A stretch of 63,171 nt of DNA, the filler included, from Rhabdomonas costata (taxonomy: Eukaryota), in the NCBI GenBank assembly GCA_019059605.1. It is 27 parts of 27 records of this genome, joined end to end, with 100 filler letters (N's around TTAATTAATTAA, not from the genome) between each part and the next. Parts side by side here need not be neighbours in the genome. Positions count along the whole stretch, not along the records: positions 4,691 to 6,934 come from JAHMHO010004575.1; 26 more parts are not named here. One strand, written 5' to 3'. The notes below the pieces were generated by a model, which was given only the letters and a program-made list of their open reading frames with translations, ran no database searches and was not told the DNA's origin. The position numbers were made by a program, and so were the translations under genes. The stretch's first letter is position 1. The number at the start of each line of letters is the position of its first letter. This document shows, one piece after another, positions 1 through 63,171 of this stretch.

Positions 1-1213
1 GGTTTTGTGTATGTGTACACGTGCCTCCCACCCCTCACACATTTAGGGAGGGGTTGCATCGACAGTGCCTACCTCGTGATGGTTTTGACTGCGCAGGCTC
101 ATCCGGCTTTGGAAAGGAGTCCGCTCCGTCCAAAATCCAAACGATGAGGTACAAAGCACCGAAAGCTGGGCTGAGCCAGCCATCATGTGAAAGAGGGACC
201 TCCCAGCCACCTCCTTATATCATCGAAAATAAGAATTTAGTATGTGACAGTTTGAACAGTATTTTTACCCCATATATCCATGCCGCTGGTCCTTCGTGGT
301 TGAAAACACTCAGTTTGCGATGTAGCCTGGTAAATCTGCATAGCTCGCTATGCCCATTCTGAGGCAGGTGCTGATTGCATTTGCTCTCAGCTGTCGGTCT
401 CTTCTGCTCTCTTCGTTTTCTTTCTGTCTTGTTTAGTACGCGTGGGGCTTCGAGAGGGCGACCATTAACCGCACCAAGACGGGCCACCAGGTGGGCTACG
501 CGAGGTTCTCCACCGTGCGTCAGGCACAGACGGCGATGGAGTACCTCCAGGTTCAGCCCCCAACGTTTCCCCGGTTGCCTCACTCGATGCAAGTTTGACA
601 TCACCTTGAACTGTCACCCCTGTCACCCACAGCTGCTGTGAAACGTGAACAATGATGGAGTATTGGGCATATGGTGGTGCATATAGTTCCAGTCTCCCAT
701 GGAGGGCAACTCTCACATGTTTTTTCGGATGTTTAGGAGCACCCTGGACAGAGTATGTCTTGCACTGTGAGGGTGAAATGCCCCGTTCACAGATTCACTT
801 TACTGTCTTTTTCAGGGCTTCCCACTGGACGAGGACTTCCCCGGTTTGGCCTTCGGACCATCCCCCCCCCCCCATCTTCGCTTGCTCCACTTTTCTTTCT
901 CTCTTTCACACCAGAAAGCGGTTGTTGGGGCTACCGTAGTGTGGAGTTAAAGTTGACCTGCTGCTGCTTACGCCGACATTCGAAAAAGGCAAAAAAAAAT
1001 TTGTCGTCCATGGGGCACTGTGGTTCCCTTATCCCCCGCGCTCGGGGGAGTCGGCGTGAAAGTTCGTGTGGGGTGGTCTGCGCGGCGAGTTGGTTCGTGA
1101 TTGAACTGTCCTCTTGGGGCTCTCACTTCTCTGCTCTTGTGCTCGGAGTCGGCTGGCGGGCTGGCGGAGTTTCAGCAAACACATACACACTCGCAGCTCT
1201 GGTGAAGTGCTTC

Positions 1214-1875
1214 ATGTCGTCAACGCAGCTCAATGACCAGCTTTTGGACGGCCGCGCGCGGCTAGGCACGAAGCGGGGTCTGGCCGGAGGGGAGGGACCG
1301 TTGGGGAAGCGGAGGAAGGGGCCGATCAACCCGCTGTCAATCTACGTCGGGGGGATCCCCCATGACTGGACTGATGCTCAGGTAGGCGTGAGGGGTTGCA
1401 GTGACATTGGAACATGGGAATGCATTCGATACGCTCTCGCCTGTTTGCATTCTGGATCTGCATTGTATTTTGGAGTGTAGGTGTAGGCGGTGTATGAATA
1501 TAGCCCGCGACGTATGCAAGGCGACCACTGAGAGATGCATCTGCGCCCATGGCATTGCTCAGCAGTCGCAGTGTGAAGACGACCGCCCAGCCCGTCACAC
1601 AGAACGGAATCCATGCGGTGCGGAAGATGCCCCTCTTATTTTCGTCTGACCTCAGCACACCCTTCTATTGTGCTGCGCAATGTGGTGCTTCCAGCAAGCG
1701 TATGTGTGTGCGGCCGAGTTCGTCCCCATTTGTTCGCAATTTCAGCTCAGCCAGGTATTCGAAGCCCACGGGACGATTACAGGGCTCCAGCTCACCGCTG
1801 GGAAGGTTGCGGAGGTGGGCAACATTGCGTTCATCTACTACTCCACTCCGGAGGAGGCCAGCGCTGCTATTGCTG
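1214..1875 (+). CDS. RRM-domain RNA-binding protein, 5' part (exons 1214-1381, 1746-1875)
   Basis: Spliced MSSTQLND...GKRRKGPINPLSIYVGGIPHDWTDAQ|LSQVFEAHGTITGLQL...NIAFIYYSTPEEASAAIA. RNP2 (IYVGGI) and RNP1-like (IAFIYY) join in frame across a GTAGGC...TTTCAG intron. Confidence 0.85.
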
Positions 1876-2243
1876 GTCCCTCTGACCTTCCGCGCGGATT
1901 CTTTTGGGTTCTCACGGTCGAAGTGTGAACTTGGATGGCGTTTGTGATCTTTTGTGTAGTCGGAGCTCATGAGTTTTGGGGGTTGGTCCAGAACCACCGT
2001 ACTTGAATCCGGAATCGATCCGATGTGGTGCTTTCGTTCAAGATCAAAGGTTTTCCCTTCACTTTTCATAAGCGCTTATTCCTGAAAGTGGGTGCTTTTC
2101 ACCTCTCTGTCGAACCCTTCTCCAGATGCAGCAACTCCTCACTGCTTTCAAGCGTCTTCGCGGCCTCCTCCGTTCCGCACGCCGTGCTTTACGCCCTGGG
2201 AAGTTCTGTTTAGACGAGCACAAGAAAACCACGCAGGTGCGTC

Positions 2244-2343
2244 NNNNNNNNNNNNNNNNNNNNNNNNNNNNNNNNNNNNNNNNNNNNTTAATTAATTAAN
2301 NNNNNNNNNNNNNNNNNNNNNNNNNNNNNNNNNNNNNNNNNNN
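2244..2343. other. Artificial concatenation linker (first of 26): 44 N + TTAATTAATTAA + 44 N
   Basis: Identical 100-nt spacer with stops in all six frames. Starts: 2244, 4591, 6935, 9280, 11625, 13972, 16317, 18662, 21006, 23350, 25694, 28039, 30381, 32724, 35065, 37409, 39756, 42099, 44442, 46782, 49124, 51466, 53808, 56149, 58492, 60831. Confidence 0.99.
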
Positions 2344-3440
2344 GTTGTGGGGGGCTGTCAGCGGCCCATTTTTCCGGAGCGTTGCCCATTGCAGCGTCAT
2401 GCATCTGCACAAACATGCTGCCGCTGCTGCGGAAATTTCATTTTACAAGGTTTCGCTCTTCTTCATTTTGTTTGCTTGAATTTGAAGTTGGAAGTGGTTG
2501 TGGCAAGCCGGACGCGAGGTTATTTGAAAGTTATTCCCTTTGTACTACTATGAGAATGGGAGCCCTGGAGAGGGTGCTGATCCCGGGGTGCGCCGATGTG
2601 TGGCTCCTGGAGGCGGGGGTTTTTGTGCCGCGGGTGCATACACCTCGGACCCGTGAGGTCTGCTCGCCCTTGGGCGTTTGGGATGGGGTCACATCTGTGG
2701 TCGAATTTCCTTGGTTTGTTATTTATCCTGTTGTGAAAATCCAGTTACTGAAAGAGTGCGAGAGTGCGAGAGTGAGTGAGTGAGTGAGTAAATGAATGTG
2801 CGCGTGTGTTCCCCCGTGTTTCTGGGAATGAGACAGACAGACAGACATGTCTCAGCCATCATGTTAAGTCTCGCGACTGCTGGAGACTCAGTCACCTTAT
2901 GTCCCCAATCTGCACTTGCTGACCTCAGTGTCCTGCATAGGAAGACCTGGTTGGAGTGAGGCCAGTTGCCTTCAGCCCCAACACCTAATCGAGACAGGGT
3001 GTTATACCGTGACACGGATTCGAGCCGATTTCGGCGAGCGACTGACAGTATGTTACGAGTTGTTACCCTTTGCACCAGCTGTGTGTGTGTGTGGCAAACA
3101 GATGCGTCAACTGAAGCTGATGTGTGCCTTTCTCTTCGTACGCCTTATATATTAGAACGAGCCACAGAAAAACAAACCTGCAGTGCCTTCACGCAGGTTG
3201 TTCACCTGACGAGTCTTCTGTTGTTCTCCTTGTTTAATGTAGTGTGGACTTGTGCAAATACTGAGGCTTTCGGAGAAGCCGGAATCCGGAAGACGGCTGT
3301 GAAGAGGACGGTGTCTGAGGTGCTTACAATAGTTTGGAGGCAATGGAGCTTATTGGTGTGGTTTGTAATCGTGGGGATTCCGCATGTGCTAAGACTGTAC
3401 CACACAATTATGAAGGAGGGCGAGAGCTGGGGATCCATTT

Positions 3441-4085
3441 GTGACGGTCGCGAATCGGGCAACCAATATGGTGGTTCTGATACCACGCCAGAATAAGATG
3501 AATGCCCACGACATTGCGGAGTTGTTCTGGTTGGAAGTGGTCAGACATCATGGGTTACCGATGAGTATAGTGAGTGACAGAGATCCTATCTTCATGTCGT
3601 TGTTCTGGAGAAACTTGATCGCTTTCTTAGACATCCATAGCAGAAGATCCTCGCCATACCATCCACAGACCAACGGAAAAGCAGAGCGAACCAACCAGAC
3701 CATGAAGCAGATGATGACCACGCTGATGTATTCGCATCCGGGCACAGGTTGGATGGACCTTTTGGTGTTGGTGAAGATTGAGATCAACAGTGCACCAATC
3801 GCAAACACGGAGTACAGTCCCTTCTACCTCAACTACGGGTATCATCCAGTGTTTTGGTGGGATCTGCCAGAGACAGCAGAGCCAGGTCCAGGAGCAGCGA
3901 GAGCTCCAGCGAGGTACCAGGTCAAGAGAATGAAGTCGATTTGGAAGAAGGTGCGGGAGGCATTTGAGAGATAAAAGCAGAAGGCCGCAGCCTATGCCAA
4001 TCGCAAGATGGCAGATTACAAGTTCAGTGTGTGTCAGGATGTGTTGATCAGTAAGAGGAGGCATTACCAAGGGAGGGATGTTTAG
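3441..4085 (+). mobile_element. Decayed Ty3/gypsy LTR-retrotransposon integrase fragment
   Basis: HGLPMSIVSDRDPIFMSLFW...SSPYHPQTNGKAERTNQTMKQ and SPFYLNYGYHP are gypsy rve motifs. Integrase-like sequence (KQKAAAYANRK...FSVCQDVLI) continues in frame past a premature TAA at 3972-3974. The N-terminal part is missing. Confidence 0.9.
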
Positions 4086-4725
4086 TGCCATTTGGCACTT
4101 TGAGGTCAGGCGAGGCAACAGACGTGAAGCGGGAATGTAAGCTAATTGACGTGCTCAATTAATGCATAAAAAGTACCAAATTGTTGCAGGGAAAAACAAA
4201 ATCGGTTGATTTTCGCAACCTCAACGACCTGCTTTTTTCACCTGACTGGCAGAAGAAAACCACAAACGCGGCGCAGCATTCTCTCCTGCGTCCCTCCTGT
4301 AAATCCATTCATTTCTATCCTTCTTGCTGTTTCCTGGGCAGTATGTTGATTTGCTGCGGCGTTTAGCTCCGCCGCGTATCTGAAGAAGTATTGTCGCGCA
4401 ATTGGATCGAAGACTCCGAATAAAAAACGGCAGGCTGAGCGAGTGTTCATCCGCACTAGAGACATTTACCACCAGATGGCACCGCTATTACCCCCCTGTG
4501 TGTGGTAGGTAGGCATTTAGGCTTCTCATTCTGGTGAGAAGCTGAGGAAATAGGTGCACAAATCCTTCATCTAGTGGTGTGTAATTCCTCNNNNNNNNNN
4601 NNNNNNNNNNNNNNNNNNNNNNNNNNNNNNNNNNTTAATTAATTAANNNNNNNNNNNNNNNNNNNNNNNNNNNNNNNNNNNNNNNNNNNNGGTGGGGGGG
4701 TTGGTCTTCCAACCGTTTCTACATT

Positions 4726-6341
4726 ATGGCTCACTCCTTCGACGCCGAGGCTTTTCAGGCGACCATCCGCTCCGCGGGGTACTGCGACGTCCCCGTTGAC
4801 ATCGAAGGGGAGATACACATGCTCCGCTTCACCCGGACCAGCACGCCCACGTGCCTCAGCTCAGCATAGTCGGCCCCACCACATGACGCTGACCAGGACC
4901 CCGCCCTGGACCGACTGCGGCAACGGCTACGGCGGACACTGAACTTGCAGACGGGTCCCTCGGTACAGATCACGAGGATTATCCTGGCCCTCTTCGGCTA
5001 CCGGGTGACACCCTTCAACACCACCGCGGAGGGCCTAAGACTGATCCTCTCGGTTCCAGAACTGAGCGTCTGCGACTGGAGCGCCCTCATGGGATACAGC
5101 CCAGAGGTTGATACATCTAAGAACCCCTCCGCACCCGTCGAACTCACTGCCTCACGCGTTGACCAACTCGAGTCCCGCCTTGGCACCCTGGCCGCTGCCT
5201 TTCAGGACCTTCAGCGCACCCTCGCATCGCAGGTCACTGCCGCCGTCTCGCAGGCGCTGATGGCCCACCCCCCAACCGCTGCCAGTGCTGCAGAACCTGC
5301 TCCGAGCGCCGCTCGCAGACCCACCGCCATGGAGGCAGACTCCACTCCCGCATGGAAGTTCAAATCCAACTCCCCAGCCTGGAGGTCCTGGGCACCATCT
5401 ACGCCCACCTCCTGTCCACTGGGCAGTCCTCCCTCGCCGCAGACCTGTACAGCGTCAGCGGCGTCATCGACTACGCCTTCCTCCCGGCCACTCATGCTGA
5501 AGCCTCCGACACAGAGCACGTCTACCAGGCGACCCACTCCGGGAAGCGCTGGAAGACCGACCACCCCCCTCCGATGCCATGCTACACCTGTGGCCAGATG
5601 CACGTGGTAAAGTACTGCCCCACCAAAGCGCAGAAGAAACAGCAGAGCGCATCCCAGTCCTTCCCCCGCGGCCACCACCCGCCCGCTACTACATCTCCAA
5701 AGCGGGACAGTGCTTCGACACCAGCCGCAGGCCCAACGTGGAGTGCAAGCGGTGCGGCCGCTTCCACTGGTGGTTTTCGTGCCCCAAGGGCCCGGACACT
5801 ATCCACGTCCCTCGCGGCGCGAGCTTCGTCGAGAATACCGACCAGAAGCCCGTAAACGCCAGCAGCGCCCGCTTTAAGCCCCCAGTGCCTGCCTCGAGAT
5901 CAGAAAGTGACACTCCCTCCCAAGAGTCTGCGTCGAGAGCCCCCGAGATACTCTCCCAGAATTGGCCCCGAAAGCACCGCTCCACAGGCGCCAGCGCGAG
6001 TGCATGCCCCACCATGCCCCACTCACCACCCGCACCCAGTGGCCTCCCAACCCTCTCACCGGGGCCCTCCTGGCCCTGGTACCCGGGCTGGCCACCCATG
6101 TACCCCAGTCCCTACATGGCCTACACCCATCGCTTTCCTGATCCTCAACGACAACAGCCTCCGAGGCCACCGCAGACACCCGCACCTCATGGACCAAGCT
6201 AGAGCGACGCACTGCCCGCTACCGCGCCCCTGGCCACCTCCACCACCACAATACGCACAAGCCCCAGCTCCCAATGCTGCCACTGCCCACCAGCCCTACT
6301 GGCCGGCTCCCGAGTCGGGGGCCCATCCCCCAGCCTACTGA
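4726..6341 (+). mobile_element. Gag-like ORF of a tyrosine-recombinase retroelement (frame-broken)
   Basis: Intronless C-rich coding sequence from ATG 4726, with in-frame TAG 4867-4869 and frame breaks near 5350, 5665 and 6190. Contains a coiled coil (RVDQLESRLGTLAAAFQDLQRTL), two CX2CX3HX4C knuckles (CYTCGQMHVVKYC, CKRCGRFHWWFSC) and a Pro-rich tail. Confidence 0.7.
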
Positions 6342-6934
6342 CTCTTGCAAGCGGCCCGCCGCCTGCGCCACCCCACCGAAGGATGGCTCCGCCTCGCCCT
6401 ACAAACCTTCCAGCCCTCCACACTCTGCACCTACGCAAGTGCCCTCTCTGTACTTTCCCGCCACTGTCCCTCCCACAGTCAGCCTTTCGCTCGTCATGTT
6501 GAGCACGCCCTTGCCAACTATGCGTCCACCGTCGGACCCAGCCGCATCTGGGCGACCGTATCCGCCCTCAGCCTGTCAAACAAGCTCCACCTACTCCCTC
6601 CCTGTGACCTGCCACTCTGTCAGGCCATTGCCCGCGGCTACGACACCAGCGCCACCCCAGCCCCGAGGCAAGAGTGGTACCACCCGCAGACCTCCCACTG
6701 CTCTCCATCGTTGACGACGACTTCACCGCAGCCGCCAACCTCTCATTCGACCTCATGCTCCGGGCGGGACAACTGGACCGCCTGCTGTGCGGCGACCTGG
6801 ATTTCACCACCCACTCGGTGTGGTGTCCGCCCCACAAGCAGATCCGCTTCCCCTACCTCCGCACGCCCACACCAGAAGTGTGGCAAATGCTCACCCGCCT
6901 CCACAGCGGCAGAGCCCCCGAAGAAAAGCTCTTC
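6274..6934 (+). mobile_element. Tyrosine recombinase ORF (N-terminal domain and box I), truncated by fragment end
   Basis: PSTLCTYASALS...TVSALS resembles the N-terminal binding domain. After a frame break near 6685 it reads ANLSFDLMLRAGQLDRLLCGDLDF...VWCPPHK (box I catalytic Arg and downstream Lys). Lies directly after the gag-like ORF. Confidence 0.75.
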
Positions 6935-7083
6935 NNNNNNNNNNNNNNNNNNNNNNNNNNNNNNNNNNNNNNNNNNNNTTAATTAATTAANNNNNNNNNN
7001 NNNNNNNNNNNNNNNNNNNNNNNNNNNNNNNNNNTGTGTGGGGGCACTGATATATGAGCTAACGCTGTCCCGCAGCCTGAAGT

Positions 7084-7429
7084 GCGACGAAGATCCCGCG
7101 TTCAGCGCCAGCTCGCTCGTGCTGGCCATCAGCCGCTCCAGGAAGGACACCATCCGGAACTGCACTGAGGCACAGGCCAGCTCACGGTATTCCACGGAGA
7201 TGTAGTCCACGGACTTCAGGCTGCGGGACAGCGTTAGCTCATATATCAGTGCCCCGACTAGCACCAAGGATAGAGACGAGAGAACAACCATCATCACCCA
7301 AACAGGAAGCTGGCACCGCTTTGGGAGGCAGCCCGAGGTAGAAGGCCCGCATGGACAAATGCGGAATGGGCATGACCGTTTCCCAGTGGGGTGCAGTGGG
7401 CGGCGGGAAGGCTCCAGGGAAGATCTCAT
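7084..7429 (-). CDS. N-terminus of a membrane-anchored sensor/receptor protein (TM followed by Cache-like helix), partial
   Basis: ATG 7429, hydrophobic LPVWVMMVVLSSLSLVLVGALIY, then amphipathic SLKSVDYISVEYRELACASVQFRMVSFL. GC3-rich codons. Cut at 7083 by a fold-back chimera. Family assignment is tentative. Confidence 0.5.
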
Positions 7430-8881
7430 CCTTCACGGGCGCCAGAATGCGAGTCGCAATCTCACACGCTGGAAACTCGTTTCGCTTGAGGAACGGGCCG
7501 TAAACGCTTCGTTAGGAGCCGATTTGAGAGAGAGAGAGAGAAGAGCAGCAAATCGAGAGAGCGCAGACCACACGAAATGCAGTCCAAAGGGTGAACCGCA
7601 AAATGCGATCGATACAAAGTAGGGCAGAAGTAAAGCAGAGGCAAATCAACACTGAACCTGACTACTAATGGCATACGACGGCAACCCAGTGACTAGAACA
7701 GGTACTGGGTTCATGGTTGTATCACTCGAAACACAACGACCTTCACACACCTTACAATAGATTTCGGACAACCCCCGCCCCCCGCACTTCACAAAAACGT
7801 AACTCAACGAAAAGCATGATTCGCTCAAGCGCCAGTCTCAACCGAAAGAGTGTCCAATTGAAAGTTCACTTCTCGCTGTGGGTTTTTTGGCACCTCTATG
7901 GATCCCAGTTTTGTGCGGGCTTCTCTTTGTGGGCAGTGCATATTTCACACAAACGATCCCTCACCCCCTGAAACGTTCCCCATAAAAGCCTAATCCTAAA
8001 ACCGGTAAAATTCTACTAAGAAAGCCTTTCAAAGAAAAACCGAAAGTGTTTAACGAGAAAAACCCGAAGAAGAGATCATAAACGACCTCTGCTTTCCTTT
8101 TCGCTAGTGACCGTAAAACGCCGTTGCACGGTGTAACCGTCACATCATAACCAATATGACGCCGCGGGCTGGATTCAGTCTTTTATTAAATCGGCGTGAC
8201 GACCTGTCAAAACCCAACAACCAAAAAATTTGCCAACAAAAAAATCGTCAGACAGCAAGACCAGGAGAGGCACCAGTTTGGGTACTCGTCCTCTCACCAA
8301 GGGCAAACTACCTCTTGAGCGCCAACACGGATCAATGAGTTTTCGGAGGATAATAATGGCAGATTACCACGGGATTGCCCCACCCCTCCGCCCACGGAGA
8401 AAAAAATAAAAACGAGCACAGAGAAGTCAGTCACCAACTCGGCTGTGGGCAAGTGTACGGGCCGAAAAAGAAATGGAAGCGCAGAATCCGTCACTTCTTG
8501 CACTTCTGTGGCGCTGACGTGCGCATTTCACTGGCTGAGTAAGGGACACGTGTCGCCTGGCAGCAGTTCTTCCAGGTTCCTTTGCCCCACCGAAGAGGGC
8601 AGCTGATCAGACCGCAGATTCGTGAGGTGGATCCGCCAGGAAGCCAGGGACGGAACCAAAGCACGAGTATTGCGTATAAAAAACCATGAAACGCAAAACC
8701 ACTGGAGAAGTTACAAAAGAAGTTTGCACTTCCCCTCATTTTGAACTTCCGCACTTCGCTCCTCAAGTAGACCATACCACACCTTCTATATATAGCTGGC
8801 ACAAGACAAGCCAAAAAGTATCGTCCACCACCCCATGTCCCACATCCTCACTCTTCCTCCCAAAAACACACCCCACGGGGA

Positions 8882-9279
8882 TCACAGCTCCACAAAGGGC
8901 AGCTCTATCCCTGTTGGGTACTTCTCCATAATCGCCCGCAGTGAGGCCATAGCCTCCGCAGCGAAGGCGTCCCGCTCCTTCTCTCTCGACGTTTGAGCCT
9001 TAAAGCTTCCTGACGTCAGCAGACCACCTCCAGGATGACTACCCTCCACCGCGGACCCCATTGGCAGCGCTGCCAAGGGATCCAGGGCCCCTGCAGATAC
9101 AGAGGTGTCCTTCAATAAGTTCCCACTGCTGCTGGCGGTGCAGCAGGGCATCTTTCTCTCGGTCGGGGAAGTGAATGGGGACTGCCCCGAAAACGCTGCT
9201 CGGCGGCAGTCATCGGCGTACCGCTCAAAGAGCTCACAGCATCCTCTGGTACGTTTCCTGTACCGTCTTGTTCGCCAGG
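8882..9279 (-). CDS. Probable terminal exon of an unknown protein
   Basis: Open frame from the fragment edge: WRTRRYRKRTRGCCELFERYADDCRRAAFSGQ...MASLRAIMEKYPTGIELPFVEL*. No family recognised. Confidence 0.4.
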
Positions 9280-9407
9280 NNNNNNNNNNNNNNNNNNNNN
9301 NNNNNNNNNNNNNNNNNNNNNNNTTAATTAATTAANNNNNNNNNNNNNNNNNNNNNNNNNNNNNNNNNNNNNNNNNNNNTGTGTTAGGTGTGTTTGAGGT
9401 TTGTTTT

Positions 9408-10836
9408 ATAGGGGCACGGAAGGCATCGTGAGGCGTTGACCACGGAGCCGAATGTCCCTATAATAACATCCCGGCAACCCAAGAGGAAGAGGTCAGGCAA
9501 CGAAGTTCACGTTGTATGATCCACGTACAACTCGCAGCTTATAAGAAAAAGGAACAGAAAGAGGTCAATAGTCCCATGGACAGCGGGAAGGGTGACGAAG
9601 AACAGTGGGAACCTTGCTCATCGCACATAGTCGCGTGGCGATGGGTCAACGCAAGGCTTGCTGCGGAATGGAATCCCGCAAGCAGGAGGACAAAGTATAA
9701 TGTAAGGCGAGCAACTGATGAACCTGCCGTGCAGGGCGGGCACTGGGAGGCATTTCCGGCGGAGTAAGTTCCCTGCGGGCAGCCCACGCAGCGGGAGACG
9801 GCGTCCGAGTTGAAAGAGACCGTCCCTGTGAGAACATGCGGATAATACTTTCTTAATAAAGGCCTTTCCTGCCTCCCTTGAGCAGAGTCCAGGTGGCACA
9901 GCGTTTGCAGGGAAGAAGTTAATCAATCCCTTGTGAGATAAGCAACGCGCATCTGACTCGCTCCGCAACGTACCCGGAGGGCAGGGACGACAGCTGATGG
10001 TGGAGGTGATCAGGTCAAAAACCCCGTACGCGCCCACTCCACACACTCGCCCCGGAAGGTTCCACAGCCCGTGGTCAACCTTTGAAAACATGCACGAGAA
10101 CAGGATGTTTGCATGTTGGATGGATGGGGACGGGGGCGACCGTGGTCCACCTTCTACAGTTCTACAGTTGCACGTACAATAACGGTGGTGTGTGTGAGGG
10201 GGGGGTGCACAACCGTCGCTCCCCACGATGCGTCCGAGACGACCTAATGCTGAGGTCACGCCGCGATGTTATGTTCAGTAACTGGGGAGATGTCTGCTGG
10301 GCTGACGAACCCAACATGTGCGAACTTACGGACACAGGCAATTAATGAACTTGCTGAAAGTCAAGAATGCACAGAATTTCCCGGTTTCGATCTCGATCTT
10401 GAAAAGGTCAAGATCAAGAATGCCCCCCAAAAGGCGAAAACTTAAGAACGTTTTTTTAGTGGTTGCCGCGAGGACAGTTTTCACGTTGACATGCTACTCA
10501 GAGAGAATTTGTACAATCACCGAGGCTTGTCCCGACACAAGTGTGAAACAAGGCAGCTCCACTGCCGACGGACCGTCCAACCGGCATATGCCGGACCACA
10601 GATCCTTCCAAGCTCCTTCTCCATCTAACAAAGGAGGCCTTCAAGGAAGGCGATACCGCCGCAGAGGGCAGCCAGGTCATGCTGAGCAGCTCAGAATCGT
10701 CCAGACACGCCCCGTCGGTGATGAGCTTTCCGGTGTTGTCAACGATGCGGCGGCAGAACACCGTGTCGCCGTGCAGCCCGCCGTGCATAACTCGTCTCGT
10801 CTCTTCCTGGACCTGGGTGGCCACTGAAGGGGGGAC
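9408..10836 (-). CDS. Receptor ectodomain: BMP/PnrA-like solute-binding domain C-terminus plus Cys-rich (GCC2/GCC3-like) repeats. Exons 10836-10657, 10079-9974, 9825-9724, 9457-~9408
   Basis: VPPSVATQVQEE...VFCRRIVDNTGKLITDGACLDDSELLSMTWLPSAA|VDHGLW...CRPCPPG|TVSFNSDAVSRCVGCPQGTYSAGNASQCPPCTAG|TFGSVVNASRCLPCP. All three introns are GT-AG with compatible phases. Confidence 0.7.
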
Positions 10837-12203
10837 CTGAACGGCAAGCAGACTCTCCACAAACCAAGTCATTCAAAGGAAGCGGGGCTGAAACGAGGAG
10901 AGAGAGAGAGAGAGCCCTGGCATTTCTTAAGTTATCTCGAGTGGCTCGAAAGTTCACAAATTCAAAACGCGGCACAGTGACACTTGGGGGTGGGGGCAGA
11001 GAAACCTAACCTAGGTTAACTTAGGTTCGGGCATCTAGGTTAGGACATCGCACATTTCATTTTCTCCGGGGCTTTGACACGTCTCTTCGTCTCCGATCCT
11101 CATGAGTCCCCCAGGCAAAACCCTCCCGCATTCTCTCCAACCACCTGTCTTTCCTTTCATCCCCTTGACCCGTGTGTCTGCTTATTTTACCCTGCCTGAT
11201 TATAATTAATTTCTTCCACCGCCATTCACTCGCTTTGTGTTATTTGCCTTTTGTTGGCCATCTCTGGTTTCGCTATTTTTGTCTTTGTTCCGTGCCGCTG
11301 TAATACATTGGCTTGAATTGCTTTCTTCGTCACGTGTTTCACCCATTGAATATGTGCACAAGCTGCTGAGTCATGAATCCAGGATGTCATTGAAACTACA
11401 GACATGCGGTTTTCTTCGCGAACTTCACATTCGTATAATTTCTCAGCTCCCTTCCCCACCACCCAGAGAACTCCTAAACGATTTGACTACTTAATGGTCA
11501 TCCACAAATTCCATGTCGTCCTGTGGAACACCCTTGGCAAACATAGTTACCAGTAGTAATCAGTGTCACCACTTCCCCACTCAAGCATCGACGCAACGAA
11601 GACACATCACAAGGACAACCAAAANNNNNNNNNNNNNNNNNNNNNNNNNNNNNNNNNNNNNNNNNNNNTTAATTAATTAANNNNNNNNNNNNNNNNNNNN
11701 NNNNNNNNNNNNNNNNNNNNNNNNCGATCCCACTTCTTTTTTTGGGGGGTGGGGGGGCGGATTTCCTTTTACCGTTAACTTTCTGGTGAAAAAGAGACCC
11801 CGGATGTTGTTGTTGGTGTTTGGTTTTGCTTCTGCCTTTGGAAAAGAGAGTTGTGCTGACACTGTGGACCAATGTTCCTTAGCCTTTGTTTGGGCCTCCA
11901 ACGTCTTGGTGTTGCCTTAGGATTGGATTTTCCCTGAAGTTTCCTGATTTCGGAACGTGCTTCGGAATTTCGGATAAGGGTGGGCTAATTTTCGGATGAC
12001 CTGCTTCGCTCTGAAAGCAATGCAGTGTGCCCATCTGCGCCCTGGCGTAGGGTATTGATCCTTCTGTTGGGGTGAGTTTCTCATATTCTGGAAGTGTCCA
12101 TCTTCTTTTTCTGCACCGCGGTTTGCCAAGATGCAGGCTTTCCTTCCGCACTGCTGACCGCCTCTGCGTTGTGGGGTCGTGTCGGATCGTGGTTGCCGCC
12201 TAA

Positions 12204-13878
12204 ATGGGCTCCCGGTCTTCGTCGCGGCGGCTCAGAAAGCGGTACCTGTTACTCGCTGTGCCCCTGTTGTGTGGGCTGTTGCTGGCCGCCAGCGTGCCCG
12301 CTCACCACGTCCGCAACGCCATTCGCCGAAGCAGAGGAGAGGCTGAATTTCTCTCAGAACAGAGCGAACCCCGGCATGCTTTCTGGAACCGTCCTGGTGG
12401 ACCTTTGCCCCCTGAGGGGTCAGCCGTGGAAACCCTGGGCAGAGTGCCCGTCCCAGCTTTAGTTGATCCTGTGGTCAAACCGGTACCTGCATTGCCAACC
12501 GAAGCTGCGCCGCTTCAGCCGCCTCCATCGCCGCCTCCGCCTGTGTCGGCGCCTGTAGCTGCACAACCAACGCCGGAACCCGAGCGGGAACCCAAACCGG
12601 ATGTGAAGCTGCCAGATCCAGAGAAGCCGCACGCAGTGGTTCATCAAGAAGCGGCTGTGAGCAAGGTCATTTGTCGTTTTCTCTCGTTTGTCCACCCAGT
12701 CCCTCGGTCCTTGGTTTGCGCAGCCCAACTTTCCTCCCGATCACCAGCATTCACATCATTTCCAGCGAAGTCGCTCAGTCATTTTGGCCACTGCGTATAT
12801 ACATTGTGAGACAAGAGATTGATACCGGCTCTGTGGTGTTAGCGTCGTTCGAGCGTGCTGGGTTGCATGCACGATTCCAGCTTGGGGGAAGGGGCAATGC
12901 GGAATGGAGGTTTTCTCCTGGAAAACGTGTGTTCTCACTGTCTGTGGATGTGTCTGTGGTGCTGTGGATGGTTCACCAGCCGTGGCTTTGATGATGAAAT
13001 AATTTGTTCTGTCGGGTGTGCGTGCATGTTCCTTGCCAGCGTTTTGGTGCAGTGGACCCACTTTTTTGAGGTAGGCTGCAAGTTCTGGGAATAGCTCTGG
13101 GGCTGCCCAAGTCCAGGCGGCATTTGAGGCGGCGCTGCTGCAGTGGACACGCAACGTGAAACGGGATGCGGGTAGCCCTCCGATTGAGCAGTCTTCCGCC
13201 AAGTTCGTTGACTTTAGTGAGCCGAAGACCGGTGAGTGCTTTTTCCACATTCATCATCGTGACAGGGCGTTTATTGGTTTGGTGTGTTGGCGAACAGCTT
13301 TGTATTAACACTGCGTTATAATAAAGGTCAAACGACTTTAGATTTCAGCTGCTCTGCATACATTGTGCACCACGGGGACTTGTGTGCGATGAGAATGTTG
13401 AGCGGAAACTTGGACGGCGTTTTTTTCTGACATGGTCATACCGTTGGTCTTTGTTAGAGCCAAGGACATTTCTCTGAATGCAATGAGCTCACCAGCAAGC
13501 GTTCGTTTCATGACTGCTCGTTGGCTTTACTGCCACTTTTGAACTCTCAGAAAATGCACTCATCCACTCATGCCTTACGTGTACCAGATGGTTTCTCTAA
13601 TCACTTCTCAGCGCTCCCAAAGCACTGTTCTTTGCTTAGCCGTGGAGATGCCGCTCCACGAAGACAGCGTGGATCAGTCCAGGCTTTGGTTGGCATGCGA
13701 CCCCCACAACGCCACGTTCACTCCGACCACAGACGCGGCGTGTCTGCAGTACATCGGGAACCGCCACAACATCCGCACCATAAAGCCGATGGCCTCCACG
13801 CTGAGCCAGGCGCGGACGATCAAGTTCCGGATCACGTTCCGGCATGGGGAGCCGTCCCCCTTGAGGGCAATTGTGAAG
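12204..13878 (+). CDS. Type II membrane protein with Pro-rich stem, probable Fam20-like secretory-pathway kinase, 5' part. Exons 12204-12665, 13117-13231, 13640-13878
   Basis: Basic N-terminus plus signal anchor (RKRYLLLAVPLLCGLLLAA), PEP-rich stem, then WLACDP...ACLQYIGNRHNIRTIKPMASTLSQARTIKFRITF...RAIVK (kinase N-lobe-like). Splice phases are compatible. Family call is from recollection. Confidence 0.55.
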
Positions 13879-14361
13879 GTAACACACCCCACTTTCACAA
13901 TTGATGTCATCAGGCCACCAATTATTTTAAATTTTGAATAACGGGTGCAACAGCGATTCCGAAACACCCACNNNNNNNNNNNNNNNNNNNNNNNNNNNNN
14001 NNNNNNNNNNNNNNNTTAATTAATTAANNNNNNNNNNNNNNNNNNNNNNNNNNNNNNNNNNNNNNNNNNNNCAATCTATTAAACGCGAAGAAAAAAAAGG
14101 GGGGGGGGCGGTGATTTCGTGTGTAAATGTTGACACTTACAACAAACCCAATTCAGAACCTGAAAGCGCTGAGAGCAAACAGCTCTGAGGGACGCAGAAT
14201 TCACGCCACAAGTACCGTCCGACCGTGTGCACCCAGAGGACGAGTTTTTAGAAACGAAAAGAGTTTGAGAGTACAAAAAACGCGCCGCCCAGAAGCTACA
14301 ACAACACGGAAAGTCCACAAGTTGTTGGTGGCGGAAGCAGCCTTTCCTTGGACGCAATGCG

Positions 14362-16234
14362 TCACTTTCCTCCGCCGCCGCGATAATCTGCGTGAAGCTT
14401 TGCAGAGTCATCGCGAGAGATCTTTTTCCATCCACCGGGAAAGACGTGGTACACTGAAAACGCAAACAAAAAAGCGACACCAATAAAACAGACCAGCCTC
14501 CACAGAGAAAAGGCCAGACGGAGGATTCTTTGCTTTAAATTATGCTCCACCACTCAGATTCTCCCAACACAACAAATCACACTGACCGACACAAGCGGTC
14601 TATTGACGACACCACGCAATATACGAGGTTTTTGTCATGTCACATGGCACATGGCACAGATAAGAGCAGCAATTCTCCCTGGCCGAGAGACAGGCATCAA
14701 AGCGGGATATTTTATTCAGTATGGTGGTAACAGGTTCTTTTTGTCTTTTATGTGACAAAGTTTAACGCCGTCCTGTGAACTATGGAGTGGGGAGTCACTC
14801 CCTACCTACGGACATCCCTGAAAGTGCTTCGCATTAACCTGTACAGCTTTATACAACGTCCCCGCCGCTACCTACCCCAAGATAAGTCTGTCCCATTTCC
14901 CACCAAAGCCCAGGAAGAAAAATATTCGCGAAACGAGAAAGACAAAAACGAAAAGACACAAAAAAGCTTTCTTGTTCTCATGTCCTAGGGGAACATCGAA
15001 CAACCCCGTCATAATGTATGCACTGTTATATGGATGGTCAACAGAACGTTTGTTTTGCTTTGTAGGCAATGCCGTTTACTTTCAAAAAAGAAAAAAAGCA
15101 CCCGTGTCCCTTGTTCGCTGCTGCGCTTGCCTCGTATTCTCAGAAGTGCGTCTATTACTGCCGAGGCTCTTTTTGTTTTGGCACACAATCGACAGGCAAC
15201 CGGAGAAGCTGAGGGAACGATCCAGCATCCTCGTCCTGCAGACGAATTCATGGCTACCCGAAAATAAAACCACCAGAAACCAGCACACAGACTCGCTACC
15301 CATCACTTTCCCTCCACTGCCAGCATCCAGGTGGGTGGCGTGGTACACGGCGCGCCGGCCAAGTTCCAGAGCCTCCGGAACGCTGAGGTCCCAGCGGTAG
15401 CCCGCGTCCAAAATGCCTGACACACCCCCAGGACCAAAATGGAGAACCACAATGGCGAGGCTTTTAAAAACAGCACAAGAGTTGGAACTGGAAGGCCACT
15501 TCTTCACCTCGAGTTCTAAACCGAGGGAAGAACCGTCAGAAACGGGCCCTGCGTGTAATCTCGGATGCGTGAATGGTGAATTTCAGTGAATGCCAATTAG
15601 TATAGCAAAAAGCACCCAATCGTTTGGACCAGAAAGCGAGGAGACACACAACACGACATTAAAGGCAAAATTTATAGCCCCTGAACTTGAACAAAACAAA
15701 CCATATTGTGTTGGTAATCTCGTCTGAACTTTTGAAAAAACCATTACCAGTTGCCAGTTAAAACCAAAACCACGAGAAGCTACCAATCATGTGTGATGTG
15801 GAGGATGATTCTCCGGAAATCAGATGGAAGCAGGCCTGGATGTTTTCGTGTAAAGTCTGATCTTCTGAAGCTTCGCGGGAACCGTCCGTGTCTTTGCACC
15901 TCCCCGGCCTTTTTGAAGCCTGCTTTGAGCCGTACTTTATAGCGCCTTTATTTATGTTTCCCCTGTTTCACGGCAGTTACTGGGAATGATTTTTGCTTGC
16001 TGTATTTCGCTTTGTAGATCTCTAAAATAACGGGAAAAGCATTCCCAGAATACTGTCACTTTACTGACACTCCTAAAAGGCAATCGCTGTGCCAAAGAAA
16101 CACAAGTGCAACAAACCGTAAGCAAATATAGAGCCACTTCCGACGGAGAAGCGGTTGCTCTTGATCCGTGTCCCTTCGTCATCCACGTAGTACAGTGAGA
16201 CGCCCTGCTTGTCGGAGCCGGCAACCATCGTCCC
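14362..16234 (-). CDS. PSMB5: 20S proteasome subunit beta-5, 3' part. Exons 16234-16117, 15416-15300, 14453-14362
   Basis: [94 protein letters not shown]...*. Two phase-1 GT-AG introns. Confidence 0.93.
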
Positions 16235-16505
16235 CTAAACCGGGATGCATCAGACAAAAAAACTTCTGATTCCCTTATCCCCCTTTGCCAAGCTTCATCG
16301 CCTGGGCGTAGAGTCCNNNNNNNNNNNNNNNNNNNNNNNNNNNNNNNNNNNNNNNNNNNNTTAATTAATTAANNNNNNNNNNNNNNNNNNNNNNNNNNNN
16401 NNNNNNNNNNNNNNNNGGTTTTGGTTCAAAATAGCCCGGTAAGGGACCATTTACGAGCCAGAGACCTTCTGTGTTGTTGGTAACCGGATATCTGTTTCAT
16501 GCCAG

Positions 16506-16784
16506 CTGACAGACTACGCCGAGCAGAACCCAGACCTGTTTGACACCCGCACCGGCATTAACTGCCTGCGCTCGCTGGAGTTTCTGAACATGTACCGCCC
16601 CGACTTCATTGTGAGCTTCGACCGGGCGGAGAAGGGGGCGTTCTACATCGACTTGGGGCTTGTCTTGGTTTTCTGTTTCGCATTGCTCATGTGGAACTTG
16701 CTTGGGGACATTGCAGGTGGCATCAAGCTGTCGGCACCACCGTTCGCAACGGCGGGGTTCAGCCCGGTGCCCAACTTCACGTGA
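16506..16784 (+). CDS. Exon(s) of an unknown protein; 3' boundary uncertain
   Basis: After a CAG acceptor, GC3-rich LTDYAEQNPDLFDTRTGINCLRSLEFLNMYRPDFIVSFDRAEKGAFYIDLG. A T-rich stretch at about 16659-16716 may be a short intron. Confidence 0.45.
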   Translation: MTDYAEQNPDLFDTRTGINCLRSLEFLNMYRPDFIVSFDRAEKGAFYIDLGLVLVFCFALLMWNLLGDIAGGIKLSAPPFATAGFSPVPNFT

Positions 16785-19683
16785 ACCTTTCATCCTTGCA
16801 ATTTTGGCGATCACATTTGCTGGAGTGCTGTGCCGTTAGCTCGCACTACTGGGTGGACAGGAAAGGTCTTGTCGGCGCCATTTGAGGAGACACACCAGGT
16901 GCTATTAAGGTACCACCTCCCTTGACATTACCAATCGTGAGTGGAAAGTGTGTTGGTTCGGGGTTTCTGTCCACTAGGCTCAACCTCTGCCCACCGAGAA
17001 TTCGCTTTCACTAACCGCCCAAATGCTTTGTAAATGCAACGGGAAAGCACCAGACCTGGGCACTGGGCCAGACGGAAATTGCCTTGCCGACGGAAATTGC
17101 CCACAAACTGCCCCGCAAAGCTCGATTTTGAAACCTCCCATTTTTCGCGATTGGGATTTTGTACAATTCATGGGGACCACATTTCAGTGGTCCTGGCTTC
17201 ACTTAGTTCCGTGATAACCCTAACTGCCGTGGCCTGGGCGCCACTGTGATGCAAGACGGGACACGTGCACTTTGGCGTTTCCATGGTCAAAGTCCAATTA
17301 TTTTTGTTTGGCTGCCCAGGTTCCCTCTTTCTGACAAACATCCCATCATGGTATCTTAGGCTCGCCCTTAATATACCAGCGATATTACCGCCAAAAAAAG
17401 CTAAAAGCACGGCGCCCTCTTCACACGGTGTACAAAACTACTTCGGCGTCTTTCGTTGTGCCTTTCGCCGTGGATAGGCGCTAGGGTCGTCGAATAACCG
17501 CACCCCTTCGGCACATATAGGTGCGTTGGTGCGCAGTTTTCGACCACCGAACGGCCGGTCGGGGTCGGCCGGGTAAAAACAGCTTTTTGTCGCACCTCCG
17601 CTGTTCCAGAGGCAAATTCTCTCGATGTTCTCGGTCCCTTCCTTGCCTGTTTTTTGTTCTCACTTTTCAAACTCAACATTATTTTAATTAAAAACAAATG
17701 CACCATCAATTTTGTCAAAAAAAAACCCCCTATTCGATCCAAACGGGACTGAGCGGAGGAATCTTGAAACTAAAAAATGGTCGCTTCAAACAAAAATCCT
17801 TTGCTAAGACAAACTCGGTTGCGCATCCACCCTTGTCCGTATTCACACCTTTCCGGAAAAAATAACTAGGCGCGTAAAACCGCGAGCCCAGACGACGAGG
17901 CAGAACACAAAGGCGGCACAGAATGGAGATTCAAAACAGAACGCGGGCACGAACAATAGAACCAACACCGGTTCAGAATGGGACCTGCCATGTGGGGGAA
18001 CAAATCGAATGTCAAAAGCAGATGAATTGCTTTCGTGTTGACAGTTTTTCTGCTCCTTAACCTTAAAACGTGTTTTCAATCAGCACGCTTCCTGTGCCTG
18101 TTTATTTGTTTATGTATAATACGGGCCTGCTGCCCCGCATTCGTCGGCGCAAAAAAACAAACTCAAAAAACACTGCGTCAACTAATAAAGTTTTGTTCGA
18201 GTTTTCAAGTTTTGTAAAAAAATTTCAATTATGCAATTATTCATGGAAAACCGCGTGACATCGTCATTTTGAACACGTTCTGTCCGAGTACCGACAACGT
18301 TCGGTTTCAAGCCAAAACCCGATCCCAGCCACTTGACGCAGATAAAAACCAAACATCACATAAATAATGACTTCAGCGGTGCGCATGTCAGTTTGCTTTC
18401 CCGCATAGCGAATTTTTTCCAAGCGTCAAAGTCCACCAACATAAAGGGCTTAACGACCCTAAAACGACCCTAAAGACCATTCGAGGTGCACTAACAAGGT
18501 CTATCTTACGGAAATGCTATGTCAGTCCGAAGTACCCCTGGGTACCATCACTAGGCACACTAAGGACCTCGGTCTGAGAGCTTGGGCGCTGGTCTTGACC
18601 CCGAAAAGGCCTTAAATTGGCACTTTGGGGGTTCTTTAAAATGTTTTAAGTCCAAAACCCCNNNNNNNNNNNNNNNNNNNNNNNNNNNNNNNNNNNNNNN
18701 NNNNNTTAATTAATTAANNNNNNNNNNNNNNNNNNNNNNNNNNNNNNNNNNNNNNNNNNNNGGGTATGGCCCCACACGAGTTCTGCAGATTGAGAAAAAG
18801 GACAGTAAAACAAAAACTCACAAGGATGACAATCGCAAATGGGTAACCGCAATTTCTTTTGTAAAATAATCTTAAATAGTAAGCGATCAGTGAAAGTGGA
18901 CTTTTGGTGGCTCATCGTTCCTTTTCCGGTGTAAAAGAAACGAAGAGCCAAAGAAAGAACGTGGAAGCCTCCATCTTGTAGTGAGCATCAAAACTCCAAA
19001 AGTATGCAGGCCTGCAAAGGGCCAAAAAGTGCACCCCAGGCCCTGAAAATTCTCGACAGTCGAAAATGCCCTTAAAGGGCAAAAATGGGACATTGAAGGG
19101 GCCATATCTCAGCGTAGAGAAGGAGTCCGAGGCCAGGAAGGGGCCAACCAACTCATCTCAGGAGTACTACCATACCACCAGATATGAGCCCCAAACCGTC
19201 ACTCTAGGCTAGAGTTCTGAAGTCAACGTTAGGTCTCTGGTCCGGTCCGGCCCGGTCCGGCAGTGAGCATGGCAGATGTCACCAGCGAATAGGGCGAAGT
19301 TTTGGGCCGACGTAAGTGGTCCTACCCACCGACGATTGGTGGGGTTCCGGAGGTCGGCTGAAGAGGCCCACCTGGTAGAACCCCCGAACAGCGATGAGAG
19401 AAAGAACTGTACTCTACGTGCTGTATGGAAACCTTTGGGGTTGCGGGGGAGTGGGTCACGGAAGAAGGATGTGGGCCACGGCGTGCAGCATCCGCGTCCT
19501 CATGTGTCCTCAAGAAGTGCACAATGTATAGGTGTGAATCCGCACCACCCGCCCTCCCCGTGCTGCACGACAGGGTGGTGGCGGTGAAGGCTGGGTCCAT
19601 GAGCATCACGATACCCTACCATGAACCGCGTCCAGAAGAGCCAAGAAATGCACAGAGTGGGGAGGGGTTGCAGGGGCCTCAAC

Positions 19684-20736
19684 CTGAGCGGGCAGCCCCA
19701 GCCGTCTGGCCTTGCGGCACAGCAGGTAGAGGTGCCCCGGGGTGGGCGCGGCCTGTGCCAGGTTGGAAGCGGTGATCCGCAGCCTCTCCCGCAGGCTTCC
19801 TGAGGCACCCTGCAGTGCCCGGGCCGAGGCCAGGAAGGTCTCCCCGTCGCAGTGCCACCGTACCTCCGCGGTGCTGTGAAGTTGCTTTGAGAGCTCGGTG
19901 AGGGCGGCGTAGACGTCCGCTTCGCTGTCCGCCTCAGCCAAGACGTAGTACGGGGCTTTCTTGGTGATCACCCGGTAGTCATGGGGCACCTGCAAGCCCA
20001 AAGTGCCCAAAGTGAACCCACATGTTCGTCGCTTGCAAGTGATGGACCAGGGTTGCAACCACCTCAAAGTTCAATGTGAAGGTGCTTCAAGTTCAGTTAA
20101 ATTCCATTTCAAAGTTTAATGGCACAACCGTAGCGAAAAACGCCAACCAAAAATCCTTAAAAAATGGGCCAAGATTTATCGCCGAAGTTCAGAATTCAAA
20201 GTTAAATTGGGGCAGCCCAAAGCTCAGTTCAATTAAGTTCAATTCAACAGAAACTGTGTTCACCGTACGCTAAAAAAAGGCAGTGCGATGATTTTTTTTA
20301 CAACAAAATAAAGCAAGTGGCCACTAAGTTACAGGGGGAGAGGCATGAGAAGAGGGCGCCGAAATTGTATCGTTGCCCTGAGCAGACAGAGCGCGCACAA
20401 GTTATACGTAGGGGGCATTCGCACTTCTACTGAGGGGCTTGAGAGGCACTTCTATAGTGATGACTTTTAGTAGGCTTTGGAACTTACGCTGGTGCAAGGT
20501 GAGGTGCCGAGGTCCAAAAAGCTGCTGCAGTTAAGAAGTCCGTCGAAGGTTTAAGTGGAGGCACACAGGTTCTCACAGACCTCGCCCTTGGCCACCCGCA
20601 CCAGGATGCCCACCCGCTTCATAAAGCCCTGCATATACCGCTGCACGGTGAGCCCGAGGGAAGGCTCGGAGCGCAGCTTTTTCCACAGGGCGCGCCCCGG
20701 GGTGCCGGAGAGCAGGGGAGGAAAGCACACAAACTC
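19684..20736 (-). CDS. Internal exons of an unknown protein (~20736-20581, 19989-19684)
   Basis: ...RALWKKLRSEPSLGLTVQRYMQGFMKRVGILVRVAKGE|VPHDYRVITKKAPYYVLAEADSEADVYAALTELSKQL... joined by a GTCTGT...TTGCAG phase-0 intron. GC3-rich. Confidence 0.55.
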
Positions 20737-23700
20737 CATTTCAATATAGAGCACACACTCCCGGCAAAAAATGTGTATGTCAAAAAAGTCTGATGCGCGA
20801 CAAGGTCTGGAAATACAAAAAGCGCAAAAGCCCCGCTGTCCCCCTGAGAGAAAAGAAAACTCAACTCACTTATAAGTTATAAAAACGTTATATATTTCCA
20901 GGTCTTTCCTGCTTTTTCAAAGGTAACCCCGACAGAAAAATAAAACCCCTGCCCCACAATCGCAAACCGTGCACAGGCAATTCACGCCAGCAGATCCCTC
21001 TCTTTNNNNNNNNNNNNNNNNNNNNNNNNNNNNNNNNNNNNNNNNNNNNTTAATTAATTAANNNNNNNNNNNNNNNNNNNNNNNNNNNNNNNNNNNNNNN
21101 NNNNNTTGTTTTGTTTTTGTTTTCTGTTTCTGGCCACGCCATTTGTTCTGACATGCGAAGCCTCCACCGGCTCCATCTGTGGTGCGGCCACTCCTTTTTT
21201 AGCTGTTATTTGTGTGTGTGGTAGTGAATGTACATAGCTCGCAAAAAAGCACTGGCATTCGTTGTTGCCATTTGCTTTTTCACTCCTTGGTACTCACCTT
21301 CTCGACAACTTTATGGTTTACGGTTTATGACTATTGTGCTGACCCGCCCACCTTACCGAATATGTTTCCTTCCTTTATTTTCGCCCTTGACATCATCCTC
21401 TACCAACCGTTACCATTTACCAACCGGGCTTTTTGGCAAGCATGGCTGTTTGCCCATGCCGTCGTTACGTGTTCGCATCTTCGCATCTTCGCATCTTCGC
21501 ATAAGTTGCAGGTCAGGATCACAACGAAGCCCAGAATAAAAACGGACCTCTTCAAATATGCCCGTCTCACTCCCAAGGGGCTTGGACAGTTTGGCGAACA
21601 ATTCTCAAAGTCTGGAGAACGTGGATGGCGCTCAAGTGCTTTGCTGAGGCTGGCGTTTTGTGCAATAAAATCCATCCTTGGGGTTTACCGGTGCATTAAG
21701 CCTGTGCTCTGAAATTATCCGCACGCTGATCCGATCTCACTGTTGCTTTCTTCTTGTCTTTCAGAGCCTCCATTTGTTCCTTCCCTCCCTTTCGTTGCCT
21801 CTATCCTTGACAATGAACCACACCCGTCAGCCGGTGTGTGTGTGTGTGTGCACACCCCTTGTTTCAGATACAGTGAGGCTCTATGTGGTGGCTCCGCAAA
21901 GTGCGCAGAACCTAATTGATTACACTCAATTGACAAAGGTCGATTTGAAAATGCACTTTTTTCGGACAATAATTCTTTCCGACCGTGTTGGTTTGTTTGG
22001 GAGAAGGGGTCTCTGGTATCGGGGCGGTCAATGGGAGACCTGCCGGTGAAGGAGCCAACGAAAGTGATTTATTATTTGCCATCTTTTTTACTATGTGACA
22101 AGGATTTTTCGATTCGAGCTTTGTCAATTGTTGTTCACGTTTTGATCCGTGGGCTCGTTTCCTTCTCTGTGTGGTTTGACCTCTTCGCTAACTTGCAAGC
22201 GCTTTTCCTTTTCAGATTCTGGTGCGATCCTAGAGCTCGGAATTGCAGCAGTAGTCCGGTTGTCTGTGTTTTGGTTGCGACCAATTTGGATTCTTTTTTA
22301 GGGTTTCTCTGTGGTGGGCTTTGGCGACGCTACTGAGAAGCCGGTGTGGAGCCCCATGACTGCTTCTGTGCCCCTTGCACCCAGTCTGTTTATCGCACCT
22401 CAATCGCTCCGCCAGTTCCGTACAGCGTGCCAGGCGCTGTTCTGTATAGCAGTGTTGCATCGTTTGCATCGTTGCTAAAGCTAGGTCTTCATTTGTTCTG
22501 AACCCTGTCCTCTAAATGCTCCAAGTGCAAGGATTTTGTTCATCAGTTTGGTGGCATTAGGGGGTGGAATTAGCCATTCCGTATTGCAGAAGACAATTGC
22601 GATCTAAATATGCGATGTGCAGGCCGGCATTCAACCAGTGCCGAGCAGATTCGTATTGCAAACTGCCACAGCCAATTCACGAATGAATGCACGAACCCTT
22701 GTTTTCGAAGGGAGTCAAACTGGAGCTTGACAGTTGCCGTTCACCACCCCCCTCAACCGCTTTGACCCAAAATAACACATGGAAGGTACATGCACCAAAT
22801 TTCTTGTTCATCGGTACCCTCACAACTGTGCTCAGTTTCTGTCCAACGGTGGCGTTCCAGGCATTTCGCCACGCAGCAGCGTCACAGTACGAGTGTGGGG
22901 ACATACCTCAGGCCACCCGCTGCCCTTTTTGCGCTTGCCATCAGACCTTGGGTGCTGCAAGGCCCTCTCGGGGGCTGGGCAATGGCTCTGCTCTTCGCGT
23001 CCGACCTCTCACCGAAGCTGGTGCCTTGGGCATCTGCCGTGAGCCGCTCCGCCCGCGGCCGGGTGCCCAGCTTGGCCGGGGCTGCTGAGCATTGCTCATT
23101 GCCTCCCAACAAGCCCTGATGAGGGCTGTACGCCCTCTTCCCGCTCCTTTTGGTTTTTGGCGTGTGTGTGGTCTGTGGCTTTTTTGCACCTGTGTGAGTT
23201 GTAAATGGTTTACTGCAACAACCCGAGAACGTTGCACTTCTCCCCAGGAATGGGGACTGCCTTCCCCAATCCGCAACCCAGAAAGTCCTGGGCAGCTTCC
23301 TTTTCCTTTTTTTTTTCAGCTTTAAAGGTTGTTGCAGTAAACCACAACCNNNNNNNNNNNNNNNNNNNNNNNNNNNNNNNNNNNNNNNNNNNNTTAATTA
23401 ATTAANNNNNNNNNNNNNNNNNNNNNNNNNNNNNNNNNNNNNNNNNNNNGTTTTCGGGGTGCACGTTCGTCGAAATCAATGAACCAATCGATAGCACATA
23501 ACGATGGCTTCTCCCTACCAAAACCGCACCCAATGACTTCCAACATCTGCAGAGCAATCAGAGACCTAAATGCCATCCAACAGTTTTCGACACAACCAAT
23601 CCCCACAAGATCCCAAGCCATATCACCACAGACATTTTTTCAGGGCAGATGAAGAAAAGGGTAAGTTAATCCGGGAGTTACTCCTCACGCGGCAGACCAT

Positions 23701-23765
23701 GGTGCGGGGGAAGAGGCAAGCAATGACCTGCTGTAGAGCAGCTTCCGCAGAGTGTCCAAGCGCAC

Positions 23766-25274
23766 CAGAACGTCCTGAGCAGAGCTCTCCTGGACGTGCT
23801 TCTCGCGCTGCAGCGCCAGCCGCTTCAGCGCCGACTGCAGCGCGCCAGGGTACTCCTCCCAGGGAAGCTGTGGAAAGAAGGGGCGACAAAACGAGGGAAG
23901 AGCAAAATGGGGAAGACCCATAAAGAAGCCGAAAAGGGAACCACCACCTTGTGTTCGATGCGAGATACAGTCCACCCAAACTCATATACACACCAGTGTC
24001 TGAGATTGGGCAGATGCAAGCTCCTTTCAAACGACAGCGCTTTATTCTTGAAGTTGAGCTGGGTTGTGGCACGCCCTCCGTTGGATTCCAGACCGGACCC
24101 CAGGACCGCCCAACAGAAAGCGGGGAGGTGAGGTGAATGAGGAAGGTATGGCGAAAAAGCAGAGAGGCGGCCCCGCAAGTTAGAGAGTTTCCGTCCCTCC
24201 GTTGACCCAATCGCAGGGAAAGCAGGGAAAAGAGACTGCGGAGACCAGGCTATATGGGCCATCCCCCCCCCCCGCTATTCACTGTTGCGTAGTTGGGGGA
24301 GAGGGGGCAAAGTTCAAGGTCCACGTTTCAGGGAAAATCACAGGCCTTCCGATCGGACAGAACGCAAGGGCGAGTGTAGCCCTGCTACAGGGGTCCATTA
24401 AGGAAAAGTTGCTGAGAGATGACTGGTGACATAGAGAGGCATGGCTGTGCCTGGGGGTCTGTGTCCTCGGGCGGAGGAAGGGTGCTTCCGTCGGAGGTAG
24501 TCTGCAGGAGATACTCAGCGAGGTCCTGCTTCTTCGTGGGAGTGGCCTAAGAAAGAAAAAGGCTGCCTGTAGACCACTGTCAGAAAAGTCAAACAAACCA
24601 AGGAGATGCTCGTTGCTCCCCGCGTGGGAGATTGGACGAGACAGTATAGCATAGGAAGACAACAAAGCGAAAGAAGGAAACCGAAAAAAAAACGGGATGC
24701 AGCTGGCCCTGAAATGCAGCGTAGCACACCAGCCTTTCCTCCAGGGCGTTCAGGAAGGTCGTAATCTGCCTCTCCTTCTCGCTGCTACCGGCGATGAGCG
24801 ACGACACCGCAACCTTGGCGCCCTGCACGATGTCGTTAAGCTGAAATCGCAAGCCCGGCAAAAGCAAAAGCCAAAAGCAAACCACTGCAAACTGACAAGA
24901 CACACGTTGGAACTCACGTTGGAACCTGTACAGGGCGGGTGATGATACACTGTCCTATGCAGCAGAGCTAGTTTTAGTGCTCCGTGAAACCGGGACCATT
25001 GCAATATTGCTACCGCTGACAGAGAGCGCGTGCCCATGATGTCGACCATGCTGACCATTCCCTCATGCCCTTAGGAGTTAGGAGTTAGTTAGGAGGCGTT
25101 TTCCTGTAGAGTTCCGAGCCAATTTTTTGTTAGCTTCTGTGCTTAGCCCTGTCTGTGTCGCACCTGCTTCAGGAAGTCCACGTCGGCACGGTTGTACTCC
25201 AGCGCCACAATAAACTCCCCTCGGGCACGCTCCACGGTGTCCCGGAGCTGTGCGATCTGCTCCGCGATTTCGTC
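23766..25274 (-). CDS. Multi-exon helical/coiled-coil protein of unknown family. Exons 25274-25164, 24840-24730, ~24547-24452, 23867-23766
   Basis: DEIAEQIAQLRDTVERARGEFIVALEYNRADVDFLKQ|LNDIVQGAKVAVSSLIAGSSEKERQITTFLNALEERL|ATPTKKQDLAEYLLQ...|LPWEEYPGALQSALKRLALQREKHVQESSAQDVL. Phase-0 junctions with GTGCG/GTGTG donors. Confidence 0.6.
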
Positions 25275-26267
25275 CTGGAGCTAACCCGCCAACCCAACCC
25301 AACCCAGCAAGTGGCAACAGAACTGCGATCACATGGACAAAGGCAAATGCGGTTGCGAGAGGAAACCCAGAGGTTTAAATAACAGCACTTGCTGATGGTC
25401 AGGTTCCGTCGACAAAACCTAATTCGACCCTATGGCTGATCCCTATATATGTCTGATGATATGGATGATGGATGTAAAACTGTATTGCGAAGGAGCGCAG
25501 CGTAATCCAGTAATATGAAGGAAAGTGAAGTAATTCTCATTTCCGTGGGTGCGATCGCATTGGAAGGAAGGGATTTGAGATGTAGAAATCAGTGCAGTGA
25601 AATCCAAGGAAGTCAAAAGCTCTCCACCCACAAACGCTCTAAGAACTGCACTTTCAGAAATGAAGAGGAAGAGTACAATGACGGCCAAAAACCNNNNNNN
25701 NNNNNNNNNNNNNNNNNNNNNNNNNNNNNNNNNNNNNTTAATTAATTAANNNNNNNNNNNNNNNNNNNNNNNNNNNNNNNNNNNNNNNNNNNNAAAGTGA
25801 CTTTGCTAGTAAGCTGGGGTATGTCGCGGTCATGGTTTGAAAGGATACGTGCGTGTTACAAAGAATGCTGTGAGCTTCTCTCGCTGACTGATTCTCCCGG
25901 GAAACCCGAGATTGAGGTGGTGAACGGTGATATAATAGTGTGTTGTTATGTTGAAAAAGTTTGAGCGCTCGCGTGTGTGGAAACTCGAAAACAATCACAC
26001 ACTTCAGAAAGCATGGTGCGTCCAACCCACCTGAACTGAAACCACCGTGGGGTCACTTGCACATTCTCTGAAAATTGCTTCCTTTAAAAGTTACATTTGC
26101 GTGCCCCAATACGATATTTGAACAGTCTGTGGGCATTCCGAACAAATCCTTTACTTTCCATTGGCAGAAAACACTTGAAGGCACTTTAGCGGAACTTTAA
26201 GGGCATCGTGCCCAAGAACCATTTTGCTTTTTTTTGGTGGGGGGGGGATGTCAAATGATAGGTGTAC

Positions 26268-26749
26268 TTCTCCGTCCATTTCATAGAGCGTTTTACAGAA
26301 ATGGTTAAAAAATAAAGAAATTAAGAAATTTCACTTGTTGTTAAGAATGTAAACAGCAGCATTCTTTTTTATAAATATTTTATAAACATAAAAATAGAAC
26401 AACCAATTAATGCATGCACCTATGTTAAATGAATATTGACAGATGATGCATAAATCTGATTAATAATAATCATCTAAAGTACGTTACTCCGTAAACTCGG
26501 AACTGCACCATAACACCCTATCTTTACCTACCTTCTCAACAAACAGCCGGTTACAGAATTGATTCGCTTCAAAAGATCAATACAATCACGGAATCACCCG
26601 AAAAAAAATTGCTGGTTTAGCACATAGCATATCCCCAGACAGCGGCATTTGTACAGGCTAAAAAGACTTCGAATGGAAAACCGTCACATATCACATTCCG
26701 AGTATTGACTTACTATTTCTCCATCCATTTCATAGAGCGTTTTACAGAA
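26268..26749 (+). repeat. 33-bp direct repeat pair (26268-26300 and 26717-26749) flanking an AT-rich segment
   Basis: TTCTCC(G/A)TCCATTTCATAGAGCGTTTTACAGAA, 32/33 identical. Confidence 0.9.
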
Positions 26750-27294
26750 GAGTCTCGATCTTGGCATATGCCGGAGGGGATCATATAAAAATGGTTGGAC
26801 TGGCGTGAATATTGGGAACGGGGATAATAACTGGAACAACCCGAGAGCCAGTTAATTTTTGTAGTGCATCATTCATGTTGATCTCGATGCCACCTTTCCT
26901 CGCTCCTGAAGAAGCAGTTGAAGTCGATTAGCAATTACCCAGCAAGTGAGCCTGAACGCCTGTGCTTTAGAGTTTTCGAGATTAATTGTATCTGGATCGA
27001 CAAATACTGGGGCTGAAACTGTGTACACTGCTTTTGGCAGCCTCCCACGCCTTCCCACAGCATTCTCGACCTCTTACCATACGAAATCGTATTTCTTTTC
27101 ATCTATCGGCATGGTGTTTTGGTGATTGTTTCTTGCGTGGCTCATTTCAGCAACCACAGCAGAACCACAGCGGAACCTCGCAGCGATTACTTTCTGGACT
27201 AGGAAGACGAGTCCGGTAAATCGATGTTGTTTTCACGTCTTCACTGCATTTTCTCTGTTGTGCAGTCCCCGTCCGTTTTGTTGTTGAGGTTAAT

Positions 27295-28006
27295 ATGGCA
27301 TCTCCGTCCTCACACACTGCTGTGGGGAGAGCTGTGGCCGTGTCTGACGACCTCCAGTACATCCGCGACCAAGACTTGTACGGCTCTTTGGACAAGCTCG
27401 TTTCCTTGCTTCTCCACATCAAGCCCCCAAACTCAAAGGAGATGCTCGAGCGATTCATCAGTCAAGCCAAGCTGGACAACCCTGAGGAGTTTGAACGCTG
27501 GCAGTGCATGCGCCCCCAGAGCAGGGCCTACTTTCCCTCCTCGTCTTCCGAGTCGTTCCCGTCACATAGACGTGGGGATTCACCATCGGATGCTGCTCCA
27601 GCGGCTTCGTGGCGTAGAGGTGCGACCGATCCTCTTAGCGAGGCCGTGAAAGCTGCATGCGATTTCAACCCCATTTACCCTGCTGTTTGCAATGGCAAGA
27701 CCTTCAGCCTGGCCCACCAGGTCCACTACAAACTCCGGCTTGCCCACGTTTTTCTGCAGGAGCTGGGCGTAGATCAGCGAAATGCACTGGAGGTGAAGAC
27801 CTCTCGTGGTCATTACGATTACGCCGAGCAGACGGATGCTGAGCGGAAGAAGCTCCCTGGTCTCGCCGCCGTCCGTCTGCGTGGGCGCCTGGGATGGGCT
27901 GCTGGAAAGTCCCGAGTCCTGGAGATCTCCGCCGAGAAAGTGGAGCAGCACGTTTGCGGGATGTACGGCGAGCAGGAGTTGAAGTTTCTCCTAAGGGATT
28001 GGAAGG
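27295..28006 (+). CDS. Unknown protein with N-terminal RIIa/Dpy-30-like dimerisation-docking motif, partial
   Basis: Long uninterrupted exon from ATG 27295. LQYIRDQDLYGSLDKLVSLLLHIKPPNSKEMLERFI fits the D/D helix pattern. The 3' end is a fold-back artefact. Confidence 0.55.
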
Positions 28007-28829
28007 ACTTCAACTCCTGCTCGCCGTACACCCCACAANNNNNNNNNNNNNNNNNNNNNNNNNNNNNNNNNNNNNNNNNNNNTTAATTAATTAANNNNNN
28101 NNNNNNNNNNNNNNNNNNNNNNNNNNNNNNNNNNNNNNGTTTTTTTTGGGCGGGAATTCAGCTGGAGTTGGTGGTCGTGTCCGCAGGACGTTGTGGCATA
28201 TGCAACCACAAAGGACACGACGACCACTACATACGCTGAATTCCCGCCCAAGAAAAAGGCTTTCCACTCAAAAACTGTTCGGCATCAAGTCAACCACATA
28301 CCGTACATTTAGGTGGTCAGCAACATACAATGATCACATCACTAATGCAGAAATGTACAGAGGACTCTCATCACCAGAAGATCTGAGATCGGGGCTGACC
28401 CCTGTGATGTCGAGAAAGAGCGTTTGTTTCGGTAAGCTTCTGGTATTCCGCAGCCACCTTGCGGCGCGTCTCGAGTTTTTCCATGCTCGCCCGAAGCTTT
28501 GCCTTAATCCTGACAGCGAAGAACAAAAAGAGTCAAGTGCAGCTCAAGGTCAATGCAATTTCTGTCAGGTGACGCACCCGGAAAATTGCTCATATACTGC
28601 AGATTTCTGCCAGCGGTTGCTGGGGATACAGGCAAAACACATGCATTGGTCAAGCACAGATGAAGTTGTGCACAGTTGGGTGGGATGGGGTGGGGGGCGC
28701 ACAACGTGTCCAACTTCACTCCTTAAACAAGATCGTGGTGGTGCGTGCTACAAACTTATACAAAAAGTAGTATCGTACGGGTTCCCGAGTCCCAAAAATA
28801 ACCCAACTCACCGTACCAGTTAGACGGAC

Positions 28830-30049
28830 TTATACACAGCCGCCGTCTGATAACTGCCTTTCGGGGACGGGGACGCCCCCCTTCTCAGACCGCAAATTAT
28901 CCAAATTCACTTTTTCTAAGCCACTGTCTGCTCCCAAGCACAATCGGGGACTATGGGGTACACACCAGAACCTCCCTTCCATGACGGCGTACACCACTGC
29001 GGCCACACACACGATCCCAAAGAAGGCTAGGTACACAATCACGTGCCCACAGAACGTGGGCACCATCATCGCAATCAACGCAGTAGCCATCACAGCCAAG
29101 CTGAACAGCAGGAACACGCAGCAGCCCAGAAGCACGGGCCGCTGGCGCCCCAGCAAGCGGTTTCTTACCACCTCACCTTGCTTGGTGAGCCGCTCTGGGC
29201 AGTCCAGATACCTCAGCGTGTAAACCAGGCCTGGGTACAGAGAGCCGATCCAAGGCAATCCGACAAAAGCTAGCTACAAGACAAAAAGGGGAAGAAAGTG
29301 CAGTATCGTTGACAATAACATGCAACGACAAAATCCTCCGCTTTCATGAGGTGTGGGAGGATTCTGGACGACCTCTTCTTCTTACCTTTCCAAAGAAATG
29401 TACAAAAATGATGACCAGGAGTCAGCACGGCATACCACAGACAGAGTATCCGCCCGTGAAGCAGGTCAGGAAGTAGATCACCACGAGAAACCATGTGGGG
29501 AAGAAATTTGAACACCAGGCCGTCTGCACCAAGGGCACCGTTACTGAGAAGATCCAAATGAGAAATTGGATTCTGCATTCCCATATGGTAAGTGGGGAAA
29601 GCAATTGTGCAGTTTTTATTCTAACGCTCATGGGGCACACAAGAATTCGCACCGCTTACTATCAAAGTTAGCCCCAGCAAATAAGGGTGTTGTGAAGTGG
29701 TGTGTAAAAGAGGTGCCCGGAACGAAATTTGTCTCTTATCTGGTGCCGCGTAGGCCACGGGCACGCGCCACAAAAGCCAATGTCGTCCCGACGAGAAAGA
29801 CAGTTGTTCGCAGGAACCAATCACATAATTTCATGGCGAAACTTATTCATGACCGAAACCATTATATTTTGCACAGCACGAGTCCTCTCTGCCCCTGCGC
29901 TGTGCCGGTGAACCTGATGGAGCCTTGAACGGAACCTTCACTCTGACAGGGGTAAGCGACGCCGTGGGGGTCGGAGTCAACGTGGGAACTCCCAAGGAAA
30001 CCCACATCGCAAACAACACCAACAAGCGAAGAGCAGACATGTTTGCCAT
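28830..30049 (-). CDS. Complete three-exon gene for a 227-aa signal-peptide, multi-TM orphan protein. Exons 30049-29914, 29543-29436, 29269-28830
   Basis: 136+108+440 = 684 nt in frame from ATG to TAA across two phase-1 GT-AG introns. MANMSALRLLVLFAMWVSLG signal peptide followed by three hydrophobic segments. Confidence 0.7.
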
Positions 30050-31027
30050 ACAGAGGCAAGAAAAGCTGGGTTAGCTGCTGCTGAGAGCGGAGATGAGGGA
30101 GAGAAATGCGCCAATTCACCTTTCACGCTCTCAATGGAAAAAACGCGACGAAATTCACTTTAAATGCAAAAGCACTAAATTCATCACATCAAATCGGGTG
30201 CAAGGGAAGTGGGAGGGGGGTAACGGTTTCCAGTGGTAACAAGTGTTGGGGCATATTTCAAAAAGTTGTTATCATTCCCCCAGGTCACGTCCCCGCAGCC
30301 GCTCCGGCCGCGGCGCGGACTGGCCCTCGTTCCAAAACTAATGCTGTCCTGCTCATTCGGCCATATTCCAACCACCACCCNNNNNNNNNNNNNNNNNNNN
30401 NNNNNNNNNNNNNNNNNNNNNNNNTTAATTAATTAANNNNNNNNNNNNNNNNNNNNNNNNNNNNNNNNNNNNNNNNNNNNTTGTTGGTGGAAAGATTGAG
30501 TAAGACCAACTACGAAAAATAGCATGAGCAGGCATCACCGGAGTGGGTCACTACCACTTTAGGGGGCAATGAATGCCCGTGCAGCGCGAGGACTGGGAAC
30601 AGAAACCGTCGGCGTATGACTCTCTTAACTACTGTTGTCATGTGCAGGTTTGCTTTGCTGAAGAAACCCCCTCTGTCTTGTTGTCTTCGCGCGCATGCGA
30701 ATGAAAACTCGAAGGCAATCGCACAGCACAGAAAAAATAATCATGTCCGCACAGTTCCTTATTGTGAATTTAGAAGTGCCAAAACTCTCCATGCTTTCTC
30801 TGCTGAGTGCAGAAGCTTTCTAGATATTGGGGTAGGCGCAGCAGTAGTTTGCGCTTGTACCACTTCGTACGTCCTGTTGTACTTCGTACGTGGGGCACAG
30901 TGAGGGGGATGACATTAAATCCTGGCCTCGACTAACCAAGAGACGTACTATGTAAGCGCAGCAGGACGAGAAGAGACTCTGTGTGTGTGTGTGTGTGTGG
31001 GAGCTGCCTCACACACTCGGTGCGCAC

Positions 31028-32571
31028 CAAGCTCCACCCGCTGCCCGCGGATCTTCACCTGGGAGTCCGCTCGGCCCACCACGTGGAGGTCCCCCGCGGG
31101 GTCCAGCCAGCCCAAGTCCCCCGTAAGGTACAACCGTGCCCCTTCGCAACATAAGCGGAAAAAGACAGAGAAATGAGAGAATGAGTTAAAAAAAACAGTA
31201 AGAGAGCACAAGCGCAATCACACGCATGCCACAGATAAAAAGCGAAAACGAACTTACCAATCCACATGTAAGACCCCGATACCCACTGGAAGCCAAATAC
31301 AACCCACAATCCAAAAATTCAGCTCAACCCAGTTGGGAACTTGAAGACATTACACGCCGCTCACAACGCCTCACCCATCAATGACTTCTGAACTTCAGAT
31401 GACCAGAAGAGCGTCTCTATCCCATGGCTCATGACCATGAATCGGTTAATCGGGTATTGCCCCTTACAAGGAGATGGGCCTCTGAGCATTACAGCCAAGT
31501 GAGGGGCCTGCTTTACAAAAAACGATAACCAAGCGTCACACCGGATCACAGTTATTGCAGTGGTGATGTGTGTGCGAGATGGGATGGGGGTAACCGCACC
31601 AGAGCCGGGGTTTGCCAAGGGATGAACCACGAAGCGCTCTGCGGTGAGGTCGGGGCGGCGGAGGTAGCCCCGTCCCAGCTGCACCCCGCCCAGGCAGATC
31701 TGGCCCACAGTCCCTGTGTACGCAGAGTGCAGAGACAGAAGAGGACAGAATCACCAACAACGCGGTCCCTTTTCCCATTGACCTTGAACTGCTCGCACCG
31801 GAAGAAAAAAAAAAGAAAGGAATGAGGGGAAGGCACTGGGCTGGAAACAGACCACCCATATGCAACCACCAACCCTCCTCAGCGCAACAAACTTGTACGT
31901 GGGGGAGTATCTCACATTCTCTGAGCACAGGTTGCTAACTCTGAATATTCTATAGGTCCACTTCCCGCTGACAAAAACTCTAACCTGACGACACGTAAGT
32001 CCTTCATATTCGTTTCTTGTTTGATGAAGACATGAAAGGCTTCCTCCATTTCATTTGCAGCCGTATGCCGTATGCCGTATGCTATTCCTTTCTCGGATAA
32101 TGTGCTTGTGGTGCTGTACTGCTGAATCGCTCACAGGGTGTATTCACGTCTAGCTTTGCTTGATGAGACCCCTATTATTATTATTATGTTCGGAGGTTGT
32201 GCAACACGCTGAATTTCAAGCGCCTCAAAATTACAACCGACCCCGGAAAAACTGCGACAAAAGCCGATATGAATTTCTTTCCCTATGTATCAAAAGCAAA
32301 GTAAATGAGGATCACATCCCACCTGCTGGTACAGGGGCCATGCGCTCGTCCAACACCAGCACCTCCACCGTATCAAAGCTTCGGCCGGCATTGTCCCAGC
32401 GAAATGGGACCGCAGTGTTTGTCCCGTCGCCCCCGTGCTCCACAGCAGGAAGCCCCACCTCGGACACAGTTTGGTACACCGTGGCCTCTGTGACGCCGTA
32501 GGTGTTCAGCAAGCGCAGCCTGGGCGCATGGCGACCCCACCGGGAGAGAATCCCGGAGGTCATGGGCTCCC
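31028..32571 (-). CDS. NRPS-like adenylation (AMP-binding) domain, internal exons 32571-32323, 31713-31600, 31141-31028
   Basis: Core motifs in order: GEPM, A5 [13 protein letters not shown]6 [26 protein letters not shown]7 LYLTGDLG, A8 [17 protein letters not shown]. Phase-1 GT-AG introns. Confidence 0.92.
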
Positions 32572-33800
32572 CTATTGGGTGATTCCCACGGGATCCAACC
32601 CAACCTCCTTCAACATCGGTGTTATGGCTGCGTCCGGTTCTGTCCTCCTCATCGACTGATTTTTTGGTCCCTTTTTTCTTGTATGCATCTTTGTCTCCAT
32701 TGTTTGAAGAATATAAGAAAAAANNNNNNNNNNNNNNNNNNNNNNNNNNNNNNNNNNNNNNNNNNNNTTAATTAATTAANNNNNNNNNNNNNNNNNNNNN
32801 NNNNNNNNNNNNNNNNNNNNNNNCGAACATACCTGTCGTGTGCGTAGGTGGAGCCAGACCTGTTTGGAATGCTTTCCCGGGGCCCTTCGACCCCCTCGTT
32901 TTTCGGCGGGTTCCCGTGGTGAGCTTTGCACATCGCGGTTTCACACAAAAAACCTTTTCCTCACTGTACATCCTCCTTACCTCAACCTTCCCTTCACTGC
33001 TGTGTCTTTACCATGGGTCTCCCTCAGCCGCCATAAAAAACGTTGGGTGGAGTGACTTGGGCTCAATCGCTGGTGATTGCCGGCTTTGCTGGTGGTCGGC
33101 AGCCTTTCGTCTCGAGGCTGTACTTTCCTCTTTGTGCCATCCTTCAAATTCCTGGTTCCCTGGGCGGCTGATTTCGCCGTTGCTTTCCGTACCTCGCGTT
33201 GCGCGGTTTTTGTGTTGCTGTCTTTCTCTGCAACTTTGGGCCTTGGGTCCCACTTTCCCTCGCCGTTGTTGTGCCGCAGAGCCTTGCGCTGTGCCATCAT
33301 CGGCGCCACGTGTGTTTGGATTAGACCTACTTTTTACGTGTCATTTTACCTGTAGCCTTTTTGGCTGGTATTTTGGAGCAATCAGTTTATTGATGTAGTT
33401 TTCTGTGCTCTTCAGTCGCAAATTGGGACGTTTGCTTACTGCCTCTTGCAGGTGCGTTCGGTCTGAAAATTGGTGCCCTGAAGATTTCCCCATTTGCAGA
33501 TGCAGAGGGTGCCTTTTTTTCGTGCAACCACAGGAACCCTGCATGCAGAGAGTCGAATGCTCTCACTGCATTCTGACAGCTCTTCGTTCCTCACGACAGC
33601 GGCGTGGGCACCTACTGTCTCTACGCTCTCTCTCTCTCTCTGTTATGTTTTTCTCCTTTGTCCGCCTCTAAAATAATTCGCAGCTGACTGTTTTTTCCTG
33701 TCTCACTCGTGTCTGCTTTTCTTGGGTCCCTCGAAGATTTCGAGCTGGTGGTTGAACCCCTTCGAACCCTCACCGTTCTCATTCGTGCTACTGTCGGACA

Positions 33801-34735
33801 ATGCTGGGAGGTTTTCTTCGGCGGGATGTAAGGACAGCAGCAGCAGCTATTCTTCGGCCTCCCTTTGCGCTGGCGTGGCTCTCCACAAGGTCGACTCAGA
33901 ACTATTCCTCTGGACAAAGAATGCGCATAGGCCGTGGACCATCGCGTGGGCCTGACAGTTCAGATGCGCAGTGGGATCCGCTGCCCCACGTAGGAGAGCA
34001 GGCTGGTGTGGATAATGACCCGGAATATCACGAGGACAAAAGTGCTGAAGCCACTGGTCTGTGGGCTGTGTGGTGCTCTTTCTACTTTTTGGGTGCGTTT
34101 CCTTCGCGTCCTCAGTGTTGGCGATAAGCATTGTTTGCTCAGCAGCTCACACTCACTTTACTGAACTAAGCCTCTCAGGTTCCCACGCCGTTACAAGCCA
34201 ATAACTTTCTGCGGCACCTGCTATTGTACTGGAGCCCTCCCACAAGCCCGTTCTTCTCACGTACGTTCACGTCATGTACGTTCACTGGCCTGTTTCGCTG
34301 CTGTATTTGGCTTTGTGCCCTTTGCGGAACCCAGAACATCCTGTTATATTCTGGATTCCAGAGCTAGACATGAATAACGGATTAAGGAATAGAAGAGTGA
34401 AAGGTCAGGAAATTCTAAACCCAAGGGACCTATACAATGGAAGTTCACCAAAAGTGAAGGGATGAATATATGAGCATATATATGAGCAGGGTAGAGAGTT
34501 ATTCACGTCAGGGATAGAGTGAGCTCTGTGTCGTTTATGTCTGTTTTCTCTCTCGAAAAACAATCGTAGGAGCCGCTCATGCCCCGGATAGCTCCTCCTC
34601 TGCGGTCCAACGACCTACTGAGCGCTGCGGAATTGTGCTTCTCGTCGACGGTGATAACATGAAGGATTTTCCGCCCCACGTTATCATCGATAAGTTGGAG
34701 AAGAGGTTCCCCGGTGAGCCAATAGTGTTGGCCAG
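33801..34735 (+). CDS. NYN (LabA/DUF88, PIN-like) domain protein with mitochondrial-type presequence, 5' part. Exons 33801-34056, 34570-34735
   Basis: MLGGFLRRDVRTAAAAILRPPFALAWLSTRSTQNYSS...EAT|GAAHAPD...CGIVLLVDGDNMKDFPPHVIIDKLEKRFPGEPIVLAR. Phase-1 GTCTGT...TCGTAG intron. The second exon is absent from the ORF track. Confidence 0.7.
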
Positions 34736-35248
34736 GTATGTATTGTACACACACTTGCCCGAGGGGTGGGGGAATGAAGACTGCTTGTGAGCGCTTGTTT
34801 CGAGTTTCGGCTGGGGTTTAGTGGACCCAAAGGTAACCCCGCCGATTTTCGGTGTGAGGTGTGAGGATTGGTACAAGTCCTGAGGCACAGGAGGCTATAT
34901 AGTCTGGTAGAAGAACCCCTATAATGACAAATGAAGTCTTGTACACATAAGTCGGCCGTCAGAGAGTTGTGCTTGTGCGTACAAGACTTCATTTGTCATT
35001 ATAGGGGTTCTTCTACCAGACTATATAGCCTCCTGTGCCTCAGGACTTGTACCAACCCCCACACNNNNNNNNNNNNNNNNNNNNNNNNNNNNNNNNNNNN
35101 NNNNNNNNTTAATTAATTAANNNNNNNNNNNNNNNNNNNNNNNNNNNNNNNNNNNNNNNNNNNNTTTTTGGTTGCCATATTTTTTCACCACAATGTCTTC
35201 CTTTGCTCTCTCTCCCTCTCTTTCAGCGCGGGGGTGGGGTGCTTGTAG

Positions 35249-37079
35249 GAGCACCAGATCTACGGCGGCAAGGAGGGGCAGCTGGGTCTCTCATTTGTGG
35301 AGTTTGTCGGCTGCTGCATCAGGGGACCCTTCCAAGACATGAAGTTTGAGAAACCTTCCGAGGTTTGTCACACCCTCGAGACCCTCTTATCCTTCGGATT
35401 CCCTCCAATGACGAAATCTCTCCTCCTGTCGTCCTCGCACACGTCCGCGCATGTATTTCTGTGCAATGCTAAGGCAATACAATGCAAAGGCCATCACGCG
35501 TGCCCATTGTTCTGTTCACCTCACCACCTCATCTTCACCATCGAAAGAAATGGGTGAGCACACCATTGGCAAGGACACTGTTATTCACAGAAACGTGCTC
35601 ACAGCGATATGCAAATGCTCCCAGTTTTTCACAGAGGAACCAGTTTGCCCTACTGCCTATTTCCAGAGCTCTGATGACAAGCGAGGTGTACTGCTCAACG
35701 ACTTGTTGCCATTGCCTCGGGAAAAGCAGCCCTATCACAGCAGTGATGCACACACTTACGCGCACCAAGCGCCAGCTCCAGTTTACTTTGATTCCATTGC
35801 ACCATTAACAAAGGTGGAGCAATATTTGCGGGAGGCCTCCGAGACCGTGGCGAAGGTGGTGGTCCGCCCCGAGGCTGGGCCCGAACCTCGAGGCCTTGCC
35901 GGCCTGCTGGGGGTGCGTGTTAACCCGCAGCGTTTGCTTCCTAAAGGAACTGCACCATCACTTATTGAAAAAAGCAAGGCATGACCGATGTAGCCGCTAG
36001 CATTGCTAATTCAGAATTTGTGGTGTTTCTGTCATGACACCACCTTAAATCCGGTAGCCTAAAGTTCTGTGGAAAAAACCACGTTGAATTCGTTGCACGT
36101 TATTGATTTGTTCGTAGGTGGTTCTTCTAGCCCTTCTTGCTGTTTTTCTGCATCCAATGAACTAACTTAACTATTATATTATAGCTATTCATGTTCACGG
36201 TCCCTGCTCCATGTTTTTGCGCATTTATCTTAGGGTCTATCTTGCAGCGGGGATTTATCGGTGGCTTTATATTGCCTGCGTCACCTGAGAATTTTGCTCA
36301 CTGTACATTAAAGTTTATGATTTCGGATTTCGGATTTACAGAGCAAAAAAAAGTGGTTTAAAGGCCACGCTTTTTCGCTGCCTAGCGGCTCAAAAGGGCC
36401 TTTTTCCATGCACGTTTTCGGCTGATAGTGCTTACTTTCGACCTGACGCGGAACATACTATTTGGGGAATTGTTAGAGTACCACTTATGCTCTTCAAGGG
36501 CCAGTGGCCACGTCAACTGTCCTTCCGAGAACCAGCACTTGGGTTTAGGAGTGGGACAAACAAAATTGGGTTCTTTGAGCTGGTGCCACTGTATTCAGAA
36601 TTGCCGCAGAGGTTGTACAAGGCCGGGAAGAGAGATGGTCTTCTACGATCTGTAGCTGACAGGAAAGCTTCACGACCCCACAGGATAGGCTTTGGGACTC
36701 GGTAATGGCTGGCTGATGGTAAGTGCATTTTCGGAATGCAGCTGACACCGTCATATCGTGTAACAGAAGGAAAAGCTGGCCTGGAATGAGAGATGGATGG
36801 GTGGGGTGAGAAAAGCCTTGAACTGTGCAACAACTCTTCCTTCAATTGGGTTAGAGCCGCGATAGGGGTTTCAGGTGGGATTGGTGGGTTGGGGGATTCA
36901 GGCTCGCCGTGGAGAGCTGGTTGTGCTCTTGGGGCTTACCGAGCATCTCAAGGGGCTGCTGGGGCGGGACGGCTCGGGAAAGCCCGGGAGCAGGGCCGTG
37001 GACAGCTGCGCAGAGCTTCTGGGGGAGGCAGTAACCCCAGCGGCGACTTCTCTCACGGGAGTCGAAACCACTTACACTC
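35249..37079 (+). CDS. Internal exons of an unknown protein with a possible degenerate EF-hand (35249-35362, 35814-35912, 36902-37079)
   Basis: EHQIYGGKEGQLGLSFVEFVGCCIRGPFQDMKFEKPSE|VEQYLREASETVAKVVVRPE...|ARRGELVVLLGLTEHLKGLL.... Phase-0 GT-AG introns. Confidence 0.55.
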
Positions 37080-37850
37080 GTGCGTACGCCTTCCCCATTT
37101 TCCTGCCCTCTCATCCTGCGTCTGGGCACATCCAAAACCCCACAATCGTGATCCATTGACAAATGCAAAAAAAAAAAACTCCCTCACAAATTCACGCATC
37201 TCAGCACACAGATTCGTGGATGCAGCTCCAAGGAAGACAGGGCTGGTGCACCCGGAAGTATATTGCCAAATGCTAGAGCTGAACCCACCAAAACAGCTTG
37301 GGGCCACATGTCCTACTTGCGTCTTCTGATCATAACCGGTTGTACCTATTTCTTTGTATCGTATGCATACACCCACAACACACATCTGTCAAAAAAATCA
37401 ACCACCACNNNNNNNNNNNNNNNNNNNNNNNNNNNNNNNNNNNNNNNNNNNNTTAATTAATTAANNNNNNNNNNNNNNNNNNNNNNNNNNNNNNNNNNNN
37501 NNNNNNNNGGGTGGGTTTCGTCATCACACGCGCACCATCATGTCCGCCGCCCGGAAAAGTCACACACTCAGCCGCACACAGCCGGGGATTTCATAAGTAC
37601 CACTGAAGATTCAAGAGACTTCAGCGCTGATTCGCTCACAGGGCTATTACTGTATTCTCTTTGTCAGAGGTCTTATATTACAGAAATTTGCGAAAGCCAA
37701 AAATGTTTAGCAGTGTTGAACGTTTCGCACTTCTGAACGATTAACGCCCCCCCCCTCCAAAAAAAACTACAATTGTCCGTTGCGGTGTGGGGATTTTTCG
37801 TGTTCGAGGAGAGTTTAGTTTGCCTCATACTTACCTATACTCCCTCACAG

Positions 37851-38596
37851 CGGGGCTGGAAGCCAACGTGGAGCTCTCGAAGTTGAACCAGTGGGCCCAG
37901 GACAACTCCCTGACCATTGGGAAGACCCCTTTGGTGGCCCTGCGCAAGGTCACGACGGGCCTCAACCCCAGTACGCGGGTGTTGGTGAAGGTGGAGGGCA
38001 GGAACCCTGCCTACTCCGTGAAGGTGTGTGAGGGGAGGGGAGGGGAGGGATGGCGCTTTCCCATCGTCCCTCAAGGTGCCCCCTGAATCCGAGAACATTT
38101 TGCCGCTCAGAAAGCGCCAGGCCTCCCTTCCACCAGAAGTTAGGGAAGAAGGAAGCCAAGAGAAGCTTCCTGTGGGGTATTCTTCTCCCTTGGCGTGGAC
38201 GAAGCACTCCCGAAATGCATCTGGTGGCGTCTTCCTCCTCTCTTCTGTTTCTTGGCTGTTTCCATAACCAAATCCTCCTCCTTGCACCCCACCCCAGTTC
38301 TGCGACAAAGCATCGCAATTGAAGTCACAGTAAAATGGCTCGCTCCCAACATGCGGCTATTCTGCCGGGACGTTTTTGGTGACTTTCGGCTTTGATAAAA
38401 CTAGTTTTACTGAAGAATATCAAGTTCTACGATGTGTGCGACAGTCCTCTAGATCACTTGCTTTAGCTTTTCGCTCCCCGTTGCCGTGAAGCCGGTGCAT
38501 TGCGGTACATATTGCTGCGATTGCTCCTGTATGGGATGGAATGGGATGGGATGAATACCAGAACAGTTAGTTGGTGGTTGGTTGAAGACTGCTGGT

Positions 38597-38633
<37 letters not shown>

Positions 38634-38984
38634 TGCTGAATAGTGCCGACTTGGCGCTGCCCTCGTGTGGGACGCCGAGCAGCGTGGACTTCTGAGGCCC
38701 GGGATCACTATCGTGGAGCCAACTTCGGGGTACGCTTGTGCTACTCACTTTCTTTTCCCACTGCACCTTACCGCACCTTACCGCATATCCGCAAACAAAG
38801 GCAAGGCTTGCAAAATCTCAGCTTCTTGACACCTCAACCACCAGACAGGGAGGCAATGAACACAAGCGTACTGGGTAAGAGACATTTGTGAGTTTTTTTT
38901 TGCAAACAAATGAGGGCCCATCATTGAGGTGGTTGGTCCCCTTCGGGTCTTTTGTTTTTTGTCACCAGGTCTGAGACGGTAGCC

Positions 38985-39022
<38 letters not shown>

Positions 39023-39631
39023 CGGCACAGACCACACTGGGAACCTCCCGTACTTTCCGGGAGTCTCTTTGTCTTGAGAGCAGAGAGGAGAAGCAAACAA
39101 GAACGATGCAAGCCTCAGCCTGGGGGAGGGGGGTGGAGCTCGCCCACAGAAAGTCCCAGAGAAAGACATTTGTGATACTGGAGGACCTAGGCAGCATGCA
39201 ACCTTGAACCTATTGATGCATGAAAGCGAAGACACTCCAAGAAACACTTGTCCTCAGTGATGCTTTTCCGGAAGCACTCGGGTTTCCTGGTTACTTGGGT
39301 CACTGGTCTGCAAACCCCAAAACTCAGCAACACCGGCATCGCCCTGGCCTTCGTCGCCGCGGCTCGGGGTTACCAGTGCATCCTGACCATCCCGGAGAGC
39401 ATGTCCATTGAGCGCCGGAAGGTCATGAAGGCCTTCGGGGCCAGCCTGGTGCTGACGGAGGCTGCGAAGGGGATGAAGGGGGCGATCGCGAAGGCCGAGG
39501 AGATTGTGGCGACGGACCCCGCTAAGCACTTCATGCCGATGCAGTTCAAGAACCCGGCGAACGTGACGGTGCACAAGCTGACGACGGGACCGGAGATCTG
39601 GGACTCGACGGGGGGCAACGTGGACGTGTTT
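37851..39631 (+). CDS. cysK: Cysteine synthase A / O-acetylserine (thiol)-lyase, partial. Exons 37851-38023, 38644-38729, 39328-~39631; possible first micro-exon 37540-37558
   Basis: [12 protein letters not shown]...[56 protein letters not shown]...[10 protein letters not shown]...[16 protein letters not shown]...QFKNPAN...TTGPEIW. PLP lysine (SVK) and TSGNT loop are intact. Confidence 0.95.
38598..39019. repeat. Intronic microsatellites: (GT)n about 38598-38632 and (GA)n about 38988-39019
   Basis: Visible dinucleotide runs in the cysK introns. Shorter (GT)n runs occur at about 21833 and 30979. Confidence 0.95.
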
Positions 39632-40216
39632 GTGAGGTTGGCTATTACCTTTTGAGTTTCGCGTGGCTCTGGGGGCTTTCGGGTGTATTGGGTTCCTGTT
39701 CGGTGCCACACTCCTTACCCTCACTGGTGTACTGCTGTGACCCGTTTCCCAAAAGNNNNNNNNNNNNNNNNNNNNNNNNNNNNNNNNNNNNNNNNNNNNT
39801 TAATTAATTAANNNNNNNNNNNNNNNNNNNNNNNNNNNNNNNNNNNNNNNNNNNNGGTTGTGGGGCAGATCCGCTCCATGCAGGCCGTCCACCCCGGCTG
39901 GGTCGAGCCACGTATTCTGAATGGAAGGTTGCCAACCGCGTTCAAAAAATGCACATTCGCGCACCCACTCAAATCAAACTTATCCAAAAAAAAAAAGCAA
40001 CTCGCTCGCATTTGGACGTATTTGTGGGCAAAACGAAAACCCAACTTGGTGCTGTGTGCCGTATGCACGCACGAATGCAGGCACTGGGGAGAAAGGGTTT
40101 TTACTGCTTGATTCTGCTTGATTTGGCTTTCGCACCCCATTTTCTCATAGAGAGCGTGAGAGAGGTCCGTGTGTACAACTGCGTTTCCTTGCTTTTTCCC
40201 ATGTGACCTCTCTCAG

Positions 40217-41868
40217 CTTGTGCGCGGCCACGGACGGCAGCACGACAGTCCACCTGGAGCTTAACTTTCTTGGTACTAGTGATAGGGAAGGCTGGGCTGG
40301 CTGGGTTGTGTGGGAGGCGTTTATCGCCGATGGGGCGATCCCCCTGGAGGAGGGGGACCCGCGACCAGGAGCTCCAGTGATGAACCCGCGGCTATTGGGA
40401 AAGGACAATGTGACTGTCCTGTGGTGGGAGATCCGAAGCCTCCCGGCCCAAGGGGAGGTTCTGGTCGCGGGTGTGCCCATGACTGTCAACATGACAGTCC
40501 CGTTTGGGGCCCCAATGGCGTACCAGCTGCTGGAGGAGGGCATCGCAAGGGCCCCGCTGTGCGGCTCGAAGTTTCAGGACAGCTTCTGGGTGCAGCTGTT
40601 TGCGGATGAGGGCGATGCCGGGCAGTCCCATGATAGCCCTCGGCCTGTATATGTTAATGGCCTGGTCTGCACGGATTGCCCCAGCCCCTACGTCCTCGAC
40701 TCTGGGCAGGTCTTTGACTTCTCATATGGAACCTCAACACAGATGTGGTCATATGATGATCACTTTGCCACACCGCCGTTATGGATTTCACGTGCCAAAC
40801 GGACAAGCGTATAAGGTGTCATCGTTAAGTTCAAGCAAAAACGGGATGACGACCAAATTTGAGTCACCCCACTCAGCCGCTGGTCTGTGCACAGAGATGA
40901 TGGCAACGCTCGATGCTAGTCGTTACACCACGTCGGTGGACTTTCTTGTTTATCACCGTTAATGTTCGACTAGTGTGGTGTTTGTGTATTTGACAAATCT
41001 TTTTTTTTGCAAGCAACAAGTGGCTATGCTCGATTTATGAAGGAGCCATCGCAATGGAAAAAATGGACAATAATTCACCCTCTCGCTTGCAAAGGCTTGT
41101 CAGGTCTTATTTCCTCCCGATAATGAAGGGGTACCACGAAATGGCGTCAGACCATATTTTCATCTCGTTTCGCCTGTTTTTGGCCCATTGTTGGCCCATT
41201 TTGCATGGTTTCCCTTCATTTTCGGGCATTTTCACCGAGAATTCGACCCCCCCCCCTCCCGCACCCGGATGGTCAATGTTGGATTGGAAACCATGATGGT
41301 AGTATGTCCCTCCCAGTCTTGCATTTTTTGGGGCCAGGGGAAGGGGGAACGAGATACAGAATTATTGTTTTTTATTTCGAGCTTTGTCAATTGTAGTGTG
41401 CTGTTCCGGGGTGGCATTTTTTTGCATGCGTCGCTGTCATCGCCTCTCTGTCTCTTTGTATTTTGATGTCGCCAGCGGTTTGGGATCTGATTTCCAATGC
41501 CACCCTTTACCCTCCCTTGTTTCGCGTAAACGCGCAGGGCACCTGTCAGCGCTGCCCTGGCCCCTTGGTGTACGATGACAGCAGCAACCCAGCGCGGTGT
41601 GTGGCGCCCGCGGCGTCGACGTGGTGGGTGGCGCTGGTGATCTCCCTGCCTTGCGTGCTGGCCGTGCTCACTGCGGTGGGGGTGCTGGGGTTTGCCTTGC
41701 ACCGCCGTGCCCAGCGGGCCAGGCTGCTGCATGCCGTGCCTCAGGGCTGGCTGTGCTACGTCTTCACGGACATCCAGAACTCCACCCACCTGTGGGAAAC
41801 GTACCCGCAGATGGGGCGGGTCCTGGACATCCACAACGAGGTGATGCGAGAGCAAATCAAGGAGCACG
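40217..41868 (+). CDS. Single-pass receptor-type adenylate cyclase (class III), partial. Exons 40217-40709, 41538-41868
   Basis: Ectodomain, Cys-rich CTDCPSPY...|GTCQRCPGP, TM WWVALVISLPCVLAVLTAVGVLGFAL, basic stop-transfer HRRAQR, then catalytic start CYVFTDIQNSTHLWETYPQMGRVLDIHNEVMREQI (FTDIxxSTxLW motif as in kinetoplastid cyclases). Confidence 0.9.
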
Positions 41869-42217
41869 GTACGGCCCACACCACACCACATGGCACAGCA
41901 GTGTCCCGCTGGAGCGTACCGTTCTCCTAAAACGGCATTGCCGCTACAACAAGCAACCCTAATCATGGTTCATTTTCCGCGTTGCCGTATTTCCGCACAC
42001 CTCTGGGATTATTTGGTTGAACAAACACAGACTTGCAGGTAACAATATTGGCCAACGTTTAAATGCGCCACACCCCCAACCCAACCACACCCACCACANN
42101 NNNNNNNNNNNNNNNNNNNNNNNNNNNNNNNNNNNNNNNNNNTTAATTAATTAANNNNNNNNNNNNNNNNNNNNNNNNNNNNNNNNNNNNNNNNNNNNTG
42201 TGGTGGTGACCCCGTAG

Positions 42218-44408
42218 CGAGTGGTGCGGAGGGAGTTCGGAGCGTCCGAGCCCCGGGCCTTCCGCGTCGACGGTCTCAACGCAGCCACTCGCTACGGGGT
42301 CACCATCCGTGCCCTGCAGGAGCACCACAGAGGTTTGTGTGCACTTTGCCTGCAATGCGTGGTGCAATGGCAATGCTTATGTGAAGCTTACGAGTTGCCA
42401 AGACGAATCTTGGAGTTTACAGAGAGTTGGAGGCCTTTCAAAGCAGTTTTTTGATGCCTCAATGAAGTTACAGAAGAACCTCCGCCCAGTAGTGGAAGTG
42501 TGACTTGCACCCGTGAAGCAGCCAGGAAGCACCCCCTGGAAGGGGAACCCCAGCCACAGCATATCCCTCGTGCATGCAGTGCGTCTGTGCATGGGACAAG
42601 GTAGGGACAAGGTGAACACGTGGTGAATGGGCTGGCAGCTTGCGACGCTTGCGTGTGTGTGTGTGGGGGGGGGGGGGGGGCGCTATGAGCCGTATGCTTG
42701 CGCCACGCCCAGGAGTGGTGGAGTACGGCGCGTGGTGCCCGAAGATGTACTTCCGCACTCTACCCGGAATCAAGCTGGAGGCCACTTCCATTGGCCAGGA
42801 CTACATCTCGGTATCCCCTGAACAAGGGGGCTTTTCCCTTCACCCCCGATATCCCGATATGCGGATGCCGGGGGGGCCAGGAGGTCATGTTTCGGAGAAA
42901 CGTCTGAAGTCACCCTTTACCTCTGAAACGTGTTCACGTGCTTGATGAGCAAGCAGCACTTCCAGTGAAAGGGGACCTGGGATTGGGAGAGTTTACATGC
43001 ACACACAGGGGCTTCAGATCTCTGTCTTCTCGTCACCCTAATCGCCTGCGTGTTCTCTCTTTTTTTTTCGGCGATAGACGTCAAAAAACATTTTCGTTGT
43101 ACGTTTTGCAGGGGATTTCGAGATTTTGAGGCAAGGGGATTCTCGCAAGCTCCGTGCCAGAAGTTGTTTGTAGCACACACGACAAGCAGATCTTTTTGGA
43201 GATTCGGGAAAAGGGGGGACGAGAGACAAAACAGAAATCTGTGGCAGAGGGGGAAACATGAAGTGGAACTGAAAGTTTGGAAGAGGGATACGAGATGAGT
43301 GTTGGCGACCGAACCCGAAATGCTGCACAGGTGCGGTGGCGGGGCGTGGATCGCTCGGGCAGCCTCTCTCCACGGGACTCCGGGAGGTCCTCCGTGCCCT
43401 CATCGCGGCCCTCGTCGTCGTCGTGGGTACGGCGGCCACAGTCCGCGGAGGCTGCGGAGTACGCCATGGCCCAAGTGGTGAAGTACCAAGTTTCTGTGAA
43501 GAGAGTACAGGCATGCCAATGTCCGGTCCTGCTGTGTGACCGTCGCGGAGATGGCGATAAGGCTCACAGTTTAAGGGACAACGATACGTGGGGCATTGCG
43601 GTCCACATTATTATGCTTCCTGCAGTAAGAGAGGGAAGAACTCGACAACAAATGACCAAATGGAATGCACCTAACGCCCGTCACAGCACGTGCAAAGCGG
43701 GCAGCGGGAGGTTCGCCTTGTCAGTGGGATTACGACCAAAAGAGGTCTGGTGAGAATATTAGAGAATCCGCAAGGCGCTTGCAATGAGCATTGCTAATAT
43801 GTGTATCCCCCACTCCGGTCATCAGTGGTCGGATGAACCCATGCCGACCACGAGCAAAACTGCAAGATGGCAACCCTCACTAAAGTTTCTGCTTAAGTTC
43901 GTTTTATTTGGATTGTGGTTGGACTCCGGCGTCGCGCCACTTTCCCTGCAATAGAAACAGAAGTCGCTTGGTGTTAACGGGTTGCAATATGGCTGGTGTC
44001 GGAGGGGTTGGCAGCAGTATTTACAGTCCATACGGGCCCGTTTCAAGGATACATTTAATATTCAGGTCGCTCCCAATGCCAGATGATCTCACTGATCATC
44101 AGCCCGCGCTGTCCGCGTGACGCATGCACACACGCACACGCACACAACAGTACCTCTCGCGAGCACCCGTGGTCAACAGTGCGTGCGCCCGTCAATCCAC
44201 AGTGGCCACCAACAACCAAGCAACCAGCCAACCAGCCCACAGCCAGCGCGCAATACGCCAACACACACACTCGCCCGTACAGCTGGAGGAGGATTCCCCT
44301 GACTCCCCGGAGCCCTTCGTGCCCTATGAGTGGCAGACTATGGTGGACGTCCGGGCCGACGCCCAGAAGGAGGGCAAGGACCAGGGCCTGTATTCCATCA
44401 CCTGTGGG
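42218..44408 (+). CDS. Fibronectin type III-like repeat protein, internal exons 42218-42332, 42713-42810, 43331-43489, 44283-44408
   Basis: FRVDGLNAATRYGVTIRALQ...|GVVEYGAWCPKMYFRTLPGIKLEATSIGQDYIS|VRW...VVKYQ|LEE.... FN3 motifs (GL..TRY.V.IRA, S|V.W, Y.L) span three phase-compatible GT-AG introns. Confidence 0.75.
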
Positions 44409-47110
44409 GTGTGCACTGCTCCAGCCACTCTCCCCACCCCCNNNNNNNNNNNNNNNNNNNNNNNNNNNNNNNNNNNNNNNNNNNNTTAATTAATTAANNN
44501 NNNNNNNNNNNNNNNNNNNNNNNNNNNNNNNNNNNNNNNNNTGTTGGGTGTCTGTGGACGAGTGATGATGGGAATTGTATGATGTTCGCAGCCCCTTCCT
44601 CCCTCACCACGTGCATCTGTGCTGTGCTGTGCTTTTGCTGTCCTTTCCCTGTTACGGGTCAAGAAGCCAAGCTGCTTCCCATATAGATAACGCAGCTATC
44701 AATGAATTGCGGTAGGGGCTGCGAACATCATACAATTCCCATCACTCGTCCACAGACACCGTAGGTCGTACGAGAAACTGATGGGCTTGTCTCTCTTTCC
44801 CGCACGCTCCTCACATAAGAGGTAACTGGCAACCTCTGCAACACCCGCAGCTGTGTCGTGGCTGTTTCGTGGCGAATAAAGGAGACAGGAGCATCCGGCG
44901 GGCCTTCCAGTTTCAGGACAAATGCTGCACACGGGTTGGGAATCCCATAGTTTTGGGGTAATTTTGGAATGAAGCTGCAGGTAAATCCTCAGTTTCAGGG
45001 GACGGAGCATTGCTAGCTGGTACCCACGTCACAAAACCCTTTTCTCCGTGCTTGCACTTTTTCTTTCCTTCCTTTCACTAATTTGGCATTTTTCTAAACA
45101 CGAATGCCACCGAAGTCACAGAGCAACCAATTCCACATGCACATACAACCCATGGATTGCTCAATTTTGGTCTTACCCTCTGTCAGGTTTTCCGACCAAC
45201 AAGGTTTTCAATTTAGCACTGTACATGGTGCCTCTTCTCTTCATCGCATGCACTGGTCTGCCGTTCTTGATTTCATCCTCCCTGGAACCTCGGGCAACGG
45301 TGCTTTGCGTGTATGGGCATGCCCTTGTGCCACTGAATCTCCCGTCGAGCCGAATAAATCTCAATAAACGTTCGTGTGCTGTGTCTGCAACACACCCACA
45401 CACACACCGCATTTGTGACATCACCGCGCTTATACCTTCGTACCGTTTCGACGGTTAGCAAGGTATCGCATTTCAGAACGTCCCTTAGGACATGGTGCTA
45501 ACTGGGGGGTTCGTTATAGCCATACTTTGCAGTGAGGCTGTGGCTACTGACGTTTATTTACTGCTGGCGACCTACAGGCCTAGTGTAAGCTCTACCCTTC
45601 TCCTAAGGGGAAAAGAAAACCTACAACACAATGAACCATCACCCAGGTCATGGATGCACTCAGCAAGAGATCCAGAGTAAAGGTGCAGGGAAAGGAAAGA
45701 CGTGCATTCGGAACGATAATGGGGGAAAACGCGAAACTTTTGGGAAAGGATTCAAAGCGCGCTGAGGCTACGCAAAGATGCACACGCAGCCCGGCAAAAC
45801 ACACTGCGGGCTTCACACCGTCTTCCCCTTTGTGCAGGCAATGCTCAGCGGAAACACGGCTGGCGCACTGGCCAGCCGAAGGCCCCATCGCCCCGCAGCC
45901 CTCATTGCAGTGGCGAAACGCTTTAAGAGTGCTTTCAGAGTAATAACAGCTGGAAAACTCACCGACAGAAGCCGACACGTATGCTGTGTGGTATGGACAA
46001 ATCACGGAAGTGTATTGTACACTCTCAACCTGCTCACATTGGTTTGCGTGAATGGTTCCATTTCCTCGAATATCATTCGTTCCATTGAACAACCAATGAA
46101 AAACACAGGAAATAACCAGAACAAAACAACTGGGCATGCCTCTCAGCACCACATTATGACAGATGTGATCATGCCTTAAATGGCAAATCTCACCGGATTA
46201 TGCTAGAGTAGGGCATGTTCTATGCGGTGGGCTGGTGAAACTAAAAACAGTCGGGTTTTGACGGGTTTTATTTGAATCGCACTTCTTGCTGTATAAAGAA
46301 AATCGACTCGGAAGTGGCTGCTCACAGAGGTATTCCCACTGCTTTGCTGCCAGCAACAAGACATTCCTCCTTGCCCTCCGTACAGTTCACCGCACAATTG
46401 TTCAAGGTACGCCCAAGGGAGAAGTACTGTGTGGCAGCATCGAAGCAAGCCCCCCTCCCCCCGAAAAAGTGCTCTTGGGCAAACAGAAACCCCGCACAGC
46501 CACCATACAAGCACGTTGACCTATAAAGACCTTCTCGTTCGATTTTACAAGCATGGGGAACCAGCACATCTGATGCTGATGCGCTGGGACTGAGTGGAAG
46601 AGAGGGTATGTAGAGAAGGTTCTACTTTCGCGACTCCGGCTCCAAAGAAAACAGGGAAAGTACAATGGTAAGAACGGCAGGCACAACCAACGAAGAGGAC
46701 CAAGAACACCTCACACAGATAGGAGAGCGGCGGCACCTCCTCAAAGGTAAGTAGGGGAGGGGAGGGGATCAACCCCAACCCNNNNNNNNNNNNNNNNNNN
46801 NNNNNNNNNNNNNNNNNNNNNNNNNTTAATTAATTAANNNNNNNNNNNNNNNNNNNNNNNNNNNNNNNNNNNNNNNNNNNNGTTTTTGGTTTATTTGGTT
46901 GGAGTTTGGGCAAGCCCACACTGCATCCCAAATGAGTCTTTTAGCAATGGATATTGACTGAGGCAAGCTCTTAAACAACACCTGTGGCCAAGAACTGAAC
47001 TGTTGCTGGGCTTTGGTGGACGAGTAGGACAAAATTACCGTAACCAGTGGCACCCCTCCCTCAGGATCCAAAACAACGCTGCATTCCCTCTCCTTGTTTT
47101 TGTCGCTCAG

Positions 47111-49029
47111 ATCATTTCCTACCTTGCCTACCTAGTATTTCAGCTGCGAACGCACTCCGAGTTTTTCGAGGATGGGTCTCAGAACGTATGCGTCACGATT
47201 CGGTGTTCACTGTTCTTCTTGCTATTCTTTCAACGTTTCAACGTTTTTTGTGCATGGGGACCGCACGGACGCTGCAGATACTGACAACGGTCACCACATT
47301 CTACACCAACGCGGAGATCCTCCTTTTTGCCCTATCACTCAGAATGAGGATGAGCGCCCAAGATTTCCTCTTTACTTCGCCCTGACCGTTCTGGGGGTGG
47401 AAATGTACCTGATCTCCTGGTTGAGTGACCGCCTGGTGGACAGCCTGCAGCCTATGGTTCAGGTGCACCCCTATTTGCGCCCACCTCAACGCTCAGCGCC
47501 GGCAGTATGTGGAATCCATGTTTTCTAAATATTGAGAACCGCGCGTTGACTCGAGTGCGAATTCTTGTATGCTTTTTGTTCTTTGCTTCAAAATTTTCCT
47601 TAGATCCATTGGTAATCCGGTTTTTTCTGCATCTGCTTTCACTTTTCACTCCTATCTTTGTAGCCGTCCGTAGGGACTGCGCATTTCTTTTGTGGACTTT
47701 GCCTGCACTGCCCTCTTAGTTTCTGCACAAGTCTACAAAGAGTTGCGTGGTTGAATTGCGGATCACAGGAGATCGGCCTGAGTGAGCTCTTCGTGGGGTT
47801 CATCTTAGTCCCGCTGATCGGGAACGTGGCCGAGATGGCCACAGCGGTGCTGATGGCGTGGCACGGCCGCGTGGGTATCTCCATTGGGGTCGCCGTGGGA
47901 AGCAGCATCCAGGTGGCGATGTTCGTTCTGCCCCTCATGGTGTGTGGCGCACCCGCTTCTCACGGTTCCCCTTGTCGTTGTGTCTGGACAATGTTCATAA
48001 GGCAAACCTTCGGAATCCCGGCCCAAGGAACTCAATGAGAAACCGGAAGGAATCACTGAAAGCAACCACTTTTAATACACACTAGGAGTGAAAAAAGCAC
48101 AAAAACTCTCCAGATCAAATAAAGAAAACATGGCTAATTTGCACAGAAGAGAAGTCTCCCTAACCCTAGGAAAGTTGCTGGGGGTGCATGGCCCCTTAAC
48201 CCCCTGCGAGAAATCTACTATCCTTCGGGCCGGGATTCCGAAGGGCTGCCGTTCATAATTACCTGCGTGCTTGGCTCACTTCTCGCCAATTTATTGCATG
48301 AGTCTTACTGCAAACCTTCTTTTGAGTTTTTGTTGCCACTTGGACGACTTTTCCTTCACTGGTGACTTCTCTAAAATATCAGATGTTCTTTATATTCTTT
48401 GCTTTGAGTGCTTTGGCAGGTGATTCCAGGCTTGGCACCATCCGCCTTTTTGACGAGTTGGCACTTGAAAAGTCACGCCCTGGGCATGACTGACCAGTCA
48501 TGTGCACGCCTTGCCACAGTGAGCGAAGAAATGACGTGAAGGAGCCCCTTTCTACTCGGCTGCGGAACCTAGACAACCTCACCCTCGTTTCTTCCTCATT
48601 TGTTTTTGTTTGGTTCTTTCCTTGCTGGGGGTGCGGCAGGTGCTTGTGTCATGGGCCATGGGGCGGGACCTCGACCTGAACTTCAAGGTGTACACCACCG
48701 TCGCGCTGTTCGCCAGCGCTGTGCTGATCACGGTGATGGTTCGGGATGGCCGCAGCAGCTGGCTGGAGGGCCTGCTGCTGCTTCTGGCATACATCATGGT
48801 GGGCAGCAGCTACCTCTTCCTGGCACCTGGCGTCATGGAGGTATGTGTGTGCTGTGTTTGTGCGGCATCGATGCGCCAGTGTGCCTGTGTGATATGGGAA
48901 AAAGACGTCTGGAGCCCAAGCGTACGCTTGCCTGTGTTATTTGACAGGTTCTACCTCTTCACACCCTCCTAAATAATGCCGTTGCTAACCCATATTGCAC
49001 ACAGCTGGCACGGATTCGCATCAACGTAG
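47111..49029 (+). CDS. CAX: Ca2+/H+ exchanger (CAX family), 3' half. Exons 47111-47185, 47343-47462, 47769-47939, 48640-48840, probable last exon 48948-49029
   Basis: YLAYLVFQLRTH, GLSELFVGFILVPLIGNVAEM, SIGVAVGSSIQVAMFVLP, DLDLNF, DGRSSWLEGLLLLLAY. Four phase-0 GT-AG introns. Confidence 0.93.
48001..48250. mobile_element. 250-bp MITE with ~29-bp terminal inverted repeats and 8-bp target-site duplication, in a CAX intron
   Basis: Left end GGCAAACCTTCGGAATCCCGGCCC-AAGGA. Reverse complement of right end GGCAGCCCTTCGGAATCCCGGCCCGAAGGA. GTTCATAA abuts both ends (47993-48000, 48251-48258). Confidence 0.9.
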
Positions 49030-49461
49030 CCCGAATGGAGCGCGGGTATCTCTGCTGGACGAAAGGAAACGAAAAATGGATGGCGGTGGGCGTGGACATC
49101 CTGCTCCTTGTCCACCCCCCCACNNNNNNNNNNNNNNNNNNNNNNNNNNNNNNNNNNNNNNNNNNNNTTAATTAATTAANNNNNNNNNNNNNNNNNNNNN
49201 NNNNNNNNNNNNNNNNNNNNNNNGACCTTTCACAGAAATTCAACTGACCTTCCTTTTCGTTGTTTTGGTTGTCGGCTCATAATGCTGTTATATCCCAGCA
49301 GAAAATTATGGGATTGTCTACGTTGATGCAGTTTGCTGCTGTTTTCATATTGGCTCTGTGCGCACGAAGTGGCGCACGAGATTTAGGAACTATGTCTGGT
49401 TTTTGATTCACGCGTGTTGATTGTGGATTACCTTATTTGTCCGTTGGGATGGGTGGGCCAG

Positions 49462-50245
49462 GAGATATGCTTTGGGTGTCACTCCGCAACCCGCGACCGG
49501 AGCCACGGCCCCGCGGTGAACCCCCGCAAGCTGCACGTCGGCAACCTCCCCAGCGACTTCCGCACGGACGGGCTGAAGCAGCACTTCAAGCGCTTCGGGG
49601 ACATTGTCGACGTGATGGTGATGCCCGGGAAGGACAATACGGCGTACGGTTTTGTGGAGGTGCGCCTGTGCATCCCCTCATCAACGATTAAAAATGATTT
49701 TTTCTGTTATATCATTCGAAACGAAATGACAATTTTTCAAGTTCCCATTGTTGTTTTGATGCGGAATTGTAAATGATTTGGGCTGTACTCTCGGCCAGTC
49801 GGGAGATTTCTGAACCGTGTTGCAGTGCATCACGGCATATGATGCCCTCTCTTGCCATCGCCCTGGAGTTCGACAGGCGTAGTCACAGGGTAAGCAGTAT
49901 ATCGTCAGTCCTCATCGTTGTTCGGGCGCAATCTTCCTCCCCCATCTGCATCCTCCTCCTCCACCAAAAAATTTACTTTGTGCTCCTTAGCGCCTTAACA
50001 TCTCATTTTGCGGTGAATCCGGTCGGCTCCCTTCCAAGCAATCAGCATCCCGGGAAATTTGAGGCTCTACAAGTTGGCAATGGGCGCATTCTTTTTCATG
50101 ATCGTAATCCCGCCCCAAAGTTTGCCCACGAGTCGGACGCGATGAAGGCTCTGGATGCCGAGCATGAGGTGGAGGGCCGCCGCTTGGACGTCGAGCGGTC
50201 TAAGCCCGACGTGAAGAAGATGATGAGCAGCCGGGACAGGCGAAG
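49462..50245 (+). CDS. RRM protein preceded by a probable RanBP2-type zinc-finger half. Exons 49462-49659, 50121-~50245
   Basis: EICFGCH...RKLHVGNLPSDFRTDGLKQHFKRFGDIVDVMVMPGKDNTAYGFVE|FAHESDAMKALDAEHEVEGRRLDVERSKP. RNP2 and RNP1 are intact across the intron. Confidence 0.88.
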
Positions 50246-52635
50246 GCAAATCCTTTCCTTCCTTCCTTCCTTCCTTCCTTTCTCTCTTCACATCGTTCCT
50301 TCCCTTCACTCTTTTTCTGTTGCGGTTGCTCTTTCGTCTCACCCGAAACAAAGAGCAAAGGGGACGTCTTGAATAGAATAAGACCTGCACATGACATTGT
50401 AGCAAAGCGTCACGTGCGGCCGGTTTCTGTCCCCGGTCCACACACAAGAATGGTACAAAACACAGGTCCGCGCCCAACCGTCTCCTCCTCCTCCTACTAT
50501 TGCTCCTACTAATACTCACAGTCACCGCCTCAAGGCGGGAGCATCGTCTCAGTTCAGCATCCGCTCTCAGCAGCTACAACCAATACTGATTGATCTGCAC
50601 AGAAGCGGGGAGCTTGCTGGTGGTCAACTTTATCTACTTGAGTTTTAAAAAGGTTCCCATCTCGCCAGATACCGTATTGACATTCCAGACTGCATCCTCT
50701 CAGGTGGTCCTGGTTTCATTCATTTTCCGCTTGTTTTGTTTTTTGGGTATGTACATATATCATTATCATTCAGCCAAATACAGACAGGCCCTGGAAAAGC
50801 TGGCGAACCAGCTATAAAAAGCAATGTAGATTCGTACTTACAAAGTTCATCTCAATTTTTCAGGGATATACCGAGGTTTCCAGACGTGCGGGTGACAATA
50901 GCTTTTGTTCTTGGTCTCTCACTTTTGACGTGGCACGGGCCATATGCTGCATATGCTGCATATGTTTTCCATGGTGTGGGAATTTTGCTTTCTCCCCACG
51001 GAGATGCCTAGTTGATCATTGCGTAACGATCGACTAAAGATTTTGTTGATGATATACTAACAGGTGCAGCATTATCCCTTTAGGCAATCCCTGATGGGCA
51101 CCGTCCCTCCACCCACGCCCGCATAACCACACCTGGTTCGATGCGCTGCCCCCCTTCGCCCACCGACCGGGAAGTGGCCTCCTGAAGGCGTTGCCTGTGA
51201 TAAAGACAAAGACACAGCAATGTGATGCCCCAAAACAGAAGGGAACAGTAACAAAGCACGATTTGCACAAAATGCGAATCCGGCATACCTCTTCGATGGA
51301 GGCCAATGAGCGTCTGCAAACTGTGAGCCCCGCCCCAGCACACAAATGCCCTGCCATTCGCTTTGTTCGCCACTACAGTGACAATTAAGGACGCGGTTTG
51401 TTTGCGAAATCCAGTATAATTGAATTGAAAATCGACAACTACTCAAACAGAGCATCACAACACCCNNNNNNNNNNNNNNNNNNNNNNNNNNNNNNNNNNN
51501 NNNNNNNNNTTAATTAATTAANNNNNNNNNNNNNNNNNNNNNNNNNNNNNNNNNNNNNNNNNNNNTGTTGCCCCCCAACTTCCGTTGCACCTAAATTCTA
51601 TGGAACGCACCTCAGACTTAAAGCACTGTGGACCAACAATGTTCTTTCACCATCCCTTGCGATTCTCTTTCATGCGTATCTTAGCGTATGCACTTCCTTC
51701 TTCAGTAGACTCTTGCTCGTTTCCTCGATGCAGGCTGTGGTTTTCATCATCTGCTGGAAGATTTGGGGGAAGAACTTCAGTTCTTCCTCGTCCCCTTCTA
51801 CACCCACCCCTGCGGTCAACGCAACCTCTGCCGTGGCCAACACCTTGACTGCGGTGCTTCGCCCCAAAAGATAAGCAGGCGAGGGGTTGGCAGCTGTCTC
51901 ACCTTGTCTAGTCCTTCATCTGGTGTCATGCGTTGTAGTTCGTCCGGGATGCAGACACTGGTCATGCCAGGCTCAAGTTTAACCACCTTTGCTGGTTATA
52001 ATGGTTTGCGTGGAGAACCTCTTGGCCACGCCTCGGTCGGTTGGGAAGCAGCGTTGTGCAATCCCCAGCTCATCTGTGCATTCTTGCCCTTGTAGAATTC
52101 CAAATGCTTTGTGCTGTGTGCTGCACGTGTTCACGTGTGCAACTGCTTGTGTTCAGTGCACTTTGGTGTTGTTGGCGCGGTTGGTTGTTCTGACGAGGTG
52201 ACATTACGACATTGGACTTTTGGGTGCTGAACACCACGTCTAATTCTTGAATCATTACGCTTCATTTATTATCTAACGGAACGTCATCTATTATGGTCAA
52301 GGGCCAGGTCCTCAGCAGCTCGACCATTTTGATCATCATTTTTCCCGTAGCTTTTATCGATCTCGGCAGCTGCTAGGTTACGTAGAGACTTTAGCATCAT
52401 CCGATTATACCTAATAGCATCATCATGATCACAATCATACTCATAATCAAAATCCGAAAAGAGTTGGCGAATAAAGGTTAGATCATCATAATAGAGACTT
52501 ACAGAAACGTTCTGCTATTCAACTCACCTTTTTCCCACTTTTCATCGCCCAGGTCAACGATTTGTGCTTTCTTTAACTCTGCAATTCTCTGGGGAAAAAC
52601 TCACACACGCACACGTTTACACGCACACTGCAAAG

Positions 52636-53632
52636 ATGGCGCTCACCTTGCGGATCGTTCACATCACGGACGTGTACAAGCTGGACAACTTCCCCAGCCT
52701 GAAGACACTTGTGAAGCAGAAAAAGGCCGAGTGTCCCAACACCATCTCTATCTTCACCGGGGACTTCCTCGCGCCCTCCCTGCTCTCCAGCCTGGACAAG
52801 GGCTCCGCCATGATGCACATGATCACCAAGGTAAGCTCCGCCCCGCGTGACTTTGCCTTGTGTTTTGGTCTGCTGCCCGGAAAGAAACCGGCCGCACGTG
52901 ACGCTTTGAGTGTAGACGTGTAGACCTCATAATGAATGAGCTGTCTCCTTCAGTGTGACCGTTCACGGTATTTACATGGAGGCCGTTACTGTGCCTCCGT
53001 GGTGTCGAATACCAAGTGCCCCACGTATCCAGTGCATATGCCCAGCAGCCCAGACTTGCGACAGTGTCATCCAATATGTTTCTTTTCGTGCTTCGTGTTT
53101 CTGGCACAAAAAGCCGATTTCTAGGCTTTGTCATGTGTTGTTGTATTGTTCGTTGTTTCAAACCGGCAATTAAAAACTCCTCCAGTTTTTGCGTCACCCA
53201 CCATGCCCTTTTGAGGGACGCAACAAGGGGTAGAATGTTTGCACAGCAGGTGGACCTGCGTCTGCCTGTCTAGTCAACTCCACTGTGACAGTGGGAGTGC
53301 TCGTTGCAATAGGTGCCCATCACGTACCTCACCTGGGGAAACCACGAGGCCGATATCCCGCACTACGACGTGTGCCGGCAGTGCTACCACTACCACAAGG
53401 CCGGGGGGATCTTCATCAACTCCAACATGCAGTCCCACGAGATGATGCCCCTGCAGAAGCCCTTCGAGGTGCTCACCGTGAAGAGCGTCTTCGGGGCGGG
53501 TGAGCACGAGCACGTCCGGAAGGTCGGCTTCATCGGGGTGCTGACCAATGATCCAGCCCTGTACCGCAAGTTCAAGGCTCCCGGGGCCTTCAATGGGGCC
53601 AAGATCGAGTGCCCCTGGGAGACTCTACGGAA
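52636..53632 (+). CDS. 5'-nucleotidase-like metallophosphoesterase, 5' part. Exons 52636-52830, 53313-53632
   Basis: LRIVHITDVY, GDFLAPSLLSSLDKG, TWGNHEAD, FINSNM, KVGFIGVLT are calcineurin-like phosphoesterase motifs in the expected order. Confidence 0.9.
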
Positions 53633-56291
53633 GTAGATCCCTCATTTCCTTCTATTCTTGCTTGACTGATGACAGTGGGTCATGGTGTCGACTTCACGGA
53701 CGTTATAGAGCGAAAGGCCCGGGACGCGAGCGTGGGCGTGGCCCCCTCTTCCCCCTTCCCTCTACTATGCAATAAATTCGCCTTGAGCGAAATACGGACC
53801 AACAAAANNNNNNNNNNNNNNNNNNNNNNNNNNNNNNNNNNNNNNNNNNNNTTAATTAATTAANNNNNNNNNNNNNNNNNNNNNNNNNNNNNNNNNNNNN
53901 NNNNNNNGGGTGTGGGGTCAGAAGAAAATGAAAGGATCCCAGAAGCCGCGTCTTCGCCACCGAGCGACAAGAAGACTGGGCAAGCGCAGAGGGTTGGAGC
54001 TCCTTGGAACCGCGGCGTAGTGCACCACTGAGGTTTCCAAAGAACCTCCGCCCAGCAGCAGAGGGGTGATCCGTAATCCGTTAATGAGCATTCTCAACAC
54101 CCCCGAGAGGTGGGAAGCTCTTTTTTAGAGTTGGGAAGCTCTACATGAGGAGCAAACTGAGCAAACCAATGCGGTACAGATGGCGTCGCAATGTCTGGGG
54201 TATCGTTGTTGATGAACAAGTGAATAAAAACATGTGAATAAGTTTCGTTGTGGATTATCGCGTGAGCAGCCACCCACTCTTGATTTTCAAGGTACCTGAA
54301 GCTTCTTTACCCGTGACGAGAAGTGACGAGGTAACGCGAGATCGCGACGCACCTTCTGGGCGGAGCCTTCCGAAGTGGAAGCTTCCTCCGCGAGGCCCAC
54401 TCCTCGCCCGCAGGAGGGGGGCATCCCTCCGCAGGCTTGGCAGGGAGCGGTGGGGCCCTGGCGGCAGAAGAGCTAAGGTGCGCAGCCTCCTGAACAAGCC
54501 TCCGCCTCCGAACGGCAAGGGTGGGCCGGGATGGCGGCTGGGTCACCGCCTTGTTCGCAGTTACCCCTGCGGGCCGGGCACTGCTTGGGCGAACAGGCTC
54601 GCCCATTCAGGGAAGGGATTATGGTACACAGCACCAAAGGGGGGCTACAGCACTACCACAAAAAAAAGCATCATGCGTCATTGACATGCACAATTTCAGG
54701 ACAAACAAATAGACATGAGCGAAGAATAGAGCCTCTGAAGCGAACACAGCAAAACAAGCGTTTCAGTGTTCAGGGCATCCGTAAACGTGCTCAAAATGGA
54801 GCGAGGAACGGGACATCGCCCACCGTTTGCTGCAGAGAAGCTCAAGCTCATCTATGCGATGAGATAAAAGTTTGGCCCAAGGGCATCACCTCGCCGGGTT
54901 GTACAGATATGCCGCGTATGCCAAAGAGGGTCTTCCAGGGAGCGGAACACCTACACTACAGGGAGCGGTAATAGAGCATTATATGTTGAACACGCACCAT
55001 CGGCATCAACAAAGGTCACGCACATCAGATGCTCAACGAAAACAACGCAGCTAGGCCAGCTCTGAATCCAAATCTGTTCTTCTGGAAGTGCTGTGCCAAG
55101 ATCTCTCAATGGTCATTTGCAACCAAAACAATTGTCAAAATTGGTCGACTGTAAAGTAGCACAACTTCTTTTAAGAGAATCTTGAGCCCAAAAGTGCGCA
55201 AGGAGAGAATAGCGTTGAAATGTGAAAATAGGCTTCCCCCTACAAAAATGTTCAAGTTCAAACCGGCTTGGATATACGGTGCTCAAAAAGCCAGTCCACC
55301 CCCATTCGACCTCTCTTCTCAAAGGCACAATGGCAAAATTCAGACAGGTAAGGTTATAAGAATGCAGCATAACCATCTCGCTGCCAGTTTAGCAGGTCTC
55401 GGCCCAGTCCCTGCAGCGTAACAAGGCCCGGATCACCCGATGCCCTCGCCGCACGAGAAGGCGGTCCGAATCCAGATCCAACTCCACCAGAACGCCGGTA
55501 GCTCATTCGTACGTCGTTGCCCGAATCACGAAGCGGCGGCCGAGCGACGCGAGGGGGGGGGGTCCCCTGAAAATCCGCAGCCTGCCTGCAACCATCGGCA
55601 TCAACAAAGCGTTTCCTGGACGACCTTAGCGAAGGCCCCAGAAAGGAGGAGCCGGGCACAATAGTGAAGCATGGCGCTTCACCCCTTCTGCCCATCTGCC
55701 TTAACTTCACCCATTATGCTCGGGTTTCCTTGCCCTCACGGAAGCACTAGCAAGTCCCTCATGTGCACGGTCATCGCGGCGAAGGGGTGGCACTGGTGCT
55801 CCCCAGTCCGCACATCCACTGTGGAGGAGTTCACCACGCGGTCGCAGTCCGACACCGGCTCGGCCATCATGGCGTGCGGGGGTCTGGCCCATACCAGGGC
55901 CCTCACACAGCTGTGGCATTCCCTGCAGCTTGGCGGAGGGGAGGCCTTCAGAGGAAACCGAAACCCCACGCAGGACGCACAGGAGGGGCACTGCGGAAAA
56001 GCAGACGCCGGGTCAGAAACCAAGCAGAGAACGTCCCGAAGAACGGAGAGGTACCCTGACAGGATGCGGTTCTTCGGCTCAACGATGTCAATTCTAAAAA
56101 AAAAAAGGCACAAAGGTCACGCACATGCAGATACTAAACGTAAACAAANNNNNNNNNNNNNNNNNNNNNNNNNNNNNNNNNNNNNNNNNNNNTTAATTAA
56201 TTAANNNNNNNNNNNNNNNNNNNNNNNNNNNNNNNNNNNNNNNNNNNNGTGTTTTTTTTATGCCATTTCTCCGCATGTCTTTTTTGTACAG

Positions 56292-56666
56292 GCTCCGAGC
56301 GTCAAAGTTGACCCTCAACAACTGGCTGAACTGCAAGGCTTCTACGTGGACAGCAAGCCGAGCATTGAGGTGACGGCAAAGGATCTGAACAGTGACCGTT
56401 TCCTCGCGTTTCGCTACACTAAAGAGGGGACATTTGTTCGAAATGACTTGTACGGCAGGGCGTTCCCGTTCTTCTCCTTATGGGTTCGGAGACCCTACTA
56501 TGACGACAAGGGGAAATTAGACGGTTCTGTGCCGGACGAGTTCCTGGACAAGGCGCTTTGGAATGAAGAAAAGCAGATTTTGAGAGACTACAGCGACGCA
56601 TTGAGAGCCTTCACGAAGACCGCAAGACGCAAGCCCAAACGATGGAACAGTGTCAATCTATTTTGA
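56292..56666 (+). CDS. Probable terminal exon of an unknown protein
   Basis: After a T-rich tract and CAG, a 124-codon open frame APSVKVDPQQLAELQGFYVDSKP...KRWNSVNLF*. No family recognised. Confidence 0.5.
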   Translation, partial: APSVKVDPQQLAELQGFYVDSKPSIEVTAKDLNSDRFLAFRYTKEGTFVRNDLYGRAFPFFSLWVRRPYYDDKGKLDGSVPDEFLDKALWNEEKQILRDYSDALRAFTKTARRKPKRWNSVNLF

Positions 56667-57354
56667 TGACTTGCCAATGTTTCATTGAAATGTTGTCCAT
56701 TTGTTATTTCTCACATTTGTGATTTTCAGATGGTTATGTTTTCTCATCTGGATTTGTTCCCTGACTGTCCTTTGTGGAACTGTCTGACCTTGTCTGTGGG
56801 TCGCTTGTGGTGACGCCTTGGGTGCGCCCGAATTCATTTTGACCAGGGCGGGGTGGTGAATGGAAAGGCATTTCTCCTTTTTAGCCTTTTTCAGGAGGCA
56901 ACGGCGATGAGCAGGACGAGCAACAAGAACGAGGACAAGGAGAAAACCCGAAAGGGGAGAACACTATTCTATGACAAAATCCCAAAATACATCTCATCTT
57001 TGTAAAACTTCAATTTTCCATTGTGAAGTAAAATTCGGTCAAACCCATAACTGCGTATTCCCACAATCCGAACCTATGGCTACTTCGAATTTTTCTCTCA
57101 TCATCCCTTCGACGCCAAAGCTTCGCCAATGCGTCAGCGCGCGTCCTTTTAAACAAACGGCGTAGGATGCACAATCCGGATGTCGACAAACCTTTTTTTA
57201 TTTTTTTTTATTTTTCACAAACAACGCGTTATGCCCGAGGCGCAGATTAGGAAATAAATGTGACGGCGAAGCTCCGCCACAAATTGGATGGATTCTTTTC
57301 TTGGACATAAGAAATAGAACTTCTTATACATTGCATAGTAGAAGGTCTAATTTT

Positions 57355-58083
57355 CTACTTTTGCAGCGCAGAACGCGCCCATTCCTTGATTACAGGTTTT
57401 CGTTTTGATGTCTGAACATCAGTAAGACTCAAACCGCTTTTTTTGAATTGTCTTTTCTGGGTTCTTGCTGTTTTCATAGCTGTGATGGTTGGTCCCCGTG
57501 ATGTTTTACCCAGTGCATCCACACCATACACAGGTTGCAGTTCATAATACTTGTATGACTTTCCGTCATCGAGTATGTAGCTGTGCGGTGTGCTGGAAAT
57601 AATGGTGTGTATGGTTTTTGACCACTTGGTGTCAGTTCCTTTAGAGAATTTCCCGCGAATTATACTGTGTCTGGCACGCTGACCAATGTCAAAAATTTCT
57701 TCTTCTGGTAGTGCTTTAAGATATTTTTTGTTGTTTAAACGTTCGATATCATCATCAATCTCTAGTACTTCGGCTGGTATTTTTTAATACCAGTATGATA
57801 ACTATGATTGTAATTATATATGAGATCTGGTAAAACATCTATATAATTAGTGGTGTTGTGCTGCACTTGGTACATTTGTATTTTTTGGCGTAGTGTTCTA
57901 ACGAAACGATCTACGATAGCAAGTTTGTTGTGTTCTCCAACCTGCACATGGTTCCTTTTCTCGCCAATCGTTTTACAAAGAGTTCACTTATGAACTCACT
58001 ACCTAAATCTGTTGTTACTACCAATGGCGAAATTAGGTTTATGATATCTTCAAGAGCTGTAATAACTGTGTGCGCATCTTTTT
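57355..58083 (-). mobile_element. Polinton/virophage/PLV-type rve integrase remnant (5'-truncated, two frameshifts)
   Basis: AT-rich and intronless. KDAHTVITALEDII...VVTTDLGSEFISELF, then HVQVGEHNKLAIVDRFVRTLRQKI...NYIDVLPDLIYNYNHSYHTGIK, then IPAEV...FDIGQRAR...FSKGTDTKWSKTIHTI...YILDDGKSYKYYELQPV...*. Frame breaks near 57950 and 57783. Confidence 0.85.
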
Positions 58084-58986
58084 CTTACGGTCGTATACTC
58101 AAACCTGTTTTATACGTACTATAATAATATACCGAACTATCCATAAAACGCATTCCTGTATTTTCAACGTATATAGGTACATTTGTATGAAGAACTTTTT
58201 TAAAGTTGTGTAACTTTTGTAAAGTTGTAATTCATTAAATATTCATTGTGTTCTTCTGAACACCTTTAGAGGGAATTTTTTCACACATCCAACACTCACA
58301 GCTTCACAGGGGACAGCGTGTTAGTGCGTCAGGTGAGGAAGGTGAAAAAAGTAGCAGAGGGAGGACGCAGAGGAATAGGTGCACGAAACAGTAACCACGA
58401 GACCCTGGAAGCTGTGAGTGTTGGATGTGTGAAAAAATTCCCTCTAAAGGTGTTCAGAAGAACACAATGAATATTTAATGAATTACAACACNNNNNNNNN
58501 NNNNNNNNNNNNNNNNNNNNNNNNNNNNNNNNNNNTTAATTAATTAANNNNNNNNNNNNNNNNNNNNNNNNNNNNNNNNNNNNNNNNNNNNTTTTTTGTG
58601 TGTGCGTGCAATATTTCAACCGCACCGCGGTGATGCCTTCTCGCCCCGCATGTGGTGGAGGGATTTGAGTGCGGGGGAGCGCGGAGAGTTGTTTGCTCCC
58701 ATCCTTTTCATTCCCTTTCCCTCTGGACGACATGTACTCGGTTGAGACATGTCGTCATGAGCTCGAAGTTGAAACCCTTCCGGATCCGGAAAGCTTGAAT
58801 TTGAAGTCATCGGTTGGGTCATTGGTTGCTGCTGGTTGCTGTTGGTTCGCATGTTCGCGGCTGCCGAGAGGATTTCTGAAGGAACCATTTTTGACGGAGA
58901 GGTCTTCTGATTTTTACCGTTCTTTGGTCTGCAGTTGCAATGCAGACCCTCTGTGTGACGCCCGTGGTTCTGCTTCTATTTTTCAG

Positions 58987-60820
58987 AATGACCTGGAGGG
59001 TGCGCTGGTGCTGGCATGCCAGTGTAACATGTGGGAGCTTGCGCTTCTGCTTCTTCGGCGGGAAGGTCTTCGAGCCTCTCACCACCAACGCCCCCCCCCT
59101 TTTCTCTCTCACTTCTTGTTCTTGTTCTCCTTCCCTCCTCTATATCCCAACCTTCGTAATTCATGCGGGATCCTTTTTCTAACCGAGCATTATGGTGATT
59201 TAGAGGGGGTGCGGTGCTGCCATATATCTTCATGGTGCTACGCTCCTGCAATTCTCGCGTCATGGCGGGAAATCTTGAACTTTTCTCCCGCTGCGTGCCC
59301 TGATTTTGCGCCTGTCACACACTCGTCTGGGTGGGAGCGCGGATGCCCTCACCCAGTAAAGAAGCCAAAGAGCTCCTGAGTTGATGGGGTTATGCCTGAG
59401 CCAGCTGTATCGCCGGTCAAAAGCGTAGCAAACCAAAAACCAATAAAGCTGTGGATGTCAACGCCGTGGACAACAGCACCGGCCGTACCCCGCTCCATTA
59501 CAGCGTGCTGGCCCAGCACATGCCCGTCACCTCATACTTGGTCACCCACACCTCCTGCGAGGTGCCGTCTCTTCCCTCTCTCCGAGGGAGAATGTTTGAG
59601 TGTCACCTGCTTGCGCATTTTTCGGTAATGTTTGATGCGAGGGTGTTTTCTTAGAATGCTTTTTGTCCTGTGAAAGACTGAAAAATTAGATGGCCTGCTC
59701 CTTGCTCCCGAATCCCGCTTTCCCTTTTTTCGGCGCTGTTGTTCACAGCTCTGTGCGATGGATTACTACCGGTGCACCCCATTGATGTACGCCGTGCGTG
59801 TGGCAGACCCTGCTATCACAGCACTCCTGCTCTTCGCGGGAGGCTTAGGTCTTTTCTTTCCTCCCTTCTTTCCGCCACTAAGTATCCACCTAACCACCAG
59901 CGGATCGGCCACCAAAAACACTTTCATCCTCCGAGAAGCCTCAGAACCCGTGATATGAATCCAACAAATCCCCTCATTCCAGACCCAACCCGTACTAACC
60001 CCTAGTCAAAGTTTGGTTGCTCGCGGAGCAATTCAGCCCTAAATGATTTGTCGTTCCAAGCTCTGCACACCCACGTTCCCAACAATGGCTGGAGGGTTAC
60101 CAGTCATTGTATGTCCAAAACATCTCCACACACGCACGCATACTAAAAAGGATGGGCGCCTTCTCTGCCCCGCCGAGTGCACGCCTTGGTGCAGCAGAGT
60201 GAGCTCCTACGGAGCTCAGCGGCGAAGGGTGCAGCTCCTCTTTCCGTCGCACCCGTAGCGGATGCCCCCGCCTCCGCCTCCCCCGCCGTGGCGGGCACCA
60301 CTGCCCTCACTCCCGCTGATTCGTCCTCCGGGGGCGATGGAGCTTGCAACGAAGGTTGTCGCCTCCTCCAAACCCGTCTCTGTTGTTCCTGTCTCGCTTC
60401 CTCCAAACTTTGCTCATGCACCTAACGACGTCCTTTTTCTGTCCATCTTATGTGTCCGCATGCGATTCTCTGAACAAGCTCTCGAACAAGCTCTCTTTTC
60501 CAATCCCCTCATCATTCTTGCTCCGTTTTTTTGCCGCTGTTCTGTGTGGTAGAGGCTGGAGGACATTGTTGCCCTTCGGAACTTACATGTGACTGAGTCT
60601 CCTTCTCTTGGCTGCAGAAATGCCCTCCTTCCCTCATTGATGGTTTGCAATGCAGGCCGCTGTCACACTTTGCACAGGAAAAGGGATAGTCGGGGTGGTG
60701 GACACAGGAGCTGATGTTGATAACCAGCAGAGCAGCCCTGCTGAAGGCACCGATCCTGGGGCCTTGCCCCCGGCTGTCGGCCCCTCCACTCCGCCGCAGA
60801 GCGACCCACCAGAGCTGCGC
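58987..60820 (+). CDS. Ankyrin-repeat protein, partial. Exons 58987-59065, 59449-59561, 59749-59848, 60151-60354, 60678-~60820
   Basis: ALVLACQCNMWELALLLL, VDVNAVDNSTGRTPLHYSV, DYYRCTPLMYAV...ITALLL. Splice phases are compatible throughout. Confidence 0.82.
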
Positions 60821-63153
60821 ACCCACAACANNNNNNNNNNNNNNNNNNNNNNNNNNNNNNNNNNNNNNNNNNNNTTAATTAATTAANNNNNNNNNNNNNN
60901 NNNNNNNNNNNNNNNNNNNNNNNNNNNNNNGTGTTGTAATAAGTGGACGAGACCTCGCAGGAGGTTAGTTGGCAATGCACGTGTCCCCTAGGACAAGATA
61001 GAAGATGTCACGGAGGGTTACAGAGCGATGCACGTGACCTAACATCCATATTAGGGAGGGGCAACATCCGTCAGTGAATCCATACCTTGGGTCCGTAAAA
61101 TGCACCATAAATGGGGGGGGGGGTCCCAAAAATGAACTTGATAACGTGATAGGGGGTGGGGTCCCCAATATACACCAACACTTACCAGTAATGAAACCAT
61201 TCCATGCAGTGAGCATGGTTTGCGCGAGGTACATGACAGGACTAAACGCGACTGTCCACACGTCCCCGGCATCACGTGTCGTGTTGTGCAACAACAACAG
61301 TGCATTGCTCTGGACCTTACGCTAAACTGCCGGCAAGCCACAACACGCTTCCATGCGTCTGCGTATCCTTGCAGCTACATACGTGTATACATACATACAC
61401 ACATATCCTTACAGCCGCTCTCAACCTCACGGAACAAACACGCTCTCAAGCCCTAACACCCCACACCGCCGGGGAAGGCTTCCCACTGCGCCCCGCCAGA
61501 ACAGCGGAGGAGCTCAGCAGCTCCTCCAGAAGCGCATCCGACTTGCTCCGCGCCAAAGGCCGCCGCAAGCTCCGCCCACGCCGTAGCCGCGGCTGCTCCC
61601 CCCGTGAGTCGGTTGGAGACGACTCGCTCATCATTCCTTTTTCGCCTGCGAAGTTTTGCGCTGTGCTTCAAAGAGAAGGCTCCAAATTCTCCCGCGCGAC
61701 GGGCAGGGCCAGGTCAAGCCAGCCCAGATCACAGAATCATGGAGATGAAGTATGTGAAGGGATGTGTGCAATATCTCTCACCTCCATGTACGACGAATAA
61801 TCCTTGCCCCACGGAGTTTCGTTTTGGAAGCAATTTACCTTAGATAATGCCGATTCGGAAAATGTAGAAGATGGAAGGAGCCTTGTCCCCCCCCCCCGCT
61901 TCTTCCTCCAGCAGGACCACATCTATGTACAGTGGGAGTGCGAGTGGGCTGAAGCAGGGTTACAAGGTAACGGGGTAACAACTGTCCCTAGGTCAAAGAA
62001 GAAAAGTAGTGCAATATTTTGAGCGACAGTGCAAATTTTCATCCAGCAACACGTCCAAACTTGCTAAATATTTTTATTTCGATAAGTCAGGTGCCAACGC
62101 GTACAGGATTTCACAACAGTGCCTAGAACATTTTCACTCCCATATCACTCCCATCTGACAAGGTGAGTGGGTGTGGGTATAAACACGAGGCTGAGTGGTT
62201 TGGGTAGCCGCTGGCGATGCCCGAACCCAGCACGCAGAGACGCTCTGCGCACACGCGGGTAAAAAACAAAAGAAAGGGAAGGAGCTTCCCAGAGCACGGA
62301 AACAGAAGTGAAAAGAAAAGAGAAAAAAAGGACAAACTAGGCACCGTGCAAAGGTGCACACTCAGGTCGCCATGGGTTGGAGTGCCTTCCAAGAGTCCCC
62401 CACCCAACTCCAAGGGGGAGAAAAAAGAAAGAGAAGGCACGAACCTGCAAAAAAAAAAGGTCAGAGAACATTAGGTACTGCCTGGCTCTGATGCACGAGA
62501 CAGCAGATGGTAACTTTCAATGCTTGAAGTTTGAGAGCAGAGGCCAGAGCACAGGGCATCATTTGTCAGGCAGACGCTGCACCCGATGGGCGTCTTATTT
62601 CATCACTATCAGGAGCAGTGGCTCAAGACAGCATTGTAGCAATGCGTACACAACTTTTTTCGGGGTATTTATGGGGTCCATCGTTGAGGCGTTGACTCCC
62701 CTCCTTTTGTTTTTTCACTTCGACTGAACCGGTAGCAAGAAGAGAGTGGAAGTGAAGGGTGAACTCTGAGAAATGGTCTCACGCCTTGCTGGAGTGACCG
62801 GCGTTTCGACCCTGGCGGAATGGTTGGGCAGCAAGGCCGGAAGAGAGGGAGAGAGAGAGGAGAGCGAGAGCGAGAGCGAGAGCGAGTGATAGGCGCTGCT
62901 TCGGACGAGGCCACACTAGAACCACCCGTACTTGCGTGGAGTCTGTATGTTCTGAGAGCAGAGAGAAACTTGCCCAAAAACAAAAATATATGGCGTTACT
63001 TTAGAATTGTACCCACCTCTGTCTTCAGGTTCTTTTTTGAGATGCTTACGCTTTATGATCTTATGGAAATTGTTGGAGATGACAAGAAGCGAAGAAAATG
63101 GATGGAAAAGTACAAGATTATGTGTTTATTGGCTTCTTTGACGTTACCTTTGG

Positions 63154-63171
63154 GGGTTAGGGTTAGGGTTA
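63154..63171 (+). repeat. Telomere-type (TTAGGG)n repeat at fragment end
   Basis: GGGTTAGGGTTAGGGTTA runs to the last base with the G-rich strand pointing outward. Only three units are visible. Confidence 0.6.

Follow-up and report, generated by a model that had tools for sequence, protein, structure and literature searches.

Does a contig of the Rhabdomonas costata assembly carry part of a tyrosine recombinase (YR) retrotransposon, and in which order would the genes of such an element stand? A preliminary description of this DNA had proposed a gag-like frame followed by YR, as in the kinetoplastid elements VIPER and TATE, in which YR stands before reverse transcriptase (RT). The contig is very probably a fragment of a decayed YR retrotransposon with the order gag, YR, and RT/RNase H (RT/RH), of which it would represent the 5' part. 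This dead copy would span ORF1 plus the initial two thirds of ORF2. The element family is so far unnamed and seen only in environmental sequence. Its gene order is that of VIPER and TATE, a match made by description and not by a sequence link.

The contig within the window

The window, i.e., the whole stretch of DNA that was analysed, comprises 63,171 bases and consists of 27 short contigs, the joints being N44-TTAATTAATTAA-N44 linkers. The element fragment takes up one entire contig (positions 4691-6934, 2244 bases), and the earlier remark that the fragment ends holds literally, with the contig terminus at 6934. The contigs flanking 4691-6934 carry no linkage to the element. With 0.645, the G+C content of this contig is the highest of all 27 (0.416-0.564 in the other contigs), and its source organism may therefore differ from that of the others. 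The G/T run at the contig start is probably a remnant of a whole-genome-amplification primer and would lie outside the element; at least 8 G/T-only bases were found at the start of 17 of the 27 contigs and at least 8 C/A-only bases at the end of 16.

An Rfam search of the 63-kb window gave no match, and only 3 Pfam matches were obtained among its 146 other ORFs. RT/RNase H of the YR family was absent from all 27 contigs, the one at 4691-6934 included. Terminal or split repeats were found neither in the contig nor in the related loci L002 and L004; all DNA covered, in stretches of 1.0-2.3 kb, lacks element ends. An association with telomeres was not seen, and no telomere repeats occur in the contig or in the five related loci (L001-L005). 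The sole exact telomere-repeat match in the window lies at 63157-63168, on a different contig.

Table 1. Features of the contig at 4691-6934 (frame number is the start coordinate modulo 3).
Feature	Position	Strand	Remarks
G/T-only stretch, 15 bases	4691..4705	+	contig start
Candidate ORF1 start	4726..4869	+	ATG 4726, frame 1; in-frame TAG 4867-4869
Gag-like ORF1, frame 1	4870..5367	+	coiled-coil-like stretch included
Frameshift 1, frame 1 to frame 0	5368..5375	+	C run; segments aligned with L002 gag switch frame
Gag-like ORF1, frame 0	5376..5664	+	holds knuckle module 1
Module 1 (VYQATH...KYCP)	5520-5621	+	CX2CX3HX4C at 5580-5618; kept in L002
Frameshift 2, frame 0 to frame 2, approximate	5665..5666	+	SFPRG / RPPPARYY
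Gag-like ORF1, frame 2	5666..6199	+	knuckle module 2, then Ser/Pro-rich tail
Module 2 (YYISKAG...FSCP)	5687-5785	+	CX2CX3HX4C at 5744-5782
Frameshift 3, frame 2 to frame 0	6150..6215	+	somewhere in Pro-rich stretch; low complexity blurs the place
Gag C-terminal end, Pro-rich, frame 0	6201..6338	+	matches end of L002 gag
CTAC-TGA-CTC	6335..6344	+	TGA 6339-6341, candidate readthrough site
YR ORF2 N-terminal (core-binding-like) domain, frame 0	6342..6686	+	similarity to P0004, P0001
Frameshift 4, frame 0 to frame 2	6683..6686	+	WYHP / ADLPLL
YR ORF2 catalytic-domain start, frame 2	6683..6934	+	76% identity, P0001 residues 42-135
FDLMLRAGQ	6746-6772	+	first catalytic Arg = codon 6761-6763 in LMLRAGQ
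PPHK	6827-6838	+	catalytic Lys = codon 6836-6838

All peptides cited in the preliminary description were found on the + strand, and both knuckles are spaced CX2CX3HX4C (Table 1). These are the only two matches to C-x2-C-x3/4-H-x4-C in the six frames of the 63,171-base window, and two or more knuckle matches occurred in 0 of 2000 shuffles of the contig, which kept mononucleotide content and nothing else. Both CCHC modules are real and beyond chance. The proposal of one gag-like ORF had to be revised, as the two modules differ in frame (0 for module 1, 2 for module 2); in L002, both modules stand within a single uninterrupted frame of 426 aa. Since the L002 gag is in one frame, both modules are conserved features, with frameshifts peculiar to the window copy. 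The CX2CX3HX4C spacing is not supported as a trait of the family, the second knuckle of L002 being CX2CX4HX4C. In the alignment of the gag pieces, module 2 of the window was paired with module 1 of L002.

Upstream of the modules, the frame-1 segment aligns from 5155 to 5367 with the gag of L002 over residues 1-82 (35% identity in tblastn, E 7e-6) and gave a weak Pfam coiled-coil match to DUF7310 (E 0.06-0.12). The part at 4726..4869 lies outside the coverage of all relatives and belongs only possibly to gag. The CX2CX3HX4C spacing is already published for other elements in the available text of PMC2330053 and PMC5016936, namely for the gag-like ORF1 of the jockey-type LINE helena and for the second zinc finger of HERV-W and HERV-H. 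According to the same portions of these sources, the helena gag has a coiled coil in its 5' part. Helena and HERV-W/HERV-H are unrelated element classes, and the likeness is one of motif spacing and general layout only.

YR had been placed immediately behind gag. A YR frame was indeed found after the knuckles, but it is split between frames 0 and 2. Its N-terminal domain is 47% identical to residues 1-108 of the related protein P0004 and 79% identical to residues 1-52 of P0001. The contig holds the catalytic R and K only and stops before HxxR, W, and Y. A Pfam search with eight pieces of the window returned nothing relevant at E<=1. Among 1.84 billion representatives searched, 9 proteins fall into the YR family at E<=1e-3; P0001 is a further member. 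Full-length relatives, which are 47-79% identical to the window pieces, carry the full R..K..HxxR..W..Y set. Phage_integrase matched YR relatives below its cut-off of 27.1 bits (E 7e-4, 19.8 bits; E 0.032, 14.4 bits), and no YR of the family reaches the cut-off of any Pfam family. The best PDB matches of a P0004 model, with E from 3e-8 to 4e-4, were Cre, XerA, Tn1549 Int, and lambda Int, and the nearest Atlas clusters bear Phage_integrase. A search of PDB sequences with the YR-family profile found no recombinase and gave chance matches to eIF3k and formin (E 0.4-0.9). The assignment as YR was upheld by the catalytic set in the relatives, the sub-threshold Phage_integrase matches, and the Cre-like fold of the modelled relative.

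Gene order in the relatives and alternative readings

The relatives comprise the metagenome loci L001-L005 and unnamed proteins; no named protein was present among 24 RT relatives and 10 YR relatives. Gag is followed by YR in L001 and L002. The YR-before-RT order, which had been proposed after the model of kinetoplastid elements, is supported by RT/RNase H directly 3' of YR in L003, L004, L005, and the protein P0013, and all three junction-spanning loci (L003, L004, and L005) agree in it. The frame of P0013 runs from gag through RT/RH on one contig of 3850 bases. Since RT/RH is absent from the window, the full architecture is taken over from relatives whose proteins show only about 47-79% identity. 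L001, L002, and L003 are 99.2-99.8% identical and their frames are open, which indicates that intact young copies exist. In L003, at least 101 nt are shared by YR and ORF3, the latter being in the +1 frame; the YR stop lies after 762, whereas ORF3 has its conserved ATG at 665 and another, upstream, at 521. Viral contigs and prokaryote genome contigs scanned with the YR and RT alignments contained no relatives. Contaminated MAGs as a possible source of such elements were raised in the accessible part of PMC6681497, but gave no member of the family here.

RVT_1 scored above its cut-off in L004 (47.1 bits), in L005 (43.8 bits), and in 11 of 13 family proteins, and the closest PDB sequence to the RT profile was Ty3 RT (4ol8, E 5.7e-12). 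About 500-560 columns of a P0015 model (pLDDT 85.8) were aligned with RT-RNase H of caulimovirids, retroviruses, and hepadnaviruses; the fold search placed caulimovirids first (E 6e-23) and HBV protein P at rank 17 (E 9e-19, TMq 0.54). Below threshold, DNA_pol_viral_C matched 2 of the 13 RT proteins (E 5.5e-4 and 3.6e-3) and Pfam RNase_H one. The Atlas clusters closest to RT/RH bear the label "commonest Euglenozoa", which stems from 3 members and is the sole lead, a weak one, towards the euglenid family that had been proposed.

A DIRS-like, PAT-like, or Ngaro-like member instead of a VIPER-like one is an unlikely reading of these data. The groups of DIRS1-like, PAT-like, and also Ngaro-like retrotransposons resemble the present family in a gag-like ORF1, an RT/RNase H of LTR-retroelement type, a YR replacing integrase, and overlapping ORFs. 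Their YR stands after RT/RH, whereas it precedes RT/RH here, and ORF3 (538 aa) contains neither a detectable methyltransferase-like domain nor an additional Pfam domain. The RT of Ty3/retrovirus type would agree with such a membership and is, to our knowledge, common to all YR retroelements. Of the features of the order DIRS, YR is present and the LTR-type RT/RNase H was found in the relatives only; of the VIPER-like features, the gag-YR-RT/RH order was found, and so was the overlap of YR and RT/RH in the relatives. DIRS elements in Euglena gracilis, which also speak for a DIRS-like, PAT-like, or Ngaro-like membership, are reported in the available part of bioRxiv 10.64898/2026.05.21.726589.

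As assembled, the contig copy is degenerate, with four frameshifts and one in-frame TAG. At the site of frameshift 2, L002 has the single frame TFPRGRPPGRYY; around frameshift 3, frame 2 ends at a stop (6200-6202); and across frameshift 4, P0001 and other relatives read ...WFHPADLPLL... in one frame. An amplification or assembly chimera, with the frameshifts as sequencing errors in an otherwise intact element, might be suspected from the primer-like G/T and C/A ends on most contigs and from the C run at frameshift 1. This seems decidedly unlikely, as the whole contig is collinear with L002 and P0001, four indels and a nonsense codon in 2.2 kb would exceed the usual errors of short-read assembly, and decay occurs elsewhere in the family (a TAA within the YR of L004 and a deletion in L005). 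With four frameshifts, an in-frame TAG, and a contig that stops inside YR, the contig copy cannot work.

Cryptons, like the present family, have eukaryotic YRs in which a helical domain at the N-terminus is joined to a catalytic domain, and they are not known to possess gag or RT/RNase H; membership was rejected, with gag upstream and RT/RH downstream of YR in the relatives. A YR DNA transposon of Crypton type, or a YR gene of domesticated or viral origin beside an unrelated zinc-knuckle gene, would suit a contig with gag and YR only, a window without RT of the family, and the clustering of VIPER-like YRs near Cryptons described in the available text of PMC6681497, but is very improbable in view of the gag-YR adjacency repeated in the independent metagenome contigs L001 and L002 and of the RT/RNase H of L003, L004, L005, and P0013, which comes after YR with an overlap of the frames.

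The gag-YR junction and the proposed life cycle

In the decayed retrotransposon, gag and YR are in the same frame and parted by a single TGA. L001 and L002 carry the same 10 bases, CTAC-TGA-CTC, and no identical block in a 183-column alignment is longer. L002 has one stop in its entire gag-YR frame of 2052 nt, and Met is absent before the catalytic domain in the YR N-terminal domain of both the window and L002. Eight of the 16 codons past the stop are protein-identical, and the two Ala codons differ at synonymous sites only. The shared frame, the single TGA in identical context, and the lack of a later ATG suggest stop-codon readthrough, and, with the context known from only two independent DNA contexts, expression of gag-YR via UGA readthrough has about an even chance of being correct. 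No significant RNA structure was found downstream of the TGA (z-scores -0.02 to -1.89). In P0003, P0004, and P0008, which represent three other lineages, an ATG eight codons past the stop position is a possible start. An alternative genetic code was discarded, L002 having one TGA in 2052 nt and the 538-aa ORF3s none. Upstream of the ORF3 ATG, the frame is protein-conserved over some 45 codons, from where the conservation of YR ends, which speaks for a possible +1 shift at the end of the YR core. A description of recoding of this kind in YR retrotransposons was not found in the accessible portions of the literature on these elements.

Intact relatives begin with a gag-like ORF1, in which a coiled-coil-like stretch is accompanied by two knuckle modules and a Pro-rich tail; TGA follows, then a same-frame YR ORF2 of about 310-340 aa, and a +1-frame ORF3 (RT/RNase H, 538 aa) that overlaps the tail of YR. 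If elements of the order DIRS are taken as a model, the knuckle protein may bind RNA, RT/RNase H would copy this RNA into DNA, and YR would insert a closed DNA form through site-specific recombination. YR itself would probably arise as a gag-YR fusion through UGA readthrough.

Relation to VIPER and TATE

VIPER and TATE of kinetoplastids (VIPER-like superfamily, order DIRS) are described with gag-like, YR, and RT/RH genes and with overlapping YR and RT/RH frames, as in L003, in the available parts of PMC6681497 and PMC12278014. Further likenesses come from the accessible text of PMC6681497: some VIPER gags have a CCHC box, and the three genes of TATE in Bodo saltans lie in one ORF and thereby resemble the in-frame gag-TGA-YR. 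The same text allies the VIPER-like RNase H to hepadnaviruses; in the present family, the sub-threshold DNA_pol_viral_C matches give a weak hint of this. In contrast, ORF3 has 538 aa here, as against about 700-1090 aa for the VIPER/TATE RT/RH alignments of the same source, and the present gag has two extended knuckle modules, spaced CX2CX3HX4C in the window copy. In the portion available, PMC6681497 describes VIPER-like elements as confined to kinetoplastids and their origin as unresolved, and the corresponding part of a diplonemid genome paper (PMC10161547) merely mentions ORFs resembling TATE.

For the window, the result is an ordinary one, a dead transposon fragment. Copies of the family that are apparently intact occur in environmental samples, and a decayed one in a single-cell-type assembly; the family is a second, compact lineage with the VIPER/TATE gene order. 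Only tentatively, and with more doubt than confidence, the family might be taken as a deep VIPER-like branch of free-living protists, maybe with a retrovirus-style UAC-UGA-CUC readthrough and a subsequent +1 shift which adds RT/RNase H; if true, this would put the gag-YR-RT/RH order earlier than kinetoplastids. With its in-frame gag-TGA-YR junction, the family offers a small case in which possible recoding among YR retrotransposons is directly testable. In addition, the family could be used in rooted RT, RNase H, and YR trees, which ask whether the YR-before-RT order arose once.

Recombinase identity and decay of the window copy

The contig at 4691-6934 holds the 5' part of a degenerate tyrosine recombinase (YR) retrotransposon, the intact form of which carries gag, YR and reverse transcriptase (RT)/RNase H. 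All peptides quoted in the preliminary description were located in the contig, and its interpretation as a YR retroelement with YR before RT was right in its core, the gene order being shown in metagenome relatives. The gag-like region, described there as a single ORF, turned out to be split over frames 1, 0, 2 and 0 (frames named by start coordinate modulo 3). Compared with single-frame relatives, the assembled copy has four frame changes and one TAG, and P0001, a family protein of metagenome origin, spans the fourth of these frameshifts in a single frame and extends beyond the contig end. Judged from its sequence, the window copy appears to be dead.

Features of the element contig and of other contigs in the window
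Feature	Position	Strand	Remark
Frame 1 segment	4726-4866	+	followed by TAG
Frame 1 segment, after TAG	4870-5367	+	
Frame 0 segment	5376 to ~5664	+	contains module 1
Knuckle 1	5580-5618	+	CYTCGQMHVVKYC
Frame 2 segment	~5666-6199	+	contains module 2
Knuckle 2	5744-5782	+	CKRCGRFHWWFSC
Frame 0 segment	~6201-6338	+	before gag/YR stop
TGA stop	6339-6341	+	gag/YR junction
YR N-terminal domain	6342-6686	+	frame 0
YR catalytic domain start	6683-6934	+	frame 2
Integrase-core-like ORF	3414-3971	+	contig 2344-4590
PALP, Na_Ca_ex and RRM_1 ORF pieces	39224-39652, 47664-48035, 49387-49773	+	Pfam
TTAGGG telomere-type repeats	63157-63168		end of last contig

Pfam searches with the window pieces (E<=1) matched only a weak coiled-coil model. 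A word-based search with 6342-6662 yielded one protein among 649 candidates, namely P0001 (254 aa; 81% identity across 43 residues), and a HMMER search with 6608-6934 against 1.84 billion representatives found nine proteins at E<=1e-3, eight of them at E<=1e-10. These relatives originate from ENA, JGI or Logan assemblies and bear 'hypothetical protein' as their sole annotation. Their alignment contains the motifs LMLR(A/S/G)GQ, PPHK, WH(A/T/S)LRRGG, G(C/S)W and (T/A)HY(I/V), which supply R, K, H-x-x-R, W and Y, presumably the tyrosine recombinase catalytic set. Pfam Phage_integrase (cut-off 27.1 bits) stayed below threshold in both P0001 (E 7e-4, 19.8 bits) and P0004, a full ORF of 310 aa (E 0.032, 14.4 bits), and no recombinase came up when PDB sequences were searched with the YR family profile. 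P0004 was modelled with AlphaFold on the basis of a 13-row alignment (mean pLDDT 67.6, catalytic core 79-93). The model had 49 matches in the PDB at E<=0.001, and the best-ranked among the matches listed were tyrosine recombinases, i.e. Cre (E 3e-8), XerA, Tn1549 integrase, integron integrase, lambda integrase and SroF. The Atlas clusters nearest to YR also have Phage_integrase. The YR identity of the family is established, and the recombinase proposed to follow gag was borne out by the HxxR, W and Y motifs of full-length relatives and by the match of the P0004 model to Cre; the window copy would itself be a YR by its 47-79% identity to family proteins.

Decay is frequent among family members. 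In the metagenome locus L004, the YR motif AHxGQ has a TAA (532-534) where the Gln codon should be, and the same truncation occurs in P0003 and P0011, from two sources. L004 furthermore has no YR tail and a low G+C content (0.469), and L005 carries an internal deletion.

The window copy occupies exactly one of 27 contigs of 2239-2247 bases each, joined by linkers of the form N44-TTAATTAATTAA-N44 (e.g. 4591-4690 and 6935-7034), and the flanking contigs have no physical linkage to the element. G/T-only starts of at least 8 bases were seen in 17 of the 27 contigs (15 bases in the element contig) and C/A-only ends of at least 8 bases in 16; we infer that they are remnants of degenerate whole-genome-amplification primers. 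The element contig has the highest G+C content of all (0.645; others 0.416-0.564). When 36 family proteins were searched against all 27 contigs, no part of the family was found in the other 26. Rfam gave no match over the window, and among 146 other window ORFs of at least 110 aa, Pfam recognised PALP, Na_Ca_ex and RRM_1 as the only host-like pieces. Atlas labels the clusters nearest to RT/RNase H as 'Eukaryota, commonest Euglenozoa', on the basis of three members only. The integrase-core-like ORF (Pfam rve_3 E 5.9e-5, rve E 4.2e-4, both sub-threshold) is probably an LTR retrotransposon fragment with no relation to the YR element. The telomere-type repeats are likewise without linkage to it.

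Gene order in metagenome relatives

A scan of JGI metagenome contigs reduced 32 pattern matches to five loci (L001-L005). L002 (2052 bases) has a gag frame, one TGA and then YR in the same frame, and in L003, L004 and L005 YR runs on into RT, the downstream position the preliminary description had expected. RVT_1 scored 47.1 bits in L004 and 43.8 bits in L005 (cut-off 29.6), and an RNase H-like region follows RT in L004. RT-based searches returned 7 and then 24 proteins, all without a name, including complete products of ORF3, the RT/RNase H frame, of 538 aa (P0015 and P0016 among them). The frame of P0013 runs from the gag region through the RNase H end on a single 3850-base contig. The RVT_1 cut-off was passed by 11 of 13 family proteins, and of the PDB sequences, Ty3 RT came closest to the RT family profile (4ol8, E 5.7e-12), with gammaretroviral RTs next. 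The P0015 model (pLDDT 85.8) gave alignments of ~500-560 columns to the RT-RNase H of caulimovirids (E 6e-23) and of retroviruses, and also to hepatitis B protein P (rank 17, E 9e-19, TMq 0.54). Pfam DNA_pol_viral_C was sub-threshold in 2 of the 13 proteins, and caulimovirids came first by fold.

In L003, the YR frame closes after 762 and the conserved ORF3 ATG lies at 665 in the +1 frame; thus, ORF2 (YR) and ORF3 overlap. Protein-level conservation of the ORF3 frame reaches ~45 residues upstream of this Met (L003 521-765; P0013, P0014, P0018, P0019 and P0020; motif ...RLLQPPPVSxLQSRIRSAA...). The conserved stretch sets in at the point at which YR ceases to be conserved (...CWRA), and it overlaps the basic tail of YR. 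Translation of ORF3 may begin at an upstream ATG of variable position, or the frame may be entered from YR by a +1 frameshift. The +1 frame is also open across almost the whole of gag and YR (L002 335-2050, frame 2, 572 codons; P0013, 1157 aa), probably as a by-product of G+C- and Pro-rich composition.

Intact young copies of the family are present somewhere in nature. L001, L002 and L003 are 99.2-99.8% identical in their overlaps, and L005 is ~89% identical to them. The window copy shares ~70% DNA identity with these loci, across 214 bases only.

Zinc-knuckle modules and the gag/YR junction

The spacing CX2CX3HX4C claimed for the zinc knuckles was seen in both window copies. A six-frame search of the window gave no further match to C-x2-C-x3/4-H-x4-C, and two or more matches never arose when the contig was shuffled 2000 times with its mononucleotide content preserved. 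L002 has a stop-free gag frame of 426 aa with both modules inside (...YRAKHSGKRWDTSYPPPQPCYDCHQLHWRADCP... and ...YYVSKTGKTYDTRRKPQSDCNKCPGKQHWFWSCP...). The extended module consists of Y, G-K/Q, aromatic-D/K-T and P, followed by the knuckle and CP. As the duplicated module is found in L002 and the window at a gag identity of only ~30-35%, it has been kept between lineages. The second L002 knuckle has the spacing CX2CX4HX4C, so the short spacing is not fixed in the family. Nor is it unique to this family, as CX2CX3HX4C is given in the available text of published reports for the gag of the LINE helena and the second HERV-W/H finger (PMC2330053, PMC5016936).

At the junction, window and L001/L002 have ten bases in common (CTAC-TGA-CTC). 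No other identical block in their 183-column alignment is as long, and roughly half of the remaining columns are identical. Gag and YR share a frame in the window and in L001/L002, and no Met precedes the YR catalytic domain in the window or L002. Over the 16 codons after the TGA, eight residues are identical between window and L001/L002, and two Ala codons differ at synonymous sites only. Because of the identical stop context, shared frame, missing Met and conserved post-stop codons, a Gag-YR fusion through UGA readthrough would be the likeliest route to YR in these two lineages, a reading from sequence that has about an even chance of being correct. Counting against readthrough, an ATG lies eight codons past the stop position in P0003, P0004 and P0008, no significant RNA structure was found downstream of the TGA, and the shared context was observed in two independent DNA contexts only.

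Relation to VIPER and TATE

As described in the available parts of the literature, the kinetoplastid elements VIPER and TATE carry a gag-like ORF and, downstream of it, YR and RT/RNase H ORFs that overlap, together with split direct repeats (PMC12278014; PMC6681497). Some VIPER gags contain a CCHC box, Bodo saltans TATE carries the three genes within one ORF, and a hepadnavirus-like RNase H was reported for VIPER-like elements (PMC6681497). Likened through these published descriptions, the present family resembles VIPER/TATE in gene order, YR/RT overlap and knuckle. VIPER-like elements are treated in print as kinetoplastid, with few matches outside Kinetoplastida and those in bacterial assemblies suspected to be contamination (PMC6681497, in the text available). 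Excerpts of other reports mention more than 60 ORFs like proteins of TATE and other elements in a diplonemid genome (PMC10161547) and DIRS elements in Euglena (bioRxiv 10.64898/2026.05.21.726589). No description of this family was found in the accessible portions of the literature on VIPER-like/DIRS and Euglena tyrosine-recombinase retrotransposons. The element is a new, unnamed addition to the YR retroelements.

By analogy with elements of the order DIRS, as outlined in the available text (PMC6681497), the knuckle protein would bind the element RNA, the RNA would be reverse transcribed, and YR would insert a closed DNA form without target duplication. While introducing no new principle, the family adds a lineage to the history of YR retroelements and a candidate readthrough site open to testing.

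Follow-up and report, generated by a model that had tools for sequence, protein, structure and literature searches.

Polinton/Maverick elements encode a protein-primed family B DNA polymerase (pPolB), an A32-type ATPase, a protease, an rve integrase and a double-jelly-roll (DJR) capsid protein; their integrases are described, in the accessible text of PMC10045372, as devoid of an HHCC zinc-binding N-terminal domain. In groups of polinton-like viruses (PLVs) carrying rve integrases, pPolB and SF1-helicase genes are reported to replace each other as replication genes (available part of a recent preprint, 10.64898/2026.06.19.733378); another preprint (available part of 10.64898/2026.10.13.758929) describes a stable association of pPolB with DDE integrases, and capsid-less modules formed by pPolB and a DDE integrase ('transpoviron-like'). 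According to the accessible text of PMC10120064, polinton-like or virophage-like fragments are common in protist genomes. The integrase family analyzed here belongs to the same profile family as the Polinton enzymes, and shows the same linkage to pPolB. Retroviral and LTR integrases (PFV, HTLV/STLV, Ty3) share with it the three-domain layout, the RNase H-fold core and the aligned catalytic positions, but the enzyme found here differs from them in apparently missing the HHCC zinc domain, in having Asp as third ligand, in having lost the Asn at +3, and in being linked to pPolB rather than to RT. Mariner and piggyBac are D-D-D enzymes of the DDE superfamily, a shorter acidic third ligand being compatible with transposition. 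Both represent unrelated subfamilies, and serve as an analogy for how an Asp-type integrase may work.

The window, as the whole 63,171-base stretch of Rhabdomonas costata DNA analyzed is called here, is made up of 27 unrelated contigs of ~2.24 kb (2239-2247 bp each), separated by N44-TTAATTAATTAA-N44 spacers. The integrase resides in contig 25 (window positions 56249-58491, 2243 bp), and, since the contigs joined are unrelated, its neighbours give no genomic context for it. The region 57355-58285 is best explained, with a probability of about 0.8, as a dead fragment of ~0.93 kb, left from the part of a polinton-like or virophage-like DNA element (Polisuviricotina) which served replication and integration. 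The fragment would consist of the 3' end of a pPolB gene and, after it, a gene for an integrase of the retroviral type (rve). Replication of the parent element would have been protein-primed, its linear DNA being inserted by an integrase with three putative domains: helix-turn-helix at the N-terminus, RNase H fold in the core, small beta-barrel at the C-terminus.

The GC content of contig 25 is 0.416 (vs. 0.472-0.645 in the other 26 contigs), and that of the relic pieces 0.36-0.41; the AT-rich island pointed out in the initial annotation is an island only within a single 2243-bp contig. No Rfam family was detected over the whole window, no second copy of this integrase family was found elsewhere in the 27 contigs, and self-blastn revealed no repeats common to contig 25 and other contigs of the window. 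An open frame of 138 codons (56250..56663, plus strand, GC3 0.59) lies in host-like DNA outside of the element; it matches no Pfam family, and protein searches at longer and near lengths found no homologue. At the opposite side, a perfect inverted repeat (58224-58305 and 58408-58489; 82-nt arms, 102-nt loop, 100% complementary) ends 2 nt from the end of the contig, one arm overlapping the end of the pPolB fragment. The repeat is found by self-blastn in no other contig of the window, and is probably artefactual, a snap-back formed during amplification or assembly, in which case at least one junction of contig 25 may be artificial.

The motifs reported initially are present on the minus strand, TTDLGSEF at 57992-58015 and LAIVDRFVRTLR at 57888-57923, with YNYNHSYHTGIKK, FDIGQRAR, FSKGTDTKWS and YKYYELQ downstream of the latter. 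They do not belong to a single protein frame, the integrase being split into three pieces, lying in three minus-strand frames within 57358-58084. The first piece of the core (57914..58084, frame 1) contains VVTTDLGSEFISELFVKRLARKGT, and includes TTDLGSEF and the second catalytic Asp (codon 58007-58009), which aligns with an invariant Asp of the relatives. It matches positions 107-154 of a family profile of 353 positions built from 26 full-length relatives (22.2 bits, E 2e-8), and Pfam rve (PF00665) at E 0.0034 and 18 bits, under the 32.6-bit cut-off. The second piece of the core (57765..57983, frame 2) contains HVQVGEHNKLAIVDRFVRTLRQKIQMYQVQHNTTNYIDVLPDLIYNYNHSYHTGIKK and carries, within LAIVDRFVRTLR, an Asp which takes the place of the third catalytic residue (codon 57909-57911). 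This is the Asp of IVDRFVRTLR, flanked by Val at +3 and Arg at +7. The piece matches profile positions 144-239 (79.5 bits, E 7e-26), and is 74% identical over 62 aa to P0210, the closest intact relative. The third piece (57355..57783, frame 3, terminated by the stop codon 57355-57357) corresponds to the linker helix and the C-terminal small beta-barrel; its coding part (57358-57783) contains IPAEVLEIDDDIERLNNKKYLKALPEEEIFDIGQRARHSIIRGKFSKGTDTKWSKTIHTIISSTPHSYILDDGKSYKYYELQPV, matches profile positions 213-339 (107.7 bits, E 2e-34), and has in P0210 its closest protein (64% identity over 129 aa). Frames change between the first and the second piece at about 57950-57965, between the second and the third in a T6 run at 57780-57785. 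Neither the second nor the third piece is matched by Pfam rve.

The integrase match is far above chance. Searching 1.84 billion representatives by phmmer with the C-terminal piece (142 aa) yielded 115 matches at E <= 1e-3, 34 of them at E <= 1e-10, the best featuring an E value of 2.8e-25 and 48% identity; no match was obtained with the same piece in a sequence search of the PDB, nor with P0005 in a phage collection. Full-length relatives measure ~350 aa, and all of those scanned (11/11) contain Pfam rve at 34-58 bits. The clusters of 20 relatives come from metagenomes, and are annotated only as 'hypothetical protein' or 'transposase InsO family protein'.

The feature does not stop at the end given initially, but reaches 58285, a C-terminal fragment of pPolB (58091..58285) being located directly upstream on the same strand. 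When 115 neighbour ORFs of close loci were compared by tblastn to contig 25, the pPolB C-termini of loci L005, L020 and L023 matched window positions 58091-58282 in alignments of 60-64 aa with 45% identity (E values 1e-12 to 1e-13). A general pPolB C-terminal profile aligns its positions 227-284 (of 313) to 58097-58285 at E 1.4e-5 with filters off; with default filters the profile reported nothing on contig 25. The fragment is interrupted by two consecutive in-frame stops (58232-58237), and truncated at the 5' side near 58285. The segment 58088-58231 had also been considered as a degenerate integrase N-terminus, on the basis of a 41%-identity tblastn extension to residue 91 of P0210; this reading was dropped, as pPolB C-termini fit far better (16/25 core residues identical, E 1e-12).

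The two genes are joined by the junction of an internal deletion which removed ~0.4 kb (58085..58096, minus strand), where a further in-frame stop is found (58085-58087). Only about 12 bases separate pPolB position 284 (58097) from integrase position 107 (58084), the last ~29 positions of the pPolB profile and positions 1-106 of the integrase profile being missing. The integrase part lost comprises the helix-turn-helix N-terminal domain and two Asp, the first of the catalytic ones and another that is conserved on the second strand; only the second and the third catalytic positions are left. In intact relatives the pPolB and integrase genes abut or overlap (1-453 and 441-1544 in L005; 1578-2426 and 2414-2929 in L020). 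The copy has lost everything upstream of the last ~90 pPolB codons, and no further homology was detected on contig 25 upstream of 58285. Two frameshifts, three in-frame stops, the ~0.4-kb internal deletion, which takes out both the N-terminal domain and the first catalytic Asp of the integrase, and the 5' truncation make up the damage, and the copy is dead and inactive. No capsid, ATPase or protease genes were found either on the 2.2-kb contig 25 or in the rest of the window. Neither TIRs nor TSDs are visible, and the contig-end hairpin is the only inverted repeat of contig 25, the copy being truncated at one side and without a defined limit at the other.

The fold of the enzyme was explored in P0210. 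The AF2 model of this protein (43-sequence alignment, pLDDT 89.8) predicts an RNase H fold for the core, with strand 76-83 carrying the first Asp, strand 136-140 ending in the second, and the long helix 169-192 bearing the third position (residue 176). The equivalent of the third piece is modelled as a helix followed by five strands. Foldseek aligns the model to PFV, STLV and Ty3 integrases (E 2e-19 to 5e-13), the predicted similarity to chains of the PFV intasome extending over ~340 columns (E 2e-19, TM 0.58-0.60). The matches of the model in BFVD include the integrase of a MELD virus (E 8e-20), the rve integrase of mavirus (E 7.7e-15), and many retroviral entries. The N-terminus of the relatives is helical (helix-turn-helix) and without paired His/Cys; this is the part deleted in the window copy.

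In a profile-to-PDB alignment (best E 5.3e-16) the Asp column of the family corresponds to the Glu of VERKNSDIK in PFV integrase; the Asp of IVDRFVRTLR would accordingly occupy the metal-binding Glu site of retroviral integrases, on helix alpha-4. The distribution of residues at this position was monitored in metagenome relatives. The locus scan was built on a 6-sequence subset, the broad 26-sequence alignment being too diverse, and retrieved 286 relatives, the best 80 of which were kept. The 81 loci considered (L001-L081) feature Asp in 25 instances, Asn in 2, Glu in 54. Asp and Asn loci, all with intact ORFs, are the relatives with 44-53% identity; among the 27 closest loci Asp occurs in 25. 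Glu is found in the distant loci, and in L001 and L022. A larger set, 217 sequences with the window copy among them, shows Asp in 126, Asn in 24 and Glu in 67.

A FastTree tree was obtained from 203 of these rows, 14 of the 217 being left out as duplicates or for more than 25% gaps; the tree is made up of the window sequence and relatives of the same family only. The window sequence is sister to P0210 (support 0.985), and falls in nested clades in which the third residue is Asp in 19/19 members (0.997), Asp in 53 and Asn in 1 of 54 (0.925), and Asp in 69, Asn in 3 and Glu in 1 of 73 (0.992). Midpoint rooting places Glu at the root, with 13 changes in all; Asn is spread over 8 groups, one of 10 sequences, one of 7, and six singletons. 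Neighbouring helix residues vary along with the catalytic one. In Glu-type sequences (n=67) the residue at +3 is Asn in 65, the residue at +7 Lys in 39 and Arg in 27. In Asp-type sequences (n=125) Val, Ile or Cys is found at +3 in 117, Asn never, and Arg at +7 in 123. Asn-type sequences (n=24) have Cys or Ile at +3 in 22, Arg at +7 in all 24. The window copy combines Asp with Val at +3 and Arg at +7, while PFV integrase has Asn and Lys at these sites. The clade would thus have replaced Glu with Asp, and several times with Asn, along with a change from Asn to Val, Ile or Cys at +3 and the fixation of Arg at +7. NG86 dN/dS values were 0.07-0.25 in the 8 computable Asp- or Asn-type gene pairs, a ninth pair being saturated; the Asn pair L010/L011 scored 0.088.

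The first two catalytic Asp are invariant in 43/43 aligned sequences. Intact members of the clade display a D-D-D pattern; the window copy has no D-D-E, its first Asp being deleted and its third residue being Asp. Of the DDD triad proposed in the initial annotation, the Asp at the third position is real and clade-wide, whereas the triad as such is incomplete in this copy. The all-Asp clade, the covarying residues and purifying selection indicate that the Asp was inherited from functional genes, and did not arise by decay; judging from the aligned sequences, it is a trait of the clade, inherited from a large family of intact relatives. The Asp-type enzymes may be active D-D-D integrases.

Genes linked to the relatives point to the type of element. 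L001 is a 17-kb IMG/VR viral contig (GC about 0.25) encoding a Pox_A32 packaging ATPase, a 1288-aa pPolB, and the integrase as last gene. A 600-aa L001 protein finds no match in the PDB by sequence; its Atlas model resembles Preplasmiviricota DJR capsid clusters (TM 0.79) and DJR/Sputnik-MCP families, which makes it a putative capsid protein. The combination of a DJR capsid-like protein, A32 ATPase, pPolB and terminal integrase is shared with elements of the virophage/PLV type, but the third catalytic residue is Glu in L001, as in L082, a 20-kb IMG/VR contig with a helicase-then-integrase layout at its end. The 45 neighbour ORFs of more distant, Glu-type loci include 6 pPolB (L040, L047, L056, L061, L066, L079) and 8 A32/IVa2 ATPases. 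Gene order in such loci, among them L036-L079, fetched by the same profile, is the classical polinton one (pPolB, ATPase, integrase, ~440-aa ORF). In the integrases of this polinton type Glu is combined with Asn at +3, and similarity to the query is limited to residues ~30-273 (31-38% identity); compared to them, the clade of the window is AT-rich, features Asp, is more alike in the C-terminal domain, and has no capsid gene tied to it.

In the closest loci, the gene directly upstream on the same strand encodes either a large SF1-helicase protein with an HNH/endonuclease VII-like motif at its end (L002, L007, L017, L018), or a member of an ORF family unnamed in Pfam. The profile of the latter matches the last ~315 residues of Pfam-confirmed pPolBs (L001, L040, L056, L061, L066) at E 1e-87 to 1e-104, and its members show a YMDTDS motif, so that the family corresponds to the pPolB C-terminus. 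Such a C-terminus immediately precedes the integrase in 11 loci of the Asp type or close to it, the pPolB-integrase order being found in L001, L004, L005, L013, L020, L022 and others. The alternation of pPolB and SF1-helicase genes upstream of Asp-type integrases resembles that of the PLV groups. L020 and L005 contain a 2676-nt repeating unit, in which a 144-aa ORF accompanies an Asp-type integrase and only part of a pPolB, and are in this respect similar to the capsid-less modules described in the accessible text of 10.64898/2026.10.13.758929; the window keeps exactly such a two-gene junction, but its parent is known from the pPolB-integrase end alone. Capsid and ATPase genes were seen beside Glu-type relatives, while neither turned up next to the integrase in any of the Asp-type loci fetched (1-6 kb). 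Two IMG/VR scans, one run with P0172 and the other with the 8 closest relatives, retrieved no Asp-type locus.

The presence of a pPolB fragment in the window, and of pPolB, A32 ATPase and DJR capsid-like genes beside the relatives, supports the polinton/virophage/PLV origin initially suggested, and argues against origins from Ginger elements or LTR elements, which viral linkage had been expected to tell apart. By linkage and profile, the fragment can be assigned to a polymerase-integrase module of the polinton/virophage/PLV type. That the integrase derives from a Ginger/TDD-type DNA transposon or an LTR retroelement is very improbable. The core is generically retroviral-like, foamy virus, HTLV and Ty3 integrases being the best solved structures, and rve is all that Pfam detects; yet pPolB sequences lie directly upstream in the window, the relatives are linked to the viral genes just mentioned and have a helix-turn-helix N-terminus without His/Cys pairs, and MELD virus (E 8e-20) and mavirus (E 8e-15) integrases are among the BFVD matches. 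Contig 25 contains no RT, RNase H, protease, LTR or HHCC finger, and an LTR-type integrase located on contig 2 obtains only 18 bits with the family profile. The claim that the C-terminal pattern sets the protein apart from LTR elements is sustained indirectly, by linkage and by the much weaker profile scores of the LTR-type protein. The chance that the Asp is a decay mutation of a dead copy is negligible. The copy is otherwise heavily damaged, but Asp is found in 19/19 members of its well-supported clade and in intact ORFs of 25 of the 27 closest loci, and the window residues at +3 and +7 are those of the Asp type; the check on conservation among copies, suggested at the outset, thus favors an inherited Asp.

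Two further alternatives, concerning the role of the protein and the state of the DNA, carry more weight, and both are unlikely. Asp- and Asn-type proteins could be non-catalytic, working as DNA-binding or adaptor proteins (for example as end-binding partners of the protein-primed polymerase), with integration being carried out otherwise. Asn at a metal-ligand position is under purifying selection in L010/L011 (dN/dS 0.088) and arose in 8 separate clades or singletons, the Asn found at +3 in PFV integrase is lost, and the accessible text of 10.64898/2026.10.13.758929 proposes that pPolB and DDE proteins are functionally connected at the ends of the genome. The invariance of the first two Asp in all 43 sequences speaks against a non-catalytic role, as does the regular occurrence of Asp as third ligand in other enzymes with the DDE fold, the 'DDD/E' transposases of PMC10045372 (accessible text), and such a role is rather doubtful. 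Slightly more credit may be given to the possibility that the AT-rich segment is a free virus, or an element of another organism in the culture, joined to GC-richer DNA as a chimera. The published Rhabdomonas costata draft was obtained, according to the accessible text of PMC8219788, from whole-genome-amplified DNA of sorted cells and short reads (N50 1194), and chimeric contig ends are plausible as a consequence of both amplification and short-read assembly; the perfect 82-nt snap-back at the end of contig 25 and the failure to find a homologue for the flank gene point in the same direction. No replicating virus, however, would have its polymerase-integrase junction crossed by a 0.4-kb deletion, along with two frameshifts and three stops. 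The GC content of the relic (0.36-0.41) moreover reaches or exceeds the upper limit seen in metagenome integrases of the Asp type (range 0.21-0.385, median 0.305), which fits long residence in a GC-richer genome. A third-order Markov model, trained on the other 26 contigs vs. Asp-type loci, gave host-like log-odds at 56249-57150 and 58249-58448, virus-like log-odds at 57650-58250, and intermediate values in the 3' half of the integrase; both flanks are host-like, as judged from the composition model alone. An integrated relic is hence the preferred reading: composition of the flanks and the broken gene suggest that the fragment probably resides in the genome of the host, a protist.

No report of a polinton-like or virophage-like element in a euglenid was found in the accessible literature, on which bioRxiv supplements may bear. 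The main text of PMC10120064 contains no occurrence of 'euglen', and in the accessible part of its supplement euglenid assemblies appear only as entries among the genomes screened; the screen was capsid-based, and would therefore miss a fragment such as that in the window. The string is likewise absent from the accessible texts of two 2026 preprints. Euglena gracilis is reported, in the accessible text of PMC12455990, to harbour giant endogenous viral elements, which makes small satellite-like viruses of euglenids plausible. If the host is a euglenid, the relic would mean that a polinton-like or virophage-like element left a trace in this group, widening the host range of such elements.

The relic itself is ordinary, while the Asp/Asn clade with its covarying helix residues is apparently an undescribed variant: no description of it was found in the accessible literature on DDD or rve integrases of Polintons and virophages, bioRxiv supplements being again a source which may bear on this. 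We tentatively propose, at somewhat less than even odds, that a large, AT-rich, environmentally abundant clade of the polinton-like/virophage type swapped the catalytic Glu, otherwise universal in retroviral-type integrases, for Asp, and then, repeatedly, this Asp for Asn, along with loss of the Asn at +3 and fixation of Arg at +7 on helix alpha-4, under purifying selection, the window providing the first trace of it in a euglenid genome. The Asp/Asn clade, with its covarying active-site residues, forms a coherent group which can be tested at the bench; if Asp forms are active, and Asn forms inactive or reliant on another ligand, it would offer a natural series for the rebuilding of the two-metal site of integrases of the retroviral type.

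An rve integrase fragment, GC-richer, is found on contig 2 of the window (3414-3971, plus strand), and features the motifs SDRDPIF and YHPQTNGKAERTNQTMK, the latter providing Glu at the third catalytic position with Asn at +3. The polinton-type profile, built from the integrase relatives, scores this fragment at only 18 bits. The fragment is typical of LTR-retrotransposon integrases, and it sets, from within the same window, a contrast to the Asp-type relic residing on contig 25. The very end of contig 25 carries a perfect inverted repeat (58224-58489; 82 nt, with a loop of 102 nt), probably a snap-back generated by amplification or assembly; the same artefact may be present at other contig ends of the assembly.

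Among the metagenome and viral loci carrying related integrases, L020 (1-2931) is flanked by a terminal direct repeat of 255 nt (99%; spacing 2676 nt). In the unit, a partial pPolB is accompanied only by an Asp-type integrase and an ORF of 144 aa. The partial pPolB measures 283 aa and begins inside the polymerase. The same gene order is found in L005 (1-2819). Both loci correspond to a capsid-less polymerase-integrase mini-module, existing either as a 2.7-kb circle or as a tandem array.

Large proteins, of more than 1350 aa, are encoded 5' of the integrase in L007 (2-4123), L002 (25-2736) and L082 (9125-13195). All three combine an SF1 (RecD/AAA_30-like) helicase with a C-terminal Cys/His motif, HNH or endonuclease VII-like, and no family matched their long N-terminal part. 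An Endonuclease_7 domain resides also within the pPolB of L001. L082, a 20-kb viral contig in which the helicase and then the integrase lie at the end, additionally hosts a ribonucleotide reductase small subunit gene (7637-8602; Pfam E 1.4e-99), a gene that elements of this small size do not usually carry. A protein with BIR (inhibitor of apoptosis) and RING domains is encoded by L079 (11394-11990), a metagenome polinton-like locus.

Asn replaces the third catalytic residue in 24 of the 217 sequences analyzed, spread over 8 clades or singletons. L010, L011, P0011, P0014, P0015, P0035 and P0086 are Asn-type integrases that are intact, and dN/dS is 0.088 for the L010/L011 pair. In these integrases a metal-ligand position is occupied by an amide under purifying selection.
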